From: Octopus sinensis
Lineage: Eukaryota
Assembly: GCF_006345805.1 (NCBI RefSeq)
Contig: NW_021836163.1
Location: 4,229 to 68,228 of the forward strand
Direction of reading: 5' to 3'
Length of the DNA: 64,000 nt
Of this stretch, positions 1-64,000 are shown piece after piece. The position numbers and the translations under genes were made by a program. The notes below the pieces were generated by a model. The model was not told where the DNA came from, made no database searches, and worked only from the letters and a program-made list of their open reading frames with translations. How positions within the stretch are numbered: position 1 is the stretch's first letter; every line of letters starts with the position of its first letter.

Positions 1-2621
1 GATCCGCCGGTACGAGAAACGCCAGCGCTTCTTTGAACAAAACAAAAAGTTCAACTCCAACCCCAAAAAGTTCTACCAAGAACTTGGCAAAAATAAATTA
101 GAAATCACTGCAGCACCAACGGCAGAAGAAGTGGAAGAATTCTGGAGAGAAATATGGTCGGCGAACGAACAACCAAAAAAAAGGAGTATCAAAATAACAA
201 ACTCGGCATCTGATCAACTTTGGACCCCCATAACAACTGAAGAGGTCACCCAGGCACTGCAAAGAAGGCACCTGGGCATGACAAGATCCCCAACTTCTGG
301 TTGAAATATCTAAAAGGAATGCACAAAAAGCTGGCTGAAAACTTTAACAACATACTAGTAGAGCCAGAGACAATGCCTGAATGGCTCACGAACGGGAAAA
401 CTATCTTAATTCCCAAATCAAATGAGACAGCAAAACCAGAAAACTACAGACCAATAACCTGTCTCCCTACAATGTACAAGGCATTTACTGCAGTGATATT
501 GCAAAGGTTGAACAAGCACCTGGACGAAAAACAACCTGTTTCCAGAAGAGCAGAAAGGATGCCGCAAAGGCTCATATGGCTGTAAAGATCAACTAATGAT
601 TAATAAAGCCATAACTGAAGACAGCCACAGAAAGAAGAAAGGCCTCAGTATGGCCTGGATCGACTACAAAAAGGCGTTTGATAGCATCCCCCACCCATGG
701 ATCCTCGAAACACTAGCCATTAACAAAGTAGCACCAACAATCATAAAATTCATAGGGCACTCTATGAATAAATGGCAAACAGTGCTACACCTCCAAACAA
801 AAGAGGGACTCATGAAAACCAAAGACATCCCCATTAGAAGAGGAATATTCTAGGGAGACACGCTCTCTCCACTCCTTTTCTGCTTGGCACTGTCACCCCT
901 ATCTGATATGCTAAATAGAACTGGATGCGGATATAAATGTTACGGCAAAACGATCAGCCACCTTTTATATATTGATGACCTAAAACTATACGCTGCAAAT
1001 GACAAACAGCTGGAAACACTATTAAAGACAGTTGATGGATTTAACAAAGAAATAGATATGAAATTTGGATTAGAAAAATGCGCCAAAGTAACCCTGAAAA
1101 GAGGAAAACTAGTTAAGTGTAGCAACATCACACTAGATAAAACCAATGAAATAAAAGAATTAGACCAAAGCCAAACTTACAAATACTTAGGAATCCATGA
1201 ACTAGATAAGACACAACACACACAAATGAAAGAGAAAATAAAAAAAGAATATTATAGACGAGTTAGATCAATACTAAAAAGAGCTCAATGCTAAAAACAA
1301 GATAATAGGTATTAACACTTTAGCTGTCCCAGTTATAAGTTACAGCTACAATATCCTTAACTGGACACTAAATGAACTGACCAAAATAGATAGGAAAACA
1401 AGAAAAATAATGACAGGATCTAGGATGCATCACCCAAAATCTGACATAGAAAGACTATATATACAACGTACAGAAAGTGGTAGAGGCCTTATACAACTGA
1501 AAAACTACTATAAAATAACCACCATAGGATTGCAAAAATATCTACTTCAGAAGGAAGGAAAACTGATACAAATAGCGGCAAAACACGAGCAAAACAAAAA
1601 ACTGTTCTCAGTATTTAAGGAAGCTGACAAATACAAACAAGAAATCATACCACCTAATAAATATGAAGAAGAAGAAGAAGAAGATGAAGAAAACAAAAGC
1701 TATAAAACAATGAAATCCAAACTAAAATAAAACAGCAACGAACCATGATAAAACGATGGCAAGAAAAGCCCCTTCATGGTAAATACTGGACTAAACTAAA
1801 TGCAAAAGAAATAGACAAAGAAAAATCCCAGCAGTGGTTGAGAAGCTCAGGACTCAAAGCAGAAACAGAGGGATTTTTAATTGCAGCACAAGACCAAAGC
1901 CTCCCCACCAGAAATTACCAAAAACATGTAATGAAAAGAAATATAACAAGTAACTGCAGAATATGTGGAGTTGGACAAGAAACAATAAATCATATTATCT
2001 CTAGCTGCCCAGTCCTGGCTAAGAAGGAATATATTCACAGACATGACAGGGTTGGAACCTACATACATTGGAAGCTATGCCAACATTATGGAATAACAAC
2101 TGAAAAAAGATGGTATAGGCACACACCAGAAAAGGTCACAGAAAACGAGAAAGCAACCATACTCTGGGATATGCCGATACACACAGATAGAAAAATTAAG
2201 GCCAACAGACCAGATATAGTTGTCAGAGATCATGAAAAAAAAAAATGCTTTCTAATTGATGTATCAACACCGGCTAATGTCAACGTGTCTCTAAAAGAAA
2301 TGGAGAAACTCTCAAAATACAAAGACCTGGAAATAGAGGTAACCAGAATGTGGAACCTATAAACAGAAACAATTCCTATCATAGTAGGTGCATTAGGCAT
2401 GATAAAAAAATATTCAGACAAATACATAACAAAAACACCAGGACTTACAAACACATATAACATACAAAAAATTGCACTACTAGGCACTGCACACATCCTA
2501 CGCAGAACACTTTCCATACAATAACCATCAGAGCATCACAACAAAACACAGCACATACCCAAGGCACACAGAGCTGCGCTCGGTAGTGAAGTGAAAGCAC
2601 GTTATAAAAATAAAACTACTG
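1..2621 (+). mobile_element. R4/Dong-clade non-LTR retrotransposon (family A), decayed; RT + CCHC zinc knuckle + restriction-like endonuclease; runs off the window start
   Basis: Fragmented ORFs 301-2362 carry YRPITCL, WIDYKKAFDSIPH, RRGIF*GDTLSP (stop at 851-853), HLLYIDDLKL, CRICGVGQETINHIISSC, RHD, RPDIVV..LIDV and KLSKY. The 3' UTR ends ...AAAACTACTG, followed directly by (AAT)n at 2622. Confidence 0.93.
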
Positions 2622-2865
2622 AATAATAATAATAATAATAATGATATTGTATATGATTTGAGATGTTTGCCTTGCTTTAATGTTTGTTGTCCTCTTTAAA
2701 CAATTATATATCCGCCATATCGGAAATCTGCAATGGCTCCATAACAACCGTCTCGGCTATAACCTTGGAGCTCTAGTAATCCGTTACAACACTTACCTAG
2801 CGTACCTAATCGTTTTAAACCCCCATATTTTTTGTGTGTGTATGTATTTATATATATATATTTAT

Positions 2866-2922
2866 TTTATTTTATTTTATCTTGTTTCAGCTCACGAGCT
2901 GTGGCCATGCTGGGGCACTGCC
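2866..2922 (-). mobile_element. 3' tip of a CR1-like LINE or tail-sharing SINE
   Basis: The minus strand reads GGCAGTGCCCCAGCATGGCCACAGCTCGTGAGCTGAAAC plus (TAAAA)n, closely matching the LINE tail at 54557-54600. Confidence 0.6.
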
Positions 2923-2969
<47 letters not shown>

Positions 2970-4009
2970 TATATATGTATGTTTATATATATATATGTAT
3001 ATATATACAAACACACACACACACTCATAAATATGTAATACACACACACACACACACACTCATGAACACACATTTAATATACACACGCATTTACTAAAAT
3101 ACAGGAATCATGATAAAAGGAAAGGTAAAGAATATAAATACCAGAAAAAAGTAAGTATAAAAATAAAAAAATAAAAAACAGAGCAAGATAAAAGTAATAC
3201 GCAAAAAAAAAATGATTTTTAAAAAAATGCCAAACTATTTGTGAGATGAATTAATGGCGCGTATTGTTTGTCGAAATGGAATATGAAGTTAGCTTCGAAA
3301 TTAGATAATATTAACTTAGCAACGGTAATTAGAGAGGCTGGACTCGGTTAGCAACCGGCGAGTTAATTGGTCGGAGCTGAAGTTGCTAGGGCTGAGAGAA
3401 TGTCATTAGATCTCGCTGACATGTTTTATCATAAATTTTATTGCTGTTGTTGTTGTTATTGTTGTTGTTGTTGTTGTTGTTGTTGGTGGTGGTGGTGCCT
3501 GTTGCTGTGTGAACGTGACTGTGTGTGTGTGTGAGTGTGCCTCTGTGTGTGTGTGTTATTCTGTAATTGTGTGAAACCGTGTGTCTGTATGTGATTGTGT
3601 GTGTAGCTTTGTGTGTGCGTGTGTGTGTGTGTGTGTGTATGAGAGAGAGAGAGAGAGAGAGGGAGTCTGTATGTGTTAGCGTGTGTGTGTGTATGAGACA
3701 GAGAGAGAGCGAGAGAGCGAGAGCGAGGGAGTCTGTATGTGTTAGCGTGTGTGTGTGTACGTGTGTGTTTGCTGCGGTTGTTTAATACCAGGTCAGCCCT
3801 GATATAAGTTCCATCCGTGCCCATCCCGTCTCTTACACATCTGACATAAGATTGCAGGGCATTCTCTTCGTCATTTGCCAATCGAAGGCCACAATTATTT
3901 TTTCAGCATCCTTCCACAGTATCTCTCCTCCCCCCCTCTTGTGCCGCCGGGTAACATTTGATGGCACCAACGAAAATCCAGGTTCTTTTGCTTCACATTG
4001 TCTTTATCA

Positions 4010-4041
<32 letters not shown>

Positions 4042-4319
4042 CTTCTTCTTCTTCTTCTTCTACCTCCCCCTCCCCCTCCTCCACTCCTCCCCCTCCTCCT
4101 CCCCACTCCCCCCTCCTCCTCCCCTCCTCCTCCCCTCCTCCTCCCCTCCTCCTCCCCCTCTCCACTCCTCTCCTCTCCTCTCCTTCCTCTTCCTTCCCTC
4201 TTCTTCTTCCTCCCTTCCTCCTCTCCTTCCTCTTCTGTCTCTTCCTTTTCTTCCTCCTCCTCCTCGTCTTCTTTTTCTTCTTCTTCCTCGTCCTCGTCTT
4301 CCTCGTCGTCCACCACTTC

Positions 4320-4478
4320 CTCGGCAAAAGAGACCGACAGAATAAGTACCAGGCTTGAAAAATAGGTCCCGGCGGTGTGGGGGTGGAGTGGGAGAGGTCT
4401 ATTCATTCGACAAAGACATTCCTCAAGGCAGCGGTGCCCCAGCATGGCCGCAGTCTAATGACTGAAACAAGTAAAAGT
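4320..4478 (+). mobile_element. SINE 3' half
   Basis: TTCGGCAAAAGAGACCGA...GCGGTGCCCCAGCATGGCCGCAGTCTAATGACTGAAACAAGTAAAAG; this tail recurs many times in the window. Confidence 0.75.
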
Positions 4479-4937
4479 TAAGCGATGTCAGCTGCATGTC
4501 TCCGCCGTATCTACGAAACGCAATTATTCTGCTTCTTTCTCCAATCCACCAATCCCTGCTCTCTTCAGGCTTCTGAAGTCTGATGCCAACCACCTGAGCC
4601 ATCCAAGTTCTTTGCTGGTCATCCACGATACCCTTTCTCTACTTGAAGTGTCCTACATTGTCACGCTCGTGTCCTACACGATTCCATAAAACCTTTGTAT
4701 TCCAAACGTTTCCCTTCATAAACCCCCTGGATTTTACTTTCCCAAAGCACCGTCAACTCACCAGTAAGGAAATTTCCTGTCAAATGATATCCCGCCATAA
4801 TCTCAGAGTGGTTTCATTATTACAACATGTCTTAAACATTTCCTTCTTATCTGATTCCACCATAAAGCACTGGCTCAGGGACGAAGTTTGCTTAGGGGAT
4901 GCAAACCCAGGCCCGAGAATTTTTACAATTAAGGTTA

Positions 4938-5270
4938 TACTCTTTTACTCTTTTACTCTTTTACTTGTTTCAGTCATTTGACTGCGGCCATGCTGGAGCA
5001 CCGCCTTTAGTCGAGCAAATCGACCCCGGGACTTATTCTTTGTAAGCCCAGTACTTATTCTATCGGTCTCTTTTTGCCGAACCGCTAAGTGACGGGGACG
5101 TAAACACACCAGCATCGGTTGTCAAACAATGCTAGGGGGACAAACACAGACACACAAACACACACACACACATATATATATATATACATATATACGACAG
5201 GCTTCTTTCAGTTTCCGTCTACCAAATACACTCACAAGGCATTGGTCGGCCCGAGGCTATAGTAGAAGAA
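4938..5270 (-). mobile_element. tRNA-derived SINE body and tail with internal CA/TA microsatellite
   Basis: (TACTCTT)n tail followed by TTTCAGTCATTTGACTGCGGCCATGCTGG; homologous to 14935-15225, 21110-21238 and 13095-13255. Confidence 0.8.
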
Positions 5271-5659
5271 ATCTAATTCAAGGTACTTTTAACCGACCAC
5301 TTTTTAGTCACTGTAGGGGTGTAAATTTTGATTCTGCATTCCACAAAAATGTTAGGGGGTGCAAGCGCATCCCCTGCACCTCATACACCTCCTGCTCCCG
5401 AGCCCATGCCATGAAGTCAGCGTTACGTGTAAGTCTCGGTCTTAGTTCTTCGTCGTTTACACTCCACCATTGTCTTCTTTGATGTTCCCAACAATGACAT
5501 TCAAAAGCTGGTTACCCTGCCAGCCGCATTCTACAAAGGATTATTTACGTGTTGCCAGAGCATTCTCCAACGATTCCCCCTCCCACACGGATGGCAACAA
5601 CGGTACCATTCCAGCGCAACCATTGTACTTAAGCAACGCACGATATATTTCTAATAACG

Positions 5660-5868
5660 ATTTCAAATTTTGGTACAAAACCAATAATTTCAGAGGACGG
5701 GGACGGGAGTAGACTACGTTGAACCCCCCAGTGCTCAGCTGATATTTATTTTATCGACCCGAAAGGATGAAAGGTAAAGTCGACCTCAGTGGAATTTGAA
5801 CTCAGAACGGATGAAATGCCGGTAAGCATTTTATCTGGTATGGTAACGATTCTACCAGCTCGCCGTTT
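5660..5868 (-). mobile_element. tRNA-derived SINE (GGCGAGCTGGCAGAATCG family)
   Basis: Reverse complement of the 6499-6730 family: B-box-like GAGTTCAAATTCC and GTCGACTTTACCTTTCATCC. Confidence 0.75.
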
Positions 5869-6498
5869 TATATATTTCTAGTATTACAAATATCACAATG
5901 GACATTGCTCTAACAACTTTCATGGTTTCCTTTTCAACAACAATCGCAACGATAGCTTCCTTTGTTATGCTGTTCCTCATGTCGAGCATGCGCACTGACC
6001 ACACAGCCTCACCAGTTTAGTTTCATGCTCTTCCCCTTCAATCTGACGGAATTGTACACAATATACTCGGCCCAGATGTCTAACTATTCCAATACCAGTT
6101 CAAGTCCAGCTCATATTTCACCACACTCTCTTCCCTGTCCTTGTAATTCCGGACAATATCCCTTTATCCCATTTTCCGTTCCACTCCGGATCCTATTCAC
6201 CTCTTTCATTTTCAGATTACTTCCTGCCATCTTAATGCCTTCTCTCAAACTCATTTCCTGCCAGTACCATTTCTTGGATCACTCGGACAATCGATCCACT
6301 GAATCCGAAATCAGCAAACAGCAGTAAGACTTTTACTACCTTCACCTTTCCTATACACAATACAGTCGGAGATTCGCTAAACGATAAAATACAGCCCGTT
6401 GCCAATAGAGCAATCTAGGATACCAAGTCACTCTCACGAAGGAACTTAACATATTTTTCAATTCTCTCCACTCATATGAACGGTATTTCATGCATTTA

Positions 6499-6730
6499 AG
6501 GTGGCGAGCTGGCAGAATCGTTAGCGCGCCGGGCGAAATGCTTAGTAGTATTTCGTCTGCCGCTACGTTCTGAGTTCAAATTCCGCCGAGGTCGACTTTG
6601 CCTTTCATCCTTTCAGGATCGATTAAATAAGTACCAGTTACGTACTGGGGTCGATATAATCGACTTAATCCGTTTGTCTGTCCTTGTTTGTCCCCTCTGT
6701 GTTTAGCCCCTTGTGGGTAGTAAAGAAATA
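6499..6730 (+). mobile_element. tRNA-derived SINE with target-site duplication
   Basis: A-box-like TGGCAGAATCG and B-box-like GTTCAAATTCC. Flanked by GGTATTTC(A/G)TGCATTTA at 6482-6498 and 6731-6747. Confidence 0.85.
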
Positions 6731-7014
6731 GGTATTTCGTGCATTTAGCGAGTCCATGAGACCCTCGGTAAAAACTGAATAACACTAACACTGCACTTTG
6801 AAATTCTTTACTAAACTACACTTGACAAGGGCAGATAATCTCTGTGGCCCCTTAGCCTCAATCTCAAACGTACTCTGCAGAAACGGTTTTGGCTTTTAAT
6901 TATCTGCTCATTAGACGTTGGATCTGTGCCACTCCAGTCTCAGTGAGGGATTCTTTAACCTAACACTGCAATCACTACAACATTGGCTTTCATATGTGGC
7001 CGACATTGCTAAAA

Positions 7015-7529
7015 TCTCTAATATAAAACTGTAGTTGTGTGAGTGTCTGTCCCCTTCGATTTAGATTCCTAACTACTCCCACATTTTGCGGTGCAGTTTA
7101 ACCAAATTCGGGTATCTTATAGTCGTGATTCATATCGATCCCGTCTGAGTATTAGCTGTGTAGCTGTGGGGAAGGAAGTGTAAAGAAATCAACGTCGTAA
7201 AGCGTTGTCAAGGAGACCAGCGTTCTTTTAGAACAACGACTTCATGGCTTGAAGACACCAAAACAGAAAATGTCTACGATGAGTCAACGATTTAAAAAAA
7301 AATTTACCATCATTTTTTTCCATTTTAATGCATTTTTTCGCTATTATATAAGGGAAGTAACTCTCTAAAAATGTCTATGATGAGTCAACGATTTAAAAAA
7401 AAGATTTACCATAATTTTATTTCCATTTTTAATGCATTTTTTTTTGCTATTTTTTGGCTATAACTCTCTAAAAATGCTTATATAGTTATTTCCCTTACAA
7501 ACCCGAGCAACGCCGGGCGATACTGCTAG
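7015..7529 (+). mobile_element. Non-autonomous Helitron-like element
   Basis: Starts A|TC and ends with hairpin CCCGAGCAACGCCGGG then CTAG|T, with no TSD. The same 3' end occurs at 15585 and 63465. Confidence 0.8.
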
Positions 7530-9847
7530 TAGCTCATAAAACCAGATAAAGAGAGGTGTTGAGTTCGTTGTTTCTGGGATGTCCTTCACGTAGATGTTCT
7601 CTTGTTCCTCTCATCGTTCTTTTTGCAAACGTTTAATATTTTTAGGTTTTGCAAATAATTTATTGTCCTAGTTGAACGCTTCTTGCTTTCATTTGAATTC
7701 TTTTATCAAAGAAGTGCGTACGTGTGTGTTAATATCTATGTAAGTATGTATGTATGAATGTATGTATATGTACACACACACTTGTGCGCGCGCTTTTTGT
7801 GTATATGCACTTTAAACGTATCAAAACTGCGCAGTTTCTAATCTCCATGGCTGACGAATGGTGTTCCATGTTTAATTTGTTCTTCTGTAACGGTTTTCAT
7901 GTTTCATTTCGATTTTCCTTATGTATGTATGTATGTATGTATGTATGTATGTATGTATGTATGTATGTATGTATGTATGTATGTACGTATGTATGTATGT
8001 ATGTATGTAATTATACAGTTTATTTCAAGATTTCTTGCCAATAGAAAAAGAACCGGTTTCTAACCTAGATCAAAGACTCCTTCATTGGAATTTCAACATC
8101 AACAACAGAGCATTTTTGTTTGTTTGTGTGTATGTATGCTTGTATGTATGTATGTATTAGTTGCCAATTCTGTACAAGACATTGTAGATCTTTGGCTGGG
8201 CTAAAAAGTCACGTCCGATCACAGCACCGATAACAGTTAAGCTTCGTGCAATGGCCATACTCGATAAGGAGGGGGTAGCCATAATGTATGTATGTATGTA
8301 TGGATATTTGAACGTATGTATATATATATATATATGTATATATAACTTGTATTTCTTATGCATATGTATACACAGACACATAGATATAAGCCAATGTGTG
8401 TATCTTATTCCCCCTTGTATCACGTGTCCCCCCTTCCCTCCCTCCCACTCTACAAATTTATTTCTTTGTAGCTGCCCTTAAAATTATCGGTTGTTGTTTT
8501 GTAAGGGTGGATAATTCCTGTTTGTGATGGTGTTTGCGTAGACTTGCTGCTGGTCGTGGGTATCCAGTGGAAATGGCATTCTCGCCATTCAAATTCAGAA
8601 ACAAGTTTCAATAGAACAATTGATTTTCCATCGATCTTCCGGAGGTGATTGATGAATAAATAGTAACTTTATTATTTCTCTTCCAAATATCATAGACATG
8701 ACGTCTGTTAATTGTTGGAACTATTTAAACAACTTGACCGACGGCAGGCAACGGTCACTGATTTACTAAAACAAGAAAAATTTACATAATCTAATGTAGT
8801 GTAACATTTGAGGGTGCTTTGACTGCTATTTCTAGCAGTTAAAGGGAGCTTTCAGTTCAAAAATGTTTGTAAATGCTGAAATTTAATGAATGACTAATTA
8901 ATTTTTCAAAAACTAATTTTCTTGTTTAGTTATAAATTTAATTCTAATTACAATATCTTCTGTAACTCCCAATAAAAAATAGAACGGAGAGAGGATGTGG
9001 CAAGCCGTATAATTAAGAGATTCGTTTCGCAGCTACACACTTCCGGCTCGATTGCAGTCTGCGAGGACTCAGGCAAGTGAATTCTACTATAGCTTCACAC
9101 AAAGTATGCGTAAGATATACACACATGTTCTTCTCTCTTTCCACCTCTCTCTCCCCTCTCTTTCCTCTTCTCCATGTGCCATCTGTAAATATCTAAAGTA
9201 AAAACAAAATGAAATATGGAAACGATTGACGTAAAAAGGACGAATAAACAGGGGAAATCCTCTCATCAGCCGTAGAGACCAGGTCTGGCACAGTTTCAAC
9301 GCGTTGGAAGTTCAGGGACTTTGAATTCCATGGCACCATTCCCCTGGTTGCGCCAGTGACACTGGGTATTTGTGAGATAATGGGTGTATTGGAGGTTCCG
9401 GCGCGAATACCAATCAGTACAGTTTGTCGTTTCCAAATTTCTGGCGGAGTGAATTGTGTCATGGTGCTGTATTTCTGACAGGCGGTGCCCAACTGATCCT
9501 ACTATACTGTGTGGTCGACAAAATGTTTTTTATTTATTCATCATTACCCACGTTTCATTTGCTAATAGGAGCTACAAAGTTGTACATGTAGGTGAAACGT
9601 GTAAGATATCTCCTATCGAAAATTTTTTATTCAGAAAATGAACAAATATTTCATTAGTAAATGAAAGTGCAATGGTGAATGAAAAATAACAAACATTTTT
9701 CTAGTGTTGTGCTTTTATATATAGTTACTCTGCAAAAAATATTTCTTACAATTTTGAAATCCTATGTATGCCTTCCACAAATATAACATCTACATACAGA
9801 TTCGAATTACTGAAATAAGTCGATGTAATTCAAGAGCTCACAGCTTG

Positions 9848-9939
9848 GATTATCTACATTGGATATATCTACATTATCTACATTATCTACATTATCTACA
9901 TTATCTACATTGGATATTATCTACATTGGATATATCTAC

Positions 9940-9943
<4 letters not shown>
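9848..9943. repeat. 9-bp-based tandem repeat (TATCTACAT)n
   Basis: Tandem copies with interspersed TGGA variants. Confidence 0.85.
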
Positions 9944-10007
<64 letters not shown>

Positions 10008-10126
10008 GTGGTGTGTGTGTGGTGTGTGTGTGTGTGCGTTATAATGGTGGAGACCAGCCTCCCACATTATAATATTAACTGATCTACATCTTAGAGTGTG
10101 CTTCTCCGAATGTATGTTTTTCTACA

Positions 10127-10196
<70 letters not shown>

Positions 10197-10242
10197 GTGA
10201 TACTTTATTTTAATCAGTGCTGCTTAATATACCTCTAATTTG

Positions 10243-10287
<45 letters not shown>

Positions 10288-11480
10288 ATATATATGGAGA
10301 GAGAGAGAGATACAGACAGAGACACAGAGAGAGGGAGAGAGAGAGAGAAAGGGAGAAATCATAATGGACATGCAAATGAGAAAGAAAATGTGAATAGAAG
10401 GAAAGAAGAAGCAGGAAGTAGGTGAAGAAGTGGCGAACGAGGAAGCCGAAGGAAGAATGAACGATCTCCTCGTTATGCTGTCGTTTATATAATGGCAGCT
10501 GGGTGGAAAAGACGGATTGGAATAAATTCTCTATAATAGTATCCAATTTGCTGTCGATTCCTTCCTACGGACTATGTGAAATGAGATAGGCATTCAAAGT
10601 ATTTACCTATGTTCTACACATCAAGTGCAATCGTTTGCAACAGCTGCAACAATGCATCGGCGATGCAATAATTTCAATTTCTCGTACAACAGAACGAAGT
10701 ATTCCTGACGTCAGTTCAGCCTTGAATGTCGTCTGTTTCTGAGATTTTCTAGAACAGAATGGGTTCCCTTTCAATGCGCATGTCACTCGATTCCATGAAT
10801 TGCAGTTTGTTATCACCATTTCCGTTTTAAATATTCAGGCTGTGAAACTATCTCCGTTTTGGCAATGTTTTGGAATATAAATTGGTTTCATAATGATAGC
10901 ATTGAGCGAGTGTCAGCCTCATTAAACAGGAAGATATTTTCATTGAACCATATTCGTGACCAGGTTTCGGTTTTATATAGTAACTTGCTTCACTTTCTTC
11001 GCTTCCTCCACGCCGTCATCACATTTGTGAAAGACACAAATACCAACGTTTTCCATTTCCTAACGCTACCGCAAAAAGAACAGAAAAAAACCATTGTATC
11101 AAAAGTTCTTTGAAACATTCTGATGGAAAACTGACCTGTTCCAGTCGCACGAAGAGGAATCTTCGTAATGTAACAGCATTATCAACATCAACATCAACAA
11201 TAGCAACAGCAGCAACCGGTCGACGAGATGCTTTCTTTGAATTTTTCAATAAAAGGTCGAAATCCTGGGACTGAATGTCAACAAAATAGCTCTGTGCCAA
11301 ACGATCGTTGCTATAAAGACCGAAGAAAGTTGTCGTCCCTTCGCCTTTACGAGACTCCGTTAACCTTTGTCTCGAAGCCTATATTTCTCGGCCTTCATTA
11401 CAAAGATAAATTTAATCAATCGAATTGTAATCTGACCGTCTAAATAAAGTCTATATAGATATGTGTGTGTGTATATATAT

Positions 11481-11565
<85 letters not shown>

Positions 11566-11942
11566 CTCTCTCCATCAAATCGACGAGTTGTCTGAACTGG
11601 TGCACAAGTGTGCCACGCGTTAGGTGAGATGAAGTGTTTTGCTCAAGAATACAACGCATCAACCGGCCTAGGAATTGAAACTACGATCTCGCGATTGCAA
11701 CTCCAATACCCTAACCAAAAGGCCATGTGCAAACACACACGCACGCACACACACGCACACACACACCACACATACATACATACATATACATACATACATA
11801 CACCACACACATACATAAATACATACATACATACACACACATACATACATACATACATATATACATACATACATACATACATACATACACACACACATAA
11901 ATACATACACACACATACATACATACATACATACATACATAC

Positions 11943-12017
<75 letters not shown>

Positions 12018-12037
12018 TTTCTTTATCCTAATAATTC

Positions 12038-12133
12038 CGACTTACAGCTGTTTCCAGTAGTCTTTATAGGTTCGTTAACAACAGATTTACTCAGTCGGTC
12101 CAGTGATCGCCTGAGAAAAATCGGTCAGAGTCA
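12038..12133 (-). ncRNA. Degenerate type I hammerhead ribozyme motif
   Basis: Minus strand: GACT-CTGACCGA-...-GAAAC-AGCT-GTA-AGTC. Stem I pairs and stem III is the palindrome ACAGCTGT, but the core has a 1-nt insertion and stem II pairs poorly. Adjacent to (TA)n. Confidence 0.45.
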
Positions 12134-12354
12134 TTTCTGGTTATGAGGAAGAACACTGAAGGAATGGTGCAGACATGTTTTTTGGGGGAGGGAGCGAATA
12201 AGCATAGGGTGAGTGTAAGAGAGAGGGAGAGGAGAAGGGAAGAGGAAGAGGAAAGGGGGAAAGTGATGGTGTGGAAGAGAGGAGCTTCGTATTGTTGGTT
12301 AGAAACCAGTTCCTTCCTGAGAGGAAGATTCTAAATAAATGAAGACAGAAATAA

Positions 12355-12540
12355 CACACATACATGCAAGCGTACATACACACATACATACACACACACA
12401 CACATACATACATACATACATACATACATACATACATACACACACATACATACATACATACATACATACATACATACATACATTCAAACATACATACATA
12501 CATATACATACATACATACATATACATACATATACATACA

Positions 12541-12572
<32 letters not shown>

Positions 12573-12830
12573 CATACATACATACACACACACATACATA
12601 CATACATACATACATACACACACACACATACATATATACATACATATACATACATACATACATACACACACACATACATACACACACACATACATACATA
12701 CATACATACATACATACATACATACATACAAACATACACACATACACACATACACACATACATACATACATACATACATACATACATACATACATACATA
12801 CATACATACATACACACACATACATACATA
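12355..12830. repeat. (TACA)n/(CA)n compound microsatellite
   Basis: Direct inspection. Confidence 0.95.
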
Positions 12831-13094
12831 CTCACGTACACACATATGCATATAAAGATGAAAGACAACATGTACATACAGTCGCATTCACCCCCTTTCC
12901 ACACACACACACATGCACAACGTGGATGTGTGTCCCCTTAGAACTCACTGTTCCATAAATAAAGTATTTCTCTAAAATCCTTTATCGAACTCGCTATTTC
13001 CTAAGTATGCTTTTACTTTCTCAATGTTTTTTAATTAATCTAATACAGCTACTGGGTCATCCAGAAATCTGGTATAATGAAATGAAGTATGCGT

Positions 13095-13255
13095 TGGGCT
13101 TCTTTTAGTTTCCGTCTACCAAATCCACTCACAAGGATTTGGTCGGCCTGAGGCTATAGTAGAAGACACTTGCCCAAGGTGCCACGCAGTGAGACTGAAA
13201 CCGGAACCATGTGGTTGGTAGCAAGCTACTTACCACACAGCCACTCCTGCGCCTA
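13095..13255 (-). mobile_element. tRNA-derived SINE 5' part
   Basis: Minus strand AGGCGCAGGAGTGGCTGTGTGG...GGTTCCGGTTTCAGTCTC...GGCACCTTGGGCAAGTG; overlaps in sequence with the copy at 5200-5270. Confidence 0.75.
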
Positions 13256-13454
13256 TATATATATATATATATATATTAATCAATATTAGGGTAGCAAAAA
13301 ATTCAATAGAAATTATTTTGCCACCAGCGGTCTAGTGAGAAAGAGGAAATAGTCAGAGACTATAAATAAATTCAACAACAATTGCGGTTGGAGTCCTGGC
13401 TGCTCTTTCTAGTGGGTCGAACGGCCTATTGTGGCCGTTTCTCAATTGTTGTTG

Positions 13455-13490
<36 letters not shown>

Positions 13491-13491
13491 A

Positions 13492-13525
<34 letters not shown>

Positions 13526-13553
13526 TCTCTCTCTGTTAATTTTTTTCGTCTTC

Positions 13554-13589
13554 CTTTCTGTTGAAGTGCGTAGGCTCGAAACGTAAAAG
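13554..13589 (+). ncRNA. Minimal type I hammerhead-like motif with CUGUUGA core variant, in a Penelope-like pLTR fragment
   Basis: CTTT-CTGTTGA-A-GTGC GTAG GCTC-GAAAC-GTA-AAAG. Stem I is 4 bp and stem III is the minimal palindrome ACGT. The element (about 13525-13682) lies between (TA)n tracts. Confidence 0.6.
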
Positions 13590-14045
13590 AGTTTCTCACC
13601 TTAACGAGCGTTAAACTAACACACCTGTCTGTTGTTTATACACCTCTCTTAATCTTTTGTTTTTCTCTAAATTCCAACTACATATATGTATGTATATATA
13701 TATATATATACATGTGTGAATGTGTATGCACCTATATACGCATATGTGTCTGTGTGTTTATGTGGGTGATATTATGCATGTTTATAAGTGTGGGGTGGTT
13801 TGTGTGTATATATGTGTATGTGAAAGTGTATGAGACTGTGTGTGTGATAGAGAGAGAAAATTTTTAAGTATATGAATCTGTGTGAGTGTGTTGTGTTTAA
13901 TTATGTATGAGCAGAGTATGAAGATGTGGGCGAATGAGGCCTGGTATGGTGTGATTGTGTGTGCTAGCATGTGCCTAAGTATGTGTGTTAGTTCGTGTTT
14001 GTGTTGGTATGTGTGTGAATGTAACTCTCTTTTAACGTATCAATT

Positions 14046-14079
<34 letters not shown>

Positions 14080-14270
14080 CGCGTTTCTCCAACGCAATTG
14101 CAAATCATTGGAAGAAAATGCAAAGAAATCATTTTTAATATCGAAGCCGTAAGAATGTCATTTGTGGATGGGCAGTTTATCTGAAATATGACACATTAAA
14201 GTAAATTGAACACACAGACAGACACATTGACACACATACACACACTACACACATAGACAGACACACAGGT

Positions 14271-14361
<91 letters not shown>

Positions 14362-14391
14362 ATAGATAGACAGAAAGATAGATAAATAGAC

Positions 14392-14422
<31 letters not shown>

Positions 14423-14934
14423 GAGAGAGAGGGATAGAGGGATGGATAGATAAATATAGATATAGATACATGTTTCATAAAAAACACGACTGTGTTCCAG
14501 TTTCATCTCTTATAGGTCTTTTTTTTTTTAAATATTTTGATATTAGTCATTTTGTAGCTAGTTTGGAAAAATAAAATTGCTCGTTCCAAACTCAACGTCT
14601 CCTGATCTACGAAATGGACAGGAAATAAGAAGCTTCTGTGTTGCTTCTGATATAATAATGGTCGGCTTCTTGTTGACTTTACAATCAAAGGTTTTTTTTT
14701 TCCCATTAGACTTCCACGTCAGCAGTCACGTGTTAACTTGCTTCATTGTTTCCAAATTTGTGTAAGTTCCGCTTCTTAAATATTTGAACCGTCAGGTTTC
14801 TATGTCAGAAGTCACTTATTAATATTTTCCCCACGTCTGTTGCTTGCGTGTTTGTTGTGACACTGTTTCGCGACATGACTCTGGCTTCGACGGTAAATCT
14901 ATTTTTGTGAGCAACGTTGTAGAGTATGTCTTAT

Positions 14935-15225
14935 ATCTTTTACTTGTTTCACTCCTTAGACGGTGGTCATGCTGGGGCATCGCTTTAGAAGAAGCTATGG
15001 CTCGAATGAGTCAATCCGAGTACTTATGTTTTTGAAGCCTTTTTGCCGAATCACTAAGTTACGTGGACGTAAACACACCAGCACAAACACATACAGATAC
15101 ACACACACACATAAACACATACATATATACGATGGGCTTCTTTTAGTTTCTGTCTACCAAATCCACTCACAGGCTATGGTCGGCACGGGGCTATAGAAAG
15201 TGACACTTTTCCAAGGTGCCACGCT
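14935..15225 (-). mobile_element. Diverged tRNA-derived SINE
   Basis: Homologous to 4938-5270 along its length. Confidence 0.7.
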
Positions 15226-15584
15226 CTCAAGTAGTTTTCTGTCAAACTTTGCTTTGTGATATGTTGTAGAGTGTGTTGCGATTGCTCATTTGTTGTGAAT
15301 GCATTGTGAGCCTATGAGAAAGTGTTGAACCAGTCTGGCCAATTTAACACCTGGAGTCAGTTTAAATCAAATTTATAGATTACATTAATCATTAAAAGCT
15401 TGTCCTCTGCTTTACTTGCTTGTGCTGTGTTATTGATTCCTAGATTTGGGGTTTGGGTGCTTCTATAGAATATTATGAAAGTTTATGGCCGGTTGTAATG
15501 CATTTTGTGTTCCATTTTTGATTATGTATTCGTCCGTAAGAGAGTTGTTATGCATTTGATTTATACGATCAAATTTATGCGAGA

Positions 15585-15967
15585 CTAGCAGTATCTCCCG
15601 GCGTTGCTCGGGTTTGTAAGGGAAATAACTATAAAGCATTTTTAGAGAGTTATAGCCAAAAATAGCAAAAAAATGGAAAAAAAATGATGGTAAAATTTTT
15701 TTGAGAGTTAAAAAGGTCGAGTTGCGTCCCCTAGAGAGTCTGTGGTTTGTGTTTCTGATTCTCGACCCCATGTCGAATTTATCGATCTTTTTCAGAACTG
15801 GGGGAACTTTTCAAAATTTTCGCTGTGTTAGTTTTGAATTATGACATTGGGCTATGTGTGTGTCAAGTTTCATCAGAATCGGTTGAAAGCCGTGGTCAGG
15901 GTGAGGGTACAACCTAACAGACACACAGACACGCAGACAGACAAACTGCCGTTTATATATAGAGAGA
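15585..15967 (-). mobile_element. Non-autonomous Helitron-like element (different 5' body)
   Basis: The plus strand begins A|CTAGCAGTATCTCCCGGCGTTGCTCGGG and ends GA|T, which gives TC...hairpin...CTAG on the minus strand. Confidence 0.78.
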
Positions 15968-16577
15968 TTTGTGTACTTTAATTGGGTGTTCTCTGATGTA
16001 TCTGTTGTACTATACTTGCACTTGTATTCTGTTATAGCATGGCTCCTTAGTCTCTTTGAATGTTCGTTATTCATTGATATTGTTCAGTTCTATGTATTTC
16101 TTGTTTCTAAACCACAATCCAAAATGCTCCTCCGAGGAGTGATTTCATTACAAACGTCAAACAGTGAAGCTGACATTCACTGTCCCTGTTTAGATAAATG
16201 TATTTGTTTCCCCACCCTTTGGTTTATACTGAAGTAATGCATCTGTTTGTTTTTAAACCCCTGTCCGTATGTTTATATCTGAAAACGGAGTCTCGCCTGC
16301 CTCTGCTTTTCAGGATGTTGACTTTTGGTCGAATTATTTCCTAAGTATTCTTTTACTTTCTCAATGTTTTTTAATTAATCTAATACAGCTGCTAGGTCAT
16401 CCAGGAATCTGGTATAGCCACTCCTCCCTCCCTCCTTCTAACTCTTCTTCCCTCCCACCCACCCTCCCTCTCTCCATCCATCTATCCATCCTATCTATCT
16501 AACTATCTATCTAACTATCTATCTGTCTGTCTGTGAAGAGAGAGGGAGAGAGAGAGAAAGAGAGAGAAAGAAAGAAG

Positions 16578-16619
<42 letters not shown>

Positions 16620-16620
16620 T

Positions 16621-17440
16621 AGATGATGAGTGTGTTCTGAGTGCAAACTTTGAAGCAGAACTTCACCAGAGCTTAGACAACTTTGCTTCAGTTTGTGATA
16701 TCATCGGTATCACAGTTGGTGTACACACACACACACACATATATATATACATATATATAAAATATATATATATAAGATATATTAAAAAAACCGGAGTCAC
16801 ATGGCATCTCGATCGCAGAAAACCTTGCATTGAACCACTCTTCACAGTAAAAAAAATCCACCTCGTCGAACTGTGGAGAGATTCACCTACCTTGAAACGT
16901 ACGGAGTGTTCGCACTGATGAAGTGAACGCAAGGATAGCCAAAGCCAGCTCTGCCTTTGAAAGTCTTCATCACAAGGTTTGGAAAATACCTGCTCTGACT
17001 ATAAAAGCAAAGTTTAACCCTTTTGTTACCAACCCGGCTGAAACTGCCTCTGGCTCTGTAGTACACATGTCTTGTTTTCATAAGTTCTGAATTAAAATCT
17101 CCCACCAAACCTTAGTCACAATTTATGTTCTTAGCACTAGCTTAATGGTAACGAAGTTATTTTATTAAATTCTTTGTTATATTTAACGTAATTGAAAGAA
17201 ATATGGAGCATCTCAAAAGAAATACAGTAACGAAAGGGTTCGTTTACCAAACTGTTGTGGTGACTCCACAACACTTTCCGTTGTGAAACCTGGACAAGCT
17301 CCCAAAGACTTAGCAAAAACCTTAACCCCTTCAACCTAACATGCCTGCAAAAAATTCTTAACGTCAGGAAGCATAATAAAACTCTGAATACAACTGTGCT
17401 TTGGAGAGCTAATATGTCACATGTGTATGCTTTCCTGAGC
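16621..17440 (+). mobile_element. Decayed RTE-clade LINE fragment (RT C-terminal region)
   Basis: Translated remnants DDECVL..EAELHQSLDNFASVC, DEVNARIAKASSAF and TIKAK..VYQTVVV..CETW. Interrupted by a microsatellite and a MITE. Confidence 0.7.
17018..17238. mobile_element. TTAA-type (piggyBac-like) MITE inserted in the RTE fragment
   Basis: Left end TTAA|CCCTTTTGTTAC, right end GTAACGAAAGGG|TT; the right TSD is incomplete. Confidence 0.65.
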
Positions 17441-17883
17441 ATATTCATAAATTACAATTATGTTCTGTGTTTACGCAATCACGTCCGTTCGATAAACACT
17501 TCAAGTTAATGTTCTGATGAAGCTAAAAGACGTTACAGTAACACTCACCGCTGGGTGCACGATTGTTGGCAGCGGAAACAGTCGCAAAACCAAGGTTTGT
17601 TACAAAATTCATGTTGTTTTTCTTATTTATTTATGACTATACACACACATACAGACACACACACATACACATACATATGTACTCGTATATGCATTTATGC
17701 ATGTAAATGTCTGCATTTGTGGGTGTATAGATGTGAATATAAGTATATGTATATATATATGGTGCATATATATATATATACATACCTACATGCAGACACA
17801 CACATACGCGCGCACAAATACAGGTGTTTTTACTCTTTTTATTTATGTATGAAGTTACGTGCATCTACGTATGAGCATATAAA

Positions 17884-18730
17884 CATGATCTGATCAACAA
17901 GTATCCGGACTGTTGCCATAGTAACGAAGCTAAAGCACGGAAAGTAAAGCCGCTTGGCACAGATTGATCTCGAACTCTGATGTGCATGCACCCTAAGATT
18001 TAACGTTCTAGCTCATTTCTGGTAATTACAGCAGTGCTTGGAAGGAAGGTGTGTAGCGTGTGATCATCGCATTGACCATGACAGAGAAAATGGAGCAGAG
18101 AATCTACATCAAATTTTGGCAAAAGCTTGGCAATATCTGTTCAGAAGCCTACACAAAGTTTTAAAAAGGTTTTCACCGTTCTCGACACAATCAAGGAGAT
18201 TTTGTACAACTGAAACCCGAGTGTCCTTTTGGTCAGCCGAAAACAGTATTAGCACAAACTTGGTGGACACGCGTCTCACACCCAACCCTTCAGTGATAAT
18301 GGACTGAACTGAACCGTAACTAATTTGCACATCCTCTGATTACTCACGGATGGTGATTCGACGATTTTCCCTCACGGCTGCACTTACATCTGCAATGTTT
18401 TTCCCAGAACGTTCGTCAATATCGACATTTTTCGGCCATTTTGGAAACGTCTGAACCACTCATGCACTTGGGTGTGGCTCATACACACTCCTCCTTTTCT
18501 GCAACTTTGTGCAGGCCTCGGAGCAGGTATCGCCATGAGGACTTTCTCTGTCATGGTCAATGCTATGATCACACGCTACACACGTTCCTTCCAAGCACTG
18601 CTGTAAACTGCGAAAGTGAGCTAGAACGTTGAAACTTAGTGTGCGTTCACAGCAGAGTTGACGGTCAATCTTTGCATAGCGGCTTCACTCTGCATGCTTT
18701 AGTTTCGTTACTTATTGATCAGACCTTGAA
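17884..18730. mobile_element. Non-autonomous mariner derivative with ~230-bp inverted arms (copy 1)
   Basis: The ends are reverse complements. The interior holds inverted transposase N-terminal pieces (CMSHTQVHEWFRRFQNGRK; LGVRRVSTKFV). Confidence 0.8.
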
Positions 18731-18899
18731 TATACGTGTGTGTGTGTTATATGCGTATGTGCGTTTGTGTGTATGCGTGTGCTTATATTTGCGCTTATGA
18801 ATGTCTATATGTGAGAAAGTGAGAAGAGAAAGAAGTGTTTCGTGAGTAAAGGAGAGATAGCAACGTTGGAAAGGGAACCAATATGCAAATGTGTATAAT

Positions 18900-19320
18900 T
18901 GAGTGAGTTGAGTGTGGAGTCGAGTTGAGTGTGGGGTCGAGTTGAGTGTAGGGTTGAGTTGAGTGTGGGGTTGAGTTGAGTGTTGGGTCGAGTTGAGTGT
19001 AGGTTTAGTGTGGGGTCGAGTTGAGTGTGGGTTACGTTGAGTGTTGGGTCGAGTTGAGTGTAGGGTCGAGTTGAGTGTGGGTTGGGTTGAGTGTGGGGTC
19101 GAGTTAGGTGTGGGGTTGAGTTGAGTGTTGGGTCGAGTTGAGTGTGGGGTCGAGTTAGGTGTGGGGTTGAGTTGAGTGTGGGGTCGAGTTGAGTGTGGGG
19201 TCGAGTTGAGTGTGGGATCGAGTTGAGTGTGGGACCGAGTTGAGTGTGGGGTTGAGTTGAGTGTGGGTTGAGTTGAATGTGAGGTTGAGTTGAATGTGGG
19301 ATCGAGTTGAGTGTGGGTCG
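18900..19320. repeat. G-rich ~17-bp minisatellite (GAGTTGAGTGTGGGGTC)n
   Basis: Roughly 25 degenerate tandem units. Confidence 0.9.
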
Positions 19321-19831
19321 AATGAATCTGTATCTGTGTTCAATATAGGTTTGAGTGAGTGTTGAGCAAATTTTGCGTCTTTTGAGTGTGTCTGTGTATT
19401 TGTGTTTTTATTTGCTGAGTCAAGAGGAAGGAGCAGAACCCTTAAACGCTGCAGGTATTTAGTGAGATTGGCATGCATGTGTGTGTGTGTGTAAGAGTTT
19501 GTGTATGTACGTTTGTGCGTGTCGATGTGTGAATGTCTGTGTGTCTAAGGCTCAGTGTGTGCAAGTGCGTGTGTCAATATGATGGTGCATCTATGTGTGT
19601 GCGTATGAATGTGTGTGTTGGTATGGGTTGTATCTATGCCAGAAAGAAAGAGAGAGAGAGAGAGAGAGGGAGAGAGTGTGGAGAGAAAGAGAGGGAGTGA
19701 GGGAGAGAGAGATAGAAAGGAAGAATGAAGATAAGAAGAAAAATGTGTGAGGGAGGGGTGGGAAGGGGAGAAAGAGAAAGGAAAAACAAGAGAAGGATTG
19801 AAGGGGGGGATGTGCAGATATGTGAAAGGAT

Positions 19832-19869
<38 letters not shown>

Positions 19870-20188
19870 TTATAGGAAGGTGTGTTTGCGTATCCGATGC
19901 GCGTGTGTCTGCGTTTGCGTGGGTGGCCGTGTGTGTGTGTGTATGTCATGAAGGTTACGTTTACATGAGATTTCTGTAGGCGTGTGTGTGTGTGCGCGCA
20001 CCTTTGTGAGTGCGTGGGCGATTAGGGGTACCTGAGCGCGATGTTTATATAACGGGTGGTTAGTGCGTGCGTGGGCGTATGCATGTGCGAGTGTGCGTTT
20101 CCGAGTGTGTGCATGTGTGATTAACATATGTGTGTGTATGGTGAAGCGAGCATGTCAACGCGTGTACGGAGGTGTGTGTACGTATGGG

Positions 20189-20243
<55 letters not shown>

Positions 20244-20404
20244 TGCGTTATGGTATCCCAGAATATACGTGTGCAATAGCGAGTATGCGTATGTACGTAT
20301 TTGGTGTGTATTTATGCCCGACTGTTAACGCATGTGTGAGTGTGTGTGAGTGTGTGAGTGTGTATGCTGAAGCTGCCTGTGTATATAAGTGTGAATGTAT
20401 GTGA

Positions 20405-20785
20405 ATATACATACATACATACATACATACACACACGCATGCATGCATACATACATACATACATACATACACACACGCATGCATACATACATACATATAC
20501 ACATACATACATATATACATATATACATACATACATACATGCATACATACATACATACATACATACATACATACATACATACATACACACATACATACAT
20601 ACACACATACATACATACATACACTCACATACATACATACACAGATACATACATACATACACACATACATACATATATACATATATACATACACACACGC
20701 ATGCATGCATGCATACATACATACATACATACATACATACATACATACATACATACGTACATACACACATACACACATACATATA
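20405..20785. repeat. (TACA)n microsatellite
   Basis: Direct inspection. Confidence 0.95.
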
Positions 20786-21109
20786 TGTCCCCCTCCCCCT
20801 CTCTGTTTTTACGTTTTAATGAATGCGGTTTTAATTAAATTGAGAGATTACTCAGTACATTTGGTAAAGTACAAATTTATTATTCTTTAACAACAACAGT
20901 ATTGACAGGGACTTCGAAGCTTCGAGTAGCCAAGTCATCATCGGAATACATACATACACACATACATACATACTTACATACGTACATACATACATATATA
21001 CATACATACATATATATATATATGTATATATACATATATATATATGATATATATATATATACATATATATATGTATATATGTATATATATATGTGCATAT
21101 ATACTCCCT

Positions 21110-21238
21110 CTTTACTCTTTTACTCTTTTACTTGTTTCAGTCATTTGACTGAGGCCATGCTGGAGCACCGCCTTTAGTCGAGCAAATCGACCCCGGGACT
21201 TATTCTTTGTAAGCCCAGTTCTTATTCTATCGGTCTCT
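21110..21238 (-). mobile_element. SINE 3' tail fragment abutting (GATA)n
   Basis: Nearly identical to 4945-5072. Confidence 0.8.
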
Positions 21239-21951
<713 letters not shown>

Positions 21952-22749
21952 TTTCAGGGACAGCGAGAGAGAGAGAGAGAGAGAAAAGCGAAAGAGAAAA
22001 CTGTGTTGAATGAGATTCCATGTGTGATGTCTGTGAGTGAGTGTGTTTGTACGTGCGCGCGTTTGGGTACGTGTGTGTGTGAGTGTGCGAGTGTACGTGT
22101 GTGTGTGAGTGTGCGAGTGTGCGTGTGTGTGCGTGTTTGTTTGTTTGTGTGTGTGTTTGTACGAATGAAGCTAGCGATGTTCATAGGTGTTAAGTATACG
22201 AAACGAGCGAATCGATAGACAGAAGCAGAGAGAGAGAGAGAGAGGAAGAGAGAGAAGGGAGGAGAGCGAGCGCGCGCGTGAGAGAGAGAAGGAGAGAAGG
22301 AGAGAAAGAAGGAGAAGAGGGAGTGAGAGGGAGAGCGGGAGAAGGCGGTGAAGCTGTGATGGAGGTCGTGAGATACAGAACAGAGGTGAGTGCGTGGGCG
22401 ACGGAAGCGTGCGTGGGCGTCGAGCGATTGGAAGGATAAACGGAGGTAGTCGTACACCTCCATCGGATGCCTGGCTCGAATCGGGACACTGGCACTCGAC
22501 ACACAACCATTTTCCTGCAAAACAACACCTGTTTGGGATTTCGACAGATTCTCTCTCTTTTTTGTTTTTGTTTGTTTTTTTTACTCCATCAAAACGTCTC
22601 CCCACCCCACCCCTCTGTTTCTTGTGGTTTCTCGACCTTTGTAGTTTCTTGTTGTAATGTTACCATCCTGTTTGGGCCCTTGTGACCAAAAAATGAAATT
22701 ACCACCACCACCACCACCACCACCACCATTTTCATTATAATTATGCTTA

Positions 22750-23066
22750 GTCCCCCGTAACTTAGCGGTTCGGCAAAAAAAAACCGATAGAATAAGTCCT
22801 GCGGTCGATTTGCTCGACTAAAAGCGGTACTCCAGTATGGCCGCAGTCAAATGACTGAAACAAGTAAAAGAATAAAAGAAAGAAATTAGTGGCATTCCGT
22901 CCACCGTTAGTTATGTTCTGAGTTCAAATTCCGCCGTGGTCGACTTTACTTTTCCTCCTTTCGGAGTTCATGAAAAATAAGTACCAGTTACGCACTGGGG
23001 TCGATGTACTCGACTATCCCCCTTCCATCCCAAATTTCAGGCCTTGTACCTATAGTAGAAAGGATT
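22750..23066 (+). mobile_element. Two adjacent SINE pieces, the second ending in an (ATT)n tail
   Basis: Tail ATGACTGAAACAAGTAAAAG near 22860, then GAGTTCAAATTCCGCCG...GTAGAAAGG-ATTATT. Confidence 0.7.
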
Positions 23067-23099
23067 ATTATTACCATTATTATTATTATTATTATTATT

Positions 23100-23672
23100 G
23101 AGTGAGAGAGCAGTGCATGCCATCAAAGTGACACTGGGGTAAAATATACGAAGCCCAATATACCCATCATGACTACCCGTCTGATAAGGGTACACCAGGC
23201 ACATGCATCACAACCATATGTGCGCGACATGGTGATCTCATATCAAGATAAACAGCACATGACCTTGCAGGTGGGGCCCAGTTAGAATTTTCTTCAGGTT
23301 GAGTAGCCCATCCCGCTGAAAAGGTCCCTGAATAAGGGTTGTTAAGGATGTTGAAAGAACCACCCATGTTTCCAGAGGTGAATTATTCAAACCCCAAAGA
23401 CTCCCTCTCAACACATGGCTATGATGCTCCCCCACTACTTCTGCTCGTGATCAGAGATGCACATATCGTCAGCCACTAAGGGACATGCTCAACTGGTTAA
23501 GGTCAAACAACTGACAAGCAAATCTGTGGTATTGAGCAGAATATTTGCTGTAGCCCATCTTTTATACCAAGACAAAACAATGTACATGATAACACTTCCA
23601 ATCAGTTAAGATCAGAAGCCATGAGAGCCACTGCCTGGTACTGCATCAGGAGAGTTAGGTACTGCATCAGGG

Positions 23673-23673
<1 letters not shown>
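23100..23673 (-). mobile_element. ~554-bp (AAT)n-targeted non-coding element, full length, with a short 5'-end duplication
   Basis: Reverse complement of 46011-46564, with (ATT)n on both sides. GGTACTGCATCAGG is duplicated at the 5' junction. Confidence 0.9.
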
Positions 23674-23745
<72 letters not shown>

Positions 23746-23980
23746 GAGGCAGTGGGCTGGCAGAATCGTTAGCACGCCGGTAGAAATGCTTAGCCGTATT
23801 TCGGCCGTAGCTACGTTCCGAGTTCAAATTCCGCCGAGGTCGACTTTGCCTTTCATCCTTTCGGAGTCGATAAATTAAGTACCAGCTAAATACTGGTCGA
23901 TACCAGCTAAATGAGTCGATATAATCGACTCATCACCCTCCCCCAAAATTGCTGCCCTTGTGGCAAAATTTGAAATCATT
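23746..23980 (+). mobile_element. tRNA-derived SINE with (ATT)n tail
   Basis: Same head as 6499: GCTGGCAGAATCGTTAGC...GAGTTCAAATTCC. Confidence 0.8.
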
Positions 23981-24128
23981 ATTATTATTATTATTATTAT
24001 TGGGATAAGGCAACGAGCTGGCAGAATAGATAGATAGGTGGATAGATTAATGGATAGAGATAAATAGATTAGATAGATAGATAGACAGACAAACAGATAA
24101 CTAGATTGATAAATATTTACATAGAATG

Positions 24129-24173
<45 letters not shown>

Positions 24174-24284
24174 TTATATATTATGTATAATATATATATA
24201 TAACGTGAAGCTTTATGAAAAATAACAAAGACGAAGGCAGGTGGAGTACAAACAAACAATTGTATTAGTATGGCGCTCAGGAAT

Positions 24285-24317
<33 letters not shown>

Positions 24318-24398
24318 CTATATATATATATATGTGTGTGTTGTGGTGTGGTGTGTGTGTGTTGGTATTATGTATATATATGTATAATGTATAATATG

Positions 24399-24448
<50 letters not shown>

Positions 24449-24469
24449 TATATATAAGTTATTCTAGTT

Positions 24470-24505
<36 letters not shown>

Positions 24506-24510
24506 TGAGT

Positions 24511-24548
<38 letters not shown>

Positions 24549-24621
24549 GTGAGGGAGGAGAGAGGAGAGAGAGAGAGAGAGACAGAGAAAGAGAGAGAGA
24601 GAGACAGATAGGCAGATAGAT

Positions 24622-24815
24622 ATCGGGTGAAATTCTTGGCAGCATTTTGTTCGTCTTTACGTTCTGGGTTCAAATTCTGCCGGGTCGACTTTGCGGTTCA
24701 TCTTTTTGGGGGATCGACAAAACAAGTAACAATTGAGTATTGGGATCGATGTAATCGATTTGGCCCCCCCCTTCCTCTAAATTGTTGGTGTTGCGCAGAA
24801 AATTAGCAAGGGTTA
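24622..24815 (+). mobile_element. Diverged SINE of the same family
   Basis: GTTCTGGGTTCAAATTCTGCC...GTCGACTTTGC. Confidence 0.65.
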
Positions 24816-25149
24816 TTGTTGTTGTTGCTGTAGTCGTTGAGATTATTAAAATGAAAGAAAGAAATTGTTAAAAACAACAACACCCAGACACAGGTAACAC
24901 GATTACACAAACGCAGGAGTACCACTACTACTACTACCGCTACTACTACTACTACCACCCACCACCACCACCACTAACTACTACTACTACTACCACCACC
25001 ACCACCACTACTACTACTCCTACTACCACCACCACCAACCACTACTACTACTACTACTAATACTAGTACCACCACCACACTACTACTACTCCTACTACCC
25101 CACCACCACCACCACCACCACCACTACTATACCACCACCACCACCACCA

Positions 25150-25209
<60 letters not shown>

Positions 25210-26045
25210 GACTACTACTACTGCTCGGAGACAACTGGTAATCTTATTTTTCTTCTGAATTAAGACAGCTTTTTCACACCAGCCACGAATCAGGTGAGGC
25301 TTAGTAATTAAATAGAATAAGAATGGCCAACGATGACGACGACGACCACCACCATCATCACCACCACCATCACCAGAACAACAACAACAACAACAAGAAT
25401 AATTACGTCAACCGAAAGAAAATAAAACAAACAGAAAACACACAGAAACAAAACACTGAGCAAGTAAGTAAGCCTCAATATAGTCGCTCGATCAGTTAGA
25501 TATAGCAGCCAAAGCTTCCTCAAATCACACTTTATCCTTTCAAAAACAAGAAGGACACATTTGACAATAGAACCATCGATAATACACGGCTGGAACACCT
25601 GTGAATCATTAGGAGTTGACCTTGGGTTATATAAATACAAGAGCAAACACAGCAATAGTGACAAGAACAATGGCTGTTGCATAAAGTAGAAAGCTAATCC
25701 AAACAGATTATTGTATGGCTGTGTGGGCCAAGTACTTTACAGCTACGCCGTTTCAGGTTCGATCCCGCACTGCAGCGTCGTCAGCCACAAACTCATGGTG
25801 ACTGCAACCTGGGCAATGAAACTTGTGGCAGCGTCTGTAGTTGGCTTTTTGTGTGATCAGTAGATCTAATGTATGACCCTCCGGGCACCGTGGGTATCTT
25901 TAGAAAGGGCCAGTTTGTTAGAAGTATTTTGTTGAAGTCATCACTGGTTTCAAGACATTCTCCTTCCTCACTCTCTCCCACCAATTTTGGAGGCCTTGAT
26001 AAACGCCCCCCACCCAGCCAATAACTCTTCCTTCTCTGCGAAAAG

Positions 26046-26176
<131 letters not shown>

Positions 26177-27302
26177 GACTGTCTGTCTGTCTGCCTGCCT
26201 GTCTGTCTGTCTGTCTATCTATCTATACCACAAGGCATTTGTCAGTCCCTCTTACGACCGGATCGGTTGATCCACTAGAGATAGAAACCGCATTTGCCTG
26301 CATCACATATTATTGACTGAAAGGATATATTAGCTAAGGTAGCCCTATCTGTATTATCTTTGAAAAAAAAAAGTGTGGATGGTCACGCTTAGAATGCTTT
26401 TCCCCCAGCGCTAAGCAACAACACTGATCTCTTCCAAGGACATCAGAGACTGGATTTTACTGAACATTTCTTTGCGGATGGTCACCGAATAAAAATATTA
26501 TAAATACATCGTGTTTCGATTTAAATCTTGTAAACGACATAAAATCTTTTAAAGATTCCACATTACAAGATTAACGACCGAAGAAAACAGATTTATTGAA
26601 TTAAAAGATTTCATCACTGCATAAGCCATTCATGAAAGATTTTTACAGCCACAACACAAAACCATTTAATATCTCAAATTATACACCAACAAGATCGGAC
26701 AGAACATAACTGACGAAATCTCACAACTCGTAAAATACGCAAAAAGTCAAGGTAGCCTTTTTTTTTTTACTTAGACACCGAAACGGTATTCGTAAACTAA
26801 GAGTAGACGGCGAAGTGCGCGCGCGCGCACACACACACACACACATATACGTACGCAGACACAGACAGACTGCCACAACTTCATCAACTGTCCAGAGATT
26901 GTACACGTCAACTACAAAACTTTTCCTCTCTTCCAAACGTCATCACCGTGGGAGGTTTAAAGGCATGGTTTTCAAACAATACATACAACACAAGAGGTAA
27001 CTGAACACTCTACGCATCCTAAGTAACACACACACGTCACCGAATCAACAACGAAAATTCTCCACTAAATATAATTTTCAGGTTGCCACTCTTACCACAG
27101 CCATTTGCTTCCCCAACTTCGCTTGAATTTTCCTCGGACCTACAAAACAATTGTCATCTCAACACACACTTCACAGTCATTTCTTTTTACCAATTGAAAT
27201 GATTCAAATAAAGCATCAATTTTTATCAAGTTTTTGTTTTATCTTCTAATAATCTTCAAATAAAAAGAATATCGAGTCTCCAGGACGTATATCCAATAAA
27301 AC

Positions 27303-27338
<36 letters not shown>

Positions 27339-27339
<1 letters not shown>

Positions 27340-28185
27340 GTGGTCTGGTCAATAAGTATTCGGACTGATGCCATAGTAACGAAGCTAAAGCACGGAGAGT
27401 GAAGCCGCTTGGCACATATTGATCTTGAACTCTGATGCGCATGCGCACTAAGCTTTAATGTTCTAGCTCATTTCTGGTATTTACAGCAGTGTTTGGAAGG
27501 AAGGTGTGTAGCGTGTGATCGTCGCTTTGACCATGACAGTTGAGCAGAGAATCTGCATCACACTTTGCCAAAAGCTTCACAATACCTGCTCCGAGGCCTA
27601 CACAAAGGTTTCAAAAAGTTTCCATCGTTCTCGACACAATCAAGGAAATCTTGTGCAACTGAAACCCGAGTGTCCTTTTGGTCAGCTGAAAACGGTATTA
27701 GCACAAACTTGGCAGACACGCGTCTCATACCCTAATCTTCAGTGATAATCGACTGGGCTGAACCGTAACTAATCTGCACATCCTCTGATTACTCACGGAT
27801 GATGATTCAACGATTTCCCCTCACAGCTACACTTACATCTGCAATGTTTTTCCCAGAACGCTCGTCAGTATTGACATTTTTTCGGCCATCTTGGAAACAT
27901 CTGAACCACTCGTACGCTTGTGTGCGACTCATACACTCCTCTCCTTTCACTTTCTGCAACTTTGCGTAGGCCTCGGAGCAGGTATCGCCATGAGAACGTT
28001 CTCTGTCATGGTCAATGTGACGAGCACACGCTACACACCTTCCTTCCAAGCACTCCTTTAAATAGCGGAAGAGATCTAGAACATTGAAACTTACTTCAAG
28101 ATCAATCTGTGCCACGCGACTTCACTCTGCGTGCTTTAGCTTCGTTACTATGGCAACAGTCCGGATACTTATTGATTAAATCTAG
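27339..28185. mobile_element. Non-autonomous mariner derivative with long inverted arms (copy 2)
   Basis: TA|CGTGGTCTGGTCAATAAGTAT...ATACTTATTGATTAAATCTAG|TA. Collinear with 17884-18730 and encodes MSRTQAYEWFRCFQDGRKNVNTDERSG on the minus strand. Confidence 0.82.
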
Positions 28186-28549
28186 TATATATGTGTGTTT
28201 GTGTGTGCGTACGTGTGTATGTGTGTGCGTGTGTGTGCATGCATGCGTGCGAAGGCACGTGGCCTGTTTAGGCGTGTTGTATCCACGATGGTGAGATCGT
28301 GCTTTCGAATCCCAGACTGGCTGCGTGCTGTGTTCTTGAGCAACGCAGTTCATTTCCCGTCGGTCCAGTCCACTCAGTTATAAATAGGACACACTGCGAC
28401 GGACTGGCCTTTCGACCAGGGAGCGGGGGTGGGGCCCGAACGCCTGACCAGATGATGCAAAACGCATTTTGATAAGCGATATATAACAACATCCGATAAT
28501 GTAATCAATCACGTGATATGTATATATATCCGATTGCAATCAGAGCTTC

Positions 28550-28785
28550 GATTCAAGCTTTCCAAAGGAATTCATAAGCCTTAGACAATCTATAACTGAC
28601 CTCCTCGTCTTGTGTGCTAAATCTAGATAGCGTGACACCAAGATAGCCATGTGTATTTCCGACTTTTAACTTTAAACCCTCGACGTACATCAAGGGTGGG
28701 GTGTATGGTTTGCCCGATGCAGGCTGTAGCATGACCACGGTCTTCTTAAAAGTGATTGTTTGTCCAAATTCCTCACACGATACAT
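28550..28785 (-). mobile_element. RTE-clade LINE fragment
   Basis: KKTVVMLQP...GYLGVTLS...DEEVSYRLSKA, typical of the RTE RT C-terminus. Confidence 0.7.
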
Positions 28786-28995
28786 TTAATCATGCATACA
28801 TACGTAGTACATACATGCATCCATACAGCCATACATACTTGCATGCATACATACACACACACACACATATATAGATAGATACATATATATATGTGCACAT
28901 ATATATATATATAATATATATATATATACATATATGTTTTTATTTCATTTCATGTCATTTAGCTTATATATATATATGTGTTTACATTCTTTCTG

Positions 28996-29258
28996 TTTAC
29001 ATTTCTGCCCTGTTTAACATTGTCCAGAAAGAGATTAAGGAGGAAAATGATCCCATCAACTTTAAACGGAGTCTGGACAGATTTCTTCAAGGAATACCTG
29101 ATAAGCCACCCATACCTGGATACAACTTACTCAACAAAAACTCACTACTTGAATGGACCATAAACAAAACTTGACTTAAAAAGGATTTAGATAATCCTAT
29201 GAGGTGGTGCTATTAAGTTAGACATGGCCTGGACCAATCTTTGGTCGAAACATAGCTA
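28996..29258 (+). mobile_element. CR1-like LINE 3' end
   Basis: LFNIV..FKRSLDRFLQGIPDKP..NSLLEW followed by a terminal hairpin GACCAATCTTTGGTC-GAAAC. Confidence 0.65.
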
Positions 29259-29260
29259 AG

Positions 29261-30434
29261 TATTGAATGACTTTTGTCAATATTATGATTTTTGTCTTTT
29301 GACATTTGATAGCCGTTACTCTTAGCTTACTTTAGTAGTAAATTGCGCGTAATTTTGTTTAGTGGCAATTTTAACATGGATTGCAAAAACGAACACTTTC
29401 GCCATATTTTGCTTTTTTTATTTCCGTAAAGGCAAGAAAGCTACCGAGGTTCGCAAAGGGATATGTGAAGACTATGGTGTTGATTGCTTAACACAATGCA
29501 TATGTCAGAAATGGTTTTAAAATTCCGTTCTAGAGATTTTTCGCATAAAGATGACCAATGTTCTGGTCGATCTAGTGAAGTTGATGATGACCGAATCAAA
29601 GCCATAATTGAATCTGATTGTCATATAACTGTGCGAGAGATTGCAGAGAGGTTGGTTAAATGTATCACACAACAACAACTGAAAAATCAGTTAAAATGTC
29701 TTGGACTCGTTAAGAAGCTCGATTTTTGGGTTCCACAAACTGAAAAAGATTCACTTAACACAATGAATTAATATTTGCAATATGCACCTTAAACGCAATG
29801 AAATCGACCTCTTTTTGAAAAGAATCATCAGTGGTGATGAAATATGGATTGTCTACAATGATATCAATCGAAAACGATCATACTCCAAGCAAAATGAATC
29901 GGCACAAATCACATCGAAAGCTGAATTGCATAAAAAAGTGTGATTACAAAGGTATTGTGTATTTTGAGCTGATTCCAAGGAACATAACGATCAATTCAGT
30001 TGTTTACTGTCAACAACTAATGAAACTGGAGGAAACAATCAAAGAAAAACGCCCAGAATTGGCAAATCGTACAGGAATCGTGTTTCACCATGACAATGCT
30101 AGACCCACACATCTTTGCTAACTCGTGAATAATTCTTGGGCATGGTTCGGAAGTGATGCCATATCCACCATATAGCCTTGACCTTGCACCATCAGATTAC
30201 CATTTATTTCAAAGTTTGTAAAATTCTTTGAAATGGTAAAACTTTCAATAATGATGATGACCTGAAATCGGACTTGCTTCAGTTTTGGGCTGATGCGGAC
30301 CAGAAGTTCTAAGAGCCTGGAATCATGAAGTTGCCAGAAAGATGGCAAAAGGTCGTCGAACAAAATGGAAAATTATATAATTGATTGAAGTTCATTCTTT
30401 TTATGAAACAAAAAAACTTTTTTTGTCAACCCAA
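29261..30434 (+). mobile_element. Decayed mariner (DD34D) transposon lacking its left TIR
   Basis: Frameshifted remnants FLKRIISGDEIWIVYN, KGIVYFEL, FHHDNARP and HPPYSLDLAPSDYHLF. Right end TTGTCAACCCAA|TA. Confidence 0.85.
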
Positions 30435-30635
30435 TATATTACACACACACATATATATATACATACACACATATATGTGTATATGAATCTATGTACGTAT
30501 GTGTGTGTATACATATATATATATATACGTACTTATATCTATATGTGTATATATGTATATATATATGCACACACATAAAATCGTGCAAGTGTGTACGTGT
30601 ATATGCATGGATAGATAAATGCATATATGTATATA

Positions 30636-30688
<53 letters not shown>

Positions 30689-30883
30689 TACATACATATA
30701 TGTATATATGTGTATATGTATAATCCAGAATCCACGAGAATCCAAGGTAAATATTAATTTATTTACAATAAAAGTCAAGTTAGTGTATTAAAAATTGTTA
30801 AAACAAGAAAATATCACTATTTCAGGCATTGGCTCTTTATCAAGATTGAGGCTAGAGAAATGACAAAAGGGAGAAAAGAATTT

Positions 30884-31101
30884 CCCACTACTTCTGCACG
30901 TGATCAGAGATGCACATATCGTCAGCCACCAAGGGACATGCTCAGCTGGTTACGGTCCAACAACTGACAAGCAAATCTGTGGTATTGAGCAGAATGTTTG
31001 CTGTAGCCCATCTTTTATACCAAGACAAAACAATGTACATGATAACACTTCCAATCAGTTAAGATCAGAAGCCATGAGAGCCACTGTCTGGTACTGCATC
31101 A
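30884..31101 (-). mobile_element. (AAT)n-targeted element, 5' portion only
   Basis: Matches the first ~215 nt of 46011-46564; (ATT)n on its 5' side. Confidence 0.85.
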
Positions 31102-31157
31102 TTATATTCATTATTATTATCATCATCATCATCATCATCATCATTATTATTATTATA

Positions 31158-31202
<45 letters not shown>

Positions 31203-31753
31203 GAGTGAGAGAGCAGTTCATGCCATCAAAGTGACACTGGGGTAAAATATACGAAGCCCAATATACCCATCATGACTACCCGTCTGATAAAGGTACACCA
31301 GGCACATGCATCACAACCATATGTGCGCGACATGGTGATCTCATATCAAGATAAACAGCACATGACCTTGCAGGTGGGGCCCAGTTAGAATTTTCTTCAG
31401 GTTGAGTAGCCCATCCCGCTCAAAAGGTCCCTGAATAAGGGTTGTTAAGGATGTTGAAAGAACAACCATGTTTCCAGAGGTGAACTATTCAAACCCCAAA
31501 GAATCCCTCTCAACACATGGCTATGATGCTCCCCCACTACTTCTGCTCGTGATCAGAGATGCACATATCGTCAGCCACTAAGGGACATGCTCAACTGGTT
31601 AAGGTCAAACAACTGACAAGCAAATCTGTGGTATTGAGCAGAATATTTGCTGTAGCCCATCTTTTTATACAAGACAGAACAATGTACATGATAACACTTC
31701 CAATCAGTTAAGATCAGAAGCCATGAGAGCCACTGCCTGGTACTGCATCAGGG

Positions 31754-31754
<1 letters not shown>
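31203..31754 (-). mobile_element. (AAT)n-targeted element, full length
   Basis: Reverse complement of 46011-46564, with (ATT)n on both sides. Confidence 0.9.
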
Positions 31755-31804
<50 letters not shown>

Positions 31805-31811
31805 TATATTA

Positions 31812-31889
<78 letters not shown>

Positions 31890-31950
31890 TATTATTATAT
31901 TATTATTATTTTTATTACTATTATTATATTATTATTATTATTATTATTAC

Positions 31951-31986
<36 letters not shown>

Positions 31987-32067
31987 TATTATTTTTATTA
32001 CTATTATTATTATTATATTATTATTATTATTATTACTATTATTATTATATTATTATTATTACTATTA

Positions 32068-32127
<60 letters not shown>

Positions 32128-32134
32128 CATTATT

Positions 32135-32330
32135 AAGGTGGTGAGCTGGCAGAATCGTTAGCGGTATTTCGTCTGCCGCTACGTTCTGAGTTCAAATTCC
32201 GCCGAGGTCGACTTTGACTTTCATCCTTGCGGGGTCGATAAATACAGTACCAATCAAACACTGGTCGATATAATTGACTCATCCCCCTCCCCACAAATTT
32301 CAGGCCTTGTGCCTAGAGTAGAAACGGTTA
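32135..32330 (+). mobile_element. tRNA-derived SINE
   Basis: AAGGTGGTGAGCTGGCAGAATCG...GAGTTCAAATTCC. Confidence 0.8.
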
Positions 32331-32712
32331 TTTGTTTGTTTGTTTGTTAAATAGGTTTGGAGACACAAATTGAAAAGTGTTGTATACGAAGATCAGAGGA
32401 AAAATTGAAGTGTTTTTAGCTTCAACTTTACACAGAAACCACCCCGCCCCCGCTCGCGCGCGCTCACGCCTGCACGCTCATGCACACGCACTCACACGCA
32501 TACACGTACATGCATACACACAAATGTAAACGCACTTACAAACACACACACTCACACGCGTTCATGCACTTACAGACACACACGCGAACACACAGACACA
32601 CACGAACACGCACTTGCAAGCACACACACACACTCATACACACATACACACACGGACACGCACTCACAGACACATACACATACTATAACAAATGGACGTT
32701 TAGTGTTGTCAT

Positions 32713-33015
32713 ATGTGTATGTATGTATGTATGCATGTATGTATGTATGTATGTATGTATGTATGTTTGTATGTATGTATGTATGTATGTATGTGTGTGT
32801 ATGTATGTATGTATGTATGTTTGTATGTATGTATGTATGTATGTATGTATGTATGCATGTTTGTACGTATGTATGTTTGTATGTATGCATGTATGTATGT
32901 ATGTATGTATGTATGTATGTATGTATGAATGTATGTATGTTATGTATGTATGTATGCATATATGTATGTACGTATGTTATGTATGCATGTATGTGTGTAT
33001 GTATGCATGTATGTA

Positions 33016-33046
<31 letters not shown>

Positions 33047-33119
33047 TTATGTATGTATGTATTTATGTATGTGTGTGTGTGTATGTATGTATGCATGTAT
33101 GTATGTATGCGTGTATGTA

Positions 33120-33154
<35 letters not shown>

Positions 33155-33217
33155 ATGTATGTATGTATGTGTGTGTATGTATGTATGCATGTATGTATGT
33201 ATGTATGCATGTATGTA

Positions 33218-33248
<31 letters not shown>

Positions 33249-33422
33249 GTATGTATGTATGCATATATGTATGTACGTATGTTATGTATGCATGTATGTG
33301 TGTATGTATGCATGTATGTATGTGTGTGTGTGTGTGTATGTATGTATTTATTATGTATGTATTTATTATGTATGTGTGTGTGTGTATGTATGTATGCATG
33401 TATGTATGTATGCGTGTATGTA

Positions 33423-33457
<35 letters not shown>

Positions 33458-33516
33458 ATGTATGTATGTGTGTGTATGTATGTATGCATGTATGTATGTA
33501 TGTATGCATGTATGTA

Positions 33517-33547
<31 letters not shown>

Positions 33548-33635
33548 GTATGTATGTATGCATATATGTATGTACGTATGTTATGTATGCATGTATGTGT
33601 GTATGTATGCATGTATGTATGTATGCATGTATGTA

Positions 33636-33666
<31 letters not shown>

Positions 33667-34096
33667 TTATGTATGTATGTATTTATGTATGTGTGTGTGT
33701 GTATGTATGTATGCATGTATGTATGTATGTATGTATGTATGCATATATGTATGTACGTATGTTATGTATGCATGTATGTGTGTGTGTGTGTGTCTACTGA
33801 ATATGTGTGGGTGTGTGGGTGAGTCAGCTTCATTGAATCTTTTCCGCAGCCTTTACAAAACCCCCCTCCTCCCTCTCCTCAGTCACGTGGTGTCCTCTCG
33901 AAACATCGACGTCGCGAATGTCGTTGCCACAGCTGTTGTTGTTGCTGCAAGTACTGCTGCTCTTGTTGCACCTTCTACTACTACTACTACCACCACTACT
34001 ACTACTACTACTACCACCACTACTACTACCACCACCACCACTAACTACTACTACTACTACTACTGATACTACCACTACGACCACTACTACTACTAT

Positions 34097-34131
<35 letters not shown>

Positions 34132-34151
34132 TACACTACTACTACTACTAT

Positions 34152-34193
<42 letters not shown>

Positions 34194-34219
34194 CACCACT
34201 ACTACTGCTACTACTACTG

Positions 34220-34271
<52 letters not shown>

Positions 34272-34303
34272 CACCACTACTACTACTACTACAACCACTA
34301 CCA

Positions 34304-34342
<39 letters not shown>

Positions 34343-34430
34343 TTACTACTACTACTACTACTACTACTATACTACCACCACTACTACTACTACTACTACC
34401 ACTACCACTACCACTACTACTACTACTACT

Positions 34431-34480
<50 letters not shown>

Positions 34481-34482
34481 CA

Positions 34483-34531
<49 letters not shown>

Positions 34532-34533
34532 CA

Positions 34534-34591
<58 letters not shown>

Positions 34592-35005
34592 CGCTACTAA
34601 TGCGAATGCTACTGCTAGTGCTGCTGCTGCTTTTTGTTGCATGCTGCTACTACTGTTGCTGTTGCAGCAACTGCTCTCCTCTACTCGAATCATCTGCACC
34701 ACAACAATATGGAATACACAAGACACTGTGTGTGTGTGTTATACGTGTGAAAGGGGCACAGAAAGACATTCAATTTCTATCTGTCTATCTCTTTATCTGT
34801 CGGTATTTCTCTTTCTCTCTCTCTTTATCTACCTACCTACCTATCTATCTATCTATCTATCTATGATCTATCTATCTATCTACCTATTATCTATCTATCT
34901 ATCTATCTATATCTATCTATTATCTACCTACCTATCTATCTATCTATCTATCTATCATCTATCTATCTATCTATCTATTATTATCTATCTATCTATATCT
35001 ATCTA

Positions 35006-35066
<61 letters not shown>

Positions 35067-35087
35067 CTCTATCATCTATCTATTCTA

Positions 35088-35126
<39 letters not shown>

Positions 35127-35241
35127 ATCTATTCTATCTATCTATCTATATCTATCTACTATCTATCTATATATCTATCTATCTATCTATCTATCTATCT
35201 GTCTATCTATCTATCTATCTATATCTATCTATCTATATCTA

Positions 35242-35311
<70 letters not shown>

Positions 35312-35327
35312 CTATCTACTGTCTCTA

Positions 35328-35366
<39 letters not shown>

Positions 35367-35500
35367 AATATCTTTTGTTTTTCTTTTGTTTTTTGTTCTC
35401 TTCATCCCCCAAAAGAAAAGCTCTACCTTGTAACTTGTTCCATCTGTGTGCAGCCCTGTGTGGCCAATAAAGAAACTTATCTATCTACCTATCTATCTAC

Positions 35501-35591
<91 letters not shown>

Positions 35592-35774
35592 CCTACCTAC
35601 CTACCTATTTATCTATCTATCTATCTGCCTGCCTGCCTACCTCCCTTTCTGTCTGTCTCTACACACACACATATATATATATATACATATGTTATGTATG
35701 TAGATATGTATGTAAATATCTGTAAATATATGTATATGTGAGCATATATATATACATGCATATATGTATGTATG

Positions 35775-35819
<45 letters not shown>

Positions 35820-35843
35820 TATATATATGTGTGTGTGTATATA

Positions 35844-35887
<44 letters not shown>

Positions 35888-35955
35888 GTATATATATATA
35901 ATATATATAGATATATATATACATACATACATACATACATATATATATATATAAT

Positions 35956-36008
<53 letters not shown>
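32713..36008. repeat. Block of (TATG)n, (ACT)n, (CTAT)n and (TA)n microsatellites
   Basis: Direct inspection; source of the spurious 528-aa and 607-aa ORFs. Confidence 0.95.
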
Positions 36009-36010
<2 letters not shown>

Positions 36011-36197
36011 GAATATGAGGGGTTTAGTTCACTGGTGATCTAAACGAATAGGTACGCTGCGTAAGTGCTATAATTGGTCATCCGTTAGGTTCCAGGTTCA
36101 CAGCAGAGGCTGGGGCTAGGGATCCGCAGTAGGTTTCCGTGTCAGAAGGTATACATTAGAGGAATTCTCTGTCTGGAACTTTCCTATTTACACACTT

Positions 36198-36275
36198 TGT
36201 CTCTGATGACGGAATACCCAGTGTAATGGGATGCTGACCCATCACCTGGGATATCCCAGAAACAACTGTAAGACA
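36198..36275 (+). ncRNA. Type I hammerhead ribozyme in a pLTR-like element (about 36009-36290)
   Basis: TGTCT-CTGATGA-[long stem II, CCCAG/CTGGG and TGGG/CCCA]-GAAAC-AACT-GTA-AGACA. Canonical core with GUA cleavage triplet. Confidence 0.8.
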
Positions 36276-36381
36276 TTAATTACTTCTACTTCTCGCCCAG
36301 GACAACATTTGACGTCCCGAACAAATGAAAACATAATGGAAGTTCATGAACTGATCTTGGAGGGACGTTGCCGAACAATTG

Positions 36382-36446
<65 letters not shown>

Positions 36447-36448
<2 letters not shown>

Positions 36449-38382
36449 ATCCCTAAATGCTGGTGATGTAAAAATTTCGTGTGGCATTTTCCAGGGTGAC
36501 TCACTGTCACCACTCCTCTTTTGTTTATCCTTAATACCTCTCTCAAAGCTGCTCAATGACGCGCAGTACGGGTATAAAATGTTTGATAAAAATATAAATC
36601 ATCTCATTTACATGGATGATTTAAAGCTTTTTACAAAAAATGACCAACAACTCAAGGGCTTACTAGCGATAGTCAAACAATTCAGTGACGACATCAGAAT
36701 GCAATTCGGCCTCGATAAATGTTCAAAGGCTACCTTTATCAAAGGAAAAATGACAGAAACATCTAACGTTAACCTTGACCAGCAGAATGTCATAAAAGAA
36801 CTAGACCCAGCGGAGAGCTACAAGTACCTAGGGGTAATTGAAGGGAACGGAATAAGGCATTCAGAGATGAAGGAAAGGATCAGGAGAGAATGCTATCGAA
36901 GAGTGAGAGCAATACTCAAGACAGAGCTGAATGCAAGAAACAGGATCGAAGCGATCAATGCATTAGCCATACCAGTCGTGACTTACAGTTTCAATATTGT
37001 TAACTGGTCAATTACTGAAATATGTCAGCTCGACAGAAAAATAAGGAAACTGTTGACAATGCATAGAATGCACCACCCTAAGGCAGATACAGAACGACTC
37101 TATCTGCCAAGAAAAGAGGGAGGCCGTGGTCTTTGCAACTGGCAATAACAATGAAGATTGCTACAATTGGCCTAGACACCTACCTAAAAACTCTGAGGAC
37201 TGGATGTTAAAACTTGTCTCAAAACATGAAAACAAGAAGCATCATACTCAGTCACAAAACAGGCAAAGGAATATCTAAGTGAATTCCGAATACAACCAAT
37301 TTCGGAATTAGAGATAGACATACAAGAAACAAACACAGAAAAAGCTAGGCGCATGAAAACCCGTGCCAAAACTGCGGCCTTAGATATTCTGAATAATAAA
37401 TGGCAAGAAAAACCTCTCTATGGCAATACCCAAAGAGAGCGAATAATGCAGATATCGACAAAGCCCTGACCCATCAATGGCTAATGGCCTCTGGCTTAAA
37501 ATCTGAAACAGAGGGGTTTATCATAGCAGCTCAAGATCAATGCCTCCCAACAAGAAACTACCAGGCCAACATATTAAAGAACGGCAGTAGCCCAACATGT
37601 CGTGTATGCCGACAACAAAATGAAACCATTGACCATGTTGTCTCCAAATGCAGTCTTCTAGCGCCTACAGAGTACCTCAGTAGGCATGATAGAGCAGCAC
37701 AATATATTCACTGGGTAATTTGCAAAAACCTGGATTTGCCCCATGAAAAAAACTGGTGGAAACACAATCCACCTCCTGTGCTTGAAAATGACCACATCTC
37801 ACTCCTCTGGAACTTCACCATTCAAACTGACAGGAAGATAGATGCAAATAGGCCAGACATCATATTGAAAGACTTCAGACAAAGAACATGCCTCCTCATT
37901 GATATGACTGTCCCAATCGATATAAACGTATCTGTCAAGACCTACCAAAAACTGAGCAAATATAAAGATCTTGAAATAGAAATCAGCAAAATGTGGAAGC
38001 TGAATACTAAAACAATACCTGTTGTCATAGGTGCCCTGGGAATGATAGCGAAAGGGACTGATTGCTACCTAACTCAGATACCAGGAAACCCCAAAATGGC
38101 AGAAATTCAAAAGATAGTGCTCATGGGAACTGCTCATATCCTACGCAAAATACTCTCTATGTAATCCCAAGGTTTAAAACAAACTTTTTTTTATTTTTAT
38201 TTATTATTTTTTTTTGTTATTTTTTTATTTTTATGTATTAGACATTCACTAGTACAACACCAAAAAAAAAACAACAAAAAAACCCAAATATATGGCACAG
38301 AACTTCTAACCTGTTGTCTCTTGAGGTCTCTGGGTGAGACTTGGAGCCAACTTGTACAGACATAAAGCAAAAGTCAAACATA

Positions 38383-38383
<1 letters not shown>
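36447..38383 (+). mobile_element. R4/Dong-clade retrotransposon (family B), 5'-truncated
   Basis: GIFQGDSLSPLLF, HLIYMDDLKL, CRVC..ETIDHVVSKC, RHD, RPDII..LIDM and KLSKY; (AAT)n on both sides. Confidence 0.93.
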
Positions 38384-38449
<66 letters not shown>

Positions 38450-38451
<2 letters not shown>

Positions 38452-38950
38452 AATTATTGTATACAGTTCTCAGGTGCACCACAACTTGTCAAAAGTGCAT
38501 ATAAAGCATATACAGTAATGTAAAAATGTCTGGGAAGTGAACAGTGTATGAGTCAGATACATGCTTGCGTGTGTATGGAGGGAAGAAAATCAGGTGTAGT
38601 GTTGGCGAATCTCAGGAAGCATGGAAGTTTTGAAGGATGCAGTGCTCTGACAACTAACAAGTGATGCCGGCAGTTTGTTCCATGCTTCAGCAACTCTCAG
38701 CGTGAAAAAATGTTTCCGAAAGTCATGGAAGGAGCTGTGCTGTTTTCTGACTTTGTAAACATGTCCATGGGTGTTAGACGGGTGGGGTTTGAAAAGGTAC
38801 TCAGAGTTATTGTAAGTAAGATGGTTGATAATTTTATAGGTGTCTGCCAAGTCAGCTGCCAGACGTCGGAGTTTCAATGTATCCATGCCCAGGAAGTAAG
38901 GCATTCAGAATATGGCAAATGCCTGATGGAGGGTAATTCTCTTGGTTGCA
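38450..38950 (-). mobile_element. CR1-like LINE 3' fragment with (ATT)n tail
   Basis: ATKRI..LKLRRLAADLADTYKII..THGHVYKV..RKHFFTLRVAEAWNKLP..FK. On the minus strand the 3' end runs into (ATT)n. Confidence 0.85.
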
Positions 38951-39784
38951 CTTGTTGATATAATTAGCGTGTCCTGGGGCTCCTGCCAACGAGTTTGGAC
39001 AAGGAATCGAGTATTAAAAAGAGTTGCAGCAACATTTGTGCCTTGCTTGCTCACGAAAGATGAAAAGCAGTCACGACTGAATGCGTGACATGAACTGAAA
39101 GAACGGATGGAAGTTGATCTGGATCATTTTTCGAAGGTCACCACTGCTGATGAAAGCTGGTGCTACGGCTCTGACCCTGGAACGAAGCAGCATTCAACTC
39201 AACACGCACCCCCGCCATAAAGTGCGTCAAGTGAAGTCCAATGCCAAGGCGATGCTGATTTGTCTCATCGGAGCGAAAGGAATTGTCCGCACAGAATTTG
39301 TTCCTTCTGGTCAAACTGTTAACCAGACAGTTTACTCGGAAGTTCTGAAGCGTTTGTGAGATGCGGTGAAACGAGAAAGTGGAGAGTTGTGGTTTCATCA
39401 TGACAATGTGCTCGTGCCTACCACTTTGAGCGGGAGACAGTTTTGACCCATAACGGCGTGAACCCCGCCTACCCACTTTCCCATTTTACCTAATCTTGCT
39501 CTCTGCGGCATTTAGTTTTGTTCCCCCAAATGAAAAAAAAAAATTCCTTAAAAGAAAACGTTTTGCAGATGTGAAAGAGGTGAAGAAAAAACGATGGAGG
39601 CGTTAAAAGGCATCACTTCGCAAGAGTTCCAGGACTGCTTCGAACATTGGAAAACGCGCCTGGACCGATTCATTACTTCAAATGGAGAATACTTTGAAGG
39701 CGATAGAAGTGTAGACATGTAAAACTAAATAAATAAAAGGATATTGCAAAATTCCGGTTTCTTTTGTGTACCCCTCGTATATAT

Positions 39785-39840
<56 letters not shown>

Positions 39841-39991
39841 GGTTTAAGCAATTGAGATTCAAGTGAGTTCTATTGAATTCACATGAATATGGTACTTAAC
39901 TTGGATGCACCGGAAATCTATATGGTGTTAACCATACGACAAAGTGGGGTGATTACAAATAGGAAAAAAGCAACAAGAATGGATCAATATA

Positions 39992-40076
39992 TCGGTATAA
40001 TTGTTTCGTACGAGGACATCTTTAATAAAGCTACAAAAATTGCAGTAAATATAGGTGGCTCGTACTCATCAGCCGA
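39992..40076 (-). ncRNA. Type I hammerhead ribozyme in a (TA)n-flanked element (about 39838-40100)
   Basis: Minus strand: TCGG-CTGATGA-GTACGAG...CTCGTAC-GAAAC-AATT-ATA-CCGA. Stem II is a perfect 7 bp; stem III ACAATTAT is one change from a palindrome. Confidence 0.75.
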
Positions 40077-40682
40077 AAAAACATCCGAGATTCCCAAACA
40101 ATATATATATATATATATATACTCGTTACACTGCTTATTTCGTTTTTTTCCCCACCCCTCCTTCGTTCCTTTTTTCTCTCTCTCCCTTTCTTTCGTTCCC
40201 CCTCCTTGCCCAGTATATGAGAATTGCTACATAGATGAATTTTAGCTTGCGTGCGAGACGGTTTGCGTGAATATATGTACACATGCTTTTATGTGTATAT
40301 TTAAATTTATATTCATACGTCTGTATATGTATGTATGGCGTTTACGCGCATCCTTTTGTGTATGTTGATATATATATGTAGATTTTAATATAAATATGTA
40401 TTGCAGTATTTATAACAGGTTTAATTTCTATGCATTAATTTGCACTGTCTTCATTAACGTCAATGGTTTTTTCCTCGGATTTTATAATTTTTATAAGTTT
40501 TTTATATATAATTTTTATAAGTTTTTATATATATATACATATATCTTTGGCCTTTTTGTTTATCGCTCGAAGATTGACCGTTTTTTCTAAAGGGCCAATC
40601 AAACAAGTCCATTTCTTTTTAAAGGTGTAGCGTTTGTAAGAGTATAGATTGAATTAATATATAAGTTCCATTCTAGCAAAAA

Positions 40683-40720
40683 CTGTCTGATGAACGGCAA
40701 CGAGAAACTCAGAGTAACAG
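40683..40720 (+). ncRNA. Minimal type I hammerhead ribozyme
   Basis: CTGT-CTGATGA-A CG GCAA CG A-GAAAC-TCAGA-GTA-ACAG. Followed by an AATAAA-containing tail ending in (TA)n at 40825. Confidence 0.78.
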
Positions 40721-40824
40721 ATTTTGTTGAATTTTCTGCTGCTTAAAATAAAGCATATTACTCTACCACTGGTATTTGAGTACTCTTTTTTCCACCTTGT
40801 TTCACATTTATGTGTTTACTCCGG

Positions 40825-40879
<55 letters not shown>

Positions 40880-40941
40880 AAGATAGGAAAATGGCTTATT
40901 TATTCTCCATTAGACTTGTTTCATTTTCTAATATTATAAAA

Positions 40942-41044
40942 TTTTCTGTTTGACGATTTCTCTGATAGGAAATTCCTTATGTGTCTATCTAACAAGTAAA
41001 TCTCTGTGATTCCTATTAGAAAATGAAACACGTGTAATGGAGAA
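40942..41044 (+). ncRNA. Degenerate type I hammerhead (C3>U)
   Basis: TTTTCTGT-TTGACGA-[~13-bp stem II]-GAAAC-ACGT-GTA-ATGGAGAA, with palindromic stem III ACACGTGT. An inverted partial copy lies at 40895-40932. Confidence 0.6.
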
Positions 41045-41377
41045 TAAATAATGCCCAAAAGTTTCCACTGTCCCATTTTATTTATTCAATAACTTAGCAA
41101 ATAATATTTCCATAATTCTCAAATTTAAAGTATATTTTCATTTCATTTACATACAGAAATAATGGATACATATTGGATTTTAATAATGGAATACACAGAT
41201 GTGCTTCAACAGGTAACAGCTGGGATTTATCCTAAACACTATATATATATATATAGGTAAGAGATAAGTGTTCTCTATATAGAAATCACTTCGAAATGCT
41301 CAAGAGACTTGAACTTGAGCCGGTAGATGAGTAAATGTAATGACAAACAAGTTAGGCTAGTCGATTTACACAAAATA

Positions 41378-41810
41378 TTAAATACATTTAATGGAAAAAA
41401 TATACATGTGTAAGTTGGGTTCGTGGTCCTTCAGGGTGGAATAGGGGTTTTTAGGTGTATATGGTTCAATTCTATTTAGTACATTTAGATCAGCAATGAG
41501 CTTACAATAGCTGTTATTAATCTCCTTAAGAACATTTCCATGTGCATGCTCATAATTTGTGTTTAGTTCCTTTGATATGAGATTAGTAAATGTTTCCAAG
41601 GGAACAGAGTAAAGATTGCCAGTTTTGTCAGAGAAGACATGCAGGTGTGGCGAAGTTCTTATTTTAAATGTAACACTGGATAGTTCTTTCTGGAAGGAAT
41701 TAGTATAATTAGAGAATTTCATGTTTTTTAACATACGTAGAAGATCTTTCTCAAAATTAGCCAATGCAAGGTTTGCGGGTGGGTTTTTTTGGGACTTCAG
41801 GTGTTAAGTG
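41378..41810 (-). pseudogene. Penelope-like element RT N-terminal fragment
   Basis: KSQKNPP..LANFEKDLL..VFSDKTGNLY..Y..LNRIE...STLKDHEPN, matching the DK motif region that precedes the PLE RT core. Clade not assignable by eye. Confidence 0.7.
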
Positions 41811-42010
41811 TCCTTTTTATTAGAATGTTCGAGGTGATTAGATTCCAGGTCACAATGGTGATTAGATTCCAGGTCTGAGTGATGAAATCATTAGTCTTCT
41901 GTAGTAGGAGTTCCATGTATATATCCCTTGGTGGGATCGGGATATTTTTTATAGACATGCCCAAGAATGACTTATCTATGAGTATTATCTATAGGTAGCG
42001 CTCGACCGAG

Positions 42011-42049
<39 letters not shown>

Positions 42050-42050
<1 letters not shown>

Positions 42051-42839
42051 TAGCTTAAGGGGAACGCTCTACGCGCGGGTGAGGGTGTGGTTGTTACTTT
42101 CTGTTGCTTCCTTTCTGTTTCCTATCACCGCATTCTCCCTCTTAGTTTCTCTCTCCTTTGTCTCGGACTCTCCCTTTTACTCTCTATCTTTCTCTATCTA
42201 TCTCTCTCCCATTTATAAAAAAACAAAAGACCTTGAGTAAGTTGAGAAAGAAAATATTTTGAAAGATCAATCATAAATATCAGGCAGTGACAACGGAAAG
42301 CACACTTGTCTTTTGTACGTGCCATTATTTGAGAGATTAAAAATAAGGAAAAAAAGGATTTCTTTGTTAAATTTAGTAGTTATTTTGGGAATTTTTCGAC
42401 GATTGACCTTGCAAATGAAAGTTCTAAACACGGGCTACATGTAGCTGTAAATTTCTTTCAGAAAAATAAACTGTAAACAATAAAAAATAAAAGGCAAAAA
42501 TACGTAAAAATGAGAAATTTTTTCAACTTCAAAAATCTTGCCTTAATTTTCAAAATTTCGAACCCATTATTCGCGCTTAAATTACAATTCCGCTTCCACT
42601 TTACCATGTTGAAAATTCGATTCAAATCGGACAAAAGGTGTCCAATCTAGACCCCCAAGTGTCCCCAGAAAACAATAAAATCCCTGTTTTCACAGCAAAG
42701 CAGCCACCTTAGCGCCCCAAAACGTCTCCCAATCAATTTCTCACCTCACGTTACCCCTTCTATGCTTGTGTCAATTTTCAGCTCGACCCGACCACTGGTC
42801 TGGCCACCAACCTCTGACGTAGCAAAATGTGCACACAAT

Positions 42840-42845
<6 letters not shown>
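42050..42845 (-). mobile_element. Probable Helitron-like non-autonomous element
   Basis: A|CTAG end with a GC-rich subterminal hairpin remnant. The opposite end (TGTCAATTTTCAGCTCGACCCG) resembles that of 15585-15967. Confidence 0.45.
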
Positions 42846-42901
<56 letters not shown>

Positions 42902-43061
42902 AATGTTTATCGCCACCTGAACATGGGTGTTCTCTAAGAACAGACGATACTCCTATTTTAACCTGAGGAGGACACCTCTTCCAGCTGGTCACTCAGTACA
43001 CTCCGCACTCGACATATATTGCAAGCGGAGAGAGAACTCCTTACAGTTCCAGCTATCGAGA

Positions 43062-43110
43062 CCACCAGACCGCACAGTTTCAACCTTATTATGGTCATCT
43101 TCGGTGATGG
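43062..43110 (-). ncRNA. Type I hammerhead with CCGAAGA core variant
   Basis: Minus strand: CCATCA-CCGAAGA-T-GACC ATAATAA GGTT-GAAAC-TGTGCG-GTC-TGGTGG. An inverted partner at 43228-43266 retains GAAAC-CGCGCG-GTC. Confidence 0.7.
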
Positions 43111-43529
43111 ATACTCATCTGCTAAACGCAGCAGGTCACCCCAGCTTGAAATATATAGAAAATAACTGGCACAGATTCACCGATCTTGGAACAAGCAAAC
43201 CAGCTCTTTAAGAAAATATTTCACTGAGGTCGAAACCGCGCGGTCTGGTGGTCTCGATAGCTGGAAATAGTAGAGACTCATCTCCTCGCTTGCAATATAA
43301 TATATCGAGTGCGGAACTTCTTATCCTCAGCTCTTGCTGTCCACTTCACAAAAGACAGTATCTGATATATGAGTAAAAAGATAAGCAATTGGAAAGCAGC
43401 AGGACCTGATGGTGAACAGGGATTTTCAATAAAAATACCCAGTAGGTGCCATAAATTGATCGTAGGATGAAAGGGAAAGTCGGCCCCGGCGGAATTTGAA
43501 CTAACGTACGAAATACTCACTGCCTAATG

Positions 43530-43608
<79 letters not shown>

Positions 43609-43609
<1 letters not shown>

Positions 43610-45091
43610 GTATTCAGCATGCAAGCATGAAAGAGAAAATCAGGAAGGAATGTTATAGGAGAGTTCGTGCAGTCCTGAAATCTGAACTAAATGCACGTAA
43701 CAAGGTGTTAGCTATAAATTCCTTAGCAGTTCCAGTTGTTACTTATAGCTACAATGTGTTGAACTGGAATATGAGTGAAGTAAAGAATATAGATAGAAAA
43801 ATACGCAAGCTGCTGAGTTGTAATAGGATGCACCACCCAAAGGCAGACGTAGATCGCCTTTACCTTCCCAGAGCCCAAGGAGGTCGAGGCCTGATCCAAT
43901 TTGAACTAGCTTACAAAACAACCACAATTGGACTGACCAAATATCTCGAAATATCGAATGACTGGATGCTAAAGCTCGTGGAAAATCACGAGAGACGTAA
44001 GAAGCTTCATTCTATCATAAAGGAAAGCAAAAAATTTGCTATTGATCTCGTGCAGGATACCCAAACAGAACAACCCGAGGGAAGTACGGCAACTATTGTT
44101 GCAAAGAAGGTGAAAATGATGGCAATGAAAAAAGCGCACGAGCAATTGGCTGATAGGTGGGAGGAGAAACCTCTGCACGGCAAATATGTGACCCGCAGCA
44201 AACAAGCTGATGTTGACCAGAAGCAAACCCATCAGTGGCTGCGGAGCTCAGAGCTAAAAGCAGAGAGCGAAGGTTTCATCCTGGCTGCTCAAGATCAAAG
44301 CCTATTAACCCGGAACTACCAGGCCAATGTGATGAAAAATGGAGCAGACCCAAAATGCCGATTCTGCAACGACATGATTGAAACAGTGGACCACCTAATC
44401 TCTGGATGTAAAGTCTTAGCTCCAGTGGAGTATAAATTAAGACATGACAGAGTTGGCCAATATCTCCACTGGCTAATAAGTCGGCATTACAATATCAAAA
44501 CTGCCGACAAGTGGTATAATCACCACCCTGAGGCTGTAACTGAAGGAGAAAATGTAACCATTCTGTGGGACTTTCCAATACATACAGACCGAACCATCAA
44601 GGCCAATAAACCAGATATTGTTGTGAAAGACCAAAACAATAAAGTTTGCTTATTGATCGACATGAGCATCCCCTGTGATCATAATATCTCAGCGAAAGAG
44701 TTTGACAAGCTCAGAAAATATAAAGACCTACTCATTGAAATTGAGAAAATGTGGCATCTCAAGGCGGTTACAATACCAGTGATCGTAGGAGCACTAGGAA
44801 TGATCAAGAAGGGAACCGAAAATTAAATGAGAATGATCCCTGGCTTACCATCCCTGCAAGAAGTGCAAAAGATTGTCTTAACTGGTACATCACACGTATT
44901 GAGAAGAGCATTGTCGATGTGAGAACTGTTGCTGCTCATGTATTTTAATTTAACTTAAAAAAAAAAAAAAATGAACGAACTATTGAGTTTGGTTTAATGG
45001 CCTACCAATGTATACTATGAGTTTCTTTGCCCTAGGAGTCGGGAAGATACTCGGCAAGAAATGGAAGCAAATTTGAAAGAAGAAAAAAAAA
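43609..45091 (+). mobile_element. R4/Dong-clade retrotransposon (family C), 5'-truncated
   Basis: 399-aa ORF with GGRGL, PLHGKY, CRFC..ETVDHLISGC, RHD, KPDIVV..LIDM and KLRKY; premature stop at 44824; (AAT)n on both sides. Confidence 0.93.
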
Positions 45092-45140
45092 GTAATAATA
45101 ATAATAATAATAATATAATAATAATAATAATAATAATAAC

Positions 45141-45173
<33 letters not shown>

Positions 45174-45215
45174 TATAATAATACATATAATAATAATGAT
45201 AATGAAATAATAATA

Positions 45216-45268
<53 letters not shown>

Positions 45269-45294
45269 TGATAATAATAATAATAATAATAATA

Positions 45295-45326
<32 letters not shown>

Positions 45327-45333
45327 TAATAAA

Positions 45334-45883
45334 TGATGCAGTACCAAGCAGTGGCTCTCATGGCTTCTGATCTTAACTGATTGGAAGTGTTATCATGTAT
45401 ATTGTTTTGTCTTGGTATAAAAGATGGGCTACAGCAAATATTCTGCTCAATACCACAGATTTGCTTGTCAGTTGTTTGACCTTAACCAGTTGAGCATGTC
45501 CCTTAGTGGCTGACGATATGTGCATTTTTGATCACGAGCAGAAGTAGTGGGGAAGCATCATAACCATGTGTTGAGAAGGATTCTTTGGGGTTTGAATAAT
45601 TCACCTATGGAAACATGGGTGTTTCGTTCAACGTCCTTAAACAACCCTTATTCAGGGACCTTTTGAGTGGGATGGGTTACTCGATCTGAAGAAAATTCTA
45701 ACTGGGCCCCACCTGCAAGGTCATGTGCTATTTATCTTGATATGAGATCACCATGTCGCGCACATATGGTTGTGATGCATGTGCCTGGTGTACCCTTATC
45801 AGACGGGTAGTCATGATGGGTATACTGGGCTTCGTATATTTTACCCCAGTGTCACTTTGATGGCATGCTCTGCTCGCTCACTC
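45334..45883 (+). mobile_element. (AAT)n-targeted element, near full length
   Basis: Lacks the first 4 nt; ends CACTC|AAT. Confidence 0.9.
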
Positions 45884-45913
45884 AATAATAATAATAATAA
45901 TAATAGTGATAAC

Positions 45914-46010
<97 letters not shown>

Positions 46011-46564
46011 GCCCTGATGCAGTACCAGGCAGTGGCTCTCATGGCTTCTGATCTTAACTGATTGCAAGTGTTATCATGTACATTGTTTTGTCTTGGTATA
46101 AAAGATGGGCTACAACAAATATTCTGCTCAATACCACAGATTTGCTTGTCAGTTGTTTGACCTTAACCAGTTGAGCATGTCCCTTAGCGGCTGACAATAT
46201 GTGCATCTCTGATCACGAGCAGAAGTAGTGGGGAAGCATCATAGCCATGTGTTGAGAGGAATTCTTTGGGGTTTGAATAATTCACCTCTGGAAACATGGG
46301 TGTTTCGTTCAACATCCTTAAACAACCCTTATTCAGGGACCTTTTGAGTGGGATGGGCTACTCGACCTGAAGAAAATTCTAACTGGGCCCCACCTGCAAG
46401 GTCATGCGCTGTCTATCTTGATATAAGATCACCATGTCTCGCACATATGGTTGTGATGCATGTGCCTGGTGTACCATTATCAAACGGGTAGTCATGATGG
46501 GTATACTGGGCTTCGTATATTTTACCCCAGTGTCACTTTGATGGCATGCACTGCTCTCTCACTC
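46011..46564 (+). mobile_element. (AAT)n-targeted element, full length (554 bp)
   Basis: AAT|GCCCTGATGCAGTACC...CTCTCTCACTC|AAT; no substantial ORF. Confidence 0.92.
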
Positions 46565-46621
<57 letters not shown>

Positions 46622-46641
46622 TAATAATGATAATAATAAAT

Positions 46642-47195
46642 GCCCTGATGCAGTGCCAGGCAGTGGCTCTCATAGCTTCTGATCTTAACTGATTGCAAGT
46701 GTTATCATGTACATTGTTTTGTCTTGGTATAAAAGATGAACTACAGCAAATATTCTGCTCAATACCACAGATTTGCTTGTCAGTTGTTTGACCTTAACCA
46801 GTTGAGCATGTCCCTTAGTGGCTGACGATATGTGCATCTCTGATCACGAGCAGAAGTAGTGGGAGAGCATCATAGCCATGTGTTGAGAGGAATTCTTTGG
46901 GGTTTGAATAATTCACCTCTGGAAACATGGGTGTTTCTTTCAACATCCTTAAACAACCCTTATTCAGGGACCTTTTGAGCGGGATGGGCTACTCAACCTG
47001 AAGAAAATTCTAACCGGGCCCCACCTGCAAGGTCATGTGCTGTTTATCTTGATATGAGATCACCATGTCGCGCACATATGGTTGTGATGCATGTGTCTGG
47101 TGTACCTTTATCAGACGGGTAGTCATGATGGGTATATTGGGCTTCGTATATTTTACCCCAGTGTCACTTTGATGGCATACACTGCTCTCTCACTC
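46642..47195 (+). mobile_element. (AAT)n-targeted element, full length (554 bp)
   Basis: Same ends as 46011-46564, with independent substitutions. Confidence 0.92.
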
Positions 47196-47216
47196 AATAA
47201 TAATAATAATGATAAT

Positions 47217-47705
47217 AAGGTCACAGAAAAAGAGAAAGCAACCATACTCTGGGATATGCCGATACACACAGATAGAGAAATCAAGGCCAACATACCAGAT
47301 ATAGTTGTCAAAGATCATGAAGAAAAAAATGCTTTCTAATTCATGTATCAATACCGGCAGATGACAACGTGTCTCTAAAAGAAATGGAGAAACTCTCAAA
47401 ATACAAAGACCTGGAAATAGAGGTAACCAGAATGTGGAATCTAAAAACAGAAACAATTCCTATCATAGTAATTGCATTAGGCATGATAAAAAAATATTCA
47501 GACAAATACATAACAAAAACACCAGGACTCACAAACACATATAACATACAGAAAATTGCACTACTAGGCACTGCACACATCCTACGCTGAACACTTTCCA
47601 TACAATAACCATCAGAGCATCACAACAAATCACAACACGTACCCAAGGCACACAGAGCTGCGCTCGGTAGTGAAGTGAAAGCACGCTATAAAAATAAAAC
47701 TACTG
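47217..47705 (+). mobile_element. R4/Dong family A 3' fragment
   Basis: Highly similar to 2132-2621, with the same ACTACTG|AAT end. Confidence 0.92.
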
Positions 47706-47715
47706 AATAATAATA

Positions 47716-47782
<67 letters not shown>

Positions 47783-47864
47783 AATAATAATAATAATGAT
47801 GATAATAATAATAATAATGATAATAATAATAATAATAATAAACTTAATAATAATAATGATAATA

Positions 47865-48131
47865 AGTTGTTTGACCTTAACCAGTTGAGCATGTCCCTTA
47901 GTGGCTGACGATATGTGCATCTCTGATCACGAGCAGAAGTAGTGGGGGAGCATCATAGCCATGTGTTGAGAGGAATTATTTGGGGTTTGAATAATTCACC
48001 TCTGGAAACATGGGTGGTTCTTTCAACATCCTTAAACAATCCTTATTCAGGGACCTTTTGAGCGGGATGGGCTACTCAACCTGAAGAAAATTCTAACTGG
48101 GCCCCACCTGCAAGGTCATGTGCTGTTTATC
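47865..48131 (+). mobile_element. (AAT)n-targeted element, internal fragment
   Basis: Truncated at both ends, with (AAT)n on both sides. Confidence 0.85.
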
Positions 48132-48137
48132 ATTATG

Positions 48138-48204
<67 letters not shown>

Positions 48205-48208
<4 letters not shown>

Positions 48209-49483
48209 TACGCAAGCTGCTGAGTTGTAATAGGATGCACCACCCAAAGGCAGACGTAGATCGCCTTTACCTTCCCAGAGCCCAAGGATGTCGAGGCCTG
48301 ATCCAATTTGAACTAGCTTACAAAACAACCACAATTGGACTGGCCAAATATCTCGAAATATCGAATGACTGGATGCTAAAGCTCGTGGAAAATCACGAGA
48401 GACGAAAGAAGCTTCATTCTATCATAAAGGAAAGGAAAAAAATTGCTATTGATCTCGTGCAGGATATCCAAACAGAACAACCCGAGGGAAGTACGGCAAT
48501 TATTGTTGCAAAGAAGGTGAAAATAATGGCAACGAAAAAATGGCTGATAGGTGGGAGGAGAAACCTCTGCACGGCAAATATGTGACCCGCAGCAAACAAG
48601 CTGATGTTGGCCAGAAGCAAACCCATCAGTGGCTACGGAGCTCAGAGCTAAAAGCAGAGAGCGAAGGTTTCATCCTGGCTGCTCAAGATCAAAGCCTATT
48701 AACCCGGAACTACCAGACCAATGTGATGAAAAATGGAGCAGACCCAAAATGCCGATTCTGCAACATGATTGAAACAGTGGACCACCTAATCTCTGGATGT
48801 AAAGTCTTAGCTCCAGTGGAGTATAAATTAAGACATGACAGAGTTGGCCAATATCTCCACTGGCTAATAAGTCGGCATTACAATATCAAAACTGCCGACA
48901 AGTGGTATAATCACCACCCTGAGGCTGTAACTGAAGGAGAAAATGTAACCATTCTGTGGGACTTTCCAATACATACAGACCGAACCATCAAGGCCAATAA
49001 ACCAGATATTGTTGTGAAAGACCAAAACAATAAAGTTTGCTTATTGATCGACATGAGCATCCCCTGTGATCATAATATCTCAGCGAAAGAGTTTGACAAG
49101 CTCAGAAAATATAAAGACCTACTCATTGAAATTGAGAAAATGTGGCATCTCAAGGCGATTACAATACCAGTGATCGTAGGAGCACTAGGAATGATCAAGA
49201 AGGGAACCGAAAATTATATGAGAATGATCCCTGGCTTACCATCCCTGCAAGAAGTGCAAAAGATTGTCTTAACTGGTACATCACACGTATTGAGAAGAGC
49301 ATTGTCGATGTGAGAACTGTTGCTGCTCATGTATTTTAATTTAACTTAAAAAAAAAAAAAAAATGAACGAACTATTGAGTTTGGTTTAATGGCCTACCAA
49401 TGTATACTATGAGTTTCTTTGCCCTAGGAGTCGGGAAGACACTCGGCAAGAAATGGAAGCAAATTTGAAAGAAGAAAAAAAAA
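48205..49483 (+). mobile_element. R4/Dong family C, second 5'-truncated copy
   Basis: Near-identical to 43797-45091 but with a different truncation point, a small deletion near 48540 and an intact C-terminus ...LRRALSM. Confidence 0.93.
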
Positions 49484-49552
49484 ATAATAATGATAATAAT
49501 AATAATAATAATGATGATAATAATAATAATAACAATAATAATAATGATGATG

Positions 49553-49595
<43 letters not shown>

Positions 49596-49600
49596 TAATA

Positions 49601-50040
49601 TGCTCAATACCACAGATTTGCTTGTCAGTTGTTTGACCTTAACCAGTTGAGCATGTCCCTTAGTGGCTGACGATATGTGCATCTCTGATCACGAGCAGAA
49701 GTAGTGGGGGAGCATCATAGCCATGTGTTGAGAGGGATTCTTTGGGGTTTGAATAATTCACCTCTGGAGACATGGGTGGTTTTTTCAACATCCTTAAACA
49801 ACCCTTATTCAGGGACCGTTTGAGCGGGATGGGCTACTCAACCTGAAGAAAATTCTAACCGGGCCCCACCTGCAAGGTCATGTGCAGTTTATCTTGATAT
49901 GAGATCGCCATGTCGCGCACATATGTTTGTGATGCATGTGTCTGGTGTACCTTTATCAGACAGGTAGTCATGATAGGTATACTGGGCTTCGTATATTTTA
50001 CCCCAGTGTCACTTTGATGGCATGAACTGCTCTCTCACTC
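49601..50040 (+). mobile_element. (AAT)n-targeted element, 5'-truncated
   Basis: Starts ~110 nt into the consensus and ends CACTC|AAGAATAAT. Confidence 0.88.
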
Positions 50041-50094
50041 AAGAATAATAATAATAATATAATAATAATAATAACAACAATAATAATAATAATA

Positions 50095-50132
<38 letters not shown>

Positions 50133-50198
50133 TAATAATAATAATAATAAATAATAATAATATAATAATAATAATGATATTAATGATAATAATAATAA

Positions 50199-50231
<33 letters not shown>

Positions 50232-51210
50232 TAATAATAATAATAATAATGATATTATGATAATAATAATAATAATAGAGAAAAATAAATATATTTTCAA
50301 TTGTTTTGATATCTGTGGACAGTAAAAGTCGATGGAAATGGAAACGGAAAGTTGTGGTGTTCATGGGTTTCTCAAGGATATCAGTGTCATAAATGAAGTT
50401 GTATGATACTGGAATCGAAACCAGAACGTCGTATAAGAACTTTCAATGATACTTGAGTGTCCTTTGGAAGCTAATGTAGGGCAATCAATGAACCACAAAA
50501 GAAGAACAAAAAGTAACGGAAATCCGGTTTGAAACGCCATTAAATTGCAAACTTGACCGTCAACTTAATGTCGGCTCTGCTTAACACACACACACACACA
50601 CACACAGCCTATTGTTTTCAATAACTGTGTCATCGATTATATTCTATAAATATTTATACTGTTATAAATAGATGATGGGAGATGGTATGGTCGGGGTAGG
50701 CTATTGTTCTAATCATTGATGTTGCTATTGCTTAACCCTAGGTCCAGTAATACGGACCAAGCCTACGATGAAACCCACTCCGCCAACTTGTCTTTCTTTA
50801 AGGAAATCTAGGTCTGCATAATCTACTGTTTTACCTCTTCATCTAACATGAAGTGCATGCTATGAAGAAGGCTTGGCTATTATTTCTAGTAACTTGAGAT
50901 ACCACATTGAGAATTCCGTATTGCTTTGTAGATGGTTCAGTCCTTGAGTGCCGTGAGATCATCTGTTATATAAACTTACTCCTGATCCAGTAGATGGATC
51001 AGTAAATGCATTCCATCCGTGACCATCCGTCGTTGTAGGGATATCTAGGACTGCATCGTGAAAGAGCAGAATTATAATACATTCCGATCCAGCTTTGAGC
51101 ATCCCATCATTTTGTCGCAAAATCTATCTTGGACAATATTACGTAATGTGTCCTTTTCTAAAAAGACGTAAAAGCGTTTTAATGAGAAATTGTGTATGTA
51201 TATGTATATG

Positions 51211-51272
<62 letters not shown>

Positions 51273-51282
<10 letters not shown>

Positions 51283-51646
51283 TGAGGGTACTACTATTCG
51301 TAGATACCGCACGCTAAGAGGGACCAATGCGGTCAAAACTACTAAAATAAACAAAATTTTACCGAATGCAAAACTTCAAAGCAAATCATTTAAAAAAGAA
51401 TTTAGTTACATATCACATGTGATTTCGCAATTAATGCAGAATATGCATTCCATGTCCATGAACATGGAATGCATATTCTGCATTAATTGCGAAATCATAG
51501 GTGATATGTAACTAAATTCTTTTTTTAAATGATTTGCTTTGAAGTTTTGCATTCGGTAAAATTTTGTTTATTTTAGTAGTTTTGACCGCATTGGTCCCTC
51601 TTTATCATGTGGTATCTACGAATAGTAGTACCCTCAATATAATATA
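51273..51646. repeat. ~374-bp near-perfect palindrome with no spacer
   Basis: TATATTATATTGAGGGTACTAC... mirrors ...GTAGTACCCTCAATATAATATA; the centre is CATG at 51457-51460. Confidence 0.95.
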
Positions 51647-51747
51647 AATAAATATTTTCAAAGAGGAAAAATTTACGGATTTTTTCTCTTACGAGGTTTT
51701 TCACGCTAACTACGGATAATTTCTCTTAAAGATTTTATCCTCAATTG

Positions 51748-51792
<45 letters not shown>

Positions 51793-52275
51793 GCAAATAC
51801 TGATAGGGCACAGAAAGTGTGTCTATAGCCAGCTGGAGGAGGTGTCTTCCTGGGGCTACAAACTACAGTAGCATCCACCCTTAGGGGTTAGCCATATTCA
51901 AATGGCAAATATACGTCACGATGTGTTGCTGCTACTGTTTATAACTCGCTCTGAGATTTATCATTGTTTGATTTCACTTTTTCAATATCAGTGTCAATCG
52001 ATACTAGAAAAGGTATCTGTATTTGTGAAGGGAACCAAATTCTCATCGACAACTATGATTGTCACACGCCGATGACGGGTCAATACCCTGAAACTCGAGT
52101 CCGTGTGTATCATAAGTTGAAGACGGGAAGGATAGCTTCCCTTCGCAAATACTGATAGGGCACAGAAAGTGTGTCTATAGCCAGCTGGAGGAGGTGTCCT
52201 CCTGGGGGCTACAAACTACAGTAGAATCCACCCTTAGGGGTTAGCCATATTCAAATGGCAAATATACGTCACGAT
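51793..52275 (+). mobile_element. Retrozyme-like or pLTR element: 352-bp unit plus 130-bp terminal redundancy, in (TA)n
   Basis: 51793-51922 is repeated at 52145-52275; a hammerhead lies between the two copies; no substantial ORF. Confidence 0.75.
52063..52107 (+). ncRNA. Type I hammerhead with CCGAUGA core variant
   Basis: CACACG-CCGATGA-C GGGT CAAT ACCC T-GAAAC-TCGA-GTC-CGTGTG. Stem I is 6 bp, stem III is the palindrome ACTCGAGT, and the triplet is GUC. Confidence 0.8.
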
Positions 52276-52963
52276 ATATATATATGTATGTATATATATA
52301 TATATCGACCTTACATACTTAACGCCGAAGCCCCGTGTATTTGCCGGTTGGCTGCTGTGACTTGGCGTGATACACATGGCATATGCTTTACTTATACGTA
52401 GTCGATAATGTTTATTACACTAACGCTGCTTCTAATTAATATTTGAATACACACGCACACACACACACATGCACACACACACACACACATGCACACACAC
52501 ACATGCACACACACACACATGCACACACACACACGCACACACACACACCCACCCATATATATATAAAGTTATAGAATAATTAAGCTGGCTAGACACAATT
52601 CAAACCAAAAGCGAAACAACTCACCGCCACTAAACAGTGACGAACGGTGCAGAGAACACCAGCATTGCTAGAAACAACTGTCAAAAGACTCTTTAGCCAC
52701 AGAAAACCCATTTTCCATTTACTGACAGGGGAGACAACCTCCCTTACACAATTGAGTGGCATTAGATTGGCATGCTAATGTCGCATGAAGTTTGATGCTT
52801 ATCTATAATGCTTACTCGATAGGGGGTGGTGAAGTTAAATTCTACCCCGTCAGTATTTATAGATTCCACTACAGGAATCAGTAGCTGATTCTGCAAAATG
52901 GTAAATGTGAAAAAAAAAAAAAAAATTAAGGTGACTAGACATATTTTGAGGTTTTCCTTTAAT

Positions 52964-53070
52964 TTTTTACACTGACGAGAATGGTAATACATAACTATTT
53001 AATTGTTATTATAATTAATGTCTTTTTCTTACATGTTTGTATTGCTATTTGAAACGGTCGTAAGTGGAAA
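52964..53070 (+). ncRNA. Type I hammerhead with long stem II
   Basis: TTTTTACA-CTGACGA-GAATGGTAATAC...GTATTGCTATTT-GAAAC-GGTC-GTA-AGTGGAAA. The first stem I pair is mismatched. Confidence 0.68.
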
Positions 53071-53407
53071 TTAAATTCTAATTCGAACTTTTAACATCTT
53101 CTCTTCTCCATTTTTCTAATTGTTAGTTGTGTTTTTTTTATAAGATTTTATCTTAGACATGCCGATAATAAACTTTTTACTTATATTTATATTCATATAT
53201 TAATCGAAGTGTATAGTATTATATATCCATTACGGCCGATCATACTGAACAGTTTCGCACTAAGGGTTCAGCGGAGCGTTAGGTAACAGTCCGATTATGC
53301 AATCTTGCGCTCTTCAGAGATGGCATTATGGAATTCATACATACATATATAGGTATATATATAGGCATAGAAATATGTACTGTGTGTAATATGCATATAT
53401 AACTACA

Positions 53408-53856
53408 CAGTAATCCATCGACTATCGCGGGTGTTATGTTCCAAAATCTCTCGCGCTACGTGAAAATCCGCGCAGTAGGAACAATACTGTATAGTTTTTA
53501 TTATTTTTATAATTTGTCTATATTTATTTTATAATAATTGCAAAACAACACCGCATACTCGCCTTCCGGGTTTCGTTTTCCATACAGTATGCGCGATTCT
53601 TTGTCTGCTCATCTCCGGATATATTTCCTTATAATATACTTAATGTGTTATACAGCGCGGTACTGTACTGTATTTTTATCAATTAATTTATTAATTTTTA
53701 GGCGTGAAAATCTTATTTTACCACAGAAATAATTAAAATCTAAAAAAAAAAAAAAAGAAAAATGAATAATTTACAGGCCGCAGAAACCCACAATATTACC
53801 TGTGTTAGCCAGAAAAATTTGCGACAGGTGAACCACAATATAGCGAGTGATTACTG
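53408..53856. mobile_element. pogo/Tigger-like MITE
   Basis: TIRs CAGTAATCCATCGACTAT / ATATAGCGAGTGATTACTG|TA. Confidence 0.75.
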
Positions 53857-54124
53857 TATACACTTATAAAGGTGAACACATACACACACATATATATCGT
53901 TAAGTACATGAATAACTATAGGCACATGTACGTACACAGACGCACACTCACATATATTATTAGACATATGCTTGAATTACACTAACGTACACTCACGCAT
54001 GCGCATATAAAATACACACACGCACACGCATAGGAAAATGTATACGGGCAAATGCACTCACTCATACAGGTACAAACATACAGGCATAGAATATGTATTA
54101 TTAGATGTACGCTTAAATTAAATT

Positions 54125-54605
54125 AAAGGTTGAAACAGCTAAGACTCTACTCTCTGGAGAGAAGACGGAAGAGGTATGCAGTAATATATATCTGGAAGAT
54201 CCTGGAAGGAATTGTGCCAAATTTTGGCATTGAAAGCTACACCAATGCCAGAATGGGACGACACTGCATAGTGCTAAAGATCCCAGCAATGCCATCACGC
54301 TTCAGGACCAGTTACTGCAATAGCCTGGCTTTCAAGGGCCCACAGCTTTTTAATATTCTCCCAAAGAGTCTGAGGAGCTTTCACAAAGTAGATGTAGGGT
54401 TTTTTAAATCAAAGCTGGACATCTTCCTGTCGAGAGTCCCAGATGAAACTACCTCACGGCAAGAGGTACAAATGAGAGTAGCTGTATCAAACTCCTTTCT
54501 TCACCAAGTGCCACATATTAGAGGAGGCTCTTAGTAATAACAGTGTAGCACAAAACGGCTGTGCATCAGCATGGCCGCAGCTCTGAGCTGAAACTAGAAA
54601 AAAAA
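54125..54605 (+). mobile_element. CR1-like LINE 3' end with A-tail
   Basis: LYSLERRRKRYAVIYIWKIL..GPQLFNILP..FKSKLDIFL..VPDE, with 3' UTR CAGCATGGCCGCAGCTCTGAGCTGAAACTAG(A)n. Confidence 0.85.
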
Positions 54606-55206
54606 TATGCACAGACTCACACGCACGTACACAGACTCATATGTACATACTCACATATGGACGCATACTCACATGTGCTCATACTTACACACATATGTGT
54701 TCTCGGGCTCTTTTGCACTTGGTTTGAATGAATGCAGACGACTATTTTTTCTTCACAACTAATTTTCTTAACGAAACTTAAAAAATAAAATTGAACGAAA
54801 ACTCAAACAATGATGTGGTTAGTCTAGTTTGCAATTCTTCAATCTCCCAATTCTATTAAGGTTTCCATAAGATACCCTGAATTCAATTTTAGATTTTAAA
54901 TTTGCTTTGTAGAATTACATTTGTGCATTTCTGGAAATTCAGGTGAGATGAAGTTATGTTTTCATAAAAGATAAAGAAGTGAATATCGTCTGCAGCCGAG
55001 GATCTTAACCCTGCTAAGAAACAAGTTCATCACGTGCGAAAATGTTCGCAGCCGGATTAAGTGGGGTTAAGCCTTACTGAGAACTACAGTCTCAGGATGA
55101 ACTTAAGTAAATACTTTACATCAAACAGAGAATCGTAGTCCCAAGCGGGGTGGGGGGATAAAACCAGCAAAGATGAGAATAAACCCAGCAAAGATGAGCA
55201 TATATA

Positions 55207-55438
55207 AAGTAGTCCCTCGACTATCGCGGGTGTTCCGTTCCAAACCCCCACCACCCTGCGACAGGTGAAAACCCGCGAAGTAGAAACAGTACTGTGTATT
55301 TTATTATTATTATTTTTATAATTTGTATATATTTTATTATAACACCACGGAGGAATCGACTTAAATAATAAACCGCGATAGGTGAACCGCGATAGGTGAA
55401 CCGCGATAGGTGAACCGCGATATGGCGAAGGATTACAG
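55207..55438. mobile_element. Shorter pogo/Tigger-like MITE of the same family with internal 14-bp tandem (ACCGCGATAGGTGA)
   Basis: TIRs match 53408-53856 and are TA-flanked. Confidence 0.75.
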
Positions 55439-55449
55439 TATACGTTTGA

Positions 55450-55680
55450 TAATCGTGAGTTCGATTTCCAGCGGCGCCTTGTGTCCTTAAGTAAGTCACT
55501 TTATTCCCCGTTGCTCTTGCCGACTCGGCTGGCAAAATGAATTGTCCTTGTAATTGAAACGGTCAGCCATGTCACATTCTGTGTTATGCTGAAGCTTCTC
55601 AAGAACTACGTTGACGGTCTGTCCACTTTTCAGCCACTTGCTCCTTAATTCCACGTGCAGGTTGTTTAGTTGATCGAATG
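55450..55680 (+). mobile_element. Diverged tRNA-derived SINE related to 61432-61825
   Basis: B-box GAGTTCGATTTCC; shares GTCACA..GCTGAA..AGAACTACGTT..CAGCCACTT with that family. Confidence 0.6.
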
Positions 55681-55854
55681 CACATGCGTGAAAATTTTCG
55701 CGTTTCCATATCGCGCCAGTTTCCGGCTGTTACGCTTAGTGTACGGACGTGTAGTGAGCGCTTGGCGAATTTATATTCTTTTTTAGTGAATCGACATCTT
55801 TTAAGTTATATATATTTTGCGAGTGCATGCATCTATCTATCTATCTATCTATCA

Positions 55855-55944
<90 letters not shown>

Positions 55945-55945
55945 A

Positions 55946-55980
<35 letters not shown>

Positions 55981-56177
55981 AGATATATAGATAGACATGT
56001 ATGCATATATCTAGCACTGAAAATCATTTTGATGAGCGTTTTAGCTGTATTTCTAGTTTAAAATGAATTCCTGATGCACTTTGAGAAATAATTATATATA
56101 TATATGTATGTGGGTCGATTTGCTCGACTAGAGGCGGTGCTCCAGCATGGCCGCAGTCAAATGACTGAAACAAGTAT

Positions 56178-56213
<36 letters not shown>

Positions 56214-57338
56214 CATATATATATGCATATATGTATTTATATATAATCATAAACATGCACACATCCATATGTATATATATATACATATATATACGTATAT
56301 ATGTAATTTATGCATATACACATACGTTTATTATCTATATATATGTCTATATGTATATGTATGTGCATGTATATACACGCGTGCTCCCACGCTCACGCAC
56401 ACTTACACATTCCTCCTATATTTACTTACACATTCCTCCTATATTTACACATTCCTCCTATATTTACATTTATATTACAGTGACAGTCTCATAAGGTAAT
56501 CGTTATTCATTCTAACGCCTTAATGTCTGCCAACTTTGCAGCTGCGCCCCAATGTGAATCGCCATTATCAAACGATGCTAACCTAAGCGGATTCTTCAAG
56601 TGGTTTAATGGCGGCTAACGATCAACCGAGCGTCCGTTAGAGCGCTGTTCACTATTTCGCCAACGCTCAGCCCGTAGATATTTATTTTCAAACATCTCCG
56701 ACGTGTTTCTGTGTGTGTGTTTGTGTGCGCATGCGTGTGAGCGTGAGCTCTATTGTCTCTTTTCTTTCGTAAGTTCGCTGGAATAAATCATAGGCTGTAA
56801 TTAGAGGAGACTTTTACTAGTCGATGCTGCTCGCACGCCAGCACGCATGCACGCGCTCACACAGATGGCCGTGCGCCATTTTACGTCAATAGGGTAATTG
56901 GTTCGTCTGAGGTGTTTCTATGAACACGAGAGCTGAAACCACTCATCTGTCTTACCAGTGTGTGCGTATGCATGTGTGTGCGTGCGTGTGTATGTGTGTG
57001 CGTGTGTGTGCATCTGTATGTATGCGTGCGCGTGTAAGACAGCAATGCTTTCCTCATGGAATTCGTTCATCAACATTTATTGTAAAATCAAATCTGTGTA
57101 GGTGGGGTTGATGTCCGTATGAGTGTATATGGTAATGTATAAGTGTACGTATGTGCGTGGGAAAGGTGAGAGTAAAGACGGAGATGGGAGACGGAGTGGT
57201 AGCATTAGAGATCGCGAGCGCATTAGAGAGGCACATGAGGGGAGATAATGTGAAAAATGAAATCATCCGTATATATACACACACACACATATATAATAAT
57301 AACAATAACAAATAACAACAATAAAAAAAAAAATAATT

Positions 57339-57896
57339 GCCCTGATACAGTATCAGGCAGTGGCTCTCGTGGCTTCTGATCTTAACTGATTGGAAGTGTT
57401 ATCATGTACATTGTTTTGTCTTGGTATAAAAAGATGGGCTACAACAAATATTCTGCTCAATACTACAGATTTGCTTGTCAGTTGTTTGACTTTAACCAGT
57501 TGAGCATGTCCCTTAGTGGCTGACGATATGTGCATCTCTGATCACGAGCAGAAGTAGTGGGAGAGCATCATAGCCATGTGTTGAGAGGAATTCTTGGGGG
57601 TTTGAATAATTCACCTCTGGAAAAATGGATGTTTCGTTCAACATCTTTAAACAACCATTAATATTCAAGGACCATTTGAGCAGGATGAGCTACTCGACTT
57701 GAATAGATTTCTAACTGGGCGCCACCGTCAAGGTGATGCGCTGTTTATCTTGATATGAGATCACCATGTCGCGCACATATGGTTGTGATGCATGTGCCTG
57801 GTGTACCATTATCAAACGGGCGGTCATGATGGGTATATTGGGCTTCGTATATTTGACCCCAGTGTCACTTTGATGGCATGCATTGCTCTCTCACTC
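57339..57896 (+). mobile_element. (AAT)n-targeted element, full length, more diverged
   Basis: GCCCTGATACAG...CTCTCTCACTC|AAT. Confidence 0.9.
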
Positions 57897-57926
57897 AATA
57901 ATAATAATAATAATAATAATAATAAT

Positions 57927-58605
57927 TACATAAACTACAGAATAAACAACACAGTAGAAAGTGATAAGTGAAGAATCTGTGGACAAAACGGTGAAACCGT
58001 ATGGCATATTACCAGCCATTAGCCCAGAAGGAATATAAGAGACGCCACTACAATATAGCCAGGCTTGTCCATTTGACACTTTGCAACAGGTATGGACTTG
58101 ACAGAGCAAAAACTTGGTACGACCACAAACCTGAAGGCATCGTCGAAAATAGAAATGCAAAGATCCTATGGGATTTTATGATTCAGTGCGACCATGAGAT
58201 AGAGGATAGGAAGCCGGACATAGTGTTAATTGAGAAAGAAAACAAACTATGCTGGATCATAGATATAGCATGCCCAGCTGACAACAAGATATGCGATAAG
58301 GAAGAAAGAAGAGTCGAGAGATATGACAGGTTAGCTTAGGAAGTTAAGCAGTTGTGGTCGATGAAAAAGGTGGTGGTAGTACCAATAATTATCGGAGCCC
58401 TGGGAACAGTGAGTAAAAATCTTGAGAAGTACGTGGAACAAATAGGGGCTGCAATAAGGGTGGAGCACTTCCAGAAAACATCACTGCTTGGAACCGTTTG
58501 AATACTTCGGAAGGTGCTCGAAAAATAAGAGGTGTTACTTTAGTTCATTGGTAGTGAACAGCTCACACTGTAGTACATCTCCAGCGTTAGAAGCTGTGCA
58601 AAGGC
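57927..58605 (+). mobile_element. R4/Dong-clade retrotransposon (family D) 3' fragment
   Basis: RICGQNGETVWHI, YKRRH, KILWDF, RKPDIV..IIDIACP and VPIIIGALG. (AAT)n precedes it and (GAT)n(AAT)n follows. Confidence 0.88.
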
Positions 58606-58692
<87 letters not shown>

Positions 58693-58693
<1 letters not shown>

Positions 58694-58772
58694 TGCAGTT
58701 CCAGAAAGTGGCTCTCATGTCTTCTGATCTTAACTGACTGGAAGTATTATGTACATTGTTTTGTCTTGGTAT
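58693..58772 (+). mobile_element. (AAT)n-targeted element, old 5' remnant
   Basis: ATGCAGTTCCAGAAAGTGGCTCTCATG...TTGTCTTGGTAT directly after (AAT)n. Confidence 0.75.
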
Positions 58773-58822
58773 GAAATTTAACTAAAATAACCGTCTATGT
58801 AACATACGTAACGTATATATAC

Positions 58823-59927
58823 TGATATGGAGGTCAATTCGGAAACAGTGCTATGACCTACTTTTGCTGGTTTGTAGTCTTGAAGTCTGGGATATAAAGT
58901 TATTGCCTTTTGTTCTGCCAATTCCTGAAAGGATTAACGAGCTTCGAAGAGACCTCTGCCCTTTTTCCGGTCAAAGAAGGGTCGAGGAAGCTACCCTTTA
59001 AAAAGCGGGAGCTGGGAGTTTGTTAAACAGTTCGGCCGGAGACAGGGAATTGGTAACAGGGCAGTTTAGAAGTTCTGCCTGAGACAGCAAAAGAGGCCGG
59101 AGGAGGCGGTCAGCTGGCAAGAAACAGACTGGGAATGTGAAAGACAGACAAGCGAGAGGAATGACAGCGTGGAGGAAGACAGGCAGATAGGATTAAGAAG
59201 AGCGAGAGGCAACGACAACGTTGAGAAAGACATACACAGAGGATTGAGGAGGTGAGGGAGATTACGGCGTGAAGGCATTGACTATTGTAGTAGGAGCTCG
59301 TAACGGTATGTTTGTTTATGTTTTGATGTGTTAAAGAAGGAAAAAAAAGAATTGTTGAAATGTAAAAGATTGATGTGAAAAAAGGAGGAAGAAGTACTGA
59401 ATTAAAGAAATGAGGTTATAAAGAACATTGTGAATTGTGTTACAGAGTTGTTGAAAAAGAAAGAGAAAGACTCTAATGTAGAACATTGAACTCTGAACTA
59501 TATTGCATCAATTTGAACTGTATCGTTAATGTGAACATTATTTGTTTTAATTTGATCTGAACTGTTGTCTCCGGACTGTATATTGTACCTGCATGCTTTG
59601 ATCTTGTTAATTTTGTTGCATGTTATTTTCTTTGATGTACCTGATGTATTTTACACTGTATCTGATGTCGTATTTGTCATAAACTGTTGTTAAACGTAAG
59701 CCAACTGCCTTCCGCCGTGTCTCTCTGTATCTCTTCCTGCTGTTGTTTGTTGTTGTTCTCTCCGGTCGCCGGTTGCCGAGTTCGCTGCCGCCTTCCCCCA
59801 CCCACCGAATTCTCTCTTTGAATCCGTGGCGAATTCACCGTTCGATCGAGCCGGTCGATCGTCGTCGCTCGACTTGGTAGGGTCCCGGGTTTCCGAAGAG
59901 TTTGAGCGACGGCAGGTATTCGTAACA
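58823..59927. mobile_element. Solo LTR (probably Ty3/Gypsy)
   Basis: TG...CA ends with imperfect inverted termini TGATATG/CGTAACA. 4-bp TSD ATAC at 58819-58822 and 59928-59931. Confidence 0.7.
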
Positions 59928-60488
59928 ATACCATCGAAAGGCATGATGCTGTGGTTTTTATCTGAAAGAAAAATCTATTCCTAAATATGTGTTTAAAAAG
60001 TTACTGAACAGAAATCAGTCATTCAAAAGCCGTCAATATCATCACAACAACTCGTTCAGGAACTGCCACTTCGAAAACACCTCATCACTTTCTGCATAAG
60101 TTTGGAAGTAGAGAGATACAGGAAAAAAATATCAGAATTACATGGTTAATGCTAGAAGATGCACTGCGTTGAGGAATGGTCAAGGGGTGTGGCTTGAATC
60201 TTAATACATGCATACATACACACACACATACATACACACATACATACATGTATATATACATACATACATAGATACATACATAAACATACACACACACATA
60301 CATATGCATGCATATATTATCACAACCTACTGACATATACGAGACGCAAAGCGCATGTTTAAACATTTCAGCCAATATCGCATTAATATTCGTCATCGTC
60401 GTCGTCACCAACCGACTCTTCCACCCCTACCACCACCAACTACTATCATCATCATCGTCATCATCATCATCATCATCATCATCATCAA

Positions 60489-60526
<38 letters not shown>

Positions 60527-60527
60527 A

Positions 60528-60577
<50 letters not shown>

Positions 60578-60778
60578 CGTTGTTATCGTTATCGACATAG
60601 CCGTCGCCATCGTCATCATTTTCCTCTCCTCCTCCTCCTCCTCCTCCTCCTCCTCCTCTTCAGTACCACCAGTTGTTAGTCAGATCGTATAACAAAAGGA
60701 AAAACGAACACAAACCTTGTTTAACTAAAACAGTGATATGTTTGATGTACGAGTTAATATTGTATCATGTGACTCAAG

Positions 60779-60810
<32 letters not shown>

Positions 60811-61214
60811 TGCTGGCGATCGTCTGCTAGCAACGATTCTCTTCTCTCACTTGTCCTCCATATTGTTATCACAATTTTAATGTTTGATACAAACTTTGCC
60901 GAAAAAACAAATCCACCAAAGCTGTTTCCTTTCTTTCTTTATTCCCGTCTTCCATTCAAATCGCTGTTGTTACTTTCTTCTTCTTCTTCTTCTTCTTCTT
61001 CTTCTTCTTCTTCTTCTTCTTCTTCTTCGTCGTCGTCGTGTTGTTGTTGTTATTGCTACAATCATTGCTGTAGTTGTTGTTGTTGTTGTCGATAACGTTG
61101 TTATAGTTGCTTATCAGCAATAATTATTGACTACCTCGTTACTGTAGTAGTTGTTGTTATTGGAGTTGGGGCTCTAACTGATGCTACCGATAAACTTGTT
61201 ATTAAGTATATATA

Positions 61215-61274
<60 letters not shown>

Positions 61275-61431
61275 GAGTGTGTTTATGTGCGTGTGTAGCA
61301 TTGTTACGTAGCTATCAATACAAACATCAGACTAATAAGAGGCCGTTATTGGACATGCAAACATTCAAAAGGTTCTGACGTAATTGGAATTAAAAAAAAA
61401 AGTTCTTTATAATACATATACGCATACACAT

Positions 61432-61825
61432 CAATGGATGGAAGCACTCCGTCGGTTACGACGACGAGGCTTCCGGTTGATCCGATCAACGGAACAGCCT
61501 GCTCGTGAAATTAACGTGTAAGTGGCTGAGCACTCCACAGACACGTGCACCCTTAACGTAGTTCTCGGGGATATTCAGCGTGACACAGAGAGTGACAAGG
61601 CCGGCCCTTTGAAATACAGGTACAACAGAAACAGGAAGTAAGAGTGAGAGAAAGTTGTGGTGAAAGAGTACAGCAGGGATCACCACCATCCCCTGCCGGA
61701 GCCTCGTGGAGCTTTTTTAGGTGTTTTCGCTCAATAAACACTCACAACGCCCGGTCTGGGAATCGAAACGGCGATCCTATGACCGCGAGTCCGCTGCCCT
61801 AACCACTGGGCCATTGCGCCTCCAC
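61432..61825 (-). mobile_element. Full-length tRNA-derived SINE
   Basis: Minus strand GGAGGCGCAATGGCCCAGTGGTTAGGGCAGCGGACTCGCGGTC..GTTTCGATTCCC (A and B boxes) followed by a ~300-nt body. Confidence 0.85.
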
Positions 61826-62449
61826 ACATCAATACACATGCGCCACACACATTTATATATGAGTGTAGTCTCTCGTAATTTAGAAAAGAAGGTTTTTTTC
61901 TGCAATTCCCCACTGAACAACCAGCACAAATGGTTTCTTTTTACTGACCAAGTATTTTGTGCTGTATATTAGTTCACTCTCTCTATACTTTTAAAGCTGT
62001 TTCATCAACAAGCTCTCAACCACAAACACACATTTTGATACATACTGAGTGGTTATTACTACTTTACAAAGCCACGACAGACAGAAAGGATGCGGTCGAA
62101 GCCGAACATTTGAGTTTACAGAACACAGAAACAATATTTATATATCACCTGATGAAACACAACAAAATCTCACAATGCAGGGAAACGGTTACATAACCAA
62201 ATCCCTCCGAACATGCACAACTCTGTTGTGCGGAAACACTTGTAGTGATTACAAATAAATGTTCCTCTGTACTCCTTCTTGTTCACTCCAACTTATTCAA
62301 TTATCCATTGACACACTACAGAAGCCCCAACGCAAATCTAGCAGTAAGTATAATACTACGGTTGGATAGCACTGGGTGAAATCTGAAGATGAACGGCTTT
62401 TATACTGTACTCAACTACGTTCTTAACAGAATATAACCTTACTATATAA

Positions 62450-62569
62450 CTTTTTCCTTCTTTCTTTCTTTCTTTCTTTCTTTCTGTATTTCTCTCTTTC
62501 TTTCTTTCTTTTTTCTTTCTTTCCCTCTTTCTTTCTTTATTTCTTTCTCTTTCTTTGTTTCTTTCTTTG

Positions 62570-62601
<32 letters not shown>

Positions 62602-62651
62602 TCTCTCTTTCTTTCTTTCTGTCTTTCTTTCTCTCTCTTTCTTTCTTTCTG

Positions 62652-62690
<39 letters not shown>

Positions 62691-62734
62691 CTCTTTCTTT
62701 CTTTCTCTCTTTCTTTCTTTCTTTTTTCTTTCTT

Positions 62735-62773
<39 letters not shown>

Positions 62774-62802
62774 CTCTTTCTTTCTTTCTTTCTTTCTTTC
62801 TC

Positions 62803-62845
<43 letters not shown>

Positions 62846-63172
62846 CTCTCTTTCTTTCTTCTGTCTTTCTTTCTTTTCTTTCTTCTCTTCTTTCTTTCTG
62901 TTTTTCTTCTCTTCTTTCTTTCTTCTGTCTTTCTTTTTTCTCTCTTCTTTCTTTTTTTCTTCTTTCTTCTTTCTTGTTCTTTCTTTCTTTCTTTCTTTCT
63001 ATTCTTCTTTCTTTTTTCTTTCTTTCTCTCTCTCTCACTCTTTCTTTCTTTCTCTCTTTCTTTCTGTCTTTCTTTCTTTCTTTCTTTCTTTCTGTCTTTC
63101 TTTCTTTCTTTTTTCTTTCTTTCTCTCTCTCTCTTTCTTTCTTTCTCTCTTTCTTTCTTTCTTTCTTTCTTT
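62450..63172. repeat. (CTTT)n polypyrimidine microsatellite
   Basis: Direct inspection. Confidence 0.95.
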
Positions 63173-63464
63173 CGACCAATACCTTTCTCCTTCTAACGTA
63201 CATATTTATTCCCTTCTCTTTATCTACTTACCCCTACCAGTACACTCTCAAAATTTTATTCACACCACAACCCTCCTCCCTTTGAATGAACAGCACATGG
63301 AATCTATGTCTCCACACTTTCCATTTGTAATAACAAAATATGAACTCCTATCGGAACCTGCATTCCATGGACAAGAAGCATTTCCACCCATTCTACACAA
63401 CACTTCATTGGATAATGGAACTGAAACTGTAACATCCAAATATATTCTTATTTTTATTCTCTTA

Positions 63465-63768
63465 CTAGCAGTATCACCCGGCGTTGCTCGGGTTTGTAAG
63501 GGAAATAACTATATAAGCATTTTTAGAAAGTTACTTCCCTTATATAAATCGAGCAAAAATGGATTAAAAATGCAGAAAAATGATGGTAATTTAAAAAAAA
63601 AATCGTAGACTCATCGTAGACGCGCGCTAATACCCAGAAGAGCTCGATATGAATCACGACTATAAGATACCCGCTTTTGATTAAACTGCACCGCAAAATG
63701 TGGGAGTAGTTAGGAATCTAAATCGAAGTAGACAGACACACACACAACTACAGTTTTATATATAAAGA
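63465..63768 (-). mobile_element. Non-autonomous Helitron-like element, shorter relative of 7015-7529
   Basis: A|CTAGCAGTATCACCCGGCGTTGCTCGGG ... TAAAGA|T. Confidence 0.8.
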
Positions 63769-63858
63769 TTTCCCTTTATACTTCCTATATCCATCCTTTT
63801 TTAGAATAACTCTTTATATTGAACTCTACTATTTCCCTCTTGATCACTCTCTTATATC

Positions 63859-63906
63859 GTCTCTGATGAAGAGATATCCCTAATATCCCAGAAACAGCTG
63901 TAAGAC
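63859..63906 (+). ncRNA. Type I hammerhead ribozyme related to 36198-36275
   Basis: GTCT-CTGATGA-A GAGATAT CCCTA ATATCCC A-GAAAC-AGCT-GTA-AGAC. Canonical core with palindromic stem III ACAGCTGT. Confidence 0.8.
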
Positions 63907-64000
63907 TAACTTTCTCTTTATAAATGTCTTGAAAATTACAAACAGCCTTGCTTTGTTGTCTCATTTTATTTAACACACACACACACACACACACACACAC

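What the first reader, a model, noticed from the sequence alone, without database searches (positions are those of the whole stretch)
46011..46564. A 554-bp non-coding retroelement that sits only in (AAT)n: candidate parasite of Dong/R4 target-specific retrotransposons
Seen: ten copies start at 23100, 30884, 31203, 45334, 46011, 46642, 47865, 49601, 57339 and 58693. Each abuts an (AAT)n or AAT-rich tract in the same polarity as the Dong elements. Seven copies end at exactly CACTC|AA. The 5' ends vary (full, -4 nt, -110 nt, -140 nt, short duplication). There is no ORF, no convincing B-box, no TIR, and no visible 3' homology to the four Dong 3' UTRs here, but many local hairpins (e.g. CTTCTGATC-TTAACT-GATTGGAAG). 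Established: Dong-type R4 elements target TAA repeats, and TPRT gives fixed 3' and variable 5' ends. Inference: a structured RNA without a tRNA head that hijacks a sequence-specific RLE retrotransposon by an unknown recognition signal.
Basis: partly seen in the sequence, partly recalled or inferred. Interest (0 to 1): 0.85.

Follow-up and report, generated by a model that had tools for sequence, protein, structure and literature searches.

The report
Noncoding retroelement mimicking Dong's 3′ hairpin
A 556-base non-coding repeat with roughly 16,000 or more copies, nine in ten of them ending exactly at an AAT microsatellite, carries a predicted tail hairpin shaped like one conserved across Dong retrotransposons, so it is likely copied by their enzyme and would point to the RNA signal that these site-seeking enzymes read.

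Summary
The element is real. Ten copies lie in the window. Genome-wide, 14,630 of 15,964 exact 3′ ends are followed directly by AAT. Of 42 consecutive copies, 41 have an AAT tract downstream and 36 upstream. 5′ truncations and 5′ tandem duplications fit target-primed reverse transcription. It is not the tail of a longer LINE.

Dong 3′ UTRs carry a covarying hairpin, often followed by a CCAG…CTG stem just before the AAT, in this genome and in unrelated metagenomic relatives. The element has both in place. Models trained on Dongs alone rank that hairpin first within one intact copy, but weakly (14.2 and 11.6 bits), and a Dong-derived descriptor hit only the element and a Dong in 800 kb. No linear homology to a Dong, tRNA head or ribozyme was found; 165 nt of the middle is shared with a MITE.

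Verdict: a likely Dong-mobilised SINE-like parasite, a new variant of a known kind (EhSINE1, R2 SIDEs). Repbase and Dfam could not be checked.

The parts
46009..46564 (+). Full-length copy of the element (556 nt with the ATG at 46009)
46463..46513 (+). Dong-type 3′ hairpin 1 (lower stem, C-G pair, 3-nt/1-nt internal loop, 6-bp upper stem with one bulged A, 5-nt NGGNN loop). This copy has two private stem mutations (46476, 46483) and scores only 4 bits
45782..45832 (+). Intact hairpin 1 in the neighbouring copy; best hit of both Dong-only models within that copy (14.2 bits, E 0.0018; 11.6 bits, E 0.011)
46527..46553 (+). Second 3′ stem, CCAG…CTG, ending 11 nt before the AAT target, as in Dong families D, E, G1, G2 and 9 of 27 metagenomic relatives
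46116..46280 (+). Middle segment (element nt ~101/106-270) shared at 82-92% identity with a ~435-bp TIR-bounded MITE family
46045..46068 (+).
45884..46008 (+). Upstream (AAT)n target tract
46565..46639 (+). Downstream (AAT)n target tract
45334..45883 (+). Copy lacking the first few nt
46642..47195 (+). Full-length copy
47865..48131 (+). Copy truncated at both ends (nt 141 to about 407)
49601..50040 (+). 5′-truncated copy
57339..57896 (+). Full-length, more diverged copy (93%)
58693..58776 (+). 5′ fragment (nt 7-93)
23100..23650 (-). Full-length copy with a short 5′ duplication
30881..31101 (-). 5′ half only (nt 5-225)
31203..31754 (-). Full-length copy
43609..45092 (+). 5′-truncated Dong-type family B in the same AAT cluster; its hairpin at 45018-45067
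47217..47705 (+). 5′-truncated Dong-type family A (its hairpin variant is not detected by either model)
48211..49482 (+). Second 5′-truncated family B copy; hairpin at 49410-49459
36447..38383 (+). 5′-truncated Dong-type family C; hairpin at 38308-38357
57995..58605 (+). Decayed 3′ end of older Dong-type family G1; hairpin at 58526-58575

Best explanation
The element is a non-coding, high-copy repeat that sits at AAT microsatellites and is likely copied in trans by Dong-type retrotransposon proteins, which are predicted to recognise a Dong-like hairpin module in its last ~100 nt. Steps: (1, inferred) a full-length copy is transcribed into a ~556-nt RNA by an unidentified route, possibly running into AAU repeats; (2, inferred) a Dong protein binds the 3′ module; (3, junctions shown, chemistry from R2-type knowledge) its restriction-like endonuclease nicks an AAT tract and reverse transcription starts at the fixed CACTC end; (4, shown as outcome) early stops and template re-starts leave 5′ truncations and 5′ tandem duplications; (5, shown) copies pile up with Dongs in the same tracts and the same orientation. 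The module probably descends from the 3′ UTR of a Dong lineage too diverged or too rare to align, joined to foreign 5′ and middle parts.
For: Target: 14,630 of 15,964 exact 3′ 15-mers are followed by AAT; reversed-pattern control 4. 42 consecutive 3′-anchored copies on contig C1: 41 have an AAT tract downstream, 36 upstream, 24 reach the common 5′ end. Upstream AAT joins at many different truncation points (nt 51, 56, 78, 81, 95, 101, 120, 141, 461 and others), so it is target DNA. Dong A and C end in the same phase. Helpers exist: about 83,000 Dong-like first-look candidates, families at 93-99% amino-acid identity, uninterrupted frames of 1,119 and 1,235 aa with an RT domain, best solved relatives R2 proteins. 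Signal: the hairpin pairs in 86% of cells with changes on both sides in 11 of 14 pairs across 19 copies of 8 families; a model from these finds it in the 3′ UTR region of 11 of 32 held-out metagenomic relatives, 8 at E<0.001, and 14 of those relatives covary on their own (84%, 13 of 15 pairs). Both Dong-only models rank the element's 3′ hairpin first in copy 45334-45883; with the non-host model all 15 pairs form. A descriptor gave 5 hits in 800 kb, both strands: 4 element copies and 1 Dong; 10 of 40,000 simulated 550-mers passed it and 287 of 40,000 passed the second-stem test. The window 425-504 folds at z -4.5 on the sense strand. All 3 common non-CpG variants in the hairpin keep pairing. 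Seven of 40 loci hold a strong Dong hairpin within about 1 kb, all 7 on the element's strand.
Against: Model scores are low: 10-16 bits against a background reaching 15 bits in 100 kb, and E 1.3 over the whole window for the independent model; the quoted copy scores 4 bits and is not top-ranked in its own search. The element has U where nearly all Dongs have G at the first upper-stem position. The descriptor was written after the resemblance was seen, so its rates are optimistic. No linear homology to any of 13 Dong 3′ ends survives multiple testing (best p 0.005 and 0.01 single-test, in unrelated registers), and no coding remnant is detected. The old families whose loop it most resembles (D, E, G) have no young copies among best hits (73-88%), while many element copies are 1-3% from their majority, so the recent helper must be A, B, C or an unseen family. 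No promoter, ribozyme or discrete transcript was shown. No binding or mobilisation assay.
Confidence: 0.72

Rival explanations
1. It is mobilised by Dong protein, but through relaxed recognition or pairing of a read-through AAU tail; the hairpin likeness is chance or a relic with no role.
For: Low model scores; U at a near-invariant G; family A's own hairpin escapes both models, so Dongs tolerate variation.
Against: Two motifs at the expected distance from the end, descriptor specificity, 15 of 15 pairs formed. Relaxed recognition would also predict many unrelated sequences with the same sharp AAT junction; this was not surveyed.
Confidence: 0.13
2. It is a SIDE: both ends come from one Dong family by internal deletion, the parent being extinct or unsampled. 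The mechanism is the same as in the best explanation; only the origin differs.
For: R2 SIDEs arise this way and diverge over tens of millions of years (PMC3414825, abstract and Discussion read). The 3′ module is Dong-like. 5′ ends of old families D-G were never retrieved.
Against: No match of the element's 5′ end to 20 loci holding long A, B and C copies (output partly cut, and family A's own 5′ end may be missing). No HDV-like fold starts at the 5′ end. The middle is shared with a MITE, not with a Dong. Every 5′-anchored locus inspected continued into element sequence.
Confidence: 0.08
3. An APE-type LINE (RTE, CR1 or L2) with an AAT-type tail mobilises it and the AAT association comes from tail-target annealing.
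For: RTE elements can generate microsatellite families (PMC2887409, search listing only). Such LINEs are abundant in octopus annotations (PMC13282606, Table 1).
Against: The 3′ junction is base-precise and in Dong phase. No recurring foreign sequence joins the 3′ region among the loose ends shown for two whole DNA-type runs, whereas the MITE junction is prominent (2,156 weaker rows not shown). No such LINE appeared upstream in 42 copies. The tail module is Dong-like.
Confidence: 0.05
4. It is only the 3′ UTR of a longer LINE with a self-made AAT tail, or a DNA transposon or satellite unit.
For: Head-to-tail runs occur (45334-47195; L021/L022) and a MITE shares 165 nt.
Against: 24 of 42 copies stop at one shared 5′ end and none continues into a shared ORF; 10,172 exact 5′ 15-mers, 5,608 with AWWAAT directly upstream; copies are dispersed over many contigs on both strands; neighbours in the window differ by about 4-5%; the ends are not inverted repeats (sequence).
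Confidence: 0.02

Closest known systems
EhSINE1 of Entamoeba histolytica (partner EhLINE1)
   Same: Short non-coding element with no identified small-RNA precursor and only weak Pol III boxes, moved by a partner LINE (PMC2996970, passages). EhLINE1 being an R4-clade, restriction-like-endonuclease LINE and EhSINE1 being about 550 bp are recalled, not read.
   Different: EhSINE1 shares about 70 bp of plain sequence with EhLINE1, lacks targeted insertion (PMC1635306, abstract start) and has 445 copies (PMC2657916, table passage). This element matches its helper only in predicted structure, is locked to AAT and has tens of thousands of copies in an animal.
R2 SIDEs and R2/R1 hybrid SIDEs of Drosophila
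   Same: Non-autonomous parasites of a site-specific non-LTR element that keep the helper's 3′ end and target site (PMC3414825, abstract and Discussion).
   Different: SIDEs keep an HDV-like ribozyme and alignable helper ends, sit in rDNA and are described as rare. Here no ribozyme or alignable end was found, the target is a microsatellite and the middle is shared with a MITE.
Dong elements (Bombyx Dong, DongAg, snail DongBg)
   Same: TAA-repeat target (PMC3812793, passage); same junction phase and polarity as the Dong-type families here; same 3′ hairpin layout.
   Different: No ORF. Bombyx Dong has a self-cleaving HDV-like 5′ ribozyme (PMC3774820, passages); none was found here.
Octopus tRNA-derived SINEs (OK, OR1, OR2; tRNA-Core, tRNA-Deu) and Ceph-SINEs
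   Same: Short, very abundant non-autonomous retroposons of cephalopods (PMC4758252 and PMC8967140, passages).
   Different: They have tRNA heads; none was detected here.

Membership tests
SINE (classical) | Short, non-coding, dispersed, high copy | tested here: met
   556 nt, no long ORF, 15,964 exact 3′ anchors
SINE (classical) | Head derived from tRNA, 5S, 7SL or snRNA | tested here: not met
   No such Rfam match at E<=10; ARAGORN 0 genes. A strongly decayed head could be missed.
SINE (classical) | Internal Pol III A and B boxes | tested here: inconclusive
   By eye only: an A-box-like stretch near nt 24, no B box, three internal T4 runs
SINE (classical) | Transcription by Pol III | not testable with these tools
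   Contigs cannot show RNA starts or ends
SINE (classical) | 3′ end related to a partner LINE | tested here: inconclusive
   Structural match, weak to moderate; no linear match
SINE (classical) | TPRT hallmarks: fixed 3′ end, variable 5′ end | tested here: met
SIDE (internally deleted LINE) | 5′ end alignable to the parent LINE's 5′ end | tested here: inconclusive
   No match to long A, B, C copies; 5′ ends of older families not retrieved
SIDE (internally deleted LINE) | HDV-like ribozyme at the 5′ end | tested here: not met
   No descriptor hit begins at the 5′ end; the descriptor was loose (29 of 30 shuffles hit somewhere) and had no positive control; no Rfam HDV hit
SIDE (internally deleted LINE) | Same target site as the helper | tested here: met
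Dong/R4-dependent non-autonomous element | Helper is a single-ORF RT with restriction-like endonuclease | tested here: met
   RVT_1; best PDB relatives are R2 proteins; CCHC and PD-type motifs visible (motif names recalled)
Dong/R4-dependent non-autonomous element | Helper falls in the R4/Dong clade in a tree with named references | not tested
   No named Dong or R4 reference was returned; the label rests on target and protein class
Dong/R4-dependent non-autonomous element | Mobilisation in trans by the helper protein | not testable with these tools
   Needs a biochemical or cell assay
Retrozyme | Hammerhead ribozyme | tested here: not met
   No hammerhead family at E<=10
MITE | Terminal inverted repeats and fixed TSD | tested here: not met
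   Ends are not complementary; only an internal piece is shared with a real TIR element
Already catalogued octopus SINE | Match to a Repbase, Dfam or published consensus | not testable with these tools
   Libraries not held; PMC13282606 lists 893 recently active unclassified SINE families without sequences in the text and supplement hits seen

The most novel reading that the evidence does not exclude
This is an undescribed class of animal retroposon: a promoter-less, head-less RNA that keeps only the shape, not the sequence, of a Dong 3′ UTR module, has stayed active across several successive Dong families, and reached tens of thousands of microsatellite-targeted copies. The two-stem module, conserved across Dong relatives from unrelated organisms, would be the minimal portable signal that directs any RNA to AAT repeats.
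Probability: 0.3. Interest if true: 0.82.

Novelty: new variant of a known kind. Interest (0 to 1): 0.62.

Why it matters
How site-specific, restriction-like-endonuclease retrotransposons pick their RNA is worked out mainly for R2. This element and the Dong families around it give a compact, covarying ~100-nt candidate signal for the Dong/R4 group, plus a natural foreign RNA that appears to use it at very high copy number. That makes recognition, cis preference and helper switching directly testable, and could define a minimal template for microsatellite-targeted insertion. It also names a sizeable, probably unclassified part of this genome's repeats and explains the nested Dong/element stacks in AAT tracts.

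Tried and rejected
Linear homology to Dong: BLASTN against 20 loci with long A, B, C copies gave only the element's own copies and short chance hits in the part of the output shown. Local alignment to 13 family 3′ ends gave two single-test p values of 0.005 and 0.01 in registers that do not match the 3′ end, and a higher reverse-strand score for one family that is a gappy low-complexity alignment; all treated as chance. A by-eye likeness of one reading frame to the Dong C-terminus was rejected: a profile of 44 C-termini scored the element at 0.1 bits or less, null 95th percentile 1.8; TBLASTN E>0.6. An H-type pseudoknot reading of the motif was dropped for a simple extended hairpin once more families were seen. 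HDV-like and hammerhead ribozymes were not found. Antisense polarity was rejected: truncations are 5′ on the stated strand and only that strand folds better than shuffles (z -2.4 against +0.9). Raw-read run X24 laid only 11 of 12.9 million records although it bears the same species label as strong holders; unexplained and not used. The first metagenome scan found nothing. Earlier scan notes: none.

Full report
Observation. BLASTN of 46011-46564 finds ten copies in the window at 87-96% identity, three on the minus strand. All abut AAT-type tracts in the same relative polarity; seven end at CACTC|AA and three lack the 3′ end. Tandem 5′ duplications in other copies repeat from an A two bases upstream, so the 5′ end is probably ATGCCC at 46009 and the unit 556 nt. 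There is no long ORF, no tRNA and no significant Rfam match. The host is taken to be an octopus; this is recalled from the repeat landscape and was not tested by any search.

Genome-wide behaviour. G000 (2.72 Gb) holds 15,964 exact matches to the last 15 nt, of which 14,630 (91.6%) are followed by AAT; reversed controls gave 4 and 0. An internal 24-mer occurs 12,382 times and a 5′ 15-mer 10,172 times, 5,608 with AWWAAT directly upstream; the rest include tandem duplications and other junction variants. Eighty evenly spaced 10-kb stretches from the 13 largest contigs held 11 copies, not counting one MITE hit, which extrapolates to roughly 37,000 (about 19,000-67,000 by Poisson; clustering widens this). 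I then took the first 40 loci listed for the 3′ anchor on contig C1, unselected, holding 42 anchors: 41 have an AAT tract downstream, 36 upstream, 24 reach the common 5′ end, and none continues into a shared ORF. Of the six without an upstream tract, two have more element sequence there, one has a short tract and three are true exceptions, one of them joined to Dong C coding sequence. Background for such a tract is 0.3-1.7%. Because upstream AAT is joined at many different truncation points, it is target DNA and not only a tail. Fixed 3′ ends, variable 5′ ends and 5′ tandem repeats are the pattern expected from target-primed reverse transcription (established knowledge of R2-type elements). 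Forty-eight unselected copies lie 2-17% from the column majority, about 20 of them under 4%, with nine sites separating older from younger copies, so activity was long-lived. Near-identical sequence is held by 15 runs from 10 studies under four organism labels (the best holder may be the source of the window).

The helpers. Dong-like C-termini give about 83,000 first-look candidates. Families A, B and C are young (93-99% amino-acid identity among best hits) and include uninterrupted frames of 1,119 and 1,235 aa with an RT domain whose best solved relatives are R2 proteins. Families D and E are old (73-88%). A and C end immediately before AAT, in the same phase as the element. Placing them in the R4/Dong clade rests on target and protein class; no tree with named references was built. 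Dong elements target TAA repeats, including one from a snail (PMC3812793, passage).

The candidate signal. The element does not align linearly to any Dong end and keeps no detectable coding remnant. But 175 Dong 3′ UTRs collected from all loci (of 204 C-terminal hits; 29 dropped for lack of a following AAT tract) show a shared layout in most families: a lower stem, a C-G pair, a 3-nt/1-nt internal loop ending in A, a 6-bp upper stem and a 5-nt loop with G at its second position. Across 19 hand-picked copies of 8 families, 86% of cells pair and 11 of 14 pairs change on both sides; slid controls give 30-54%. Families A, H, I, J and K were left out because they depart from this spacing. A model from these 19 found the hairpin in the 3′ UTR region of 11 of 32 held-out metagenomic relatives (32 of 80 loci searched, chosen for reaching the C-terminus and to fit the size cap), 8 at E<0.001. 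Fourteen such relatives, selected as having the motif, covary on their own: 84% paired, 13 of 15 pairs. A second stem, CCAG…CTG, lies shortly before the AAT in families D, E, G1 and G2 and in 9 of 27 metagenomic UTRs that end in AAT-type repeats.

The element has both parts in place: hairpin 1 at nt 453-503 and CCAG…CTG ending 11 nt before the target. In copy 45334-45883 the hairpin is the best hit of the host-Dong model (14.2 bits, E 0.0018) and of the model built only from non-host relatives (11.6 bits, E 0.011, all 15 pairs formed), level with a real Dong G1 hairpin (11.4 bits). A Dong-derived descriptor hit five places in 800 kb on both strands, four element copies and one Dong D; 10 of 40,000 simulated 550-mers passed it and 287 passed the second-stem test. 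The three common non-CpG variants inside the hairpin keep pairing, which is weak support. Against this: scores overlap the background over 64-100 kb; the quoted copy, with two private stem mutations, scores 4 bits; the first upper-stem base is U where nearly all Dongs have G; E-values come from short calibration; and the descriptor was written after I saw the likeness. I judge the match real but not proven functional.

Head and middle. No tRNA, 5S, 7SL, hammerhead or HDV-like head was found; the HDV descriptor was loose and lacked a positive control. Bombyx Dong does have such a ribozyme (PMC3774820, passages), so how this element gets its sharp 5′ end is open. Recurrent loose ends at 46116 and 46280 in three runs led to a ~435-bp family with terminal inverted repeats, apparently flanked by TA, that carries element nt ~101-270 at 82-92% identity in 20 of 20 copies. 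Its majority differs from the element's at 5 of 165 sites, and those alleles are commoner in old element copies (for example 9 of 40 against 1 of 65), so the exchange is old; its direction is unresolved. Expression is not shown: a run guessed to be RNA has contigs along the whole length, nothing more.

Mechanism. Most likely the RNA is bound by a Dong protein through the 3′ module (inferred), the protein nicks an AAT tract and primes at the CACTC end (junctions shown, chemistry inferred from R2), and incomplete or restarted synthesis gives the 5′ variants (outcome shown). The helper for young copies must be a young family such as A, B or C, although the loop most resembles old D, E and G; a change of helper over time is possible but untested.

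Comparison and novelty. It works like EhSINE1, which also lacks a small-RNA head but shares about 70 bp with its LINE (PMC2996970, passages) and is not targeted (PMC1635306, abstract start), and like R2 SIDEs, which keep helper ends and target (PMC3414825, abstract and Discussion). It fails the classical SINE head test and the SIDE ribozyme test, so I file it as neither. Ten full-text searches showed no paper describing a Dong-dependent SINE or this 3′ module, but the library lacks most subscription papers, and Repbase and Dfam are not held. PMC13282606 (first third of the text and a supplement search) lists 893 recently active unclassified SINE families and 51 Dong-R4 families in Octopus vulgaris; its sequence library, which I could not see, may contain this element. 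PMC8967140, PMC4758252 and PMC2657916 were seen as passages only. Verdict: real, likely Dong-mobilised, a new variant of a known kind; interest 0.62.

Noticed in passing
L217-L236 (e.g. L065:105-590; G000:C1:90000200-90000620): A ~435-bp TIR-bounded, apparently TA-flanked MITE family, copies 4-12% from their majority, carrying 165-170 nt of the element's middle.
   Followed up: partly
L297-L376 (e.g. L331:2859-2935, L319:2901-2949): Dong relatives from unrelated metagenomes share the same covarying 3′ UTR hairpin and often the CCAG…CTG stem before AAT; no Rfam family or paper found for it.
   Followed up: partly
window 23050-23100; L023, L024, L025, L107: Several target tracts are the (ATT)n tail of another very common repeat on the opposite strand (recalled as a tRNA-derived SINE), so one SINE seems to create targets for Dong and this element.
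   Followed up: no
L122:1282-1522; G000:C1:28378736-28378864: Long tandem runs of 19-23-nt pieces of the element's 5′ end (7-10 units), a possible source of new minisatellites by repeated template restarts.
   Followed up: no
L257 (second copy, nt 282 onward): A 5′-truncated copy joined directly to Dong C coding sequence with no AAT between: template switch or later deletion.
   Followed up: no
window 46260-46339 (element nt 250-329): A second strongly folding region (z -4.2, sense strand) where several old/young subfamily sites cluster.
   Followed up: no
window 46476: Young copies mostly carry U at the hairpin's conserved C-G position, giving U-G as in Dong family C; a single-site hint of helper change.
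   Followed up: no
L157, L159, L171, L173 5′ UTRs: Dong families B and C share a GAT/GGT-repeat-rich block in otherwise different 5′ UTRs.
   Followed up: no
run X24: Bears the same species label as strong holders yet only 11 of 12.9 million reads lie on the element, some with the MITE junction.
   Followed up: no
L021/L022 (G000:C4486:68452-69700): Two near-identical copies at 695-bp spacing, probably a tandem duplication and not two insertions.
   Followed up: no
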